Shown here: in pieces, positions 1 to 64,000 of the stretch | Layout of the letters: each line of letters opens with the position of its first letter | Numbering within the stretch: the first letter of the stretch is position 1 | NCBI GenBank assembly: GCA_016928235.1 | Contig: JAFGLD010000036.1 | Span: 3,646-67,645 of the forward strand | Direction of reading: 5' to 3' | Origin: Anaerolineae bacterium | Lineage (GTDB): Bacteria; Chloroflexota; Anaerolineae; Aggregatilineales; UBA3940 | Length of the DNA stretch: 64,000 bases | Notes under the pieces: generated by a model | The model's input: only the letters and a program-made list of their open reading frames with translations | The model's database searches: none | What the model was told of the DNA's origin: nothing | Program-made: the position numbers and the translations under genes

Positions 1-124
1 TCCATCAAGCACCTCACTTTCTGTCCTATGTTATACAATGCTCCAGCTTGTATTAACTTCCAGGCAACTTGACTGGTTTATTCTCTGTGATTACATTCTA
101 CTCTATTGTGCAAAGAGGGCAACC

Positions 125-153
125 TTGACCATCTTTTCTCTCCATGATACAAT
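125..153 (+). promoter_or_regulatory. sigma70-like promoter candidate upstream of the SLT gene
   Basis: TTGACC (125-130), 17 nt spacer, TACAAT (148-153) with TG at 145-146 (extended -10). A second TTGACT-N17-TACATT lies at 69-97. Confidence 0.4.
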
Positions 154-166
154 CAACGAATTGTAA

Positions 167-961
167 TTGAACGCATGTTCTCTTGGATTCAAAATAGTGT
201 CTTCGAAACCAAAAGCAAAAACAAAAGATAGAGCACCAGCTTCAAAACCTAAGTCGAAGCGTTCGCTGCGCACCCTATGGCTTGAGATTTTATTTTTTAT
301 TGCGCTAGCCGTATTTGGTTTTAGCGTGGTGGCTCAATTTTTGGGAGGCAGGTCAGAGACTGTCCTTCATTTTCCTCCACAGTTAGTTGAAGCGACAGAC
401 GTTGCAACTCCCAGGTTGTACGAGGCTGCCAGCCGCCGCCCTGTGCCGGAACCCAATCTCTCGCCAACTTTCATGCCGTCTGTCCAATATTGGAAAGATG
501 ATATTCTCAATTGGTCGGCAGATTATGGGATTGACCCGAATCTTGCCGCGACGGTCATGCAGATTGAATCCTGTGGTAATCCGGAAGCTCAATCAAGTGT
601 TGGGGCTACCAGTCTTTTCCAGGTCATGCCTTTTCACTTTGAAGAAGGCGAGAATCCCTTTGATCCCGATACAAATGCTAAGCGAGGTATGGCGTATCTT
701 TTGCAGGGTTTGGAGTTATCTGATGGGCACGCGGGGTTGGCTCTTGCCGGATATAACGGCGGGCACGGCGTGATCTCTCGTAATTATGAAGACTGGCCGC
801 GCGAGACACAGAATTACTATCGTTGGGGAAGCGGAATTTACCGCGAGGCTTCGGCGGGATGGGATAGTAGTCCAACGCTTGCAGCATGGCTGGCTGCCGG
901 TGGCCGATCGTTGTGTCACTCGGCTGAATCGCAACTTGGGTTGTCTTCTGAATCGCGGTGA
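167..961 (+). CDS. membrane-anchored lytic transglycosylase (SLT domain)
   Basis: 264-aa ORF with a basic N-terminus and one hydrophobic helix (LWLEILFFIALAVFGFSVVAQF). SLT motifs MQIESCGNP, SLFQVMPFHF and AGYNGG are present. The TTG start at 167 is uncertain; there is an in-frame GTG at 197. Confidence 0.75.
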   Translation: MNACSLGFKIVSSKPKAKTKDRAPASKPKSKRSLRTLWLEILFFIALAVFGFSVVAQFLGGRSETVLHFPPQLVEATDVATPRLYEAASRRPVPEPNLSPTFMPSVQYWKDDILNWSADYGIDPNLAATVMQIESCGNPEAQSSVGATSLFQVMPFHFEEGENPFDPDTNAKRGMAYLLQGLELSDGHAGLALAGYNGGHGVISRNYEDWPRETQNYYRWGSGIYREASAGWDSSPTLAAWLAAGGRSLCHSAESQLGLSSESR

Positions 962-1130
962 CAGTAGCCGGGTTCTCGTGCCCTGACTCCGTACCAAAAG
1001 TCTTATCTTTCAGATAAATGGCCATAATGACCGGTAAATTGGCATCCGTCAATGGTTACCTCGATATCACAGATCAAAGACATGGCTTCAGAGATAGGCG
1101 TGCCTTCAGCCGCATCTTAGGCAAATCAGC

Positions 1131-1160
1131 TTGGGTGCCTTTGCGTGCCTGTGGTACAAT
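1131..1160 (+). promoter_or_regulatory. promoter candidate for the Hsp20 gene
   Basis: TTGGGT (1131-1136), 18 nt spacer, TGgTACAAT (1152-1160). A 7-bp inverted repeat GTGTCAG-N6-CTGACAC (1225-1244) lies in the predicted leader. Confidence 0.3.
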
Positions 1161-1289
1161 CAAAATTGCCCTGGTTAATTGTTTAGAGTTTGTTGACATT
1201 ATTTGCCCCGGTTATCAAATGAAAGTGTCAGCAGAATCTGACACCAGGGGTTTTTGATGGTGTAGCACATCCAAACGGAGCACCGGAAG

Positions 1290-1769
1290 ATGCGCAACGT
1301 CATGGTACTGATTGATGCTGTGGGAGGAAGTGTGATGCTGGTGGACAAAAACAACTATGGCAGACGAGTGGAAGCGGCAGAGGTGCATTATCATGAGACA
1401 AAAAACCATCAACAAATCCTCCAGGCGCGCCATAGCCAGGTATGGCGTCCGCCGACCGATGTTATGGTTGACGATGAGAAGTTAACGGTCGTGGTTGAAG
1501 TGGCAGGGATGCAAATGGGTGAATTTCACGTTACTTTGGGCAGCCAATACTTGACGATCAGCGGTGTTCGTTCTCCCAAAGGGCAGGGTCAAGTTGCCTA
1601 CCACCAGCTTGAAGTTCGATATGGCGAGTTCAGCACGGAGGTGACGCTGCCGTGGATTGTAGCTGAGGAGCAAATTATTGCGCGGTATGAGGATGGGTTC
1701 CTAAAAGTCGAACTCCCTCGTGCCAAGCCACACAAGGTGCGTGTTACACGTAAAAAGCAGGATAGCTAG
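1290..1769 (+). CDS. small heat shock protein, Hsp20/alpha-crystallin family
   Basis: Alpha-crystallin domain: WRPPTDVMVDDEKLTVVVEVAGM, LTISGVR, YGEFSTEVTLP, ARYEDGFLKVELPR. A GGGAGGA RBS at 1322-1328 favours the in-frame ATG at 1335 as the true start. Confidence 0.9.
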   Translation: MRNVMVLIDAVGGSVMLVDKNNYGRRVEAAEVHYHETKNHQQILQARHSQVWRPPTDVMVDDEKLTVVVEVAGMQMGEFHVTLGSQYLTISGVRSPKGQGQVAYHQLEVRYGEFSTEVTLPWIVAEEQIIARYEDGFLKVELPRAKPHKVRVTRKKQDS

Positions 1770-1882
1770 TGTTTCGCGGTATAAGTAAGCCATCAATTAT
1801 GGCCACCTGCGAAACACTTAAACAGTTGGGTACGAAGTGCTTCTTTACTGACGGGCTATTTCTGCCCAACTGTACTAGTTGC
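1770..1882 (+). repeat. structured intergenic repeat, copy 1 of 3
   Basis: Aligns with 9333-9442 and 34395-34528. Predicted hairpins are 1769-1779/1806-1817 and 1822-1830/1865-1873. It starts at the Hsp20 stop codon. Confidence 0.85.
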
Positions 1883-1965
1883 AAAGATCAGCAAGGAGCC
1901 AATTGATGCGTATTACGCTTATTTCAACAGATCATGGCCGGCATGTTGAGCATTAGAGAGGGATT

Positions 1966-4551
1966 ATGTCACCTCGTGGCAAAACACGATTGAAACAAGA
2001 GGCCGGTCAGCAGGATGAGCTGGTCAACACCGGGCCGTCCGAAGAAGAACAGCAGACGTTGGCTGTTGCTGAAGAGGAAGGGCTGCAACATATCCCTCAA
2101 GATCTACCGATCTTGCCCTTGCGGGGTCTGGTTGTCTATCCTCAGACGATCGTTCCTTTGATGGTGGGGCAACCCCGATCGGTGCGTCTGGTAGATGATG
2201 TGGTTTCGGGAGATCGGCTGATAGGGTTAGTAGCAAGCCACGATCCTGAGAAAGAGATGCCTGGCCCAGACGAGATTCACAGAGTAGGCACATTGGCTGC
2301 TGTCCACCGGCTTCTCCGCGCGCCGGATGGGACACTCCGATTACTGGTGCAAGGGCTGCTTCGTTTTCAGATCGAAGAATATACTGCGACGGAGCCTTAT
2401 CTCAGGGCTCAGGTAGAACCTCATCCGGAGGTGCTGGAAACGGGAATTGAGGTTGAAGCCCTGATGCGCAACATTGGCGAGCAGTTCCGCCGCATGGGAG
2501 AACTGAGCCCCAATCTTCCCGGCGAGTTGCTGACTTCCACGCTTGGCCTGGAGGATCCACTGCAGTTGGTTTACACAATTGCTACCTATATGCGGATCGA
2601 CCTCAAAGATGCACAAAATATGCTGGAGATCGAGGGTGTCCAGGAGAAGCTGCACCGTTTGATGACTCTTTTGGGCAAAGAGTTGGAGATCCTGGAACTC
2701 GGTCGCAAGATTCAGGCTGACGCGCAAACAGAGATCGATAAAGTTCAGCGCGATTACATTCTCCGGGAGCAGCTCAAGGCTATTCAGCGTGAGTTGGGGG
2801 AGGGGGATGAGCAGCAGGTTGAAATCGACGAATTCAACCAGAAGATCGAACAGGCCGGGATGCCGGAAGAGGCGGAAAAAGAGGCTCGCCGTGAGCTTGA
2901 TCGATTGTCTAAGCTGCCAACCGCCGCTGCCGAATACGGCGTGATCCGCACCTACCTGGATTGGTTGACCTCGCTGCCGTGGACTGTCACGACAGATGAC
3001 AATCTCGATATCGCCCATGCCCGTCATGTTCTCGATGAGGACCACTATGGCTTGGATGACATCAAAGAGCGCATTCTCGAGTTCTTGGCCGTGCGCAAGC
3101 TGCGCAAAGAGCGGTCTAAGAGGCGCAAATCAAAGGAATTGCTGCCTACGGATCACATTCGTCGCGAGCGCGAGGGTGTGATCTTATGCTTCGTGGGGCC
3201 TCCTGGTGTGGGCAAGACCTCGCTGGGAGCATCCATTGCGCGGGCTTTGGGACGCAAGTTCATCCGGATCAGCCTGGGTGGCGTGCATGATGAGGCCGAG
3301 ATTCGAGGGCATCGACGGACGTACATTGGTGCTTTGCCCGGCAACATCATTCAGACACTGCGTCGAGTCGGTACACGCAACCCGGTCTTCATGATGGATG
3401 AGGTTGACAAGCTGGGCATGGACTTCCGGGGTGATCCGGCGTCTGCCCTGTTGGAAGTGCTCGACCCGGAGCAAAATTCTGAGTTCCGTGACCACTATCT
3501 GGATGTACCGTTCGATCTTTCCCAGGTCATGTTTATCACAACGGCCAATCAACTCGATCCCATCCCTGGCCCGCTGCGCGATCGAATGGAAATTTTGCAG
3601 CTGTCTGGTTATACAGAGACTGAAAAGGTGCGTATTGCCGAGCAATATCTCGTCCCTCGCCAGATCAGAGAAAACGGCTTACGCGCGGCGGAAATCAAGT
3701 TTTCCGGCGATGCTCTGCTGAAAATCGTCCGCGACTATACTCGCGAGGCGGGTGTTCGCAACCTTGAGCGTGAGATCGGTGCAGTTTGCCGCAAGGTCGT
3801 CACACGCATCGCTGAGGGTAAAATCAAGAGAGTGACCGTTGGTGTAAAGGCAATCAGGGATTTTCTGGGCAAGCCCAAATATTATTATTTGTCCGAGGTT
3901 GAGGAGCGTACCAACGTTCCTGGCGTGGCAACTGGTTTAGTCTGGACTCCCGTTGGTGGTGACATTGTTTTCATCGAAGCAGCTCAAATGCCGGGTGGCA
4001 AGGGGTTTACTTTGACCGGCCAGCTTGGCGATGTCATGAAGGAGAGTGCCAGAGCAGCTTTGAGCTACATCCGATCGCGGATGGTCGATCTATCGATCAG
4101 TGATGGCTGGTTCAGCAAACATGATATCCACTTGCATGTTCCTGCCGGAGCAGTGCCCAAAGATGGCCCATCAGCCGGGATCACGATGGCGACTGCGCTG
4201 GCCTCACTGCTCACCCGACGACCGGTACATGGTAATATCGCCATGACGGGCGAGATCACACTTCGCGGGCAGGTTCTGCCTGTTGGGGGGGTGAAGGAAA
4301 AAGTCCTGGCGGCGCATCGATTTGGTCTGGATACGATTATCATGCCCAAGCGGAATGAGAAGGATCTGGATGATATCCCGGAAGAAGTTCGTCAGAAGAT
4401 GAAGTTTGTGTTGGTGGAGCGTGTCGATCAGGTACTTGAGCATGCCCTGGGTGAGCCTGTCCAATCGTCGAAGCCTTTCAAGACTCGCAGGCGAGCGAAA
4501 GTAACCCAATCGAAAAATCATGAGAGGATAGAATCGTGTCCTACAAAGTAA
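1966..4551 (+). CDS. lon: ATP-dependent Lon protease (LonA)
   Basis: 861 aa with an N-terminal LON substrate-binding region. Walker [10 protein letters not shown], Walker B FMMDEVDK and protease serine motif [15 protein letters not shown] are present. An AGAGAGGGA RBS precedes the ATG. Confidence 0.97.
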
Positions 4552-4925
4552 TGATTGTCGATGACGACAAACTGACAGTCAGCCTGTTGAAGACTCTTTT
4601 GGAACTAGATGGCTTTGAGGTGGTTTCGGTTGCCGAAGGCACAACAGCATATCAGCGGGCACGGGAAGATCCGCCGGATGCTTTCCTGGTAGATTATCAC
4701 CTGTCTGACGGAGAAGGAACTGATTTTGTTGTTCAGATGCGCGCTGACCCGGATCTATATCAACTACCAGTTGTGATGACTTCAGGCCTAAACCGCGAAG
4801 ATGAAGCGATGCAGGCGGGGGCAGACTGGTTCCTGATTAAGCCCTTTGATCCTTCTGATTTGGTCGATGTTTTTCAGAGACTGCTGGAGAGCACTGTTGA
4901 TGGTGAGGAAGAAGATTCCTGGTAA
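4536..4925 (+). CDS. single-domain response regulator (CheY-like receiver)
   Basis: MIVDDD acidic pair, FLVDYHLSD phospho-acceptor, MTSG and LIKPF lysine. The start overlaps the lon stop (GTG 4536 after GAGAGGA, or ATG 4551 within TAATG). Confidence 0.85.
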
Positions 4926-4982
4926 GGTTGATCGTGTGAAGCTATGGGATCGATTCCTTCTGAGAGGGAGGGTTAACAAAGC

Positions 4983-6710
4983 GTGAAGTCAAAAGAGAAG
5001 CATTCTCTACAATGGTATAAGATGGACTTGCATCTGCATACACCTGCTTCCAAGGATTTTCAGCAGGCAGGTGTTACCTATCTGGACATCCTTCAGCAGG
5101 CCAGGCGTTGTAGCCTGGATATTATCTCATTCACTGATCACAACACTGTTCGTGGGTATCGTCAGATGCTTGAGGAGATTCAACAGCTTGAGCTGTTGGA
5201 AAATCTGGAACGCATCAATGCCGATGAACAGCATCGTCTCAGTGAGTATCGTCGCCTCTTCGAATCGATGCTGATCTTACCGGGTTTCGAGTTCACAGCC
5301 ACTTTTGGATTTCATATTCTGGGGGTGTTTTCTCCTCAGACTGATGTTAGATATCTGGAACACCTGCTGTTGGATCTGAATATCTCGGCTGATGTGTTGG
5401 ATAGTGGTGAGACGAACGTAGGAGCCTCGGCTGATGTTCTGACCGCTTATGCCGCCATCCGTCAGGCTGGCGGGCTTGTTATCGCCGCGCACGCTAATTC
5501 TAATCATGGTGTTGCGATGCGAGGCATGTCTTTTGGCGGCCAGACTCGCATTGCTTATACCCAGGATGCCAATCTACACGCCCTGGAAGTCACCGATCTG
5601 GATCGGCGCGGGCAGCATACAACGGCCCGTTTTTTTGACGGGTCTAAGCCGGAATACTCGCGTCCGATGCGTTGCATTCAGGCTTCTGATGCCCATCGCC
5701 TGGAGCGTGATCCGCGTAATGCAAAGAATCTCGGTTTGGGTGAGCGAGTCACGGAAATACAACTGCCCGATCTGAGTTTTGAGGCACTTCACGCAGTTTT
5801 GTCCGGCAACGATTTTGCTCGTACACGTCCCTACCGGGGCAGCACTACGCCTTTCGATCACGTGTTAGCCGCACGGCAGGAAGGCCCATCGATAATGCAG
5901 TCTTTTCATGAGAGTATGGCTCAACGGGGTGGGCGGCTCTATGGAATCATCGCGGATGTATGTGCCTTTGCTAATACCAACGGCGGGACGCTTTATGTTG
6001 GTGTTCCTGCTAATGCTAAAGCCAAGCCGGTAGGTGTGCCGGATATCAATCAGGCAGTTGAGCAGCTCAAAGCCGAGCTTCAGCGTAAGATCACCCCACC
6101 CATCGAAGCTCAGGTAGATGTGCTTCAAACGCAAAGTGTGTCGGTGATTCGGGTTCAGGTTCCTCCCGGAAGCGAGCCGCCCTACGCCATCGATGACTAC
6201 AAGATCTACGTCCGTGATGACACAGAGACCAGTCTGGCGGTGCGGGACGAGATCGTACAGCTTGTTCTACGCAGTCATAGCCCACAGATAGATATTCTTG
6301 AGAATGTCGACGCTGAGGGTTCCGGTCCTCTGGTTGCCAGCCGTGTCGAGCCTCCTCGTACCGGCGTGGAGGTCATTGCGACGGAGAAACGCAACAACAT
6401 GCTCTATCACCACGTGCGCGATCTGCGCAATGGCAACATCGTTCGCAATGTGACACGTGGTTCGGCGCGTAAGCTGTGGCACTATGCGATCACTCAGGTG
6501 GAAGATCATATCATCGAGATGGACAGGCTCCGCTGGCATGGAGAGATCGCCCTGATACAGGTGTATAAGCATGGTGCCAAGCAGCACTACGATTTAGCTC
6601 AACGCTTCAATGGGGATTCCCGTATTTACTATGGCGTGACTGAGGATGGTATTCAAGATAGTACCCACGCGGCCTGGCGTGAGCTGCTTGGTTTAGATGA
6701 AGAGGAGTAA
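4983..6710 (+). CDS. PHP-domain protein fused to an AlbA_2 (Schlafen-type) putative DNA/RNA-binding domain
   Basis: The N-terminus has the PHP metal motif MDLHLHTPASKDF...ISFTDHNTVRGY...AAHANS...ASDAH. The middle region GGRLYGIIADVCAFANTNGGTLYVGV...YKIYVRDDTETSLAVRDEIVQLV matches the AlbA_2 pattern from memory. About 140 aa at the C-terminus are unassigned. Confidence 0.7.
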   Translation: MKSKEKHSLQWYKMDLHLHTPASKDFQQAGVTYLDILQQARRCSLDIISFTDHNTVRGYRQMLEEIQQLELLENLERINADEQHRLSEYRRLFESMLILPGFEFTATFGFHILGVFSPQTDVRYLEHLLLDLNISADVLDSGETNVGASADVLTAYAAIRQAGGLVIAAHANSNHGVAMRGMSFGGQTRIAYTQDANLHALEVTDLDRRGQHTTARFFDGSKPEYSRPMRCIQASDAHRLERDPRNAKNLGLGERVTEIQLPDLSFEALHAVLSGNDFARTRPYRGSTTPFDHVLAARQEGPSIMQSFHESMAQRGGRLYGIIADVCAFANTNGGTLYVGVPANAKAKPVGVPDINQAVEQLKAELQRKITPPIEAQVDVLQTQSVSVIRVQVPPGSEPPYAIDDYKIYVRDDTETSLAVRDEIVQLVLRSHSPQIDILENVDAEGSGPLVASRVEPPRTGVEVIATEKRNNMLYHHVRDLRNGNIVRNVTRGSARKLWHYAITQVEDHIIEMDRLRWHGEIALIQVYKHGAKQHYDLAQRFNGDSRIYYGVTEDGIQDSTHAAWRELLGLDEEE

Positions 6711-6716
6711 AACCGG

Positions 6717-7226
6717 GTGCGAGTGGGGATTCTGACAATCAGTGATCGGGCTTCCAGCCGTGAGTACGATGATCGGTCCGGCCCACTGATTGGCCACCTG
6801 CTCGAAGAGCGGCTGGGCTGGCAGGTTGCCGAGACAGGCATCGTCCCTGACGAGATAGCCGAGATCGAGAAGATACTGCTTGATTGGGTTGATGTTCGAT
6901 GCCTGAATGTGGTTTTCACCACCGGAGGAACGGGTTTTGCCCCGCGTGATGTGACCCCCGAAGCCACCCGATCTGTCATCGAGCGGGAAGCGCCGGGTCT
7001 GGCAGAGGCAATGCGCGCAGCCGGTCTGCGCGTGACCCCTCACGCAATGCTGTCTCGGGCGGTCTGTGGCATCCGTGCGCAAACGTTGGTTGTCAATTTA
7101 CCGGGAAGCCCCAAAGCGATCAGAGAGAATCTAGAGGTTCTGTTCCCCGTGCTGCCCCATGCGCTTGACCTGCTGAACGATAAGCCAGGTTCTGAGTCGG
7201 GACACCGATTTATTCGGCAGGTCTGA
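6717..7226 (+). CDS. mog: molybdopterin adenylyltransferase MogA
   Basis: VGILTISDRASSREYDDRSGP, TTGGTGFAPRDVTPEAT and NLPGSPKAIRE are collinear with E. coli MogA. GTG start. Confidence 0.85.
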   Translation: MRVGILTISDRASSREYDDRSGPLIGHLLEERLGWQVAETGIVPDEIAEIEKILLDWVDVRCLNVVFTTGGTGFAPRDVTPEATRSVIEREAPGLAEAMRAAGLRVTPHAMLSRAVCGIRAQTLVVNLPGSPKAIRENLEVLFPVLPHALDLLNDKPGSESGHRFIRQV

Positions 7227-7286
7227 GAGTTCTGGTAGTGTTCCCGGTCAGGCGCATAAATCCCCAATTCACAGAGGAATTTTATC

Positions 7287-9332
7287 ATGATGAAATGTCG
7301 GCTGTCGATAAAGCCGGGTATCCAGGCCAAGCTGGAATTGGTCGTGCTGGTGGTCATACTAATGCTGGCTGCAGGATTGCGGCTTGGCGCGCCGGCCATT
7401 GCTGAGTTTAAGAGGGATGAGGCCAATCTGTCTCGTCTGGCTCTGGATCTGGCTCGTGGACGCAGTGTGCCGCTGCTGGGGATCACTTCATCTGTGGGGG
7501 CGCCTAATCCACCTATCAGTGCCTATCTATTTGCCGTTCCATATTTGGTAGACGACAGTGGTGTCGCTGCGACGCTGTTTGTTGGGCTATTGAATGTAAT
7601 AGCCGTGATTTTGACATGGTGGCTTGCACGGCGAACATTCGGTGCAAGAGCAGCGGCAGTGGCAGGAATTCTCTACGCAGCCGGGCCGTGGGCCGTAATC
7701 TTTTCCCGCAAAATATGGGCCCAGGATCTGCTGCCGGTCTTTGTCGTGGCTACCGTCTTGACCGGCTTATCAGGTTTCAGAGAAGGCAAGCGATGGGCCA
7801 AGATCGCTCACTGGCCATTGTTGGTGCTGACGATGCAGATTCACTATGGAGCGTTCACGCTGTTTCCGCTCAGTTTGCTGATGATGTTTCTATGGCGAGA
7901 CAAAGAGCAAGGAAAGTCAACCAGGCGCTTTTGCCTGGAATTTGGCATTGGAGCGGGAATCGCGTTGCTAACCGCCGTGCCTGTGTTGCTTGGGGCGTAT
8001 CGAGCCGGGCTGTTCTCGTACACCGTAATTGATGAAGCTCTCAACCAGGGGGGCTCGTCGATGGTGATCGATGGCACAGCATTGCGCTATGCCTGGTTGT
8101 TGGTCAGCGGTATACATCTGCATGCATTGGCAGGCCCCGATCAGTTTCGCTATTACTTGACAACCGTGCCGGATGCGTACCCAATCTTCCAATTGATTCC
8201 ATTGGGAGCGGCATTATCAGCCGGGTGGGTGGTGTGGCAGAGGATCAATGGCGTCCTTAGTTACAAAGGGACGAGCCCGAATCAGACTAAACTGGACAGC
8301 GATGCGGTACCCTGCTGCCATGCGAATGTAGGAGACGAGGGTATCCTTCTGGTTGCTTGGCTGGCGCTGCCGATTTTGGCTTTTACCTGGCAGTGGACGC
8401 CTGTCCAGCTTCACTACCTTATTCCGATGATGCCTGCGGCGTACATCCTGTGTGGAATTGGCTTCGATGCCTTGTGCCGGTGGAGCAAATCGGTAGTAGC
8501 GAGTCGGATTATCATGTGTGTTGGTTGTATGGCAATGGGCACAATTGTGGTGTTGCAGGTGGTGATGTTTGTGGGGCTGATGCGTTTTCTGGATACACAC
8601 TATACTCCCGGCGGTTTTGGAACTCCATTACATCTGCTTTTGGATGTGCGTAATGCAATCTTAGAACGGTATCCGTCAGATGTGATAATTGTGAGTGAAG
8701 GAGAGATTCCTGACTATGATCAGGAACCTGCGGTTTGGAGCGTCCTGCTGGATCGGATTTCTGATGTTCGCGCGGTTGACGGCACTCGGACGGTTGTGGT
8801 TCCGGCTGAAGGAGCATTGGAGTTGGTGCTCCTTTCTGACAGCATTGAGGCTGGCCCTTTTGGAGATTATTGGGAGCGTAATGATGGAAGAGATGTCTTC
8901 CCGCAGCGACCTGGAGACAGCTCCTATCTGCTCCGGCCTATAGATGACTCATCGCTGGCCGTGCTGGTGGTGCCAATCGAGCCGGTCCGGTTTGCCAATG
9001 GCGTATGGTTGGTAGGGTACATCAGACAGGAACGTGCTTTAGCTCTGGTTTGGAAGCTTGATGGGGCGGCGACTCAGGATTATCAGGCTTTTATTCATCT
9101 GCAAGACATGGATGGGAACCGTATTGCTCAGGCAGATCGCCTCAGTTGGCCGGGGCGCTATTGGCGAGCAGGCGATACGCTGTATCTATGGTTCGATCTA
9201 GACGCTTTGCCGCAGGCAACCGCAATTTCTACCGGGATGTACTCGTTTGAAGGGGATGTTTATATCAATGTGGATGTCTTGGATGTGGCCGGCAACCCCG
9301 CCGGGCAGTCGATCACCATTCCCCTGGACTAG
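7287..9332 (+). CDS. GT-C fold membrane glycosyltransferase (GT39/ArnT-like) with a soluble C-terminal domain
   Basis: 681 aa with many hydrophobic helices in the first ~450 aa. An acidic DE motif lies in the first loop (FKRDEANL), as in GT-C enzymes. The last ~230 aa are hydrophilic. The family call is motif-based, not from a search. Confidence 0.6.
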   Translation: MMKCRLSIKPGIQAKLELVVLVVILMLAAGLRLGAPAIAEFKRDEANLSRLALDLARGRSVPLLGITSSVGAPNPPISAYLFAVPYLVDDSGVAATLFVGLLNVIAVILTWWLARRTFGARAAAVAGILYAAGPWAVIFSRKIWAQDLLPVFVVATVLTGLSGFREGKRWAKIAHWPLLVLTMQIHYGAFTLFPLSLLMMFLWRDKEQGKSTRRFCLEFGIGAGIALLTAVPVLLGAYRAGLFSYTVIDEALNQGGSSMVIDGTALRYAWLLVSGIHLHALAGPDQFRYYLTTVPDAYPIFQLIPLGAALSAGWVVWQRINGVLSYKGTSPNQTKLDSDAVPCCHANVGDEGILLVAWLALPILAFTWQWTPVQLHYLIPMMPAAYILCGIGFDALCRWSKSVVASRIIMCVGCMAMGTIVVLQVVMFVGLMRFLDTHYTPGGFGTPLHLLLDVRNAILERYPSDVIIVSEGEIPDYDQEPAVWSVLLDRISDVRAVDGTRTVVVPAEGALELVLLSDSIEAGPFGDYWERNDGRDVFPQRPGDSSYLLRPIDDSSLAVLVVPIEPVRFANGVWLVGYIRQERALALVWKLDGAATQDYQAFIHLQDMDGNRIAQADRLSWPGRYWRAGDTLYLWFDLDALPQATAISTGMYSFEGDVYINVDVLDVAGNPAGQSITIPLD

Positions 9333-9442
9333 CGTTTCGCGGCATAAGTAAGCTGTCGGTTATGGCCACATGCGAAACACTTAAACAGGTGGGCATGAAG
9401 GGCTTCTTTACTGCCAGGTTATTTCTGCCCAGCTGGACTAGT
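9333..9442 (+). repeat. structured intergenic repeat, copy 2 of 3
   Basis: Starts 1 nt after the TAG of the preceding gene. Shares the blocks CGTTTCGCGG..TAAGTAAGC..TATGGCCAC.TGCGAAACACTTAAACAG.TGGG..TATTTCTGCCCA.CTG.ACTAGT with copy 1. Confidence 0.85.
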
Positions 9443-9878
9443 ATTTTGCGACATGATTAAGCTCATAGATGACGTTAGGATACGAAAACACTCGGGTAGT
9501 TGGGCGGAGAAATCGACAAACAGGCCTTGGTTCTCTCGAATGCACGAAAAGATACCCTACTGTGAGGTAATCCCGATCTGCCTCAGCTCTACCCACCTGG
9601 AGGGGAGCGGGCGGTATGGGGTAGGGCGGGGTCGTGTGTGTGGCAGGTCTAATCATCCTCTGAGGCTACCATAATCATCTCGGCGTCATCCCTTATGATT
9701 CACGCATATTTCCGGTATGCCACATGGTGAGCGGTGTAAACGATCCCGTACCGGCGCAGGCTGGACTGTAGGCCTGCTGACGTCGCAGAACACGAGACTT
9801 GTCCAAAGATCGACTTCAGCTTACTATTCATGATGATGGGAGCTGGCTTTTATTCGGGCTCTTTTTAAGGAGAACACT

Positions 9879-11168
9879 ATGACCTCGTCCAGGCATCGTT
9901 GGGTGGTAGTTGTTGTCTTCTTTCTTTTCATGCTTCTGCATCAATCTGACAAATTCCTGATCGGACCGCTCACAACGCCTATCATGGAGACCTTTCAAAT
10001 CAGTGAGTCCCAGATGGGTGCCGTCTCGACCGGCGCGCTCCTGGTTGGCGCGATCCTCTACCCGGTCTGGGGCTATCTGTACGACCGTTATGCTCGTGTT
10101 AAATTGCTGGCATTGGCCTCTCTCATCTGGGGGTTGACCACCTCGCTCAATGCCAGCGCGCCTAATTACCTGACCTTTCTGGCTACCCGTGCCTCGACGG
10201 GGATTGACGATTCCAGCTATCCCGGCTTGCATAGCATTATCGCAGACTACTTCGGCCCTCAGGTGCGTGGCAAGATCTACGGGTTGCTTCAGCTTACTGG
10301 TCCATTGGGTTACTTGATAGGCATGGTGTTGGCTCTGGTGCTGGGTGGCATCATTGGCTGGCGCAACGTTTACTATATCACTGGTGGATTGGGAGTTCTG
10401 CTTGCGGCAGTGATTTTTGTGAGCGTGCGTGAGCCGCAGCGGGGCAGGAGTGAGCCGGAGCTGGCTCAACTGGCGGAAATTGGCGTCTACAAATTCGATA
10501 TGGATACTGCCAAGGGATTATTTCGTAAGCCAACACTGCTTCTCTTGTTTGTTCAGGGATTCTTTGGTGTCTTTCCCTGGCAGGTGATTGTTTACTGGAT
10601 ATTCCGCTATCTCGAAACGGAGCGAGGGTATACCAGTGATGAGATCCTATTGACTATGTCGACTGTAATTTTGATCTTGTCAGCCGGCTACTTCATCGGA
10701 GGTGCTGCTGGTGATGCAGCCTTCCGCCGCACGCCACGTGGGCGCATGGTTGTCTCGTCGATCGCGGTCTTGCTTGGCGCCATCTTCTTTTTCTTTGCAT
10801 TGAACACGCCGGTCGAGAATCGCCTGATGTTCTTTGTGTTCCTGTCGGCCACTGCCATCTTTATGCCCTTTTCCGCGCCGAATGTGATTTCATCGGTATA
10901 TGATATTACACTGCCGGAAGTGCGCAGCACGGCATTGGCCATCCAGCTTTTTATCGAGAACGCCGGCGCGGCTGCCGCGCCGTTGCTGGCGGGCATTATC
11001 GCCGAACACTATGATTTGAAGACAGCCTTTCTGGTGATTTGTGTTTCGACCTGGTTATTATGTACGATTTTCTACTCCGTCGGTGCCTATTTGGTGCCGC
11101 GCGATATCACGATATTGCGTGCCCAGATGCGCGAGCGTGCCGAACAGGAACAGGCGGGGCAACCCTGA
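9879..11168 (+). CDS. MFS transporter
   Basis: 429 aa with about 12 hydrophobic segments. MFS motif A-like loop GYLYDRYARVKLL lies between TM2 and TM3. A GGAG RBS precedes the ATG. Confidence 0.85.
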   Translation: MTSSRHRWVVVVVFFLFMLLHQSDKFLIGPLTTPIMETFQISESQMGAVSTGALLVGAILYPVWGYLYDRYARVKLLALASLIWGLTTSLNASAPNYLTFLATRASTGIDDSSYPGLHSIIADYFGPQVRGKIYGLLQLTGPLGYLIGMVLALVLGGIIGWRNVYYITGGLGVLLAAVIFVSVREPQRGRSEPELAQLAEIGVYKFDMDTAKGLFRKPTLLLLFVQGFFGVFPWQVIVYWIFRYLETERGYTSDEILLTMSTVILILSAGYFIGGAAGDAAFRRTPRGRMVVSSIAVLLGAIFFFFALNTPVENRLMFFVFLSATAIFMPFSAPNVISSVYDITLPEVRSTALAIQLFIENAGAAAAPLLAGIIAEHYDLKTAFLVICVSTWLLCTIFYSVGAYLVPRDITILRAQMRERAEQEQAGQP

Positions 11169-11440
11169 TAGTATAGTGAGTTTGTCGATGTGATCAATTG
11201 GGCGATGTCTCTACCTTGCACTCTGCTGGGGCAGGATGATAGACTGTTGGTGCTATGCACCAAAGGTGGTGGTGCGCTTTGCTTTGTCCTCGCTATAAAC
11301 CTGGTAGGAGATATGGCGTCACTTTGAACGGGGTTGCCTGAGCGGGGACGTCGAAGCGTGGGCCCCTGATCTTGCACGGTGTATGAAGGAAATTTCAACG
11401 GACCTGTGAGAAGAGGCGCCGGAAACGACGATCCTCTAAC

Positions 11441-12277
11441 ATGACGGTGCTTGGGGGGGGGATCCTGATCCCCCTGTGTTTTATGCAACTGCTTCTACCG
11501 GAAGTGCGTATTGTAATGTATGGTAGTACAGCCAATCAATGTGTGTCAAACAGAAAATTGAAAGCTGACCGCTTGTTTGCAAGAGAGGAAGTGAGTATTG
11601 TGAGCGACCAGGACAACAAAAAAAACGATATCAGCCCGTCTCCATGGGGTTCTGACCCTATCCGGGGTCTCAATTACGATTATCTGGATATCGATAAACC
11701 GCCGTCGATTGAGCCGAAACCGGTGATGCCGGAGCGCACTACCAGATTCAATGCGATCCAGGCTCAAGATTTCTACCAGCGTATTCGAGGCAAGTTGGTT
11801 ACCTGGGCGCAGGGGGCAGGCGCGGGCAAGGAGGCGACTAACTACATTCTGCTGATCCCGGATATCATGGCGCTTTTTGTCCGGCTGATGGGCGACCCGC
11901 GCGTTTCCGGCGCGCTCAAGGCGGAAATCGCCGCTGCTTCGGCTTATGTGATCAGCCCTATTGATCTCATGCCGGAGGCAGTTATGGGCCCGGCAGGGCT
12001 CATCGATGATGCAATTGTGGCGGTGATTGCTCTCAATCGCGTCGTTGCAGCGATGGGACAGGCAGGCGAGGATGTTTTGCGCCAATATTGGGATGGCGAT
12101 CAAGACATTCTGGTTGTCATCAAGGATCTGTTGACCCGGGCCGATAGCTTTGTGAGTGGCACGGTCTGGACCGGGATCAAAAAGTTTGTGCGTGATACAG
12201 TTGCGGAGAAGCCGTCGGAGGGGCAGATCATCGAAGGAAAAGCTCGTCCCATCGAAAAGCCGCGTTTCGATAAGTAA
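11441..12277 (+). CDS. DUF1232 (YkvA-like) domain protein
   Basis: LLIPDIMALFVRLMGDPRVSGALKAEIAAASAYVISPIDLMPEAVMGPAGLIDDAIV is the DUF1232 pattern. The likely true start is GTG 11591 or 11600, after GAGAGGAAG. Confidence 0.65.
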   Translation: MTVLGGGILIPLCFMQLLLPEVRIVMYGSTANQCVSNRKLKADRLFAREEVSIVSDQDNKKNDISPSPWGSDPIRGLNYDYLDIDKPPSIEPKPVMPERTTRFNAIQAQDFYQRIRGKLVTWAQGAGAGKEATNYILLIPDIMALFVRLMGDPRVSGALKAEIAAASAYVISPIDLMPEAVMGPAGLIDDAIVAVIALNRVVAAMGQAGEDVLRQYWDGDQDILVVIKDLLTRADSFVSGTVWTGIKKFVRDTVAEKPSEGQIIEGKARPIEKPRFDK

Positions 12278-12304
12278 GGTGTGCCCTCTCAACCCGCGCT
12301 AGAA

Positions 12305-13234
12305 TTATCGAAACGCATCCTCGAAGAATGCTACGATCCGCTCCTTGTATTCCTCTGGCGCGACCTCTTGGTATTGGCCGTGCTCGGCTCGTGCCACGAT
12401 CCATAGATCCTTGGGGGCCCTTGCGGAATCGTAGAGCACCTGGCCGGATTCGGCCTCGTACTCGCCGTAGATCAATAAAATGGGCCGTGGGCCGATTTTA
12501 TCGATCACGCTGACAGGGCTACTTTCCCAGGCCGGTATACCCAATTGCAGGCTGGTAAACAGCAAGATAAATCGCCTTATTGTCCATCCTAATGCGCCAT
12601 GTCTGATAGCGGGATCGAGGATATCCTCTGCCAGGTTTTCGTAACCGCCTATGGCCACAATGGCTTCTAGTGCCGGTTCCTGAGCCGTGGCCAGGATCGA
12701 TGCGGTGCCACCCTCGGAAAATCCCAATGTGCCAATGTGTTCAACATCTGAGCGATTGGTCAGGTAGTCTACTGCTCCCAGAAGATCGTAGGCTTCGTAG
12801 TAACCGGTGCTGGCAGCCAACGATGGATTTGCACAGGAGCGGTGCTCGTAGATCAGCGTGCTGAAACCTGCCTCCGCCATGATAGTTGCATTGGGAATGG
12901 CAAGCGCGGAATTGCCGGCATGACCCGGCACGGCGATGATCACTGTCTCCGGGTATTTATCCCCTGCCGTATACCATCCTCGTAAAACTGGCCCGTTTCG
13001 CGATGGAAAAACAACCGGTTCTGACGCAAACCCGACGACCTCCAGGCTATCTCGATTGCCCTGGCATCCTGGGTGTAGCATCGCTGATGTGTAAAGCCAG
13101 GATGAACCCACAATGAGCAGAATTAGCGCGGTTGCAGTACCCGTCAGACTCAATCGCAGGATGCGCTTCCAACAGAATTGGAAGCGGGTAGTTACCAGGC
13201 TGTCTGATTGCCGCGGCTGGTGTCTTGTTGTCAT
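12305..13234 (-). CDS. alpha/beta hydrolase (dienelactone hydrolase/BAAT-like), membrane anchored
   Basis: N-terminal hydrophobic anchor, nucleophile elbow GFSEGG, and late D/H residues (IVARAEHGQ). Confidence 0.75.
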   Translation of the reverse strand: MTTRHQPRQSDSLVTTRFQFCWKRILRLSLTGTATALILLIVGSSWLYTSAMLHPGCQGNRDSLEVVGFASEPVVFPSRNGPVLRGWYTAGDKYPETVIIAVPGHAGNSALAIPNATIMAEAGFSTLIYEHRSCANPSLAASTGYYEAYDLLGAVDYLTNRSDVEHIGTLGFSEGGTASILATAQEPALEAIVAIGGYENLAEDILDPAIRHGALGWTIRRFILLFTSLQLGIPAWESSPVSVIDKIGPRPILLIYGEYEAESGQVLYDSARAPKDLWIVARAEHGQYQEVAPEEYKERIVAFFEDAFR

Positions 13235-13247
13235 GTTTGCTGATCTC

Positions 13248-14567
13248 TCATTTTTCGAACTGCTCCGCCAGCAAATCGACCAATGTTGGCGAGCCGATAG
13301 GCTGGAGGGTGTAGCGTACGCGCTCTATGGGCTTCGCGATGTTGATCGCGCGGCGCAAATCGATCGGCGTGGCGATGATGACCAGCTCAGCATTTGATGC
13401 ATCGATGGTCTTTTCCAGATCAGATATCTGTTTGCGCCCATAGCCCATGGCGGGAAGCACAGCGCCGGTGTTCGGATATTGGTGATAGACTTCACGTATT
13501 GAGCCCACGGCAAATGGGCGCGGGTCGACGATTTCAGCAGCGCCAAATCGCCGGGCCGCGACCACACCGGCGCCATAAGCCATCTCGCCGTGTGTGAGCG
13601 TCGGCCCATCTTCGACGACCAGCACGCGTTTGCCCCGGATATCCTGCGGGTGATCGACAAAGATTGGTGAGGCAGCCTCGATCACAACTGCTCGCGGATT
13701 GGCGTTCTGGATATTTGCTCGTACAGCCAGGATATTGGGATAATCGGCCGTGTCAACTTTGTTGATCACGACTACATCGGCCATTCGTAGGTTAACCTCG
13801 CCGGGGTGGTAGCGGATCTCATGTCCAGGGCGATGTGGATCGGTGACCACGATGTGCATATCAGACACCAGGAAAGGGAGATCGTTGTTGCCGCCATCCC
13901 ACAGAATGATGTCAGCCTCCTGCTCAGCCTGCCGCAAGATTGCCTCATAATCGACGCCTGCATAGACGATCACGCCGTGGTCGATATGCGGCTCATATTC
14001 TTCGCGCTCTTCAATGGTGCATTCGTGCTGGTCGAGATCGTCGTAGGCCGCGAATCGCTGCACAGCCTGGCTGGCCAGGTCGCCGTAAGGCATCGGGTGC
14101 CGGATGGCAACTACCCGATAGTCCATTGCCTGCAATGCCGAGGCAACGTGACGGGTTGTCTGGCTCTTGCCACTCCCTGTCCGCGTAGCGCTGATCGACA
14201 CAACGGGCTTGCTGCTTTTGATTTGTGTGGTATGGGGCCCCATCAGCCGGAAGTCTGCGCCGGCTGCCAGCGCCTGGGAAGCTTTGTGCATGACGGTCTC
14301 GTGAGAGACATCGCTGTAGGCAAAAACCACCTGTTCGACGCGGTGCTCTCGGATCAGCCGTGTCAACTCGCTTTCTTCGTAAATGGGAACGCCCTGAGGA
14401 TAGAGATCCCCAGACAAAGCCGGCGGGTACGTGCGGCCATCGATGCCTGGTATCTGCGTTGCCGTAAAGGCCACCACCTCGAATTGTTCGTTGCCGCGGA
14501 AAAAGACGTTGAAATTGTGGAAGTCGCGCCCGGCGGCTCCCATGATCAATACACGAGTGCGAGCCAT
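13248..14567 (-). CDS. cyclic 2,3-diphosphoglycerate synthetase-like P-loop protein (COG2403-type predicted GTPase)
   Basis: 439 aa. N-terminus RVLIMGAAGRDFHNFNVFFR, P-loop-like ATRTGSGKSQTT. The overall layout resembles the archaeal cPGS family, recalled from memory. Confidence 0.65.
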   Translation of the reverse strand: MARTRVLIMGAAGRDFHNFNVFFRGNEQFEVVAFTATQIPGIDGRTYPPALSGDLYPQGVPIYEESELTRLIREHRVEQVVFAYSDVSHETVMHKASQALAAGADFRLMGPHTTQIKSSKPVVSISATRTGSGKSQTTRHVASALQAMDYRVVAIRHPMPYGDLASQAVQRFAAYDDLDQHECTIEEREEYEPHIDHGVIVYAGVDYEAILRQAEQEADIILWDGGNNDLPFLVSDMHIVVTDPHRPGHEIRYHPGEVNLRMADVVVINKVDTADYPNILAVRANIQNANPRAVVIEAASPIFVDHPQDIRGKRVLVVEDGPTLTHGEMAYGAGVVAARRFGAAEIVDPRPFAVGSIREVYHQYPNTGAVLPAMGYGRKQISDLEKTIDASNAELVIIATPIDLRRAINIAKPIERVRYTLQPIGSPTLVDLLAEQFEK

Positions 14568-14993
14568 AGAGTGTCCTTTGGAAATAGTGCTGGGGATCGA
14601 GTTTTGGGTACTGAGACAAAGGCCATTGGTTTACCTCTGTCGGGATCATAATCTTGATGATTGTGTTTAGACTTACCCATCTTGATTGCAGGCTCTGCGA
14701 GGAAAGCTATTGAATCCCCATTCTTTAGGAACGAGAATTTATTAACTTACACATAGTCCTTATTGCAAGCTCAACTGCAATACCTTTGCCAACGATTTTA
14801 GCGGCAGTATCAATTCACAACAAGAATGACGTTAGAGTGGGTAGCGGTAAACTCTATGCGCAAGTCGAGAAACTCGGCAGGTGTGCAGACAGGTTTCACA
14901 CATTTCTGTTGGCGGCAACGTGGCGATGATCGAAATATCAGACGCGCGAGATTGTCTTCCGTGGAATGTCACACCCCGATGCTCAGATGCGTC

Positions 14994-15446
14994 TCATTCA
15001 CCTGACCGGGTAGTTCCCTTTGGGGTAGGAGGGACGAGTAAATCGGCGTTTTTGGTAGCCAGAGCGCCTAGCACGCCGTTGATGAAGCGCGGAGCACTGT
15101 CGCTCCCATAAATTTTCGCCAGTTCAACCGCTTCGTTGATGGCCACTTTGAGCGGTGTCTCTCCGGTGGTAGTTAATTCGAGGATAGCCATTCGGAGGAT
15201 GTTGCGATCGATTAGCGCCATCTGCTCGACAGGCCATTCAGGAGCGTGTTCCTGGATCAGCTTATCGAGCTCGGCACGATGATTGATCACACCATAAAGA
15301 AGGTGCCGCGAGAAAGATATGGCATCTTCGCTCAAATTCTCTTCCTCTAAGTGTCTGGACAGCACCTCCTCGATGGGATGTGCTGAACAGTCAACTTCAT
15401 AGAGGGTTTTTAGTACCAGGTTGCGGACTTTGCGACGTACTTGCAA
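14994..15446 (-). CDS. nusB: transcription antitermination factor NusB
   Basis: RKVRNLVLKTLYEVD...DRNILRMAILEL...VAINEAVELAKIYG...FINGVLG. Confidence 0.9.
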   Translation of the reverse strand: MQVRRKVRNLVLKTLYEVDCSAHPIEEVLSRHLEEENLSEDAISFSRHLLYGVINHRAELDKLIQEHAPEWPVEQMALIDRNILRMAILELTTTGETPLKVAINEAVELAKIYGSDSAPRFINGVLGALATKNADLLVPPTPKGTTRSGE

Positions 15447-15545
15447 GGTGTTTGCTCCCCAACCAACACTGGTTAGGATTGGTGAATGAGCAGCTTCTCG
15501 TCCTGGAGTAAGCTTTTAGAAGCTGCCTGTTTGTTTAGCAGGTTA

Positions 15546-15902
15546 TCAGGCAGTTTCTGGCCTGTCACCTGGAGTGAAGTCTACGTCCTCAATGTGGACA
15601 TTGACTTTAATGACCTCCATCCCTACCAATTCCTGGATGGAACGAGTTACCGAGTTCTGTACCTCTTTACTGACATCGCGCATGCTGACGCCTGGCTTGA
15701 CGATCAGGTACACTTCAAGGGAAACCTTGCCCTCTTCAATCTCGAGTACCACGCCGGACCCCATAGGATTTCCCTTGAGCAGGTGTGTCACATCGATCGG
15801 GATAGTTCCCATACGTGCTATTCCTTTAACGTCAATAGCAGCCTGTCTAGCGATAGTGATGAGCACACTAGGGGCGATGGTGATGGTATCTTGGGGTTCC
15901 AT
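15546..15902 (-). CDS. Asp23/Gls24 family envelope stress protein
   Basis: ITIAPSVLITIARQAAIDVKGIARM...VNVHIEDV is the typical Asp23 pattern. Confidence 0.85.
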   Translation of the reverse strand: MEPQDTITIAPSVLITIARQAAIDVKGIARMGTIPIDVTHLLKGNPMGSGVVLEIEEGKVSLEVYLIVKPGVSMRDVSKEVQNSVTRSIQELVGMEVIKVNVHIEDVDFTPGDRPETA

Positions 15903-16077
15903 ATCTGTTTCCTCGAATGTGCAATTATATACTGTGACACACTATCCAGAGATCGATTGGGAGGAATATTTCTGTGGGATGTCCAGGGTAAGGACTTGCC
16001 CCAGACATCCCATCCTATTGGTTTCATGTCACGATTGTAACTGTGTTGCCTCAATCGTCAATCGACCAATCAACAAT

Positions 16078-16827
16078 CTATCCCATGACCATGCCGCCAT
16101 CAACGGAGAGCACCTGCCCGGTGATGTAGGCTGCGTGATCGGATGCCAGGAAGGCTACTGCATAGGCGATCTCTTCCGGTGTCCCCCATCGCTTCAGGGG
16201 GATGGCACCCAGCGAGCTCTGCTTGAGTTCATCGGGTAGATCCTGGGTCAGCTCCGTAGGAATAAAGCCGGGCGCGACCGCGTTCACAGTGATGTTGCGG
16301 GCGGCAACTTCCCTGGCAAGCGACTTGGTGAAACCGATCACGCCGGCCTTGCTGGCGCTGTAGTTAGTCTGGCCAGGATTGCCGGCGATGCCGGAGACGG
16401 AGCTCATATTTACAATGCGGCCATAACGCTGGCGCATCATGCTTCGGACCACAGCTTTCGAGCAGAGGAACATGCTTTTGAGATTGGTGGCTAAGACGGT
16501 GTCCCAATCCTTTTCATCCATTGTCATGATCAGCGTGTCGCGGGTGGTGCCCGCATTATTGACCAGGATGTCGATTTTGCCCTGAGCCTCGATAGCGTCC
16601 TTGATCATCTTGTCTACCTGAGCAGCTTGAGTGACATCTGCTTGTATCGCCATGGCGGTGCCGCCTGCGGCTTCGAGCGCCTTGACTGTGTCCGCAGCCT
16701 TGGCTGCATCCGATTCGCTGGGGTAGTGGTTGACAATGATGGTTGCTCCAAGTCGATTCAGCTCCTCGCAAATGGCGCGACCAATACCTTGAGAACCTCC
16801 TGTGACCAGCGCGACTCGTCCCTTCAT
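16078..16827 (-). CDS. fabG: 3-oxoacyl-[ACP] reductase FabG
   Basis: Start trimmed to MKGRVALVTGGSQGIGRA (ATG at 16827, GAGGGGAGGAG RBS upstream). NNAG, S-Y-K triad (YSASKAG) and C-terminal GGMVMG are present. Confidence 0.92.
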   Translation of the reverse strand: MKGRVALVTGGSQGIGRAICEELNRLGATIIVNHYPSESDAAKAADTVKALEAAGGTAMAIQADVTQAAQVDKMIKDAIEAQGKIDILVNNAGTTRDTLIMTMDEKDWDTVLATNLKSMFLCSKAVVRSMMRQRYGRIVNMSSVSGIAGNPGQTNYSASKAGVIGFTKSLAREVAARNITVNAVAPGFIPTELTQDLPDELKQSSLGAIPLKRWGTPEEIAYAVAFLASDHAAYITGQVLSVDGGMVMG

Positions 16828-16915
16828 GATTGTGATGCTCCTCCCCTCGTATGTGTAAAGATCAAAGCGGGGCGATTGTACCACCGCTTCTGAGTGAGTT
16901 CAAATGAGATGCGAT

Positions 16916-17890
16916 TCATAGTGCCGGCGACTCTATCTGCGTGAGGGCTTCGATGCCTTCCGGTGAGTCGACCACATATCCGGTGGCTTCTCGATCGATG
17001 CGCTTGAGCAGCCCGGTCAGAACGCTCTTGCTGCCAAACTCGATGTAAGCCTTGATCCCCATGCCCTTCATCGTCCGGACACTTTCTGTCCAGCGTACTG
17101 GGGATACCAGCTGGTTGCCAAGCTCGGCGCAGATGGCTTCGATGCTCGTCATCTGAACTGCCTGGGTGTTTCCGATAAGCGGGATCATAGGGGTGTTGAA
17201 AGGCATAGCCTCTGCGGCTGCCCGAAATTCATTAGCTGCGCGGGCCATCAGGGGCGAGTGTGAGGCGATAGAAACCGGCAAGCGCACAGCTCGTTTGGCG
17301 CCTGCCACGCCGGCTTGCTCGATGGCTTTTGCGAGGGTGTTTTCATCGCCGGCAATGACGATCTGCCCAGGGCAGTTATCGTTGGCGAGCACGACGGTAC
17401 CTCCAGTGGCCTCTGACGCCTCGGCGCACAGGGCTTCGACCGCTTCACGCTCCAGCCCCAATAGTGCTGCCATTCCCCCTGGGCTGTGCTGGCCCGCATC
17501 GCGCATTAGCTCACCCCGCCGTCGTACCAGTCTTAGTCCATCCAAGAAGCTGAGCGCGCCCGCAGCCGTCAGGGCGGTCAGCTCACCGAGGCTGTGGCCC
17601 GCTACGCAGGCCGGCTGAAACGGAGCATCATCCAGGGCTGTGTACAGCGTGCGCATGGCGGCGATCCCTGCGACATACAGGGCCGGCTGCGCATTGATTG
17701 TTTCTGTCAGCATTTCCTCCGGCCCTTCGAAGCACAGCTTTGACAGTGCGAAGCCGAGTAGATCGTCAGCCTCTTCAAATGTCTGGCGCGCGGCAGGATA
17801 TTGGGCTGCCAGCGCCGCTCCCATTCCGACACCTTGTGATCCCTGACCAGGGAAAACAAACGCTGTCGTGGCTTGATCAAGCATAATCAA
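16916..17890 (-). CDS. fabD: malonyl-CoA:ACP transacylase FabD
   Basis: FVFPGQGSQ, active-site GHSLGE, and SHSPLM. Confidence 0.92.
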   Translation of the reverse strand: MIMLDQATTAFVFPGQGSQGVGMGAALAAQYPAARQTFEEADDLLGFALSKLCFEGPEEMLTETINAQPALYVAGIAAMRTLYTALDDAPFQPACVAGHSLGELTALTAAGALSFLDGLRLVRRRGELMRDAGQHSPGGMAALLGLEREAVEALCAEASEATGGTVVLANDNCPGQIVIAGDENTLAKAIEQAGVAGAKRAVRLPVSIASHSPLMARAANEFRAAAEAMPFNTPMIPLIGNTQAVQMTSIEAICAELGNQLVSPVRWTESVRTMKGMGIKAYIEFGSKSVLTGLLKRIDREATGYVVDSPEGIEALTQIESPAL

Positions 17891-18158
17891 TCACTCTCCA
17901 TCGATGCTAAAAATACGGATAGATTTTCAAACTCCTGCAACTTAGAGTTTGAAACAAGGCTCAACTATACAACAAGTCCATCGCGATAAGGATACGATGT
18001 ATATTGTCGGTGATGGGCAAATACAGCATTTGGGCAATGGGGTAGGGGATGGCAATTCAGAGCAATGAGTGGCAGGTGGCGATTCGTGCTGCAAGGCTTT
18101 CGGCTGCTTATTTGTCACATTGGTTTTTGCCAACGTTAAAAACCTTGAACGCTGAGTG

Positions 18159-18197
18159 AAAAACGAAAGGCCGCGCTCCCATAGGGAAACACGGCCC
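18159..18197 (-). terminator. intrinsic terminator candidate downstream of rpmF
   Basis: The minus strand reads GGCCGUGUUUCCC-UAU-GGGAGCGCGGCC followed by UUUCGUUUUU. Confidence 0.55.
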
Positions 18198-18307
18198 CAA
18201 GCAGACAGGATTAACAATAGACTTTACCGACAATAACGGAGTTATGCATAAAATAAGCCGGATTTTACGCATAGCGTGACTATTGCCAATATAGTCTACT
18301 ATCCCAA

Positions 18308-18499
18308 TCAGCTTTTCTTGTCCTCGATTTCGAAGACCTCGCGGTCTTTATAATGCCCACAGCTTTTGCAGACGGTATGTGGGAGTTTCATCTCGCCGCA
18401 GTGTTCACAAGCAACCAGGGCAATAGGTTGCAACTGATCGTGCTGGCGACGACGCCCACGCCGTCCTTTGGAAACTTTGCGCTTTGGTAGCGGACCCAT
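18308..18499 (-). CDS. rpmF: 50S ribosomal protein L32
   Basis: 63 aa, PKRKVSKGRRGRRR with zinc-ribbon CEHCGE...CKSCG. Confidence 0.93.
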   Translation of the reverse strand: MGPLPKRKVSKGRRGRRRQHDQLQPIALVACEHCGEMKLPHTVCKSCGHYKDREVFEIEDKKS

Positions 18500-18639
18500 A
18501 ACAGATTCTAACTCCTGATCCTGACAATAACTGCCCGACCTTGATGTCGAACATAGGCCCAGATTATAGCGAGCCTGTGGATGGTGTCAAGATTTTGTCT
18601 GCCGGGCGCTTGGATAATGATAGATGAAACCTGGGCTTG

Positions 18640-19221
18640 CTAATCGCGCCGGGTCTGGATACGCTCGATGTGCATGGGCTCGCTCGATGTATCCAGCGTC
18701 GAAGGTGTTTCGATCTCGGCCGGCGCGGGCTCGAATTTATCGCCTGGTTTACGAGCTGCTGTCTCGGTCTGAACGTGCGATATCCCATTGCGGACCACCA
18801 TCAGCGTTCGGTTAAGCGCATCTTCCAGATCGGAGAGTACATCCATCACATACTGATCGGCATCACGTCGAATGCTGTCGGCTTCCTGCCGGCTTTGCTC
18901 GATGATGCTGGTAGCGCGCGCCTGAGCCGCCTGCGTGATGCTGTCTCGCTGGATAAGCGTCTCGCTCTTTTCGTGGGCCAACTGGCGGATCCTGGCTGCC
19001 TCCTCGTTCGCCTGGGCGATCACGCGCTCCCGCTCACGCAGGATGCGTTTGGCTTTCTCGATCTCCTCAGGGATCGAGATGCGCATCTGATCGATCAGTT
19101 CAAGCGCATGTTGCTCATCGACTACCGTTTGGGCGGTGAATGGAACGTGACGACCGGAGTTGAGCAGTTCCTCCAAACGATCCACCAGATGTTGTATATC
19201 CAAGGTGTGCCTCCTCTCCAA
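18640..19221 (-). CDS. coiled-coil protein (ATP synthase b / V-ATPase E-like), function unknown
   Basis: 193 aa, charged heptad-rich (EEIEKAKRILRERERVIAQANEEAARIRQLAHEK). It is co-directional with coaD and rpmF. The + strand mirror ORF is Leu/Arg-rich and looks like a shadow ORF. Confidence 0.5.
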   Translation of the reverse strand: MERRHTLDIQHLVDRLEELLNSGRHVPFTAQTVVDEQHALELIDQMRISIPEEIEKAKRILRERERVIAQANEEAARIRQLAHEKSETLIQRDSITQAAQARATSIIEQSRQEADSIRRDADQYVMDVLSDLEDALNRTLMVVRNGISHVQTETAARKPGDKFEPAPAEIETPSTLDTSSEPMHIERIQTRRD

Positions 19222-19296
19222 ATTTTGTAAGTATAGTTTTACTACACCTTTGCCCAGGCCGCCAGTCGCGCGGGCCGACCCGGTTGATTGGGTCTC

Positions 19297-19794
19297 TTAT
19301 GATGCATGATCCGGCTGGCCAAACCGCTCTGCCAGAAGTTTTTGCACATGGGACGGAACCATTGAACTGACATCTCCTCCCAGAGCTGCTATCTCGCGTA
19401 CAGTGCTGCTGGAAAGGTGCATGTGCTCTTCGGTGGTGATCAAGCATACCACTTCGATTTCAGGGGCAAGACGATGATTGGCCAGGGCCATACGGAATTC
19501 TAACTCAAAATCGGAAAAAACGCGCAATCCGCGCACGATGACCTGTGCGCCGACCCGCCGGGCGAAGTCAACAGTCAGGCCGCTGTAGCTTTCGACTTGA
19601 ACGCCTGGTATAACACTGAGAGCCATCTGGGCCATTTCAAGCCGGTCTTTGATGGGGAAAAGGAGCTGTTTGAGCGGCCGGTCATAAACGCCAACGATTA
19701 ACTCGTCGAAGATGCGGGCTGCCCGCATGGCAATATCGTAATGACCCAGGTGGATGGGGTCGAATGTGGCTGGAAAGATGGCTCTACGAATCAC
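19297..19794 (-). CDS. coaD: phosphopantetheine adenylyltransferase
   Basis: AIFPATFDPIHLGHYDI (T/HxGH nucleotidyltransferase motif) and ISSSTVREI. Confidence 0.93.
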   Translation of the reverse strand: MIRRAIFPATFDPIHLGHYDIAMRAARIFDELIVGVYDRPLKQLLFPIKDRLEMAQMALSVIPGVQVESYSGLTVDFARRVGAQVIVRGLRVFSDFELEFRMALANHRLAPEIEVVCLITTEEHMHLSSSTVREIAALGGDVSSMVPSHVQKLLAERFGQPDHAS

Positions 19795-19856
19795 AAGGTA
19801 TCTCCGAACTGGTGTGGCAAGCTGTCAAAAGTGTATCAAAACAAGAAGCGCCCGGC

Positions 19857-22433
19857 CTAGCTAATATCTCCTGGGCTGTTGAGTCTGGCAACGCGCTCGG
19901 CCAGGGCCTGATGCTCTGGCATGTGAAGCTCAGGGTCATGTTCATACACGGCTCTTGCCTCGCGCTGCACCTGTTCAACCAGGCGCGAATCCATCAAATT
20001 GGCGAAGTGGAGGTCGCCAAGCCCACTTTGGCGGTAGCCCAACAGATCTCCTGCTCCGCGCAGTTCCCAATCGATCTGGGCCAGCCGGAAGCCGTCGGTT
20101 GTCTCTTCCATGGCCTTCAACCGCTCGTCTGTGTCAAAGAAGGCATTGTCAGATATCAGCAAACAGTAGCCTTGGTGTCCTCCTCGACCCACACGCCCTC
20201 GTAGCTGATGCAGTTGAGCCAATCCGAATCGATTGGCATCTTCGATGATCATGACGGTTGCATTGGGGACGTCGATGCCTACCTCGATCACAGAAGTGCT
20301 CACCAGGATGTCGATCTCGCCCTGATAGAAGGCAGCCATAGTTGCCTCTTTTTCGTCCGGACGCATACGCCCATGCAGCAGGCCGAGACGTAGATCGGGA
20401 AAGATGGTCCCTTGTAGGCGTTTGTACTCAGCAGTGGCTGCGCGGGCTGCCAGCTTATCGCTTTCTTCGACGAGCGGATAGATGATGAAGGCTTGGTGGC
20501 CGTTCTGTATCTGGCTCCGGATGAAGGCATAGGCGCGCTCGCGCTCCTTTGGCTGCAAAATACGTGTCTGGACAGGCTCGCGGCCTGGCGGCATTTCATC
20601 GATGATTGACAGATCCAGGTCGGCATGCAGGGTCAAGGCCAGCGTACGCGGGATCGGTGTGGCAGTCATCACCAGCAGATGAGGGTTGCCGTCACCTGCT
20701 TTGTCGCGCAGCGCGCCACGCTGGGCAACCCCAAACCGGTGCTGCTCATCGATGACGGCCAGACCCAGGCGAGCAAATCCGACTTCCGGCTGGATCAAAG
20801 CGTGCGTTCCGATAACCGCATGGATAGTGCCCCGTGCCAGGCCATCGTAAATTACTTCGCGCTCGCTTTGAGGCGTGTTCCCAGTTAGCAACGCGATAGA
20901 GACATGCTCTCGCAGATTGCTTTCGCCGAAAATGGCGCATAGGTTGGTGTAGTGCTGCTCGGCCAGGATGCTGGTCGGGGCCATGAGAGCAGTCTGGGCG
21001 CCGTTGGCAACGACGATCCCCATGGCCAGCGCGGCGACTACCGTTTTGCCGCTCCCAACATCGCCTTGCAGCAGTCGATTCATGGGGATGTTGCCGGCGA
21101 TATCGCGCCGGATGTCTGCGATGGCATTCTGTTGTGCTGTCGTTAATGGATAGGGCAAGGCTTGTAAGAAGGCATCGATCCAGGTATCGTCGACGCTCAA
21201 TGGTATGCCTTGCCGGCTCTGCCAGAGATATCTCTGTTGGAGCATCCCCAGGTGCAGGGTGAATAGATCGTCAAATGCCAGCCGGTGGAGTGCTGTCTCT
21301 TTGTCTTCCAGGCTGTCTGGAAAGTGTGCTTGTGAGATGGCATCGCCAAAATCCATCAGATCGGCGCTCTCGCGCACGCTGATTGGCAGATAGTCGGGTA
21401 GCTTCAATGCCCAGGTATCCACTGCCTGCTTGATCAGCCGGCGTAGCGATTTGCCGGTGATGCCTTTACTGAGCGGATAAACCGGCACGATCCGCCCTGC
21501 CTGAAGCCACTCGCTTTCCAGCGGCTCCATTTCCGGTGAGTTCATCACCAGTCGCCCCAGATACTGCTCAACCTTGCCGCTGACGACAACCATCTCGCCC
21601 TCTTTGATCTGCTCGGCCATCCAGGGTTGGTTGAACCAGTTCAGGCGCAGCGCGCCGCTCTCATCTTCCAGGTAGACTTCGATGCGCGCTGTTCCTTGTT
21701 TGGTGTGGATTGTCTGGAGGCGCGCCAACACGCCGATCACAGCGACTTCTTCGCCGACTTGCAGTTTCTGGATAATTTTCATCTGGCTGTAATCATCGTA
21801 ACGACGCGGGAAGTGAAAGAGCAGGTCACGGGTCGTGTGAAGTTCCAGTTTCGCCAGTTGCTCGGCGCGTTTATCGCCGATGCCGTGGAGCTGGGAGAGA
21901 GGTTGCCCTAGCTGATGATCCAGATTGGGATCAGCGGGTGGTGTTTCTCGCCATGCATAGCCCCGGCGATCTCGCGTCGATTGTGGAATGGCGACACTCT
22001 CCCGCTTTGCATCGGTCGGTGAGCGAGATGGGGTAGGGGGGGCGGCTATCTCGTCATCATATATCTTGTCCACCACCTGGTCTGGTGCCGAATCATCGAT
22101 ATCTACATTGCCGGCAGTCTTGATTGTGGGAATAGCTGGAATAGTAACGGCTCTTTCCGGCGCCTCCCCGATGTCGGTCTGGCCGCTGGCCAGCGCGATG
22201 ATAACTTCGATTTCTGCCGGTCGTTGAGCCTCGGTGAGTATCTCATACTCGCGCAGGCGGCCGGCGATTTCATCGACGAGTACATGATGGCTGTCGGTTT
22301 TGGCCTGGCCATGGGCTTCACGTGCCCAGTGGTAGGCAAACCGCGCAAAGCCACCAATGACGGCTTTGTTTTGGTAGTCCTTCTGCTGTTCCAGCCGCAG
22401 TATTTTGATCAGAGTTTGCAGTGAAGAAGCCAC
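19857..22433 (-). CDS. recG: ATP-dependent DNA helicase RecG (long N-terminal extension)
   Basis: Wedge/OB region, Walker A GDVGSGKT, DEQHRFG, and QLHQLRGRVGRG helicase motif VI. It has about 170 aa more N-terminal sequence than E. coli RecG. Confidence 0.95.
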   Translation of the reverse strand: MASSLQTLIKILRLEQQKDYQNKAVIGGFARFAYHWAREAHGQAKTDSHHVLVDEIAGRLREYEILTEAQRPAEIEVIIALASGQTDIGEAPERAVTIPAIPTIKTAGNVDIDDSAPDQVVDKIYDDEIAAPPTPSRSPTDAKRESVAIPQSTRDRRGYAWRETPPADPNLDHQLGQPLSQLHGIGDKRAEQLAKLELHTTRDLLFHFPRRYDDYSQMKIIQKLQVGEEVAVIGVLARLQTIHTKQGTARIEVYLEDESGALRLNWFNQPWMAEQIKEGEMVVVSGKVEQYLGRLVMNSPEMEPLESEWLQAGRIVPVYPLSKGITGKSLRRLIKQAVDTWALKLPDYLPISVRESADLMDFGDAISQAHFPDSLEDKETALHRLAFDDLFTLHLGMLQQRYLWQSRQGIPLSVDDTWIDAFLQALPYPLTTAQQNAIADIRRDIAGNIPMNRLLQGDVGSGKTVVAALAMGIVVANGAQTALMAPTSILAEQHYTNLCAIFGESNLREHVSIALLTGNTPQSEREVIYDGLARGTIHAVIGTHALIQPEVGFARLGLAVIDEQHRFGVAQRGALRDKAGDGNPHLLVMTATPIPRTLALTLHADLDLSIIDEMPPGREPVQTRILQPKERERAYAFIRSQIQNGHQAFIIYPLVEESDKLAARAATAEYKRLQGTIFPDLRLGLLHGRMRPDEKEATMAAFYQGEIDILVSTSVIEVGIDVPNATVMIIEDANRFGLAQLHQLRGRVGRGGHQGYCLLISDNAFFDTDERLKAMEETTDGFRLAQIDWELRGAGDLLGYRQSGLGDLHFANLMDSRLVEQVQREARAVYEHDPELHMPEHQALAERVARLNSPGDIS

Positions 22434-22470
22434 AGCGTTTTTTATTCCCTTTCCCTGTTGTGACTGCCGT

Positions 22471-23358
22471 CTAGTCGAGCAGGTCGTCGTCGGGCTCGCC
22501 TTCCAGTACGATCATGCCCATGCCGTCTGGTCCGATGATACTGGCGACGAGTGGCTCGTATAATGTAACGGGATACTGAAGCCGCGAGAAAGCCAAAGCC
22601 AGTCGATCTTGGAGCATGCGCGTGTGATCGGTATTCCGTACCGTATTCTGGACGATCCCCAGTCTTTCGATGTGCGTAAACTCGGCAACGAACTCTACCA
22701 TCTTGTCGATGGCTTGAGAATGGGTTCGCACTTTCTCCATGACGATCATTTTACCATCTTCGATGGTTAAGACAGGTTTGATGGTCAGCATGGCTCCCAG
22801 GATGGCCTGTGTTTCCCCGATCAACCCGGCTTTCTGAATATAGTCCAGCGTGTTGACGTAGTAAACGCTGTAAATGCGCGGGATCACGCTACGGGCGATA
22901 TGCACAACCTCATCGAGGGTAGCGCCTGCGTGAGCAGCTTTCGCGACGGCCTCCACCAGGTATCCCAGCCCAAGCGATGTGGTCTGCGAGTCGATTACCA
23001 TGATTTCGCAGCGACCCAGCAAACCTGATCGGGCCATCTGTGCATGGGCAAGGGTCTCCGTCAAATGCCTGGCATGGAGGATTACGCAGATTTGATCGGT
23101 CATTTTGCCGAGCGTCTGATAAGCTTCCTCGAACGTGTTAATGGGGGGAGGCAGTATGGTAAGCGGCGTGCCCAAATGTTGAAGCCGGTGAAGGACTTCT
23201 TCCGCGTTGATGTCGATGCCGTCTCGCAGTATCTGATCTCCGAAACGAAGATGCAGAGGCAGAATTGTGATGCCATGCTCCTCGGCGAAATGGGCATTCT
23301 CAAAACAAACAGTGCTATCTGTGATGATCCGAACCCTGGTCAAAAACTCCTCCAACAA
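22471..23358 (-). CDS. DegV family fatty-acid-binding protein (FakB-like)
   Basis: RIITDSTVCF..., 295 aa, typical DegV length. It is adjacent to a DAK2/FakA-like gene. Confidence 0.88.
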   Translation of the reverse strand: MLEEFLTRVRIITDSTVCFENAHFAEEHGITILPLHLRFGDQILRDGIDINAEEVLHRLQHLGTPLTILPPPINTFEEAYQTLGKMTDQICVILHARHLTETLAHAQMARSGLLGRCEIMVIDSQTTSLGLGYLVEAVAKAAHAGATLDEVVHIARSVIPRIYSVYYVNTLDYIQKAGLIGETQAILGAMLTIKPVLTIEDGKMIVMEKVRTHSQAIDKMVEFVAEFTHIERLGIVQNTVRNTDHTRMLQDRLALAFSRLQYPVTLYEPLVASIIGPDGMGMIVLEGEPDDDLLD

Positions 23359-23474
23359 CCCTGTGCTATGTATTTAGTCGATAACAGCGATCAGTCCTCG
23401 GCCTACATCTGTCAAACGTGACGAAAACAAGCTAAGAGCCGAAAAACTTAACAGCCGGCAGACATCAAAACTGC

Positions 23475-25172
23475 CTATTCCGCGCTAATGATGTAGAAGT
23501 AGTGCGGTTGTCCTCCTTCTCGTACCTCAACATCGTGATCGGGGTATTGCCTGGCAAGATGGTCTGCCAATGCCTGGGCATCGCGCAGAGTGACATCGCT
23601 GCCATAATACAGGGTGATCAACTCTAAATCACCGGCGCCCATCTCTTCGAGTAGATCGCCGACAACTTCGGTAATGGTGTTGCCTGCCACGCGCAGGACG
23701 TCGTTATGCAGGCCAATAATCTGCCCTTTTTTGACTTTCACGCCATCCAGTGTGACATTGCGCGTAGCCGTTGTGACCTCGCCGGTCTCGACGGTTGTGC
23801 TGGCCGACTTCATGGCTGCCACCACCTCTTCGATATTGCCTTGTGGATCAAGGACCAGCAGGGCGGCAACTCCTTGGGGGATGGTGGTTGTTGGGACAAC
23901 ATGAACTTGCTTATTATTGACCAGCTGAGTGGCTTGTTGGGCAGCTAGCATGATATTCTTGTTGTTGGGCAGGATGATGATCTTGTCGGTTGGCAGGCTG
24001 TTGATGGCCTCGGTAATTTCTTCTGTGCTGGGGTTCATGGTTTGCCCACCGGAGATCACCCGCCCGGCGCCAACGCTGTAAAAAATCTGGGACAGCCCAT
24101 CGCCTGGAGCGACGGTAACGGCGGCAATGGTTCCCTCGGAGATCTGGGGGGGGGCGATAGATGGTTTGCCTGTCAGATGTGGCGCATGCTCATGAGCGGC
24201 GAACTCATGGTATTGCTCCTGCATGTTCTCGACGACCACATCTAAAAGGATACCTCGATCGGCGCCATAGCTCAATGGTACGCCGGGGTTGTGGACATGA
24301 ACATGCACTTTGATCAAGGCGACATCGCCAACGACCAATGTCGAATCGCCCATTGCCTCGATATCTGCCCGGACCTGGTCGACGTCCAGGTTTTCTCCCT
24401 TGAGAAGAAATTGGACATCGTAGCCGTAACCCAGTTCGTCGTGTGGCTCCAGCGTGCTGTGTAAGATTGACGCACCCTCAATAGGCTCTTCGACGGCCAG
24501 ACTTTCTCCGTTGAGCTGACGTAACATACCCTCTACAATGAACGCAAGACCCATCCCGCCCGAATCGACTACACCTGCGTCGCGCAGCACGGCCAGCAGC
24601 TCCGGCGTGTGCCTGACCGAATCGTGGCAGCGTTCCACGACGTGCTTCAAGATCTCTCTCGGATCTGAGGTTTGTGTTGAGACCAGGGCAGCTTCTTCGG
24701 ATGCCTCGCGGGCTACGGTCAGGATTGTTCCTTCGACAGGTGTCTGGACGGCCTGGTAGGCTGTTCGTGTGGCCTCTTGCAAACCCTTGACCAGAGCATT
24801 AGCATCAAGTTGGGCATGCTGTTCGACGCCCCTCGCGAAGCCGCGCCACAACTGAGACAGGATGACACCGGAGTTGCCGCGAGCGCCCATCAGTGCACCG
24901 TTATAGACGCGCTGGGCCATCAAGCCAAGATGTGTTTCCTCGCTGGCAGCGATCTCCTTCCAGGCACTTCGCATCGTCAGCAGCATGTTGGTGCCGGTAT
25001 CGCCATCCGGTACCGGAAATACATTGAGCGCATTGACTTTCTCGTGGTTCTGATCGAGCCAGGCAAGACCGGCCTGAACCAGAGCCTTGAACACCCGCCC
25101 GTCACAACGTGTTTTCTCTGTATTGGCGGCGTGTTGTTTTGTGCTTGTTGCCATGAGTGGTGCTGCCTCCAT
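23475..25172 (-). CDS. DAK2-domain protein (YloV/FakA-like fatty acid kinase subunit)
   Basis: DhaL-type motif VFPVPDGDTGTNMLLTM. 565 aa, in the conserved Asp23 - DAK2 - DegV - recG context. Confidence 0.9.
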   Translation of the reverse strand: MEAAPLMATSTKQHAANTEKTRCDGRVFKALVQAGLAWLDQNHEKVNALNVFPVPDGDTGTNMLLTMRSAWKEIAASEETHLGLMAQRVYNGALMGARGNSGVILSQLWRGFARGVEQHAQLDANALVKGLQEATRTAYQAVQTPVEGTILTVAREASEEAALVSTQTSDPREILKHVVERCHDSVRHTPELLAVLRDAGVVDSGGMGLAFIVEGMLRQLNGESLAVEEPIEGASILHSTLEPHDELGYGYDVQFLLKGENLDVDQVRADIEAMGDSTLVVGDVALIKVHVHVHNPGVPLSYGADRGILLDVVVENMQEQYHEFAAHEHAPHLTGKPSIAPPQISEGTIAAVTVAPGDGLSQIFYSVGAGRVISGGQTMNPSTEEITEAINSLPTDKIIILPNNKNIMLAAQQATQLVNNKQVHVVPTTTIPQGVAALLVLDPQGNIEEVVAAMKSASTTVETGEVTTATRNVTLDGVKVKKGQIIGLHNDVLRVAGNTITEVVGDLLEEMGAGDLELITLYYGSDVTLRDAQALADHLARQYPDHDVEVREGGQPHYFYIISAE

Positions 25173-25188
25173 CGGCCGCTCGGCCTGC

Positions 25189-25566
25189 CTATTTGGCGCT
25201 CATCAGGCGCAACCCCTGTACATATATGTTGACCTGTTGCACAGGAATCCCGAGGGCCTTCTCGACATTGAAACGCACAGCATTGATCACGCTTTCGGCT
25301 ACCGATGTGATGCGCGTCCCATGCTGCATAATGACGTAGACGTCAATGGTAATCTTCCCTTGTTCCAACCGGACATCAATGCCGTGATGAGGATCGTTTG
25401 TCAGGGTGGCTGCCAGCTCGTTGAAGGCGTTCTTGGATGCCATTCCCACGACGCCGTAGCTGGTCAGCAAAGCATGACTGGCGATAGTTGCCACAGCTTT
25501 GGGTGATACATGAATCGTGCCCAGGTTTGCTTCAGGTTTCTTACTCATCGTTTTATGCCTTGTCAA
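25189..25566 (-). CDS. Asp23/Gls24 family protein
   Basis: IHVSPKAVATIASHALLTSYGVVGM...VNIYVQGL. The start is possibly ATG 25548 (MSKKPE). Confidence 0.85.
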   Translation of the reverse strand: MTRHKTMSKKPEANLGTIHVSPKAVATIASHALLTSYGVVGMASKNAFNELAATLTNDPHHGIDVRLEQGKITIDVYVIMQHGTRITSVAESVINAVRFNVEKALGIPVQQVNIYVQGLRLMSAK

Positions 25567-25634
25567 ATCCGGATGGCTGAGGTATTCTCAGCCTCGTATT
25601 GATGGAAACACCTCAAACTAGAAAAGGTGATGTT

Positions 25635-25820
25635 ATGGCTGTTTGTGAGATATGTGGTAAGAAGACTATGACCGGGAACAACGTCAGTTTTTCCCAACGA
25701 CATACCAGGCGCAAGTTCAAGCCCAACATTCAGAAGACCAAAATTCTTCGGGATGGTAAGCTGGTGAGCATCAAAGTCTGCACCAAGTGCTTGAAGACTA
25801 TGAGCAAGGATGAGATCTAG
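25635..25820 (+). CDS. rpmB: 50S ribosomal protein L28
   Basis: Start trimmed to MAVCEICGKKTMTGNNVSFSQRHTRRKFKPNIQ; the AAGGTGA RBS lies just upstream. Confidence 0.92.
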   Translation: MAVCEICGKKTMTGNNVSFSQRHTRRKFKPNIQKTKILRDGKLVSIKVCTKCLKTMSKDEI

Positions 25821-25848
25821 GTCACATAGTCTGCTCATATCAGGCACA

Positions 25849-25877
25849 AAAAGGGCCTTTGAGGCCCTTTTTTGTTT
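25849..25877 (+). terminator. intrinsic terminator after rpmB
   Basis: AAAAGGGCC-TTTGA-GGCCCTTTT followed by a TTGTTT run. Confidence 0.8.
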
Positions 25878-25885
25878 CCCGCGAA

Positions 25886-26557
25886 TCAGGTGCTCTGGGC
25901 GGCTTTCCTGAGTGCAAGTATTTCGGCTCCAATTGAATTCTCGCCTTGGAAGATCGCATGCCCAGCAATCAGGATGTTGGCGCCTGCTTGGGTAACCCGG
26001 CTTGCGGTCGTAAGATTGATTCCCCCGTCGACCGCCAGGTTAGCCTGTGGATTCTCCCGATCGAGCATCGACCGCGCCTGTTCAATTCTGGTGATGGACT
26101 GCTCGATGAACGTCTGGCCCCCAAACCCGGCATTGACCGACATGACCAGCACCTGATCGATATCAGTAATCACCTCGCTGATGTCAGTGATTGGCGTGTC
26201 CGGGTTCAGCGTGATACCTGCCCGTAGCCCCATATCACGGATACGTTGCAAACTCTGGCGGATGTTTTGGCAGACTTCGATATGGATGGTCAGCGCGTCC
26301 GCGCCTGATTTTGCAAAAGCCTCCAGGTAGCGATCCGGCTCACTGAGCATCAGGTGTACATCAAGCGGCAGGCTGGTTGAGCGGCGAACCGCCTCAATGA
26401 CGACAGGGCCGATCGTGATGTTGGGCACAAAATGCCCATCCATGACATCGACGTGTATCAGGTCTGCGCCCGCCGCTTCCGCCTCGGCGATTTGTTCTCC
26501 CAGCCGGGCAAAGTCGGCTGCCAGGATCGATGGTGCGATCTTCAAATTTGCGTTCAT
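25886..26557 (-). CDS. rpe: ribulose-phosphate 3-epimerase
   Basis: IAPSILAADFARLGE, HVDVMDGHFVPN, MSVNAGFGGQ, VDGGI. Confidence 0.93.
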   Translation of the reverse strand: MNANLKIAPSILAADFARLGEQIAEAEAAGADLIHVDVMDGHFVPNITIGPVVIEAVRRSTSLPLDVHLMLSEPDRYLEAFAKSGADALTIHIEVCQNIRQSLQRIRDMGLRAGITLNPDTPITDISEVITDIDQVLVMSVNAGFGGQTFIEQSITRIEQARSMLDRENPQANLAVDGGINLTTASRVTQAGANILIAGHAIFQGENSIGAEILALRKAAQST

Positions 26558-26621
26558 GTTGCTTCGAAGTGTAACATGCCGCTATATCAATATGCAATAG
26601 CAATAAGAGGATATTCCTATT

Positions 26622-27548
26622 ATGTCAGACGATAAACCGCATGTGACCATTTTTACCGACGGCGGTGCCGACCCCAATCCCGGGCCGGGTGGCTGGGGTG
26701 TTGTGCTTATCAACAATGCGACAGATACAGTCAAGGAGCTTTCCGGTGGCGAGCCGGATACTACCAACAATCGCATGGAGCTGATGGCCGCCATCTGCGC
26801 GCTCGAATCGCTCACCCGGCCAAGCGTGGTTGACTTATTTACCGATTCCCAGTATCTGCGCCGGGGTATCACCGAGTGGCTGCCCGACTGGGAGGCGCGT
26901 GGTTGGCGCCGCAAAGGGGGGGCCATCCAAAATATCGATCTGTGGCAGCGTCTGGCCGAGCTGATAGGGGAGCATGAGATTGCCTGGGAGTGGGTCAAGG
27001 GCCATGCCGGCAATCGCTACAACGAGCGCGCCGACCGGTTGGCGACCCGTGCCATCCGTGCCTATTATGCCGGGGTAGCCGGGCAAGAGCCTGCCCAGGT
27101 TGAGGTATTCCTGGTCGTTTCAGCGCGAGGCAATAAGGGCATGTGGGCGGCATCGATCCGCTCTGATGGCGGCGAGCAGATGCTATCCGGTCATGAGGCT
27201 GGAGTGACCGCCAACCAGCTCGATATCATGGCGGCGGCGCGGGCGCTTGGCGCGCTGCCGGAGGGCGTATCGGCGCGGGTCTACAGCCTGTCCGATTATC
27301 TTCGCAATGGCGCGTCCCAGTGGCTGCCGGCCTGGAAGCGGCGTGGCTGGAAAACCAAGGAAGGTCAGCTGGTCAAGAACCGGGAGCTATGGCAACGCCT
27401 GGATGCCGAGCTGAGCACCCGCCAGGTCGAGTGGCCGCCCGCCAAAGATGATCCGGCTCTGGAGGGCGCCTTCGAGGATCTGGGCCGCCGGGCGCAGGAG
27501 GAATTCGAGCCACCGCATCGTCCCGACGACTGGGTCGATGTCGGCTGA
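26622..27548 (+). CDS. rnhA: RNase HI fused to a second, degenerate RNase H-like domain
   Basis: Domain 1 keeps TDGG (D10), NRMEL (E48), TDSQY (D70), KGHAG (H124) and NERAD (D134). Domain 2 (about residues 165-290) is collinear but reads VVSARG, NQLDI, SLSDY, PPAKDD. Confidence 0.85.
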   Translation: MSDDKPHVTIFTDGGADPNPGPGGWGVVLINNATDTVKELSGGEPDTTNNRMELMAAICALESLTRPSVVDLFTDSQYLRRGITEWLPDWEARGWRRKGGAIQNIDLWQRLAELIGEHEIAWEWVKGHAGNRYNERADRLATRAIRAYYAGVAGQEPAQVEVFLVVSARGNKGMWAASIRSDGGEQMLSGHEAGVTANQLDIMAAARALGALPEGVSARVYSLSDYLRNGASQWLPAWKRRGWKTKEGQLVKNRELWQRLDAELSTRQVEWPPAKDDPALEGAFEDLGRRAQEEFEPPHRPDDWVDVG

Positions 27549-27583
27549 ACACCTGTATTGATATTCATCTTTCCTTTGGTGAC

Positions 27584-27622
27584 AAAATGCTCAGCTATTA
27601 AGTTGAGCATTTTATGATTTTG
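27584..27622 (+). terminator. intrinsic terminator candidate after rnhA
   Basis: AAAATGCTCAGC / GTTGAGCATTTT forms a 12-bp stem (one G-U) with a 6-nt loop, followed by a T-rich tail TATGATTTTG. Confidence 0.6.
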
Positions 27623-27626
27623 TTTG

Positions 27627-27670
27627 CGATATATAGATTATTGATATATACTGAATATTACGATATAGTG
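27627..27670 (+). promoter_or_regulatory. A+T-rich region with three GATATA boxes upstream of the PadR gene (possible operator/promoter)
   Basis: cGATATAtag (27627), tGATATAtac (27641), cGATATAgtg (27661). PadR regulators are usually autoregulated, but the link here is inference only. Confidence 0.25.
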
Positions 27671-27681
27671 CTTTTGTATTT

Positions 27682-28032
27682 GTGTGCCAGCGGAAGGAGC
27701 TTTTCAGTCTTATGAACATCAAAGGTAGTTTACCGTTGTTGATCCTGCACGTTCTGTCATCCCAGCCCCATCATGGATACGAGATTGCCAAGCAAATCAA
27801 CTTACAATCTGGGGGCCTTTTGGATTTCAGGGGCGGAACATTGTATCCCACGCTGCATACCCTGGAGCAGGAGGGATTGATCGAGTCGTACACCCAGGAG
27901 GAAAATGGCCGTCTGCGCCGTTATTACCAGCTCAGGGAAGCGGGACGGACGGCATTGCTCCACGAGCGGGAAGAGTGGTCGGGTTTTGTGAGGGCGGTTA
28001 ACCAGATTCTTGAGGGAGGAGCATCGATATGA
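27682..28032 (+). CDS. PadR family transcriptional regulator
   Basis: LPLLILHVLSSQPHHGYEIAKQI...GTLYPTLHTLEQEGLIESY...RRYYQL. The likely start is ATG 27712. Confidence 0.85.
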   Translation: MCQRKELFSLMNIKGSLPLLILHVLSSQPHHGYEIAKQINLQSGGLLDFRGGTLYPTLHTLEQEGLIESYTQEENGRLRRYYQLREAGRTALLHEREEWSGFVRAVNQILEGGASI

Positions 28033-28949
28033 GTTATCCGACAACTGACGATCTGAATCGGTGGCTGCAACAGGCAATGCTGGGGCTTTCTGGTGAGGTC
28101 CAACAGCGCATCCGCGAGGAGCTGGAGGATCACTATTTGAGCAGTCTTAGTCATCATCAACATGAGGGAGAATCGGATATGGAAGCGCGTCAAAATGCAC
28201 TTATTGAATTGGGCGATGCCAAAGACGCTCAACGAGCTTTTCACGACGCTCATGGCTCGAAGTGGCAGTATCTTCTGGCCGGCATTCTGAGTATGGTAAT
28301 ACCATTGATTCTCGCCGTCACTTTGCTGGTAGAACCGGAGTATCTATTTCGTGAAGGACCCTCGATGTCAAGCCTCGTCGGCATTTGGTACTTGCTCATG
28401 TTTCTGCCTGTTGTTTTGCCTGTTCTTTACGTCATCTATTGTGGATATGGCCTTCTCAAATACCGATTTCACCTCACATTAGAGAGATGGCGTATTGGCC
28501 TGTTTGTTGCAGGTATGCTTGTTTTCTGTTTGCCTGATTGTCTCGACGGGCTATGGATCATCGTTACAGGACATGCATTTTTTACGGAGCCTTACATGGC
28601 GGGAGTCCTGACTGTCCAGCAAGTGGTTGGCTTTGCCGGTTCATTCCTCATCAGTGCCGGACTTCTGGCGATGAGCTATCGCATTAGGCACCTGCCGTTT
28701 TCTCTTTACGGTATGCGGGTGGCGTTAATCGTCTCAGCGTCGATCTGGGGTTTCAGCCAGGTATGTATGACATTACTGAATGTTTTTCCCGACCTGGCAG
28801 CTTCAACTACCCAGGTTTTTTTCTTGGGCGTAGCACTACCCTTGATGACTTTCTGTGTTTGTCTGGGCTGGATGTTTATCAAGGCCGCTTTTATGGGGCA
28901 GATTCCGCTGCCAATCCCAGACATACGGCGGACTGACGCGGTAGTCTGA
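28029..28949 (+). CDS. multi-pass membrane protein with N-terminal helical prefix domain, translationally coupled to PadR
   Basis: ATGA overlap with the PadR stop. The N-terminal soluble helix RIREELEDHYLS resembles DUF1700/permease-prefix. About 6 hydrophobic helices follow. Confidence 0.6.
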   Translation: MSYPTTDDLNRWLQQAMLGLSGEVQQRIREELEDHYLSSLSHHQHEGESDMEARQNALIELGDAKDAQRAFHDAHGSKWQYLLAGILSMVIPLILAVTLLVEPEYLFREGPSMSSLVGIWYLLMFLPVVLPVLYVIYCGYGLLKYRFHLTLERWRIGLFVAGMLVFCLPDCLDGLWIIVTGHAFFTEPYMAGVLTVQQVVGFAGSFLISAGLLAMSYRIRHLPFSLYGMRVALIVSASIWGFSQVCMTLLNVFPDLAASTTQVFFLGVALPLMTFCVCLGWMFIKAAFMGQIPLPIPDIRRTDAVV

Positions 28950-28960
28950 CAGTATCGCTG

Positions 28961-29003
28961 ATGCGCTGCGGGATCTGCTTATGTATCCCGCAGCGCATTT
29001 TAT
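28961..29003. terminator. bidirectional hairpin between convergent genes
   Basis: Perfect 14-bp stem ATGCGCTGCGGGAT / ATCCCGCAGCGCAT with a 10-nt loop, followed by TTTTA. Confidence 0.65.
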
Positions 29004-29042
29004 AGCGAGCATTCGATGGAAGTGCTCCATCATCCCCAACCT

Positions 29043-30098
29043 CTAACCCCCACCTTTCATCACCGACGCCTTGAGCTGCCCGCACCCGGCGTGGATATCG
29101 ATCCCCCGCCGCACTCTGACTGTTGTTGGGATGCCATACTCCTCGACGATCTCGACAAACTGGTCGACGTGTGCCGGGTGGGATGGACGGCCTTTGTAGC
29201 CGTTGGTCGCGTTCAGAGGGATGACATTCAGGTGACACAGCAGCCCCTTGAGAAGCTTCCCCAGCGTATGAGCCTGCTCCACCGAATCATTCTCCCCTGC
29301 GATGAGCGCCCACTCGAAGGTGACCCGCCGGTTGGTCTGATCGATGTAATCGCGTACCGATCCCAACAGCTCATCGAGCGGATATTGCCGGTTGATCGGC
29401 AGCAGCGCCGAACGCTCCCGGTCGGTGGCCGCGTGCAGTGAAATCGCCAGCCGTACCTGCACGTCTTCCTGGGCGAACTGCCGGATTTCCGGCGCCAGCC
29501 CGACCGTGCTGACGGTGACATGCCGCTGCCCGATGGCCAATGCCTCCGGGTCGATCATGCGGCGGACGGCTGCCATCGTCGCGTCGTAGTTGTGGAACGG
29601 CTCGCCCATCCCCATCAGCACGACATTGCTGAGCCGCTCGTCTACAGCCTCCAGCACACGTCCCACGTGAACAACCTGCTCGATGATTTCACCCGCCGTC
29701 AGGTTCCGGGCAAAGCCCATCTGGCCGGTGGCGCAGAACACGCAGCCCAGCGCGCAGCCGGCCTGGGTCGAGATGCAGGCGGTGCGCCGCACGCCGGAAT
29801 ATTCCATCAGCACCGTTTCGATCAGCTGGCCGTCGGGCATCCGCAGCAGATATTTGCGTGTCTCGCCGTCAGTTGAGTGGCGCTCTTTCGTCACCTCTGC
29901 GCCACCGATGCGCGTTTCGGCTGCCAGGCGCTCGCGCAGTGCTGCCGGCAGGGTGTGCATCGACGCGAAATCCGGGGCTTTGCGCTTGTACAGCCACTGC
30001 CATAGCTGATCGGCACGGAAGCGCGGCTCGCCCCATTGCTTGAGGAGATCGACCAACTGGTTGTGGGGGAGATCGTAGAGATTGAGAATATCGGTCAT
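29043..30098 (-). CDS. rlmN: 23S rRNA/tRNA A2503-C2 methyltransferase RlmN (radical SAM)
   Basis: Start trimmed to MTDILNLYDL. Contains CALGCVFCATG (CxxxCxxC), GMGEP and C-terminal GCGQL. Confidence 0.92.
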   Translation of the reverse strand: MTDILNLYDLPHNQLVDLLKQWGEPRFRADQLWQWLYKRKAPDFASMHTLPAALRERLAAETRIGGAEVTKERHSTDGETRKYLLRMPDGQLIETVLMEYSGVRRTACISTQAGCALGCVFCATGQMGFARNLTAGEIIEQVVHVGRVLEAVDERLSNVVLMGMGEPFHNYDATMAAVRRMIDPEALAIGQRHVTVSTVGLAPEIRQFAQEDVQVRLAISLHAATDRERSALLPINRQYPLDELLGSVRDYIDQTNRRVTFEWALIAGENDSVEQAHTLGKLLKGLLCHLNVIPLNATNGYKGRPSHPAHVDQFVEIVEEYGIPTTVRVRRGIDIHAGCGQLKASVMKGGG

Positions 30099-30135
30099 CT
30101 GATAACCCGATTCTGGTTGGACTAACAGTCCAACC

Positions 30136-30945
30136 CTATGCCCTGACCTTCTCCAGCTCATCGGCCAGCGCGGCGATACCCTCGAAGATGTAATCGGGCC
30201 GGATGTCGCTTGCGGCCAGGTCTTCGCGGCTGGTGATGCCGCTCAGCACCAGGATGGTTCCCATGCCGAGCCGTTGTCCTCCCAGGATGTCCGTCTCCAT
30301 CCGGTCGCCCAGAATGGCGGTGGTTGAGAGGTCGGCGCCGAAATGCTTCATGGCGACCTGGTACATGGTCGGCTCCGGCTTGCCCATCCAGACGGGCTCG
30401 CGGCCCGCGGCGGCGGTCACCGCGGCGATGACACTGCCGGCGCCGGGGACGAGCCCCTGTGGGGTAGGGAAGGTGGTATCGGGGTTGGTGGCGATGTAGA
30501 CGGCGCCGTTCCGGATCAGCCGCATGGCAACCCGCAGTTTAGCGTAGGTGAAGGCCCGGTCGATGCCCGCCACGACCGCGTCGACAGGCTCAGGCTCTTC
30601 TTCTCCATCGAAGAGCGTAAAGCCTGCCTGTTGGAGCGTTGTTTTCAGGTCCGGCTGCCCGATGACGTAGATTGATTGGGCCGGCGGGGTGAGATCGCGC
30701 AGGTAGTGGGCGGTGACGTTGCCACTGGTGAAGATCTGATCGAGCCGGGCAGTGACGCCAAAGCTGCGCAGCTTCTCCACATAAGCCTCAGTTGTGCGTG
30801 TCGCGTTGTTGGTCAGCAGCGCCCACGCGATCCCGCTTCTCTCCAGAACGTCGAAGAAGTTCACCAGGCCCGGCATGGGATCATCGGCTTCCCACAGCAC
30901 GCCATCGCCGTCAATCAGTAGTGTTTGTAGTGTTTTGATGTTCAT
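30136..30945 (-). CDS. HAD-IIA family hydrolase (NagD-like sugar phosphatase)
   Basis: LIDGDGVLW (DxDG), LTNN, C-terminal GDRMETDILGG. Confidence 0.85.
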   Translation of the reverse strand: MNIKTLQTLLIDGDGVLWEADDPMPGLVNFFDVLERSGIAWALLTNNATRTTEAYVEKLRSFGVTARLDQIFTSGNVTAHYLRDLTPPAQSIYVIGQPDLKTTLQQAGFTLFDGEEEPEPVDAVVAGIDRAFTYAKLRVAMRLIRNGAVYIATNPDTTFPTPQGLVPGAGSVIAAVTAAAGREPVWMGKPEPTMYQVAMKHFGADLSTTAILGDRMETDILGGQRLGMGTILVLSGITSREDLAASDIRPDYIFEGIAALADELEKVRA

Positions 30946-30969
30946 GGCGGAGATTATACCAGATAGCGA

Positions 30970-31053
30970 GCTGGCTGTTAGCTGTTGGCTGTTAGCTATT
31001 GGCTGTTAGCTATTAGCTGTTAGCTATTAGCTGTTGGTTGTGAGTTCTTAGTT
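30970..31053. repeat. heptanucleotide tandem array (12 units, consensus GTTAGCT)
   Basis: gctggct gttagct gttggct gttagct attggct gttagct attagct gttagct attagct gttggtt gtgagtt cttagtt. Confidence 0.9.
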
Positions 31054-31318
31054 CCTGTAGATCGTAGCTTCTCAATAAATTGGGAAGGGATGACTCCACT
31101 GAAAAAACTCGATTTTGCGAAAAGGTATTTTCCTGTCGGATGTTTTTTGCAATACGCTTCTGGCCTGATACCAGAAGCGATAAGCGGTTTGCTTGCGATA
31201 GGGCATCATTTTTGATGTGCATACCCGCAAAACGCCTCTGGGCGTGTCGACTTTGCAAAAGGGTACCTTTTTTCAGAAGAGTGGTAATCAGCCGGATTTG
31301 CTTGCGTATTTACTACAC

Positions 31319-31346
31319 CGTCATTCCCGCGAAAGCGGGAATGACA
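31319..31346. repeat. ATTCCC-N8-GGGAAT hairpin repeat
   Basis: GTCATTCCCGC-GAAA-GCGGGAATGAC is a perfect 11-bp stem. Related copies lie at 56804-56866. Confidence 0.85.
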
Positions 31347-31553
31347 GCATTGGCCAAGGTATTGTTACAGCCTAACCCCCAACCCCCATCGTTATGGAAT
31401 GCCGGTGCTACACCCTCTCATGTACCCGCGATGTACCCTCTGATTCATCTTTGGGTGGATGGAAGTCGAAGCGATTGGCCGCATACTGTAGGCAGATTAG
31501 ACACGAGGGGGCGCGATGTGTTGTGCCCTGGTGGACGAATAGAAGAGAGGTGA

Positions 31554-32402
31554 ATGGCGATGAAAAGTTATGTGCTTATTACTGGAGCTTCTGGTGGTTT
31601 AGGCAAGGCCTTCGCAGCGGAGTGCGCATCGAGGGGGTGGAACCTGTTCCTGACCGATCTCGCTGAGCAGCCGCTGGCGACCGCGGCTACGGGCATCGAG
31701 CGGCTGTATGGGGTGGAGGTTCTGCATCACACCTGTGACCTGACCGACGCTGCCTCGCGCGAGGCGCTGTGGCAGCACATTGGCAGGAGCCGGTTGAGCT
31801 TTCACATGCTGATCAACGTGGCCGGTATCGACTACGAAGGGCCGTTCGACGAGCGCAAGGTCGATGAGCTGTGCGCCATCGTGCGGCTGAATATCGAGGC
31901 GACGGTCGATACAACCAGGCGTATCTTACCCTTTAGAGACCCGGCACGGACGCTGCGCATCGTCAACGTGAGCAGCCTGGCCGGCTACTATCCCATGCCC
32001 ATCAAGGCGGTCTATGCGGCCTCCAAACGCTTCCTGCTCGATTTCTCGTTGGCGCTGAACCAGGAGCTGCGCGCCGGCGGGGTGACGGTCACCGCGCTGT
32101 GCCCGGCCGGGATGCCGACCAACCCCATCTGCATCCGGGCCATCGATGCCCAGGGCTTTGCCGGGTGGGCGACGACGATGAACGTGGGTGATGTCGCCGC
32201 GCGGACGGTCGATATGGCATTGGCGGGGCGGAGTGTGTACGTGCCCGGTGCTGTCAACCAGGCGCTGCGCTGGTTGGGGGCACTGGTTCCCCCATCGGTG
32301 ATTGCCTTTGTGATCAACCGGCGCTGGCGGGAGAGCTACCGGAAATCGCACTCTGTACCGGCGCGGCCACAGCGATCATCGCCCGAACAGGCATCGATAT
32401 GA
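31554..32402 (+). CDS. SDR family oxidoreductase (paralog 1)
   Basis: VLITGASGGLGKAFA (TGxxxGxG), NVAG, VSSLAG...YAASK. Confidence 0.85.
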   Translation: MAMKSYVLITGASGGLGKAFAAECASRGWNLFLTDLAEQPLATAATGIERLYGVEVLHHTCDLTDAASREALWQHIGRSRLSFHMLINVAGIDYEGPFDERKVDELCAIVRLNIEATVDTTRRILPFRDPARTLRIVNVSSLAGYYPMPIKAVYAASKRFLLDFSLALNQELRAGGVTVTALCPAGMPTNPICIRAIDAQGFAGWATTMNVGDVAARTVDMALAGRSVYVPGAVNQALRWLGALVPPSVIAFVINRRWRESYRKSHSVPARPQRSSPEQASI

Positions 32403-32547
32403 GGTCAGAACCCTGGTGTCTTTTGAGGATCTATGCGTAAGCAATATGGGATGATCAAAGGATGCTCGAAGGATCACCGGAGGATGATTATAGAACGATG
32501 GTGAGCTGACACTGGGAAATGGTTGGGTAGATTGTGAACATCAAATA

Positions 32548-33510
32548 GTGTTGTTGAAAGATGTAGAACATATGATAACACAACAGGACTTAAAAAGCAA
32601 GACAATTGTCATTACAGGCGCCACGGCGGGGATCGGGTTGGCGGCTGCGCGGGCGCTGGCCGGTCGGGGTGCTTACGTGATCGGGGTGGGGCGCTCGGCG
32701 GAGCGGTGCGGCGAGGCACGACAGGCCATCCTGTCCGAGCACCCGAATGCGCGCATCGACTATTGCGTTGCCGATCTGTCGTCGCAGCGGCAGGCGCGCG
32801 CGCTGGCAGCCTCGATTGGCGAGCGCGTCGAGGCGGCTGGAGAGGGCAAAATCGACATCCTGATCAATAATGCCGGAACGGTATCGAGCTGGTACGTGGC
32901 GACCGAGGACGGCTACGAGCTGCAATTCGCGGTCAATCACCTGGCGCCTTTCTTGCTGACCCACGAGCTGATGCCGATGCTGCGGGCAGCGCCGTCGGCG
33001 CGGGTGATCACCACCAGCTCCGGCTCCCACTACCGTACATCGATGCACTGGGCCGACGTCATGTATCGGCGGCGCTACAGCTGCCTGGCCGTCTACAAGC
33101 AATCGAAGCTGGCCAACGTGCTGTTCACGGCCGAGTTCAATCGGCGATTGGGTGACGGATCTACCGTCCGTGCCTATGCCGTCGATCCGGGGCTGGTCAA
33201 CACGGAAATCGGCCTGAAGGGCACGGGTGGCATCGAGGAATGGGTATGGCAGTGGCGTCGAAGGGGTGGCGTGAGCGCGGAGCAGGGCGCGGCGACGGCC
33301 ATTTTCCTGGCCTCGGAGCCGGTGCTGGAGGACCCTGGCGCGATTTACTGGAAGGACTGCCGGCCCGCGCAGCCAAGCCGGTATGCGCGACGCCCAGAGG
33401 AGGCGGCCCGGCTGTGGAGCCTCTCGGAGCGGCTGTGCGGGATTGTTGGCATGGTGGAAAGGCCTGCTGCACATGAAGTGCGCGGCAACCTGGAAGCGGT
33501 AGAGGCGTGA
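32548..33510 (+). CDS. SDR family oxidoreductase (paralog 2, retinol-dehydrogenase-like)
   Basis: IVITGATAGIGLAAA, NNAG, TSSGSH...YKQSKLANV. The start may be ATG 32572. Confidence 0.85.
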   Translation: MLLKDVEHMITQQDLKSKTIVITGATAGIGLAAARALAGRGAYVIGVGRSAERCGEARQAILSEHPNARIDYCVADLSSQRQARALAASIGERVEAAGEGKIDILINNAGTVSSWYVATEDGYELQFAVNHLAPFLLTHELMPMLRAAPSARVITTSSGSHYRTSMHWADVMYRRRYSCLAVYKQSKLANVLFTAEFNRRLGDGSTVRAYAVDPGLVNTEIGLKGTGGIEEWVWQWRRRGGVSAEQGAATAIFLASEPVLEDPGAIYWKDCRPAQPSRYARRPEEAARLWSLSERLCGIVGMVERPAAHEVRGNLEAVEA

Positions 33511-33524
33511 TAAGGAGGATGACT

Positions 33525-34394
33525 ATGTCAGACACTATTCAACCCAATGGCGAGGGCGTTTTGATCACCGGGTGTTCGTCCGGGATTGGGCGGGCGACGG
33601 CCATTCACCTGGCCCAACGCGGCTTCACCGTGTTTGCCGGCGTGCGCAAGCAGGTCGATGCCGCGGCGCTGCGCAACCTGGGTGAGCCGAACCTGGTACC
33701 GGTGTGCCCACTTGACCTTGTCGATCTTGAGAACATCCCGGCGGTAGTCGACACGGTCAATGAGGAACTGGCCCGTCGGGGTAGGGTGGGGCTGCGCGCG
33801 CTGATCCAGAACGCGGGCGGCGGCTCGATTGCGCCCATCGAGCTGATGAGCCTGGCCGGGTTCAGCGCCGAAGTGGAGGCGCGGCTGGTGGGCTCGGTGG
33901 CGCTGGTACAGGCCTGTTTGCCGCTGCTCAGGAAGGTCGATGGGGGGCGCGTGGTATGGATCACGACGCCTGCCATCATCCCAACGCCGTATGTGGCGAG
34001 TATCCACGCCTGCGACTTTGCCGTCAACTGCATCGCGCGGACGCTGGATATCGAGCTGAAGCCGTGGAATGTCGCCAGTGTGATGGTCCGCTGCGGCGGC
34101 ATCCGGACACCGTCAGCAGATCGCTCGATGGACGAGCTGGCGAAATCGCTTCAGGAATGGCCGCGCGAGCGTGCCGCGCTCTATGAACAGGCACTTCAGG
34201 AGTGGCGTGACAGCATGGCAGGCTTTGATGCCAGGCGCACGCCGCCGGAGAAAGTCGCCGAGGTGGTGTGCCGGGCACTGGTAGCGCGGTCACCGAAGCG
34301 ACGCTATTCGGTGGGATACATGGCGGGCGCGGCGGCTTTCCTCGAGGCGCTGCCCCAGCCGCTGGCCGATGCGATCTTGCGGATGAGGTTCTAG
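33525..34394 (+). CDS. SDR-fold protein (paralog 3, atypical catalytic motif)
   Basis: VLITGCSSGIGRATA and NAGG are present, but the catalytic region reads ITTPA...YVASIHAC (YxxxI instead of YxxxK). Start chosen 6 nt after AAGGAGG. Confidence 0.8.
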   Translation: MSDTIQPNGEGVLITGCSSGIGRATAIHLAQRGFTVFAGVRKQVDAAALRNLGEPNLVPVCPLDLVDLENIPAVVDTVNEELARRGRVGLRALIQNAGGGSIAPIELMSLAGFSAEVEARLVGSVALVQACLPLLRKVDGGRVVWITTPAIIPTPYVASIHACDFAVNCIARTLDIELKPWNVASVMVRCGGIRTPSADRSMDELAKSLQEWPRERAALYEQALQEWRDSMAGFDARRTPPEKVAEVVCRALVARSPKRRYSVGYMAGAAAFLEALPQPLADAILRMRF

Positions 34395-34528
34395 TATTTC
34401 GGGGCGTAAGTAAACCCATAGGTATGGCTTGCTCCGAAATACAAATACTTAAACAGTTGGGCATGAAAGGCATCGACGACCTACGGTCGTAAACTATGGG
34501 TTTATTTGCGCCCAACTGTACTAGTTGC
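34395..34528 (+). repeat. structured intergenic repeat, copy 3 of 3
   Basis: Starts directly after the TAG of the SDR gene. Hairpins are 34395-34405/34431-34441 and ACAGTTGGGC/GCCCAACTGT. It carries about 20 nt extra with its own hairpin ACGACC-TAC-GGTCGT. Confidence 0.85.
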
Positions 34529-34533
34529 TGGAT

Positions 34534-36636
34534 CTATGTTCGATTCTCCCCATCCCCGTGCAGACAATTCAACAGAGTCTGCCTGTCTCGACTGCGAACA
34601 AAAGCCGTGATCCTATCGCCTACCTGGAAGATCGTATCGCCATGAGGAATTAGGACCCGGCCAGCGCGGCGTATCGACACCAGCGTACTCTCACTTGGTA
34701 TGGTTGCAGCAAACTCATGCAAGGCCATCCCGACAGCACAGCTGCCTTCTGTCAAAGTCAACTCAACAAACTCCGTGCCATCGATATTGCGCAGCTGCAT
34801 CCGCCGCGTGCGATGCTGGAGCTCAGCCCGCCGAGCCAGGGCAATATTGTATGCCCGTATGATATCCTGACGGCGGATCAACCCAACAAGGTGAGTAGCA
34901 TCATCTCTAGACACTACCGGCAATCGGCCCAGACCCCGTGTGGCCAGGCGGCCCAACGCAACTCCCACCGGCTCATCTGGATAAGCCACCAGAAGCTCAT
35001 TAAGCGGCGTTCCAATCTCAGCCACCGTGGCGCGGCGTGGTATATCGCGGCCGACAGCCTGTTCAAGATCCTCGATGGTCACAACGCCCCACAATGTGCC
35101 ATCATGATTCACTACCACAAAGCCATGATGACGGACTCTGCTAAACACCTCTGAAAGCTCGACAATGGTCATGTCCATTGTCACTGTTTCGGGGTGCTGC
35201 TGCATAGCCTCACCGACAGTCACGCTTTCCATAATATCAATATCGCGGCCTCGCTGCAGACGAATCCCGCGGCGGGTGAGCTTCAGTGTGTAAATCGACT
35301 CGCCACCCAACAGCTTCCGCGATAACAGCGTGGTGATGACCACTGTCAGCATCAGCGGCAAGATGATCTGGTAGTCCCCCGTGATCTCGAAAAGTATGAT
35401 CAAGGCGGTAACCGGCGCATGTGCCGCCCCAGCAAATACCGCCGCCATCCCAACCAACGAATAAGCACCGGGCGGCGCGACCATTCCAGGGAACAACTGA
35501 CCAGCAACGGTTCCCACCACAACCCCCAGCATCGCCCCCATGAACAGCGACGGGGCAAAGATCCCGCCCGATCCGCCTGATCCGAGCGTGAGATTAGTAG
35601 CCGCCATCTTTAGGAAAATCAATGCCAGGGCTGCTAACAGGATCACCTGGTTAGATAGTGCCGCAGCAATAGGTGCATAGCCACCCCCAAAGACCTGGGG
35701 GACGACATCAAAGTGCAGCATAGGAAAAACCAGTGGGTAAGCCAACACCATCAGCCCCAGCAACATACCGCCAACGGCAGGTTGTAGCCACTCAGGAATG
35801 AGCTTTTGCTTTTCAAAAGCATCTTCGGCACCATAAAGTGTACGCACGTACAAAGCCGCCACCAATGCCGCCAGTACGCCCAACACAGCGTAGACACCAT
35901 ACTCCCAAAGGCTGTGAATAGCATAAGGCTTCGGAACCGGAAATGCATACTCAGATCCCAGGATGACCCGGGCGACAGTATTGGCAGTGACAGCAGAGAG
36001 CACTACTGTGCCCACATGTCCAACGCTTAGCTCACCCAGGATCACTTCTAGCGCAAAGATTACACCAGCAATGGGAGCGTTAAACGTGGCGGCGATACCA
36101 CCTGCCACGCCACAGGCAACCAGACTCCGGACGCGATCTTCAGATAATCGTAGCCCTTGTCCCAGCGTGGAGCCTAATGCGGCGCCAATTTGGACAATGG
36201 GACCTTCACGACCTACCGAACCACCAGTACCGATAGTTAGCGAAGAAGCAACAGCCTTAACGACCACCACGATTGGTCTGATACGCCCTCCTTGTAGCGC
36301 AATAGCTTCCATGACTTCGGGCACACCATGCCCCTTCGCTTCCCGCGCAAAAAAGCAGATCAGAGGACCGGCTAACAAACCACCCAAAGTGGGAACAATA
36401 ACAATGTACCACGAACCCAACCAGGGAAATGTCTGAGGTATCCATTCAAAAGAGGCCTTGGTCACCCATTGGATCAAACGGTTAAACACGACGGCTCCCA
36501 AGCCTGTACCAACTCCTACAAGTAAGCTGGTAGCCAACATAACAATCTCTTCCGACAGTTGCAGCCGATCTAACAGGCCACCCAACCATCGAGAAAAGCG
36601 GGGCAATGGAGAATAAGAAAGAGTATCCTGCTTCAT
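34534..36636 (-). CDS. ClC-type chloride channel/antiporter with CBS pair and C-terminal TrkA-C (RCK_C) domain
   Basis: GHGVPE, GREGP and GIFAPS selectivity-filter motifs, followed by two CBS-like repeats. The C-terminus reads STLVSIRRAGRVLIPHGDTIFQVGDRITAFV. Confidence 0.9.
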   Translation of the reverse strand: MKQDTLSYSPLPRFSRWLGGLLDRLQLSEEIVMLATSLLVGVGTGLGAVVFNRLIQWVTKASFEWIPQTFPWLGSWYIVIVPTLGGLLAGPLICFFAREAKGHGVPEVMEAIALQGGRIRPIVVVVKAVASSLTIGTGGSVGREGPIVQIGAALGSTLGQGLRLSEDRVRSLVACGVAGGIAATFNAPIAGVIFALEVILGELSVGHVGTVVLSAVTANTVARVILGSEYAFPVPKPYAIHSLWEYGVYAVLGVLAALVAALYVRTLYGAEDAFEKQKLIPEWLQPAVGGMLLGLMVLAYPLVFPMLHFDVVPQVFGGGYAPIAAALSNQVILLAALALIFLKMAATNLTLGSGGSGGIFAPSLFMGAMLGVVVGTVAGQLFPGMVAPPGAYSLVGMAAVFAGAAHAPVTALIILFEITGDYQIILPLMLTVVITTLLSRKLLGGESIYTLKLTRRGIRLQRGRDIDIMESVTVGEAMQQHPETVTMDMTIVELSEVFSRVRHHGFVVVNHDGTLWGVVTIEDLEQAVGRDIPRRATVAEIGTPLNELLVAYPDEPVGVALGRLATRGLGRLPVVSRDDATHLVGLIRRQDIIRAYNIALARRAELQHRTRRMQLRNIDGTEFVELTLTEGSCAVGMALHEFAATIPSESTLVSIRRAGRVLIPHGDTIFQVGDRITAFVRSRDRQTLLNCLHGDGENRT

Positions 36637-36797
36637 GATGTTATCCGTGCTTTTTACCTTGTTGTTTCCTGCCTATCGCTTGCCGAAGTGACAACCGGGG
36701 AGAGAGTTTATAACGCTGCCCCCCATGATTTGCAAACCCAGCACAGTCAGGAAGCTCAACCTGCCAGGATATTTCAGATATTCAAGCAATCGAATCA

Positions 36798-36831
36798 ATT
36801 GAGGCGAACCCTGATAGGGCTCGCCTCAATT
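36798..36831. terminator. hairpin between the SH3 ORF and the ClC gene
   Basis: AATTGAGGCGA / TCGCCTCAATT is an 11-bp perfect stem with an inner CCCT..AGGG pairing. The flanks are moderately T-rich. Confidence 0.4.
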
Positions 36832-36891
36832 TGTCATACTACTGTATTCTGACACACTCTGCACAGATACACAGAACGCAAAGCGACACTA

Positions 36892-37125
36892 TCACGAACC
36901 CGGCGCAGGGTAAGCCGAATTCCAGGGTACCGTCGAAAGGTCGATATTCAACTGTACCAGCTTGGTCAATACCCAACCGTGCTCGCCGCTTGGTGTAACA
37001 ACCTCAATCCACGAGTCATCACCATTGACGCTGATCACCTGCAATGGATCGCCCCTTACCAGTATATCAACCACTGGTGAATCGGAAAGAGGCTGGTAAC
37101 GCACATTAAGCTCATCAGACGCCAC
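36892..37125 (-). CDS. bacterial SH3-like domain ORF (possibly the 3' part of a frameshifted gene)
   Basis: LNVRYQPLSDSPVVDILVRGDPLQVISVNGDDSWIEVVTPSGEHGWV fits the SH3b pattern. It has only a GTG start, and the frame stays open upstream to 37212 without an ATG. Confidence 0.4.
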   Translation of the reverse strand: MASDELNVRYQPLSDSPVVDILVRGDPLQVISVNGDDSWIEVVTPSGEHGWVLTKLVQLNIDLSTVPWNSAYPAPGS

Positions 37126-37435
37126 AATGGCATCAGGCTCGGGCTCCTGGAGAACTATATTTCGCGGTATCTTCTCGATAATTTGGGTAAAAATGTCTCT
37201 ATCGCGGTGTTTTTAAGCATAAAAAGCGTTGAGAAGACCCACTTTCCTACATTTATCGAGAAGATACTACACAGCCACCAAACTATGCACTCGCCGTGAA
37301 AGCAAGAATCCGTGAACGTGGTAATAGGAAATTTGTACTTCATGTACCTCATTCCTATTCACATCTAATCCGGTTTATCCATATAATGACATCGTAGCAG
37401 TTGCATAGGAGACCTTCACTAACATAAAGGAGAAT

Positions 37436-38071
37436 ATGATGTCATTAAACATGGAAGTCTCAACTACGAAGTTGAGCAAGTTACAGTTGTCCCTGGGGTT
37501 CCAGGATATCACCTGGGTTTCGGGGCAGGTTTTCTTGTTCCGCGACTTTGTTAAGCTTGCCGACGAGCAAGGACTGGATGCTGTCTTTGCTACGTGTCCC
37601 TATGGCGATCTGGACGAAGGGCAGCGAGGTACTTTTGCGGCATGTTTCCAAAACCCGCGTCTGCGCCGGATCGTGTCACAGTGGTGGGAGGTCTACGATG
37701 ATGAGCGCGCAACAGGCAACATCCCCTCAGTAGGCGGCTTTTGGGGACCTCGTACGCCCCCATCGGAAGATCATGAATCTAAGCCTTCGTCCAGGTTGGG
37801 TGGATATCATGATATCATCCGCCTGGCAGGATTGGTCTTTTTGCGGCGTGGCTTTGTGAAGAATGTGGATGCAGATGGGTTGGAGGCCACAATTGCATAT
37901 GAAAGTGCCTATGGTGATCTGGACGAAGGGCAGCAAAGGACTTTTGCGGCGTGTTTCCACAATCCGCGCTTGCGCCAGATCGTGTCACAGTGGTGGAAGG
38001 TTTATGACGAGGAACGTAGTCATAGGTTGATCCCGCGGGCGACAGTTGAGGGCATATTTTGGGATGTCTAA
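37436..38071 (+). CDS. hypothetical protein made of two tandem ~100-aa repeats
   Basis: YGDLDEGQRGTFAACFQNPRLRRIVSQWWEVYDDER and YGDLDEGQQRTFAACFHNPRLRQIVSQWWKVYDEER lie 103 codons apart. An AAGGAGA RBS precedes the ATG. Confidence 0.6.
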   Translation: MMSLNMEVSTTKLSKLQLSLGFQDITWVSGQVFLFRDFVKLADEQGLDAVFATCPYGDLDEGQRGTFAACFQNPRLRRIVSQWWEVYDDERATGNIPSVGGFWGPRTPPSEDHESKPSSRLGGYHDIIRLAGLVFLRRGFVKNVDADGLEATIAYESAYGDLDEGQQRTFAACFHNPRLRQIVSQWWKVYDEERSHRLIPRATVEGIFWDV

Positions 38072-38096
38072 CATCCGTTAGTACTCGCATCTTTCT

Positions 38097-38131
38097 AAAT
38101 CCTTCCCTCCTTGGGGAGGATTTGTGTTTTA
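38097..38131 (+). terminator. intrinsic terminator candidate
   Basis: AAATCCTTCCC-TCCTT-GGGGAGGATTT (11 bp, one G-U) followed by GTGTTTTA. Confidence 0.5.
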
Positions 38132-38427
38132 TGCCCTGGAGGATGAGGTTGCTCCCGCAAGTAGATTTTGTATTAGACTTTATCCTGAGGCTTATTCGCG
38201 TGTGTTTTGATTCCGTTGAGCGGATTTGGCCTTTGTGAAATTTTTCGTAGAGGAGCGTGTGCTCATATGAGAAAGGGCAAAGCGTTAAACAGGATCGAGC
38301 AGACATCCGTTGTGTGCGATCTCCAAACTGGCCAACGCATATCTTCCAGCTATATTCGCCTGAACGATTACGAAAACAGAGCCTGCCGGGGTTTCCGGCA
38401 GGCTCTGCTGTGAGGCGTCGATGCGCG

Positions 38428-40221
38428 TCAGCCGGCGGGAGCTTCCGCCGTTCCGGTTTCCCGGATTTCTTCTGCCTGTGTTTCCTCTTCGACCTTCGCG
38501 GAGCCGTCCGGGCCGCAGAGGGCGAGCCGCTCCAGGTAGACAACCTGGTAGATGCCAAAAGCGACCAGGAAGAACAGGAAGGTCGGGATGACAAACAGGC
38601 TGAGTGCCTGGCCGATTGTAGCAGGCGTCATTGCATACTGGATGGCCAATTGTGTTAATGCTACCGGCATAGTCCACGTATCAGGAGAGCTTGTCATAAC
38701 AAGCGGCCAATGGAATCGCTGCATTCTCACCAGGACGGCAGCCAGCGCCAGCAGCAGTGTCAGCGGCAGCGACGGCAGAATCACTTTTTTGAAGAAAGCG
38801 CCTAACGGTGATTGGCCTTCTGCTATGGCTTTCCGGTAGGGCTTCTCGCATCCTTTGAAGAGTAGCGTCAATATGAACAGGATCGGTATGCTGATCCAGG
38901 ATGGCTCGACCACTGCTGCTGACGTATTGATCATCTCTGCCGCTCTCAGCCTCTCAAAGAAGCTGATCATCAACGGGCCGGTTGTCATGAACAACCAGGG
39001 ACTAAACAACAAGAGCAGCCATTCACTGCGTTTACCGAGCGGTCGCAGCCCTCCAATCCCAACCGCCGCCAGATAGGTCACCGGAATTTGGAACAGCAGC
39101 ACAGCCAGCGCGGACAAGATGACCGTGTTGGAGAGAAAAGCAGTCCCCAGCGCTTCAGCGATTTGCGGTCCTCCATCGCCGATGCCCATTCCTTCCGGAA
39201 AGATGCCGGGCTTCAGCGTACTGCCCGCGATTCCGGCCGGAATGACACCGGCACTCACCAAACAGCCTGTCATCCCGAATAGTAAGGCCAGGGCCAATAT
39301 CAGGCCAAAGACGGGTTTCGAGCCACCGGGGGAGGATGTTGTAGGAGAGACATGTTCTAATTGCAAACCGGCTAACACTACGATCAGGCCGGCGGCCAGC
39401 CCCAATACCAGTATGACCAGCAAGGGAGGGACCATGCTTGCCGCGCCGTAGCCGAACATGAATTTGTTAAACGCTGTTCCAAATTGAAACAGCGCCAGCG
39501 TCAGCGTTTTGTTGATAGGGCCGCCCTTTGTCAATATGTAACTCCAATCGAAAGCCTGGAGTGTTAGCGCAACTGTTGCCAACAGACTGATAGTCCAGAC
39601 AGTCAGCAACGGTCGACGTGCCTGCTTGAAGGTGAGTGGGGCATCGCCCTGTCCTCGTAGGGCCGCCAGATAGATAATCAGCCCCAGTCCCAGCGCCAAA
39701 CTGAGCACAAATAATCCGTCAATGACCAGCAGCGTTGGTCGCATTGTGGCAGGGTTATGCAATATCCCTTCCCCCCGCATAAAGCGGGCGGCGGGGTTGT
39801 TGATGGCTAATTCCCATGACAGCGCGAGCGCGACAGGTGTATAAAGCGCCAGCGGAACGGTGAACGCCAACCGCACCGGGATACGAACCGCGCGCCCAAA
39901 GGCATTGACGCCCAGCGCCAGGAGCACCGGCAAAATAGCGACGATCAGCAGCCGCACGATGATCATCATGATGGTGAAGTTCAGCGCCTGGCCAAATACT
40001 TTGTCGCTGAACAAATGGGTGTAGTTCTCGAACCCAATAAACTCGCCCTGGCCGAAGCCTTTCCAATCCAGCAAGCTGGTGTTGAGGGTCGAGACGGTTG
40101 GTATCACCATGCCGGTGATAAGGCAGATGAGTGCCGGAAACATCAGGCCCAGGCCCAATAGAAGTCGGAGAACGAGATTATCAGTTGACGGATTATCAGG
40201 TGTGGCTGCTTCCTGGCTCAT
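38428..40221 (-). CDS. fused MalF-like + MalG-like ABC transporter permease (orphan)
   Basis: 597 aa with about 12 hydrophobic helices. The first half ends ILTKGGPINKTLTLALFQFGTAFNKFMFGYGAA (sugar-permease tail). The second half has the EAA-loop-like AIAEGQSPLGAFFKKVILPSLPL. No ATPase or binding-protein gene is nearby. Confidence 0.65.
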   Translation of the reverse strand: MSQEAATPDNPSTDNLVLRLLLGLGLMFPALICLITGMVIPTVSTLNTSLLDWKGFGQGEFIGFENYTHLFSDKVFGQALNFTIMMIIVRLLIVAILPVLLALGVNAFGRAVRIPVRLAFTVPLALYTPVALALSWELAINNPAARFMRGEGILHNPATMRPTLLVIDGLFVLSLALGLGLIIYLAALRGQGDAPLTFKQARRPLLTVWTISLLATVALTLQAFDWSYILTKGGPINKTLTLALFQFGTAFNKFMFGYGAASMVPPLLVILVLGLAAGLIVVLAGLQLEHVSPTTSSPGGSKPVFGLILALALLFGMTGCLVSAGVIPAGIAGSTLKPGIFPEGMGIGDGGPQIAEALGTAFLSNTVILSALAVLLFQIPVTYLAAVGIGGLRPLGKRSEWLLLLFSPWLFMTTGPLMISFFERLRAAEMINTSAAVVEPSWISIPILFILTLLFKGCEKPYRKAIAEGQSPLGAFFKKVILPSLPLTLLLALAAVLVRMQRFHWPLVMTSSPDTWTMPVALTQLAIQYAMTPATIGQALSLFVIPTFLFFLVAFGIYQVVYLERLALCGPDGSAKVEEETQAEEIRETGTAEAPAG

Positions 40222-40553
40222 AAGAGTTCTTCCTCCTTAGTTGTGGCAGAAACAGAACAGGTAGCATACATGACCCGCCTGGTTTGGTCGAGCATAGCGG
40301 ATAGGTTGCAGTTCAAAAGGCCGTCTCTGAAGGCTGCTCAATCACGTCTGAGCCTCTACCCGATTCTACAGAGACAAATGTCAAGCATGTGACTGGGCCA
40401 CGCCTGGTTCGGATGCTACCATGTGCAAAACTGAACTAAGAATACCAGATTTTTGGGTGTGTTCACATTGAAATACGGTGGAAATTTGGTGGAGAAACAG
40501 AAGTAGGGTTAGGCCTGATACCCGTGAATGAAGTCATTGTTTTCCTTGAAAAA

Positions 40554-40641
40554 GTGATGAGTGACGGGTGATGGGTGATGAGTGACGAGTGATGAGTGGT
40601 GGGTGATGAGTGATGGGTGATGGGTGATGAGTGACGAGTGA
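40554..40641. repeat. heptanucleotide tandem array (12.5 units, consensus GTGATGR)
   Basis: gtgatga gtgacgg gtgatgg gtgatga gtgacga gtgatga gtggtgg gtgatga gtgatgg gtgatgg gtgatga gtgacga gtga. Inverted partial copies lie near 40900-40920 and 41070-41088. Confidence 0.9.
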
Positions 40642-41254
40642 AAATAGATGTTCATTTCCAATGGTGGTTGGTCATCGGCAGCTCCCCGTTTGGGTAAATT
40701 TTGCGTCAAAACCAATGGATGGTATTGCGATCTGAACACTCATTCACGGGTATTGGCGTTAGATCCTGTCTGAGAAGTTGTGGCAAAGACCCTAAAGGTT
40801 TCCTCAGAGGGCCAATCAGGGCGGGCCAGGGCAAGGTTCGGCAGGATGAATAGAGCCAAGCCGGGCAACAGAGCCAAGTACCCCAACTGGTACACATGCC
40901 CTTCATCACCCATCACTCAAAACTACCACCAGACAGCGCCAATAGCTGAATATTTACCATCAATCAAGCCCTACGGTTATGTGAGGAAACAGCAACAACC
41001 TCTCACTACTTTGCTGATGATTGTCCGCATTGGCCTGTTCAACCCATGATCCGGACGACTACAGCACCCATTACCCATCACTTGGAGACAACGCCAATGG
41101 CTAAATAGTTAAACTTGGCCATGCTTTTCCGGGGATTACCCCGACGGCTGTGTACCAAAGATATAACTTTTGTTAGGGGATATTCTTCGCTTTCTCTGAT
41201 ATCCTTGGTTGTGGACCTATATGTTTCATGTCTGACACCAAGGGGAAAGTGTTT

Positions 41255-41326
41255 ATGAGCATTGAACCAATTCGAGCATTGGTTGTGGACAATCATCCTG
41301 TCGTATGTCATGGATTAATCAGAGAG
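41255..41326 (+). pseudogene. N-terminal fragment of a NarL-type response regulator
   Basis: MSIEPIRALVVDNHPVVCHGLIRE matches the first ~24 aa of a receiver (compare IRVLIADDHPVVRKGL at 43525). It then runs into unrelated sequence. AAGGGGAAAG RBS upstream. Confidence 0.35.
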
Positions 41327-41509
41327 CCTGGCTCCCAACATGATATATTGCGTTGTTTTTTTTGCAACTATACCAGATCTCCGTTAAAGCACAGCCAATA
41401 CGGGCCTTTTTGCCTACCTCCCCAAAGAGGTAAAGGGTGCATTCCAAAATATGATCACAAGACATTATCACAGTTTGTACTGTCCCAAAGTTACTTGTTC
41501 AACAGGCTG

Positions 41510-41577
41510 CCAGGGGCTGTTGACATTTGCACTTAAAACCTGCACCTTAAATATACGGAAATGTCAACAGCCCCTGG
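41510..41577. promoter_or_regulatory. 19-bp perfect inverted repeat upstream of the histidine kinase gene
   Basis: CCAGGGGCTGTTGACATTT (41510-41528) and AAATGTCAACAGCCCCTGG (41559-41577), with a 30-nt spacer. Each arm contains TTGACA. Confidence 0.4.
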
Positions 41578-41788
41578 CCGTCCTCCATCATTTTTCCACG
41601 AAATTTCCATTGTGTTAAATTCTTGCGTAGCGTATGTTTCTCCGAAAAAGCGCTGGGAGGCGAATAAGGCCAGGACCTGTTTACTGAGAGACAGGATTGG
41701 TAAAGGATGTTGACCAAGCAGGCGGTGGAAGACGAGACAATGCTGTGCCGTACTGTGGGCCACACATAGGAGTTTTTGCTTGTAAGCC

Positions 41789-43528
41789 ATGACAAAAGAG
41801 AACAGATCGATAAAGCTGGGGCTCTTTGGGCTATGGGGAGCCTGGTTGATTATATTGGTATATGTCTCCGTCCTGCTCATTCTGGGCTTGCCAGGATACC
41901 ACCAACTTCTAATCAACATTGTCTCAGGGCCAATGAAGCTGCCGTTGTCTGTAGTATATTACGTGCTAGGGTGGGATCTGATCACGACTGTTCCCTTCTA
42001 CGTCATGGCTATTCTGTTATTCTGGCGCAAAATGGAGGATTACTTTGCGCTCTTTGTCTCAATGACCCTTATTGTGTATGGTGTTGGTTTTAGTTCGTAT
42101 ATCTACCGGCCTGAGCTGTATGTTGGTATCTTCACCTCACCTCTCAACATCTACATGGTGGGGATACCACAGATGCTTGGGCTCAGCCTCAGTGTATCGA
42201 CTCTCTTTCTCTTTCCGACCGGCACCTTTATGCCCCGCTGGACGCGCTGGCTGGCGATTGGATGGACAATCTGGGTAATTGGGGGGATGTTTATTCCTTC
42301 ATTCTTCCTCAACAACCTGCCATCTCCTTTGATTACATGCATAAAGTTGTGTGCTTATGTCGCCGGCATTGCGGCGCAGGTCTACCGCTATCATCACATC
42401 TCGACACCGATTGAGCGCCAGCAGACCAAATGGGTGATTTGGGGCTGCTCGATTACAGTTATTGGGTTCCTTGTTTCTGATCTTATCTGTCTGGTGGTTC
42501 CCATGGAAGCATCTTTGCTAAGCACAGTCGGCTATCTGCTCATTGTCACTCCTTGCGATCATATCCCTCGTGTTTTACTTGCGCTCTCCATCGGGCTTGC
42601 CATTCTACGTTACCATCTGTGGGACATTGATTTCTTTATCAACCGCTCGCTGGTCTATGGTGGTGTAACCCTTTTTCTGGGGGCCCTATTCGCCGGAATG
42701 TTTGCGACAATGCAGGCGTTGATGGAGATGGTGCTGACGAACATATCCGATGTCGTAACCGGAACTGTTTCCACTATGGTGGTCGTCGCTTTGTTCTTCC
42801 CAGTACGAGATCGTTTGCAGTGCCTGGTAGACAGCCGGTTCTATGGTGTTAGCCACAGACATGAGCGAGAAGTGCAGATCGCCATTGCACAGGAGCGCGA
42901 CCGTATGGCTCGGGATCTGCATGACTCGGTGACCCAATCGTTATATGGCCTGACACTGCTGGCTGAAAGCTGGCGGCGATTGGCTCAAGATGGGCGAGTT
43001 AATAACCTGGAAGAACCATTGATTGAGATTGGTGATGTTGCCCAACAGGCACTCAAGGAGATGCGCTTGCTGATCTACGAGATGCGTTCTCCAGTGTTGG
43101 AACAAGAGGGGCTACTAAGTGCCCTACACCAGCGTCTGGCTGCGGTGGAGAAGAGAGCGGGTGTAGAAGCGGAACTGTCAGCGGAAGCAATAGTTGAGAT
43201 GTCTGCCGCAATAGAAGAAACCCTTTATTTTGTGGCCACCGAAGCGCTCAACAATGCCATCAAATATGCGGAAGCATCCTCAGTTACGGTGGCTTTGCGC
43301 GCTGATGACAAATGGGTGGTAATGGAAATAACGGATAACGGCAAAGGTTATGAGCCAGGCATGGGCGGGAGCAATGGAGGAATGGGGCTGGACAGTATGC
43401 GTAGGCGGCTGGAAGGAGTAGGGGGGACACTTACCATTCACTCTGCGCCAGGCCAGGGAACAAAGGTCACGGCGAGAGTATGGTATCAAGCGGATTCTCG
43501 TAGGCAGAAGGCAAAGGTGAGGCTATGA
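41789..43528 (+). CDS. sensor histidine kinase (HisKA_3/NarL-type) with large multi-pass membrane sensor region
   Basis: About 330 aa of hydrophobic helices. H-box ERDRMARDLHDSVTQSL, N-box EALNNAIKYA, G-boxes DNGKGY and GMGLDSMRRR. Confidence 0.88.
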   Translation: MTKENRSIKLGLFGLWGAWLIILVYVSVLLILGLPGYHQLLINIVSGPMKLPLSVVYYVLGWDLITTVPFYVMAILLFWRKMEDYFALFVSMTLIVYGVGFSSYIYRPELYVGIFTSPLNIYMVGIPQMLGLSLSVSTLFLFPTGTFMPRWTRWLAIGWTIWVIGGMFIPSFFLNNLPSPLITCIKLCAYVAGIAAQVYRYHHISTPIERQQTKWVIWGCSITVIGFLVSDLICLVVPMEASLLSTVGYLLIVTPCDHIPRVLLALSIGLAILRYHLWDIDFFINRSLVYGGVTLFLGALFAGMFATMQALMEMVLTNISDVVTGTVSTMVVVALFFPVRDRLQCLVDSRFYGVSHRHEREVQIAIAQERDRMARDLHDSVTQSLYGLTLLAESWRRLAQDGRVNNLEEPLIEIGDVAQQALKEMRLLIYEMRSPVLEQEGLLSALHQRLAAVEKRAGVEAELSAEAIVEMSAAIEETLYFVATEALNNAIKYAEASSVTVALRADDKWVVMEITDNGKGYEPGMGGSNGGMGLDSMRRRLEGVGGTLTIHSAPGQGTKVTARVWYQADSRRQKAKVRL

Positions 43529-44181
43529 CAAAGATTATTCGTGTTCTAATTGCAGATGATCATCCGGTTGTACGCAAGGGGCTATCGGCTCTAATCCGCG
43601 GCGAGTCTGATATGGTAGTAGTTGGTGAGGCAGCTGATGGGAGAGAGGCTATCCAATTGGCGCAATCTCTCCAGCCCGATGTGTTGTTGCTGGATCTGGT
43701 GATGCCCCAGATGGGCGGCCTTGAGGTTATTTTACAGCTCAAGGCAGAGGAGCAGAGTGTGCACATCCTGGTCTTGACGAGCTTTGGTGAAGATGACCAG
43801 ATCTATGCGGCCATCAAAGCCGGCGCCATGGGTTATCTTCTGAAAGACGCCTCACCAGAACGGTTGCTTCAATCTATCCGGGATATCGCTCAAGGCGAAG
43901 TGTCGCTGGATCCAACCATTGCATTGAAGCTCGTAAGGGAGATTCATCATCCAGTTGAGTATCCGCCAACCGATGCATTGCTGACGGAGCGAGAGATGGA
44001 GATACTGAAGCTGATAGCGCGTGGTCTGACCAACCAGGAGATGGCTGAGAGTTTGACCATCAGCGAACGTACGGTTGCCAACCACATCAGCGGCATCTTG
44101 GGCAAACTGCATCTGGCCAATCGTACTCAGGCGGCCTTGTACGCGCTGCGACAGGGGTTGGTCAGTCTGGAGATCTCCTGA
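43525..44181 (+). CDS. NarL/LuxR family response regulator
   Basis: ATGA overlap with the kinase gene. IRVLIADDHPVV, LLLDLVMP, LTSF and LLKD receiver residues, followed by the LuxR HTH LTEREMEILKLIARGLTNQEMAESLTISERTVANHI. Confidence 0.93.
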   Translation: MTKIIRVLIADDHPVVRKGLSALIRGESDMVVVGEAADGREAIQLAQSLQPDVLLLDLVMPQMGGLEVILQLKAEEQSVHILVLTSFGEDDQIYAAIKAGAMGYLLKDASPERLLQSIRDIAQGEVSLDPTIALKLVREIHHPVEYPPTDALLTEREMEILKLIARGLTNQEMAESLTISERTVANHISGILGKLHLANRTQAALYALRQGLVSLEIS

Positions 44182-44378
44182 TGTGCACCCATGAGTGTGG
44201 CTGAATGGCACAGCCAGGCGCAAATTGTCTCCTAATATACGACTGGTAGATCGTCGGTGCCGTTCTCTCAACTGTTTACGTGTTTCGGAACAGGTCATTA
44301 TCCCCGACTGAGCTCCACCCCGAAACACCAGTCATTTCTGACCAGGCTGTCTGTGAGATTCTCACATCGTGTACGTGA

Positions 44379-44410
44379 AAAAATGACCAACTGCAGTTGG
44401 TCATTTTTGT
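44379..44410 (+). terminator. intrinsic terminator after the HK-RR operon
   Basis: Perfect palindrome AAAAATGACCAACTG/CAGTTGGTCATTTTT followed by GT. Confidence 0.8.
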
Positions 44411-44476
44411 CGATGTGCGGCTGATGCTTTTCTGTTAACCTGATGGTTGGGCACGGTGTAGAAATGGGATCAGGTA

Positions 44477-44839
44477 GTGGAGCGTGTTCGGGTTTTACTT
44501 ATTGGCCGACCGGGCCCCTTGCGAGATGGCCTATCTGTCTTGGTGCAATCCATACCCCAGATAGAAGAAATCGTTCAGGCTGATGACCTTACATCTGTAT
44601 TTCGCCTGGGAGATGAGTATCTTCCCTGCCTGGTCATACTCGCAGATGCGCGAAAGGGTATTCATCTGGGAGAGACACTCAGCCAACTGCGCAACAGGTG
44701 GCCGCAAGCCAGGCATATTGTCATGGTCGACAATGAGCGCGATTTTCTGTCGGCGGAATTAGCCGGAGCCGACAAGGTGCTTTATCAAGGCTGCCGGGCA
44801 GGTAATCTCATTGAGATCATAGGACGAGTGCTCTCGTAA
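44477..44839 (+). CDS. stand-alone degenerate receiver (pseudo-receiver) domain protein
   Basis: Collinear with a REC domain (VRVLLIGRPGPLRDGL...LVILADARKG...IVMVDN...VLYQG). The DD acidic pair is GR, the conserved T is V/D and the conserved K is Q. GTG start. Confidence 0.6.
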   Translation: MERVRVLLIGRPGPLRDGLSVLVQSIPQIEEIVQADDLTSVFRLGDEYLPCLVILADARKGIHLGETLSQLRNRWPQARHIVMVDNERDFLSAELAGADKVLYQGCRAGNLIEIIGRVLS

Positions 44840-45005
44840 TGTGTCTGTAGTCCAGTTCCTAATCTGCTCAACGACTGCCAGGATATCGTGACAAAAACCC
44901 TGTCAATTATCACCAATCATGCTGTTTATTTCTCACGAAAGATAGGCTTGATACTCAGACTGAGGTCTCAGAATGTTTAGGGTTAGCTCAGGAGGAAATA
45001 GGATC

Positions 45006-48000
45006 ATGAATATGCGACTGTCCAGAATCTTCATCTGCAAAGTACTCGGCATTTGTTTGTGCATCGGATTACTCATCACGACACCCGGTGTGTCGATGGC
45101 AGCTTTATCACAGCAGACTCCCAACACCTGCGAATTGTATCCCATTGTGATACCGGCAGCTCTACTGGTTGAGGCGAAAGAGGGTGATACTCTCCCAGAG
45201 CTTGCCAACGGCATCGAGGAGGGTGATTTCGGCTGGCTCACCTGGACGGCAAATCCGGATGAAGCAGCGCTGATCGCCAGCCTGACGCCGCCGGGTGACA
45301 GCGATACCTACGTCAACCCGCTCGATGCAGACGATAAGATGCTCTCCCAAGGCGATTGGGCCATGGGCAACCCGGCTCTATCAGACAACGAGGCAGCACA
45401 TGCGGCACTTGATGAACTCAAGGCGGTTGATATCTCGGTGCCGGTTTGGGATTCGGCAGGCGAGCAGGATGGCTATACCGGCTATCAGATCAGCGCCTTC
45501 GCGCGCGTAAGGCTGCTCGATTACCACCTGGGCGACGAGAACCGCATCTCGGTACAGTTTCTGGGCTACACTTGCCAGGATACCACAAGCCAGAATGCGT
45601 CTATCGAGCTGAGCCAGACGGTAGATTCGGCTACTGTGCCTCCCACACCCAATGTGGATTTTACTGTGAGCCAGGATAATGTGCTTCCGGGTGATGAGCT
45701 GACTTACACCACCACGGTGACCAACACCATGACCACCTTGCTGATCTCCGGCACACTGAGAGTAACCAACACCGGCAGCAGTCCGGCTACCATCGCCTAC
45801 TACAGTGACGTGGTTGAATATCAGGCAGCCGGATCTCCTGATTGGGTTGCTCTGGCGGGAACGGCCTCGGTCTTGCCAGATTATTCTCCCATATCGGCTG
45901 CCTCAACAACTTCGGGGATGCTCCTCTCCACAACCGGCATCCCGTCTGATGGTGTCACCTATGCAACCGGCAGCGACGCCATCGTTGGCACCAGCATCGC
46001 GGCAGGCAGCACTGCCTCCTGGACCTATCAGGCAATTGTCACATTGAATGCTGAACAGGTCAGCCGGTTCTTAACTCCCGGCGCCTTTGAAGATCTCCGC
46101 AACAGCATTCTCTTCGAGATCGGCCCAGACGCGGCGGAGCCTGGGCAGCCATTCACGCAGAGCACATCGGTACTCAATGTCCTCGAAGCACAGTCAGGCG
46201 ATCTGACCGATGTGCGTCTGACGTTAACAATGCCGGATGGCAAAGCCGTTACCGTCAATGCTGCTGCCAATCCCGATCTGACCGAAATCGCGCCAGGCGG
46301 CTCGGTTGCTGTGAAAACACCCTATGCAATCCCAGCAATTGCAGCCAGAGAAAAGAATGAGTCAGTCGAGGCATATCTTGCACGGCTTGAAGCGGCTGAT
46401 GAGGCTCTTCTGACAGCTATGGTCGATGTGGCGGCCGGAAGTGATGATGCCGCAGTGATGGTTCCTCAACAAACCGTTTCTGCTGTCCAACATCTCCCCA
46501 TCCTGACAATGGTTATAACCAAACCTGAAAACACACAAGAAGCAGCTGCGGCAGCCTATAACCTGACCCTTACCAATACCGGTTCTGCGCCTGCCGGCAA
46601 ACTGGAGATCACCGGACAACGGACGGATGGCACCGCCATCACAATTAACGATATCCCGAACACACTCGATCCGGGCGCTACGGCTGTTGCTCATATCCCG
46701 CACTCGGCATCGCTCAATCAATTAGCCGATGATTTGGCGAGCGCTATCACACTCACATGGCAAGATACCGGTGGCGCCAGTTATGGCCCGGTCGAGGCAA
46801 CTACTGGTGAACCAAGGGAGAAAATTGCGTTAGCGGATGAGGCGGCAGCTGCTGATGGAGAGACAACGCCCTTCGACTTCGAGTTTGAGAATTGGGAAGC
46901 ACCCCGTTTGCCCAGCCTGAAGGATTTTCAAGTTTCGCAGTTTACAGGAGCAGCCACCTATTCTTATCCTATTCAGGTTCCTCCTGGCCCAGGCGGATTA
47001 CAACCATCGCTGGCACTATCTTACAGCAGCCAGGTTGTCGATAACGCCAGCGGCATGACCCAGGCTTCCTGGGTGGGCATGGGGTGGTCGATGGAAACCG
47101 GCGCCATCGAGCGCAATCTGCATGGCACGATGGATTTTAGAGATGATGATACCTTCTCATTGAATGTCAACGGCATCAGCGGTTTGCTGCTGCTGGAGAG
47201 CAGCACTGGAAGCATCGAGAATTACCAGATGGCCAATGAGAGCTTCATGCGTATTCAGCGCGATACCAGTACTGACATCTGGACCGTGTGGGACAAAACA
47301 GGTACCCAGTACTTCTTCGGTGAACAGGCTGCGTTGCCAAATAATAACCGGGCACAATATCATGCCTGCAATCCTGAGGAACCGGTCACCTGGAAGTGGG
47401 CGCTCTCCCGGGTGCGTAACAATTTTGGACAGGAGTTGATCTACATCAACAGAACCGATGAACCAACGCGGCTCACCGAACTATGTGATCAGCCTGTATC
47501 ACCCGATGCCTATGGCGTAGACAATGCCATCTATCCGGAGTACATTCTCTATCGTTTCAGTGACGGCACTTATAGTCCATACCGTATCGAGTTTGTCAGG
47601 CAAGAAGATATGCCTATACATGATATCTATCATCGGGGCGATTGGGAACACGAGTGGTACTATGGCAAAAACCCTCAATACTTCTTTGAGCGGTCACGGC
47701 TAAAAGAAATCCAGATACAGCACGATGCTGATAACAACAATACATACGAGCAAATCATACGTAAGTATGTGCTGACCTATGCCAACGATAACGATCCGTC
47801 TATCGAAAATACTCCCATCTTCCCGAACTATACCTGGTCGAAGGGTGGCAAAACGCTGACTTTAATGAAAATCCAGGAGTATGGATTTGGCGGAGCCACA
47901 TCGCTGCCCCCTACGATTTTTAACTACGGCGATGGCATCACCCATGGCGATGCCATGCACCTGGAGTGGGCTACCAATGGTTATGGCGGAAAGGTATCTT

Positions 48001-51000
48001 TTACCTATGACAAATGGAGCGATACTACCAGCTCGGATAACAGCAAATTCGAACAGGATTTCACCTTGCTTTGTCCCTCCTCGGAAGGCGGTTGGGGCGG
48101 AGATTGCGATGAGCAGCAGTACTTACCAATACATGATTTGAGCAGTCGCCTTATTCCTGTCGGCCTGTTCCATCCCGGCGGACGTTACGAGCTGCACGCT
48201 GAACTGTCGGCGCATCCCTTATCGGCAGGGACAACCGTTCAGATAGGCCTTACCGGAGCAGCAAATAAGCCTGAACCGGCTGTGGCCCTATCGCCGGGGA
48301 AAAGCACAACCCTGGAGGAGGTTTTTGATCTGTCGTCGACAGTAGATAATCAGGCTCGGTGGAGTGTAACATGTGAAGACTGCTCCATGACTCTCTTCCG
48401 TGCTCGTTGGCTGCCCACCTACTATCGGGTGACGGCTAAAACGATCACCGATGCAATAACCGGCGCATCATCCACACTCACCTATCGCTATGACGAGCCG
48501 GCCACCAACGATCCGGAGCACTCTGCTTATGTTGATGGCATTCGTAAAGACAATGGCACATTGGATTTCGCCAAACAGTATACCCAGGCTTACAGCGAGT
48601 TCCGCGGCCATGGCATGGTGGAAGAGATTGCCCCGGACGGGTTGGTCAACGCGACCTTTTTCTATCAGGATGACGAGTTTAGGGGTAACACTGCTGCCAC
48701 AGTGACCCATACACGGGAGATGACAGAGCCATTCAACTCCTTGGATGAAAATCTATGGCATCGGAGTGCCGGCACTGAAGACCTTATCAATGTTGAGCGT
48801 CTCAACGGCGACTCTGCTCTCAGAATCCAGGGTTCCCCTGAAGGCAATTGGGTGAGCGTTACTCGATGGCAAGGCGACGCCGGCGCTCATACGATCGGTA
48901 ACGGCGAGTTTGCGATGCTCCAGTTTCGCCGGGGAGAAGTAACTGAGAATGACCAGATCAATCTGACGTTGCAACATGGGGATTGGGACCAACCCGAGTA
49001 TCGACGGTGGGGGTTCTCGATCCTCAGTGATGGGGCTGCCAATGCCGAAATATGCCAGTGGGACGACAAGATAAATGAGTCTGAATGCCATAGCGACGGG
49101 AGCCTCATGAACATTGAGCAGGACAAATGGTATGTCCTGCTGATAGGAATAGATAATGAGCAGTTCATGGTTCGCGTCTGGCAGCGCGATGATCCGGCGC
49201 AGTACGCGGAACACTATCGCGCTTTTACGGGCAGCGAGTGGAGAGACCAAAATTGGCAGTTCATGGCCCAGGTCAAAAACGCGACCATCTGGCTGGATGA
49301 ATACAATGAGAGCCGTCTGTATTCGCTGAACGAGACACTCTATGAAGCGGACACCGAGAAGATGCTCTGCCTCAAGATAGTAAATGATGGCGGGGAGTTC
49401 TGTCTGTCAAAGACCTGGGCCTACCCGATCCAGTCCAGAAGCTATGCCTTCGAAGGCGATGCCGAGTGGGTTGGAAAGAGCACCTACTACAAACACGAAG
49501 CGAAATACCAGGATAATGCTCAGTACGGCAACCAGACCCAGGTGATCGAGTCTTCCTGGAATTGGGACAATAGGGCTTTTCAAGATCATCGTGTGAGCTG
49601 GACGGCATACCACCCCAATGCGGCAGGCGATACTTACCTGGTGGGATTGCCGGGTCATACCAACACCTATGAATGCCCTGCCGGATCTCAGAACGGCTCG
49701 TGCTATGAGGCTATTGATGCATTGTTGAACAATGCCGGTAATTGGGCGCAAGACTATATCCTATCTTCTCACTGGTATCTCTATGACGATGCATTCTACG
49801 TTCATCGAGACGAGAACTTCGCCACGCCGCCGACGATCGGTCATCTGACCGGTGAGCGTGACCTCCTGCGCTATGTTGGAGAGGGCTTTAACGACCGCCG
49901 GTACCGTGACACAGAATATGCCTATGACGACTACGGCAACCGGATAACCGTCACAACCTGGACGGGTGAGGGGACGTTTGACGAGCCTGCCACAGCAGGC
50001 ATCCAAAACGTTTATAGTTGCTACGGTGGAGGTGAAACAGTTGGTGAGGAAGCATGCCAGGTAGACCATTATCACACCTATGCTCTGTGGACCAAAAATG
50101 ACTTGGGGCAGAAGACGATACTTGGTTATTCCGGTATCGCTGTTCCGGGAACAGATGCCACAGGATACTCGTTGGGGGTGCCGGTCAGCCGGCAGGATCC
50201 TAACGAGGCTGCTAATGAGGTCATGACCCGGGTCACCTATGATAGCTTTGGGCGGCTCAGGAAAGTCATCAAGCCGGGCGAGAATGATGATGCTCCGACC
50301 AACCAGATTGTTTACTATGATGCTTACCCGGGCGGGAGTGATCCTGTGCCGTTGATGGTGGAAATGTGGCAGAGAGTTGAAGGCACAGACTACTACAGCC
50401 AGCGCAAGTTCTATAACGGGCTTGGGCAGCTCATCCAGGCACAAACAACGCGCGTGAATGTGGGAGCCGATCTGCAAGATGTGATTGTCGACTATCAGTA
50501 CGATGACAACGGTCGTCTTATTAAGCAGACGGTGCCCTATGCTATTGGCGCATGGACAAGCTGGGGTTCCAGCCCTACCCCCTGGCGTGGGCAAGCTATC
50601 GACGGACACGAGGTCACCACGACTTCGTATGACGATCTGGGACGCCCGGAGCAAGTCACGGCGCCCGATCTGACGGTAACCGGGTATGAGTATGGTGATT
50701 TGTATACCACCGTTACCGATCCGCGCGGTACCCACACCACCAGCTATTCCGACATCTGGGGGCGGACTACTCTGGTGGAGGCCCTTGAAGGGGCAAACGT
50801 GCGCTACCATTATGACGTCGCCGACCGCCTGGTGAGGGTTGACCAACTGTCGACAGGTCCTTTAGCAAAAATGATTACAACTACATTGAGCTACGATCTG
50901 GCCGGGCGAAAGATCGAGATGAACGATCCCGATATGGGTGTCTGGTCTTACAGCTACGATGCTCTTGGTAATCTGAGCTATCAGGATGATGCAAAGGGCC

Positions 51001-54000
51001 AGCGTGTTTGCCTGTATTACGACAATCTCAACCGGCTGAGCGGTAAGCGATATGCCAACAGCGGCGATGTCTGTCCGGTTGTTCCTGACTCCTACACCGT
51101 CGAATATGTCTACGATAATATAGCGGGCGGAAACAACGGCATCGGACGGCGTACCGGTATGATCTATAGCTCCGGCAAGACCAGTTGGACGTACGATGTG
51201 CGTGGACGGGTCACCAGCGAGGTTCACGATCTGACCCAATTTGGTCCGGAGGAGCCCTATACCATCAGCTATACCTATAATCGGGCAGATCAACCGGTAA
51301 CTGTTACCTACCCTGATGGGGAGATCGTCACGACCACCTACGACAATCAAATGCGCCCCATCGATTTGAGCAGCTCGTTGAACGTCGAGTATGCGAGCGA
51401 TGCCTTGTTCGATGTGTTTGGTCGTCTTTATGACCTGACGGCCGGCAATGGCCTGCATACCCGGTACAGTTTCTACAAGCCCAGTATACAGGGTGGCAGG
51501 CTCGAAAACCTGACTGTCGGCGATGACTTGCTCAACCTCACCTATCACTATGATGCCATTGGAAACATCGAGGGGCTGGAAGATGATTCTCATGTTATTG
51601 GTGGCCAGAAAACCAAATATGAGTACGACAAGCTCAATCGCTTGATGAGTGCCGTCTCCGATGGTGGGCCTACGGGGGCTTATACTCAAAAATTTGCTTA
51701 TGACGATCTGGGCCGGCTAAATGCCAAGACAACAGACGGGCAGACCCTGGATTATACATATCCCGGCTGGTCTGAGCCGCATCCCCATGCAGCCACCGGG
51801 ATGGGAGAAGATAACCGGTATGAGTATGATGCCAACGGCAACATGGTCACACGCACCGAAAACGGGATCGAATATACCCAGGCCTGGACGGTAGAAAACA
51901 AGCTTGAACAGGTTAACTGGGTCAAGAATGGTGAAGCTTACGAGACTCGTTATGTTTATGATGGCGATGGTAATCGCATTGCGCAGATCGAGAGAGTTTC
52001 CGGTTCGGAAGCGGATCGAAAATGGAATCGCATCACTGTCTATGTTGGCGGCATCTATGAAGAGGTCTTCGAGGAGGCTGGGCCAGGACTAAGCCCGATT
52101 GATGACTCTGATGATGGGAAAGACGATAACATTCTGCCTATAGATCCACCGACCAGGACGAATATCGATATCGAGGATATTGATGTTGACAATGCCTTAG
52201 ACGATCGGACGATAGGTGCAGATGAACCGGTGGGGCTATCTCAGAATGCCGGGGAGGAGAGGCTCGAAGATCCATCGAGTGGCTTGAATGATATCTGGGA
52301 TTGGTTTACCGATCTGCTCAAGATGCCCGGACAGAAGGCTGTGGGCATTGCGAGGCCGGCAGCCCCGCCCAGTGAGGCACCCGAAGAGCAAGCCCTGAGC
52401 CCACTTCTGGCGGCTACTACCCGTACGTGGACAAGCAAAGCTGACTTCCTAACCGGATATCTCCTTGACAGAGTCGACGTCTACGACCTGGACGGCAGCA
52501 TGCGTTTGTTCACTTACAACGACAACTTTAGCGACAACGAGTTGAATCCTGCTCGTTATACTGTCAGCTCTAGTTCGTTAGTTGAGCAAAACTCTCGCGC
52601 GGAGCGCCCGGCGTCGACAACCAACCGTTCCCTGGCTTTCAAGAACCTGACACTGTCAGGAGACTTCGACATTCAAGTCGACTATGGTATGTTGGCCTAC
52701 ACCAACGTTGATGTAGGGCCACGCCTGGGCATGAGTTTGACATGCCAAAACTCAAACTATCTCAGCTTTGCATTTGCGGCGAATTACTACCCCAGCTCCA
52801 GTTATCGCCAATATCGAATCGAGGGAATTTTCAGAGGGTGGGAAGATGATGGTAATCGAAGGCTGGATTTCCAGAGCGACGATTCTTCATACGATAAGGG
52901 TTCATTACGTATTGTCCGGACTGGGACAACATGGGAATTCTATTACAAGCGTTCAGGCGATGCCGGCTTCACATTCCTGGGCAAGCGTACAGAAAACGAA
53001 TTGGGTACAGGGGCTTATGGTAATTGCTCGTTATCCTTGAACTCTACACAGTGGTACAAACCTGCCGATCCGCCAACTCCTAACAAAGCATATGCGGCTT
53101 ACTTTGATAACTTCTTGCTTTCAAAGAATAATGGACATACCAACCCCTATACCAGCATTGGTACCTGGCGTGCCGAGGTCGATGGCGGCAAGAGCTGGGT
53201 AGCCTGGCAAAGCTTCAATTTGATCGGCTCTTGGGGTGGCTCGACCGGTTTCATCATCAGCGGACGTTCTTGTACAGGAGCAAACGGAACTGGTACGTGT
53301 GCCCCCTGGTATGCTATACCCAATCCGACGGCCTCGAATAACTGGCCGGCTTCAGTAGGAAATTACCGTTACTTTCAGGTAGAAGTGCTGCTGTCCGGTG
53401 GCGCATCGACACCCCAGATGGATGAAATCCGCCTGAACTACAACCCGGATACCGTTTCGCCGTCCAACCCGATCCCCCCAGCGATTGAGACACATGGCGC
53501 CAAAGATAACGCTTGGCAGAACAGTGCATCAACGCCATCTTTTACCTGGACCGCCTCATCAGACTCGGGTAGCGGAATAGCTAAATACAATATCTACTGG
53601 GGTACAGGTAACTACTCAGATAATCCACCGACTACCCATACGAGCACATCACCCAGCTTCACCGCTCCGAGCGCGGTTGCCAGCGGCAGCACTTACTATC
53701 TGTGGGTGCAGGCAGAAGATAAGGTCCTGAATAAATCAGGTTGGAAGAAGATGTTCACCTTCCGCTATGAAACCACGCTGCCATCTAATCCGATACCCCC
53801 AGCTACTGAGACACATGGGGCTAAAAATAATGTCTGGCAGAACAGTATATCGACACCGTCTTTCACCTGGACAGCATCGACGGACACATACAGCGGGATG
53901 GCCGGATATAACATCTATTGGGGAACAGGTAACTACTCGGATAATCCACCGACTACCCATACGAGCACATCACCCGGTTTCACCGCTCCGAGCGCGGTTG

Positions 54001-59641: not shown

Positions 59642-59760
59642 GTGAGCCAATCCGTTAGCATGGCAGAGGTCGGATTGAAATCCGATCTACAACCGACAAC
59701 GTTCTCTATAGTAACCTTTGCCTTTTGGTTTTTAGACTGAGAACTGATCACTGAAAACTG
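59642..59760 (+). repeat. ~120-nt dispersed repeat, copy B
   Basis: Direct copy of 56365-56484, about 115 nt after the GT-C stop codon. Confidence 0.85.
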
Positions 59761-60006
59761 ATTACCAGGCAATGGGAAAAGCTTAATCGTCGAGTAAAAA
59801 CTGTCCCAAGTTATTGAGAAGATATGCTTTTCGTGCATTCGGCGAATCGAAGGGACAATCAGGGAAACCTTCTCGTCAAGCACTTGCAACGATCCGGATT
59901 GCCGGATCGGCTTATACCGGAGGAAAAGCGCGGTTTTGAGCGGGAAGGGGTAGGGCGAGAACCTGTGACGAAGAACAACGCGCATTAGGCGATAGGTGTA
60001 AAACTT

Positions 60007-60210
60007 ATGGCAAGAAAGACGTATCAGATGGTGTTTGGCGTTGCCGTGTTATTGTCGGTGCTTGGGTGCCGACCGGCAGTGACGGTTGGATGTCAGGAGA
60101 TGGTCGTCCTGTTTGTGATAGTGGTAGTTCTACTCGGGCCACTGTTGTTCAGGATGTATCAACTCTGGCTGAGAGCGTCGGATAAACAAGATGAGCACAG
60201 AGACGGATAG
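60007..60210 (+). CDS. small hydrophobic protein (possible lipoprotein/2-TM peptide)
   Basis: 67 aa. VAVLLSVLGC is lipobox-like and a second hydrophobic helix follows. No RBS is evident, so support is weak. Confidence 0.25.
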   Translation: MARKTYQMVFGVAVLLSVLGCRPAVTVGCQEMVVLFVIVVVLLGPLLFRMYQLWLRASDKQDEHRDG

Positions 60211-60329
60211 CCGCAGGCATTCATTCCCCGTACGCTTGCCCATTCGCATGTCAGAGGCGGTCTTTTCCCATGAACGGGTCCTCGAATCTGCCGCTCCCGG
60301 CTCAGACACCATCGTCGATCAATCGTCAA

Positions 60330-60992
60330 TTATTCAGGTTTCAGTAACCCAAGATCACGAGCGCGCAAGGCGGCCTCGGTGCGGTCTTGCACGCCTAGTT
60401 TATCCAGAATGGTCGAGATATAGTTTTTGACTGTGCCTTCGGCCAGGAAGAGCCGGCCGGCGATTTGGCGATTGGTAGCGCCCAATGCCAGCAGGTGCAA
60501 AATCTCCTGTTCGCGCTCAGATAGAGGAACAGGGAGGTGTTCGAGGGTTGGTTGGGTGGGTTCCGCCAGGCGCGAGAACTCGGCCAGTACTTTGCGCGCC
60601 ACTGAAGGCTCAATTAGCGCCCCTCCAGCGGCGACTTTACGGATGGCTTCAGCCAGCTCATGCCCCGAGACGTCCTTGAGCATGTAGCCAAGCGCCCCGG
60701 CGCGCAGACCGTCGAACACGTAGGCGTCATCATCGAAGGTGGTCAAGATGATCACCCGTGCTTCGGGCCAACGCCGGCGCAGGCGTTGCGTGGCCTCCAC
60801 ACCGTCCAGGCGAGGCATGCGAATATCCATCAGCACGACATCCGGATGGCTCGCTTCATACTGTTCAAGGGCAACCTGGCCATCCTCAGCCTCGGCTACG
60901 ATCTCCAGGTCTCTCTCTAATTCAAGCAGTGTGCGCAAACCTTCACGCATCAGGCGCTGGTCATCGACGATCAAGATACGGATAGGATCCAT
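60330..60992 (-). CDS. NarL/LuxR family response regulator
   Basis: ILIVDDQRLMREGL, VLMDIRMP, LTTF, MLKD; HTH LSEREQEILHLLALGATNRQIAGRLFLAEGTVKNYI. Confidence 0.93.
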   Translation of the reverse strand: MDPIRILIVDDQRLMREGLRTLLELERDLEIVAEAEDGQVALEQYEASHPDVVLMDIRMPRLDGVEATQRLRRRWPEARVIILTTFDDDAYVFDGLRAGALGYMLKDVSGHELAEAIRKVAAGGALIEPSVARKVLAEFSRLAEPTQPTLEHLPVPLSEREQEILHLLALGATNRQIAGRLFLAEGTVKNYISTILDKLGVQDRTEAALRARDLGLLKPE

Positions 60993-60995
60993 GAG

Positions 60996-62189
60996 CTAAA
61001 TCTCCTGATTGGGGAGCTGAATCGCCAGGATGGTACCGCTGCCCGTCCGGGCTGAAAGTGTGATCGTGCCTGCCAATTGGGCTGCGCGCTCTTGCAGTCC
61101 AAGCAGGCCAAAGCCGGCGCTGGGGGTATCATCCGCCAGGCCGCGGCCGTCATCGATCACTTGCAAGACAATCCGGTCAGGTGAGCATTCCAGGCGCAGC
61201 CAGGCCTGGTGGGCAGCGGCATGGCGCTGGATATTGGTTAGGCCCTCCTGCGCCGTACGGTAAAGGGCCAGACGTTGAGCGGAAGACACCTCGCAGGTAT
61301 TTCCAGGCAGCTCCAGGTGAACGGCTAGACCGGTCGTTTCCTGGAAGCCGGCGACCAGATGTCGCAGAGCCTGTGTTAGCGAAAGCTCGATTTCAACCGG
61401 CTCGCGCAGCCGTCCGACAGTCCGGCGCAGGTCTTGCAGTGCCTCCCGTACCTGCCGGCGGCTGGTATCAATCATGGCCGCGGCTCGATTGGGCTCGCCG
61501 GATACCAATCGCTGAGCGCCTTCCAGATGGACAACCACGGTTGTCAGGCGGTGGCCAATGGTATCATGCATCTCCCGGGCCAGCCGGTTGCGCTCCTCGA
61601 TTACTGTCAGGGTTTCTACCTGCGCGGCGTATTCTTCGAGCGCACGGTTCTTGGCCTGAAGTTCATCGAGCAGCAGGGCATTTTGATGTTGGGTAAGGCG
61701 TGCCTGGGTAAGCGCATGGGTCAGAATGCCGAAAAATAGATAACCGCCTGCATAAATAGCCATTGCTTGCAACCCACTGACCAGGCCTTCCTGCTCGAAG
61801 AAAAACCAGCCGGTCAGCAAGGTAAAGCCTCCCAGCCACAGCAGTCCCGCTCGCAGCGGGTTGTAAAGCATGACAGTCACACTCAAGATAAAAAACAGGA
61901 GAATAAAGGACGATCTGGCCTGGGTTGTTTCGATCAGCGTGACCACCAACCCGATTTGCAGAACGATGATCAGGTTTGCCCGGCGCCGGTTTTCCGGTGA
62001 GTCGTTTTGTTCCGGCAGGCGGCTGTTCAGAATGCCGATGCCCACCAGGAAGCTCAAGGCCAGCCAGCGCAGGAGGATGCGATCGATCTCCCACAAACCG
62101 GCGGCAGTTATTCCTGCCAGGGCGAGGTAGGAAACTATCGATAAGCGGTCGAGGCGAAAGAAGCGTTGCATAGGCCCATTAAACCACAA
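60996..62189 (-). CDS. sensor histidine kinase (HisKA_3), membrane-embedded sensor
   Basis: About 5 hydrophobic helices. H-box ERNRLAREMHDTIGHRL, N-box EGLTNIQRHA, G-boxes DDGRG and GFGLLGLQERA. Confidence 0.88.
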   Translation of the reverse strand: MWFNGPMQRFFRLDRLSIVSYLALAGITAAGLWEIDRILLRWLALSFLVGIGILNSRLPEQNDSPENRRRANLIIVLQIGLVVTLIETTQARSSFILLFFILSVTVMLYNPLRAGLLWLGGFTLLTGWFFFEQEGLVSGLQAMAIYAGGYLFFGILTHALTQARLTQHQNALLLDELQAKNRALEEYAAQVETLTVIEERNRLAREMHDTIGHRLTTVVVHLEGAQRLVSGEPNRAAAMIDTSRRQVREALQDLRRTVGRLREPVEIELSLTQALRHLVAGFQETTGLAVHLELPGNTCEVSSAQRLALYRTAQEGLTNIQRHAAAHQAWLRLECSPDRIVLQVIDDGRGLADDTPSAGFGLLGLQERAAQLAGTITLSARTGSGTILAIQLPNQEI

Positions 62190-62266
62190 AAACGCGACCA
62201 GGTGTTAGTTTGTGCTTTTCATAATCCGTGCTTTGCACAATCCACCTGGTCGCATACATTCCGGGG

Positions 62267-63610
62267 TTATACTTGAGCGTCGGCTGGAACGTCGGTGGGC
62301 GTTTGGGATTCCCGGCTTCTCGGTATGACCACCAGGACGATGGCGCCCAGTCCGGCGAGGATAACCAGGAATTGGAGCAAGCTGCCGGCGATCGGCGCGG
62401 CGAAGAGCAGGCCCATGATGAGCAGGCCAATCAGCAGTGGCGCGTAGATATGACTGTTCCACTCCGGGCGGACGCGGGCGAGTATCCAGCGCCCACCCAG
62501 GTAGGCGACGATTGCCTGGCACAAGTAGCTCAGCGTGAACAGAATGGCGACGAAAGCCAGGCCCAGGGCGGGGAAACCGGCCAGCAGAGTCAGCCCCGTC
62601 AGGTTATCCAGGCTCAGCAGTCCGAAGACCACCGCGACTACAATAACAACACCGAATGCTACCAACCAGATGACCGGAGCGGCAACCAGGCCAACCAGTC
62701 CGATCCCCAGGCTAGGCAGCGGGCGTGACAGCAGATTCTCAGCCGGGCCGGTGATCCAGCGGGGAGCAAGCCAGGCAATGAGCAGTCCAATCAGCAGCAG
62801 CGCTATCAAGCGGCGCAGCGCGTCGAACACATAGGATGAAGCACTGTTCTGCTGGGCCAGTTCCCGGGATAGCTGTTCATCTTGCGGGGGCAGGGTGTGC
62901 GTCACATTTTCCGCTACGCTGTTGGCCGCATCGACTGCCTTGGTGCTGACATATTCAAAGTCACCGGCCACGTGTGCTTCTGAGCCAAAAGTCAGGCCGG
63001 CTGGGACTGACGGCATGGGCGGCATATTTGGACTATGGTAGTAGCTGGGAGAGTAACCACCGTCCGATGTATCGACCGAGACCTTCGCGTTCCGACCCAC
63101 TGTACTCTCCAGGCGCAGACGGCTGCTGCCCACCAACAGATCGTTGGTGATCTGCCCGGAGACCAGGCTTTGCATGGCGCCAATCACCAGTGAGCCGCCG
63201 ATCTGGCTGCCGGACTGGCTTTCGACGCTGGCGCCAGCCATATAAACATTGTGATTGACTTGCGCATCAGGTCCAATCGTCAACACGGAACCTATGGCGA
63301 TCACGTCGTGGCCAACCTCACCATTCACCGTGATGCCCGATCCAACCGTGAACACGTTGCCGGTGACCTTGCCGTTGATGATCACAGTTTCGCCCCCCGC
63401 GATCAAGTCACCGTTGATTGTTCCATCCACGATCACTTCGGTTCCGCCTGCGAACAGATCATCGTCGATGACCTCATCTTTGCCGATCACCACTCGCTCG
63501 CCGTTGCGATCTTCAAAAGCCGATGCCGCAGGGGTGGCGATGAACAGGACTATGAGGAATAGGGTAAGTAGAGTAACAATACGGGTTTTGCGATTCATTT
63601 TGACCTCCAA
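62267..63610 (-). CDS. membrane protein with extracytoplasmic bactofilin-like beta-helix repeats and C-terminal multi-pass domain
   Basis: Signal/anchor IVTLLTLFLIVLFIATPAASA. Repeated G-x-hydrophobic-x-hydrophobic-x-G turns follow (VIVDGTINGDLIAGGETVIINGKVTGNVFTVGSGITVNGEVG...), then about 5 TM helices. The likely start is ATG 63598. Confidence 0.7.
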   Translation of the reverse strand: MEVKMNRKTRIVTLLTLFLIVLFIATPAASAFEDRNGERVVIGKDEVIDDDLFAGGTEVIVDGTINGDLIAGGETVIINGKVTGNVFTVGSGITVNGEVGHDVIAIGSVLTIGPDAQVNHNVYMAGASVESQSGSQIGGSLVIGAMQSLVSGQITNDLLVGSSRLRLESTVGRNAKVSVDTSDGGYSPSYYHSPNMPPMPSVPAGLTFGSEAHVAGDFEYVSTKAVDAANSVAENVTHTLPPQDEQLSRELAQQNSASSYVFDALRRLIALLLIGLLIAWLAPRWITGPAENLLSRPLPSLGIGLVGLVAAPVIWLVAFGVVIVVAVVFGLLSLDNLTGLTLLAGFPALGLAFVAILFTLSYLCQAIVAYLGGRWILARVRPEWNSHIYAPLLIGLLIMGLLFAAPIAGSLLQFLVILAGLGAIVLVVIPRSRESQTPTDVPADAQV

Positions 63611-63900
63611 AATGTGTAATAGATAGTTGATCCTGGTCTAATCTTATAGAAACCCGGTCACTTCACACAGTGCCGGAGGTCATATTGGTGGTCATATGAC
63701 GAGTCTTCTCCAAAAATTCTGTTTTCCCCTGCCCTCGTATGCGAGATCATTCCTGTGATTGTCTGCGGTCTGTCTTGCCACCTGCCGTAGCTCATTTGTG
63801 ACGGGTATTTATTGACAAGAAAGAAACTGCAATCGTATCTTCTCCATAATCCGGGGAGGGGTAACTTCAAGCCAATTCTGGGTGATCAGTTTTCAGTGAT

Positions 63901-63934
63901 CGACAATTACACGACATCGACGATTACACGACAT
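63901..63934. repeat. 17-bp tandem direct repeat upstream of the beta-helix/HK/RR operon
   Basis: CGACAATTACACGACAT CGACGATTACACGACAT, immediately after an inverted copy of the CTGATCACTGAAAACTGATCAC motif (63881-63900). Confidence 0.6.
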
Positions 63935-64000
63935 CAATGATTGTTGGTCAATCGTTGTGAGCAGTTTGTTACCGTGCAACCACTCCGGTTTGTGGGTGCG

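Follow-up and report, generated by a model that had tools for sequence, protein, structure and literature searches.

A domain array inserted in a wall hairpin of a predicted bacterial RHS/YD toxin cocoon: a probable external receptor-binding arm

Giant single-chain Rhs/YD cocoons with additional folded domains are known from mosquitoes: SGS1 and SGS4 (8FJP, 9ON3; PMC9935623) are about 3,400 aa long, and in the cryo-EM structure of SGS1 a CBM, a lectin-CRD and a C-proximal 'wedge' domain are inserted in the Rhs/YD shell. The YD-repeat sequence is interrupted by these domains, which decorate the exterior and have been read as receptor- or glycan-binding (PMC9935623). Lectin domains embedded among RHS repeats (RicinB, discoidin and bulb-lectin) were also noted by Zhang et al. 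2012 (PMC3482391), who described Laminin-G as N-terminal; their work predates the shell structures and maps no insertion to a specific hairpin. The BC cocoon of Tc toxins (TcdB2-TccC3, YenB-YenC2) has a SpvB domain, a large YD cocoon, an Rhs core with autoprotease motif and a variable, encapsulated toxin, distributed over two chains. TcB has a folded beta-propeller domain inserted in its shell, but this propeller is a gate at the end of the shell away from the site described here, and its partner is TcA rather than a ligand on a cell surface. In the Rhs effectors of the T6SS (RhsA 7Q97, Tse5 8CP6, VgrG-Rhs 8QJA), a C-terminal conserved region seals one end (PMC8765631). A similar principle is found in the 'evolved' Dit proteins of Lactobacillus and Lactococcus phages, where a carbohydrate-binding jelly roll is spliced into a loop of a structural protein and adds host-surface binding; the scaffold, however, is an unrelated phage-baseplate protein and the insertion a single module.

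The window (the whole stretch of 64,000 nucleotides that was analysed) has an unbroken open reading frame at 44973-55445 on the forward (+) strand, which is also the strand of all other features described below. It encodes an RHS/YD protein of 3490 aa with multiple YD/RHS repeats (PF05593, E=3.3e-19; TIGR01643, E=6.8e-17) and a match to DUF6443. From the N- to the C-terminus, it consists of a signal-peptide-like segment, DUF11-type repeats (TIGR01451) within the N-terminal 650 aa, a SpvB domain (aa 657-836; PF03534, 35.2 bits with a cut-off of 22), the YD shell, the insert that is the subject of this work, the Rhs-associated core and the toxin. The core, with plug and autoprotease motif (aa 3201-3278, 54573..54806), matches TIGR03696 over its full length (positions 1-76 of 76; 67.1 bits, cut-off 32.5) and ends in DPTGH; DPxGH is the usual form of the cleavage motif in this clade, present in 32 of 37 members. 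The remaining C-terminal domain (aa 3279-3490, 54807..55442; 23.9 kDa) has no family match in Pfam. Nearly all cysteines of the protein are closely paired in sequence.

From its domains, the protein, which probably comes from a Chloroflexi bacterium, is predicted to be a secreted RHS toxin container with autoproteolysis and toxin encapsulation. Like SGS1 and SGS4 it is a giant single chain, but bacterial instead of insect, and the Rhs cores are homologous (E 1e-10 to 2e-9). It shares the domain set of the Tc BC cocoon on one chain instead of two; the propeller region of TcB (TcdB_toxin_midN) gives only a weak match (E=0.11; 12.3 bits, cut-off 24.8). Shell and core are homologous to those of the T6SS Rhs effectors, but no PAAR, VgrG or prePAAR features were seen in the protein.

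The insert directly follows the shell strand NRITVYVGGIYEEVFEE (aa 2352-2368, 52026..52076); in the alignment with about 60 homologues, the counterpart of this strand is Y[IV]G..YE. The shell resumes at aa 3154-3200 (54432..54572) with strands starting GVTKYYYLGGQRVAMRTSEGVFYLNGDHLGSTS…, which align to KYYY.G..R[IV]A…DHLGS of the homologues and, in the PDB, to SGS4, TccC3 and YenC2; the first of these strands, GVTKYYYLGGQRVAM, occupies aa 3154-3168 (nt 54432-54476). Between …VYVGGIYEE (aa 2358-2365) and KYYYLGGQRVAM (aa 3156-3167) there are 790 residues. To survey this spacing, a query in which the two flanks are spliced together was aligned to the 124 RHS relatives retrieved; both anchor strands are present in 64. 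The strands are usually 6-15 residues apart, with a median of 7 (6-8 aa in 47 homologues, 9-15 aa in 12); spacings of 2, 20 and 42 aa occur once each and one alignment was mis-anchored, with a negative spacing. The sole large spacing, 756 aa, is that of P0001, a protein that has the same insert. The solved structure of VgrG-Rhs (8QJA) agrees: aa 2343 to 3158 of the window protein (815 aa) correspond to residues 1709 to 1754 (45 aa). The initial annotation had described the two flanking strands as nearly adjacent in ordinary RHS proteins, and both the alignment and this structure bear it out; its coordinates are right to within 3 nt, both flanks lie in one continuous reading frame, and the alignment with related RHS regions confirms the insertion point. 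Judged from sequence, several domains have truly been inserted into one shell. A reading as two separate RHS segments with the modules between them was considered and rejected, because about 60 homologues have these strands next to each other. The insertion site is 47 aa, or two hairpins, before the Rhs-associated core, and this distance, together with published descriptions (PMC8765631, PMC5851990), suggests that the hairpin is at the closed pole of the shell.

The insert is a 785-residue array (aa 2369-3153, about 85 kDa) of four parts: an acidic, Pro-rich linker, a ConA-like jelly roll, a beta-rich subdomain of about 100 aa and three Fn3 modules. Searches of its pieces against Pfam and NCBIfam gave sub-threshold matches only, and a phmmer search against PDB sequences gave nothing significant (best E=0.14). 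The linker (114 aa, aa 2369-2482, 52077..52418) contains 18 D, 8 E and 13 P, has AF2 pLDDT values below 50 where it was modelled and is probably disordered. The first part of the head (aa 2483-2722, 52419..53138), supported by AF2, Foldseek and alignments, consists of conserved N-terminal strands and the jelly roll, and has conserved cysteines at 2591 and 2685. Its ConA-like domain was modelled with pLDDT values of 70-87, within a head model of moderate confidence (mean pLDDT 62.6) in which the second subdomain is poorly modelled. Foldseek searches of the PDB with this domain found lectin and glucanase folds with probability 1.0 (E 1.5e-6 to 1e-4; target-normalised TM up to 0.58): a GH43 C-terminal sandwich, the CBM2 of the Dit protein of phage J-1 (5LY8; the second-best match, at 16% identity), GH16, PL7 and legume lectins. 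In BFVD, phage tail proteins were matched. The ConA-like fold also serves enzymes, and GH16, PL7 and the GH43 accessory domain are among the top structural matches. No LamG sequence family (PF13385, PF02210 and the like) was matched in the insert by Pfam; the only Pfam hit of the domain is DUF1583_C, below threshold (E=0.029). By its structural matches the domain has a concanavalin-A-like fold, LamG-like in the broad sense. A mid-shell region (aa ~1243-1543) that was tested as a second ConA-like head domain was rejected, as it has no similarity to the head and no PDB match.

The second part of the head (aa 2723-2823, 53139..53441) is predicted to be rich in beta strands (pLDDT 50-70) and ends in YRYFQVEVLLSGGASTPQMDEIRLNY. 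It has 21 invariant columns among five sequences, including the cysteine pair 2767/2776, so that the four cysteines of the insert form two conserved pairs; it has no family in Pfam, nor in the PDB when searched with a profile.

Structural neighbours of the ConA-like domain include GH16 glucanases, xyloglucanases and PL7 alginate lyases (E 1e-5 to 1e-4) as well as phage tail-associated hydrolases, and the domain could in principle be a GH16- or PL7-like catalytic module that erodes the capsule, sheath or wall of the target for access to the membrane. We consider this highly improbable: sequence identity to the structural neighbours is only 7-16%, Pfam finds no glycoside hydrolase or lyase, the domain has one invariant acidic residue only and no ExDxxE-type strand motif is visible by eye. 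Moreover, non-catalytic CBMs and lectins (5LY8, legume lectins) are also among the top matches, and the use of the head in kinase ectodomains (see below) better suits sensing or binding.

The three Fn3 modules follow at aa 2824-2932 (53442..53768), 2933-3039 (53769..54089) and 3040-3153 (54090..54431). Modules 1 and 2 are 81% identical and represent a recent tandem duplication of 321 nt; module 3 is 52% identical to module 2 and ends in a Gly/Ser-rich stretch that leads back into the shell. Module 2 was modelled with a pLDDT of 78.5 and is similar to Fn3 domains in Foldseek (TMq 0.6-0.69) and in profile searches (E ~1e-6); module 1 also matches Fn3 profiles. With the Fn3 profile (A3), the Fn3 domains of titin, chitinase A1 and EphA2 were found in the PDB (E 8e-7 to 3e-5), while the single-sequence Pfam search gave only Ig_Rha78A_N, below threshold (E=0.003).

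The same array is present at the same hairpin in two further, independent assemblies: one is a MAG from Chloroflexi, the other an ENA contig from long reads. The protein of the MAG (P0001, locus L001; GCA_016178315.1) is 32% identical over the whole region and has its insert between the same two strands. On the 135-kb ENA contig (ERZ25072999, L003), YIGGIYEE is followed by a linker, a head (P0128) and Ig/Fn3 modules, one of which is 41% identical to Fn3 module 3, and then by KYYVHGGTKVAMR…DHLGS and finally DPTGH. The number and type of the Ig/Fn3 modules vary across the arrays of these relatives. Identity between the window protein and P0001/L003 is 42-44% in the shell, 59-64% in the core and 29-37% in the head, and there is none in the linker (BLAST against the equivalent regions) or in the toxin: all three proteins are mutually dissimilar after DPxGH, as expected of a polymorphic toxin. 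A gradient from shell and core over the head to linker and toxin is what old vertical inheritance with faster evolution of the exposed parts would be expected to produce, and the insert appears to have been inherited vertically. With the window protein, the RHS proteins known to have the array are three, one of them partial and one frameshifted. A scan of genome contigs for the array found only an uninformative 1.8-kb fragment (L002) and a scan of metagenome contigs found no match.

These relatives also bear on the integrity of the assembly. The source appears to be uncultured, the relatives being MAG or metagenome sequences, RHS loci are prone to recombination and short orphan core-toxin fragments are common, so that an assembly chimera, or a fragment of an RHS shell read as one gene with an orphan core-toxin cassette, has to be considered. 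It is, however, extremely unlikely: one open frame spans both junctions, the GC content of the insert is unremarkable and without any shift, and both the architecture and the junction strands recur at only 29-44% identity in two other assemblies, of which one is long-read. A search for flanking direct or inverted repeats, as left by a recent mobile insertion, found only the Fn3 tandem and a weak inverted pair of 22 nt. Mis-assembly of the 52-54.5 kb region is rejected by conservation and alignment.

Proteins with the head unit are very rare: an exhaustive search gave 14 matches among 1.84 billion representative proteins. Word-indexed searches, by whole region or by head profile, had given very few relatives. 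Two of the proteins with a head unit (P0126 and P0127) have a Pkinase domain, and here the unit is the C-terminal part and extracellular end, past a hydrophobic membrane-spanning segment; a SH3_3 domain adjoins the head unit in the Ser/Thr kinases. The more distant relatives with a ConA-like domain are either secreted or of the PEP-CTERM type. That the cell displays the unit on Ser/Thr kinases of its own, adjacent to SH3_3, would also suit an arm that ties the container to the wall, S-layer or sheath polysaccharide of the producer for contact-dependent inhibition, instead of recognising a target. Laminin-G and SH3 domains of T2SS/Sec-type polymorphic toxins have been proposed as anchors to the producer wall (Zhang et al. 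2012, PMC3482391) and Pfam and NCBIfam recognise no other wall anchor in the RHS protein. We regard such self-anchoring as rather unlikely, because the anchors of T2SS/Sec-type polymorphic toxins are N-terminal and the N-terminal 650 aa with their DUF11-type repeats could already attach this protein to a surface.

We favour a role as an external receptor-binding arm as the most likely reading of a domain array that is inserted in the turn of a wall hairpin of an RHS/YD cocoon. The array is probably external to the shell, for reasons of size: the insert (85.4 kDa, about 103 nm3) is too large for a lumen in which the 24-kDa toxin also needs room, the lumen being reported as about 25-37 nm3 in Rhs and BC shells (bioRxiv 10.1101/2024.02.26.582050) and 130 nm3 in total in teneurin (PMC5851990). 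The chain would exit the wall after VYVGGIYEE, in the turn of one beta-hairpin and before the core that closes the C-terminal pole, and enter the flexible acidic linker of about 114 aa. This would lead to a two-part head, the ConA-like jelly roll and the small disulfide-bearing beta domain, from which a stalk of three Fn3 modules would bring the chain back to the wall, resuming at KYYYLGGQRVAM; such a geometry of stalk and head is suggested by the order of the modules. The head may recognise a ligand outside the cell, probably a glycan of the cell surface, and the bound arm would hold the loaded container at the target cell or at the producer's own envelope. Glycan or ligand binding is the most likely role of the array given the fold class, the conserved cysteine pairs and the reuse of the head in Ser/Thr kinase ectodomains; no sugar-binding motif or conservation of a binding site was identified in the head.

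The genomic neighbourhood offers no partner for delivery: there is no TcA-sized gene in the 64-kb window, no further open reading frame of more than 900 aa and no gene for a T6SS spike or T6SS partner. Genes for a HisKA_3 kinase and a LuxR response regulator are immediately upstream of the RHS gene and only small unannotated reading frames are downstream, for example 56083-56286 (67 aa, hydrophobic). The array may be the built-in receptor-binding arm of a Sec-exported RHS toxin with neither a T6SS spike nor a TcA partner in the window. Toxin release by RhsA has been proposed to require mechanical force (PMC8765631), and as the window has no partner gene of the T6SS or TcA kind that could provide it, the force could come from the arm: ligand binding, or a pull, would be transmitted through the two flanking strands, open the C-terminal seal and release the cleaved toxin. 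It would fit that three diverged proteins have the insertion in precisely this hairpin, just 47 aa before the sealing core domain. This reasoning is purely positional, however, and a single insertion event alone could explain the conserved site; in addition, the toxins of RhsA and Tc exit at the opposite, N-terminal or propeller end, and on one side the arm is joined by a long flexible linker, which would be a poor transmitter of force. Such a trigger is therefore improbable; if it did operate, the normally closed pole would open and the release route would be opposite to that of all RHS cocoons studied so far.

How new is an external receptor-binding arm at this position? The initial annotation, which was essentially right about the modules (acidic linker, LamG/ConA-like domain, beta domain and three Fn3 modules) by composition, AF2, Foldseek and profiles, had presented the arrangement as undescribed. 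This needs to be narrowed: the principle has precedents in SGS1 and in the embedded domains of Zhang et al. 2012, while we found no description of this hairpin site, this array size or this domain composition. The insertions of SGS1 are single domains at other positions, whereas the window protein has an array of five domains and a long linker; the wedge of SGS1 (2225-2465) ends about 145 aa before the hairpin that is equivalent to the insertion site (around residue 2610). No homologous inserted domain at a homologous position was found in SGS1 or SGS4, and there was no significant PDB sequence match to the insert.

Without a T6SS spike or a TcA injector, a Sec-exported RHS toxin has to find and enter its target cell in ways that are poorly understood, and a modular, conserved binding arm in the shell would be a concrete handle on this process. 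The hairpin that precedes the core can accommodate loops of 6 to about 1,000 residues, which is relevant to the engineering of RHS and Tc cocoons for delivery. The 'decorated shell' of the mosquito SGS1 type would now extend to free-living bacteria, and the occurrence of the same rare head unit in Ser/Thr-kinase ectodomains suggests that Chloroflexi have a module for extracellular recognition that is as yet uncharacterised.

The insert (aa 2369-3153) is carried within a single uninterrupted ORF (window 44973-55445, + strand, 3490 aa). At the N-terminus, a hydrophobic, signal-peptide-like segment is followed by DUF11-type repeats (TIGR01451); the ORF further encodes an SpvB domain (PF03534, aa 657-836), a DUF6443 match (aa 1804-1860), many YD/RHS repeats (PF05593, E=3e-19) and a full-length Rhs-associated core domain ending in DPTGH (TIGR03696, aa 3201-3278, 67 bits versus a cut-off of 32.5), all on the + strand. 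No family match was found for the final 212 aa, the C-terminal toxin. The presence of a signal-peptide-like segment, SpvB, YD/RHS repeats and core identifies the protein as an RHS polymorphic toxin of the Sec type whose N-terminal half is TcB-like. Its top shell homologues, among the matches listed, are from Anaerolineae and Chloroflexi MAGs, which suggests a probable Chloroflexi origin of the window. Nearly all cysteines of the mature protein are in close pairs (1034/1045, 1134/1137, 1361/1372, 1466/1477, 1568/1577, 1683/1695, 2013/2034, 2591/2685, 2767/2776, 3280/3292 and 3311/3321), and this pattern, toxin domain pairs included, suggests a disulfide-stapled extracellular protein. The shell region contains another non-YD, beta-rich-looking stretch at aa ~1290-1500 (window ~48840-49470, containing ENLWHRSAGTEDLINVERLNGDSALRIQG) with no match in Pfam or among PDB sequences, which could be a second shell decoration; it has no similarity to the ConA-like head domain described below.

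The insert is preceded by the strand NRITVYVGGIYEEVFEE (aa 2352-2368, nt 52026-52076) and followed by the strand GVTKYYYLGGQRVAM (aa 3154-3168, nt 54432-54476), which places the coordinates of the initial annotation correctly to within one codon. RHS relatives were gathered with the shell portion that precedes the insert as query (best 120 of 791 matches, E<=1e-10), and a spliced query of upstream and downstream flank was aligned to 124 RHS relatives, 64 of which had both anchor strands. The spacing between these strands is 6-8 residues in 47 and 9-15 residues in 12 of the 64 proteins; single outliers have 2, 20 (P0121) and 42 residues (P0039), one mis-anchored alignment gave a negative value and one relative, P0001, has 756. 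The window protein has 790. In the VgrG-Rhs structure 8QJA, residues 1709 to 1754 (45 aa) correspond to window aa 2343 to 3158 (815 aa). The short turn that the initial annotation gave for ordinary RHS proteins is therefore real (6-15 residues in 59/64, 8QJA concurring), and the modules do not simply separate two RHS segments that are independent of each other: the insert is a genuine insertion into a hairpin turn of one shell. P0039 (aa ~437-480) and P0121 have their modest expansions at exactly this turn, and it may thus be generally permissive for insertions.

Equivalent inserts at the matching strands of two relatives reject an assembly artefact. P0001, a partial 1531-aa protein from the Chloroflexi MAG GCA_016178315.1 (locus L001), is 32% identical in an alignment covering 99% of the region and has the order AYIGQLYEE, insert, KYYLLGNQRVAMR…DHLGS. 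The second relative is encoded on L003, a 135-kb ENA contig with ~5x long-read coverage, by a gene broken by frameshifts: TLYIGGIYEE is followed by a low-complexity linker, a head unit (P0128) as in the window protein, about six Ig/Fn3 modules, VTKYYVHGGTKVAMR…DHLGS, DPTGH and an unrelated C-terminus. Identity of the two relatives to the window protein is 42-44% in the shell, 59-64% in the core and 29-37% in the head, and linker and toxin have no similarity; on these sequence comparisons, the pattern fits an old, vertically inherited insertion in which exposed parts have evolved at the highest rate and toxins have been swapped. GC content is flat over the insert region and no flanking repeats suggestive of recent mobility were found around it. 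At least three frameshifts break up the giant L003 gene (ENA ERZ25072999, 1-14893), and its upstream pieces bear PKD and Laminin_G_3 domains instead of SpvB, thus the insert is conserved across differing N-terminal architectures. On L002, a 1.8-kb Anaerolineae MAG contig, an RHS-like ORF (999-1837) abuts the middle of a ConA-like head-unit domain in a different reading frame, an arrangement either left by recombination or created by short-read chimerism.

The insert starts with a non-conserved linker (aa 2369-2482, AF2 pLDDT <50 in the modelled part) that is as acidic and proline-rich as initially described (26 D+E and 13 P in 114 aa). The conserved segment TW.S..DF…D.YD.DG.L.L and a jelly roll follow (aa 2483-2722, pLDDT 70-87). 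The AF2 model of this domain, built with a six-sequence alignment, has a ConA-like lectin/glucanase fold (Foldseek, E 1.5e-6 to 1e-4), with matches to the GH43 C-terminal sandwich, CBM2 of the phage J-1 'evolved Dit' (5LY8), GH16 enzymes, PL7 lyases and legume lectins, and to phage tail proteins in a viral structure library. By sequence, it matches no curated LamG family (sole match DUF1583_C, E=0.029); the earlier assignment as LamG-like is therefore correct for the fold, not for the family. Next is a beta-rich unit (aa 2723-2823, pLDDT 50-70) with 21 invariant columns including the Cys pair 2767/2776 and with no relative in Pfam or PDB. The three Fn3-like modules already seen in the initial annotation (aa 2824-3153) are confirmed by profile (matches to titin, chitinase A1 and Eph-receptor Fn3 domains at about 1e-6), AF2 (pLDDT 78.5) and Foldseek (TMq 0.6-0.69 to Fn3 domains). 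Modules 1 and 2 (window 53459-54090) are a recent 321-nt tandem duplication with 82% DNA and 81% protein identity. Module number and type differ from relative to relative: in P0001 the trio differs (Fn3, Ig-like, Fn3, as read from sequence and alignment) and L003 has about six modules, thus the stalk is variable in length and composition.

An exhaustive HMMER search over 1.84 billion cluster representatives identified the head unit in no more than 14 proteins (E<=1e-3), 6 of them at E<=1e-10. With the window protein and the copies or fragments in RHS proteins set aside, the best matches are P0126 and P0127, in which a Pkinase domain at the N-terminus is followed by a hydrophobic membrane-spanning segment, a Pro/Thr-rich linker and, C-terminally, the complete head unit; P0126 additionally has SH3_3. 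Remoter ConA-like relatives are secreted or PEP-CTERM proteins. By these sequence matches, the head is a rare, portable, extracytoplasmic module, and in the two kinases it seems to represent an uncharacterised family of sensor ectodomains. The four cysteines of the insert form two conserved pairs, a pattern that, together with the protein-wide pairing, is consistent with an oxidising, extracellular location.

The 64-kb window has no T6SS component and no TcA-sized gene. Two genes directly upstream of the toxin gene on the same strand (window 41789-44181), which may regulate it, encode a HisKA_3 sensor kinase and a response regulator of the LuxR family. Downstream (window 55446-57320) there is no obvious immunity gene, only small ORFs, one of them encoding a 67-aa hydrophobic protein (56083-56286).

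The principle of domains inserted in RHS/YD shells is not new: TcB has an inserted beta-propeller. Lectin domains embedded among RHS repeats (Zhang et al., 2012) also precede our finding; the initial annotation had the structure right, proposed a plausible function and claimed too much novelty. In the mosquito protein SGS1 (PMC9935623), whose Rhs/YD shell bears an inserted CBM, lectin-CRD and wedge domain, the wedge ends about 145 residues before the hairpin used here, and T6SS Rhs shells, unlike the shell of the window protein, are described as smooth and undecorated (bioRxiv 10.1101/2024.02.26.582050). In our literature searches, we found no description of an insertion at this hairpin, which three diverged proteins share, of a five-domain, ~85-kDa array or the longer one of L003, or of the head unit, which is in no curated family and also occurs in kinase ectodomains.

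With 85.4 kDa and about 103 nm3, the insert is larger than Rhs and BC lumens of about 25-37 nm3 (bioRxiv 10.1101/2024.02.26.582050) that also house the 24-kDa toxin; the array must therefore be outside the shell. In published structures, the conserved C-terminal region spirals inward and seals one cocoon end (PMC8765631; PMC5851990), and with 47 aa between insert and core domain we infer that the array is located at this pole. Both ends of the insert must converge on one hairpin; in the simplest geometry, a rigid Fn3 stalk would rise from the wall and be tipped by the ConA-like head, with the long acidic linker leading back. That the insert is a mechanical trigger opening the adjacent seal is less supported, as are catalytic cleavage of glycans and anchoring of the container to the producer's own envelope. 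Most likely, the insert would bind a surface ligand, probably a glycan, and thereby keep the toxin container on a cell.
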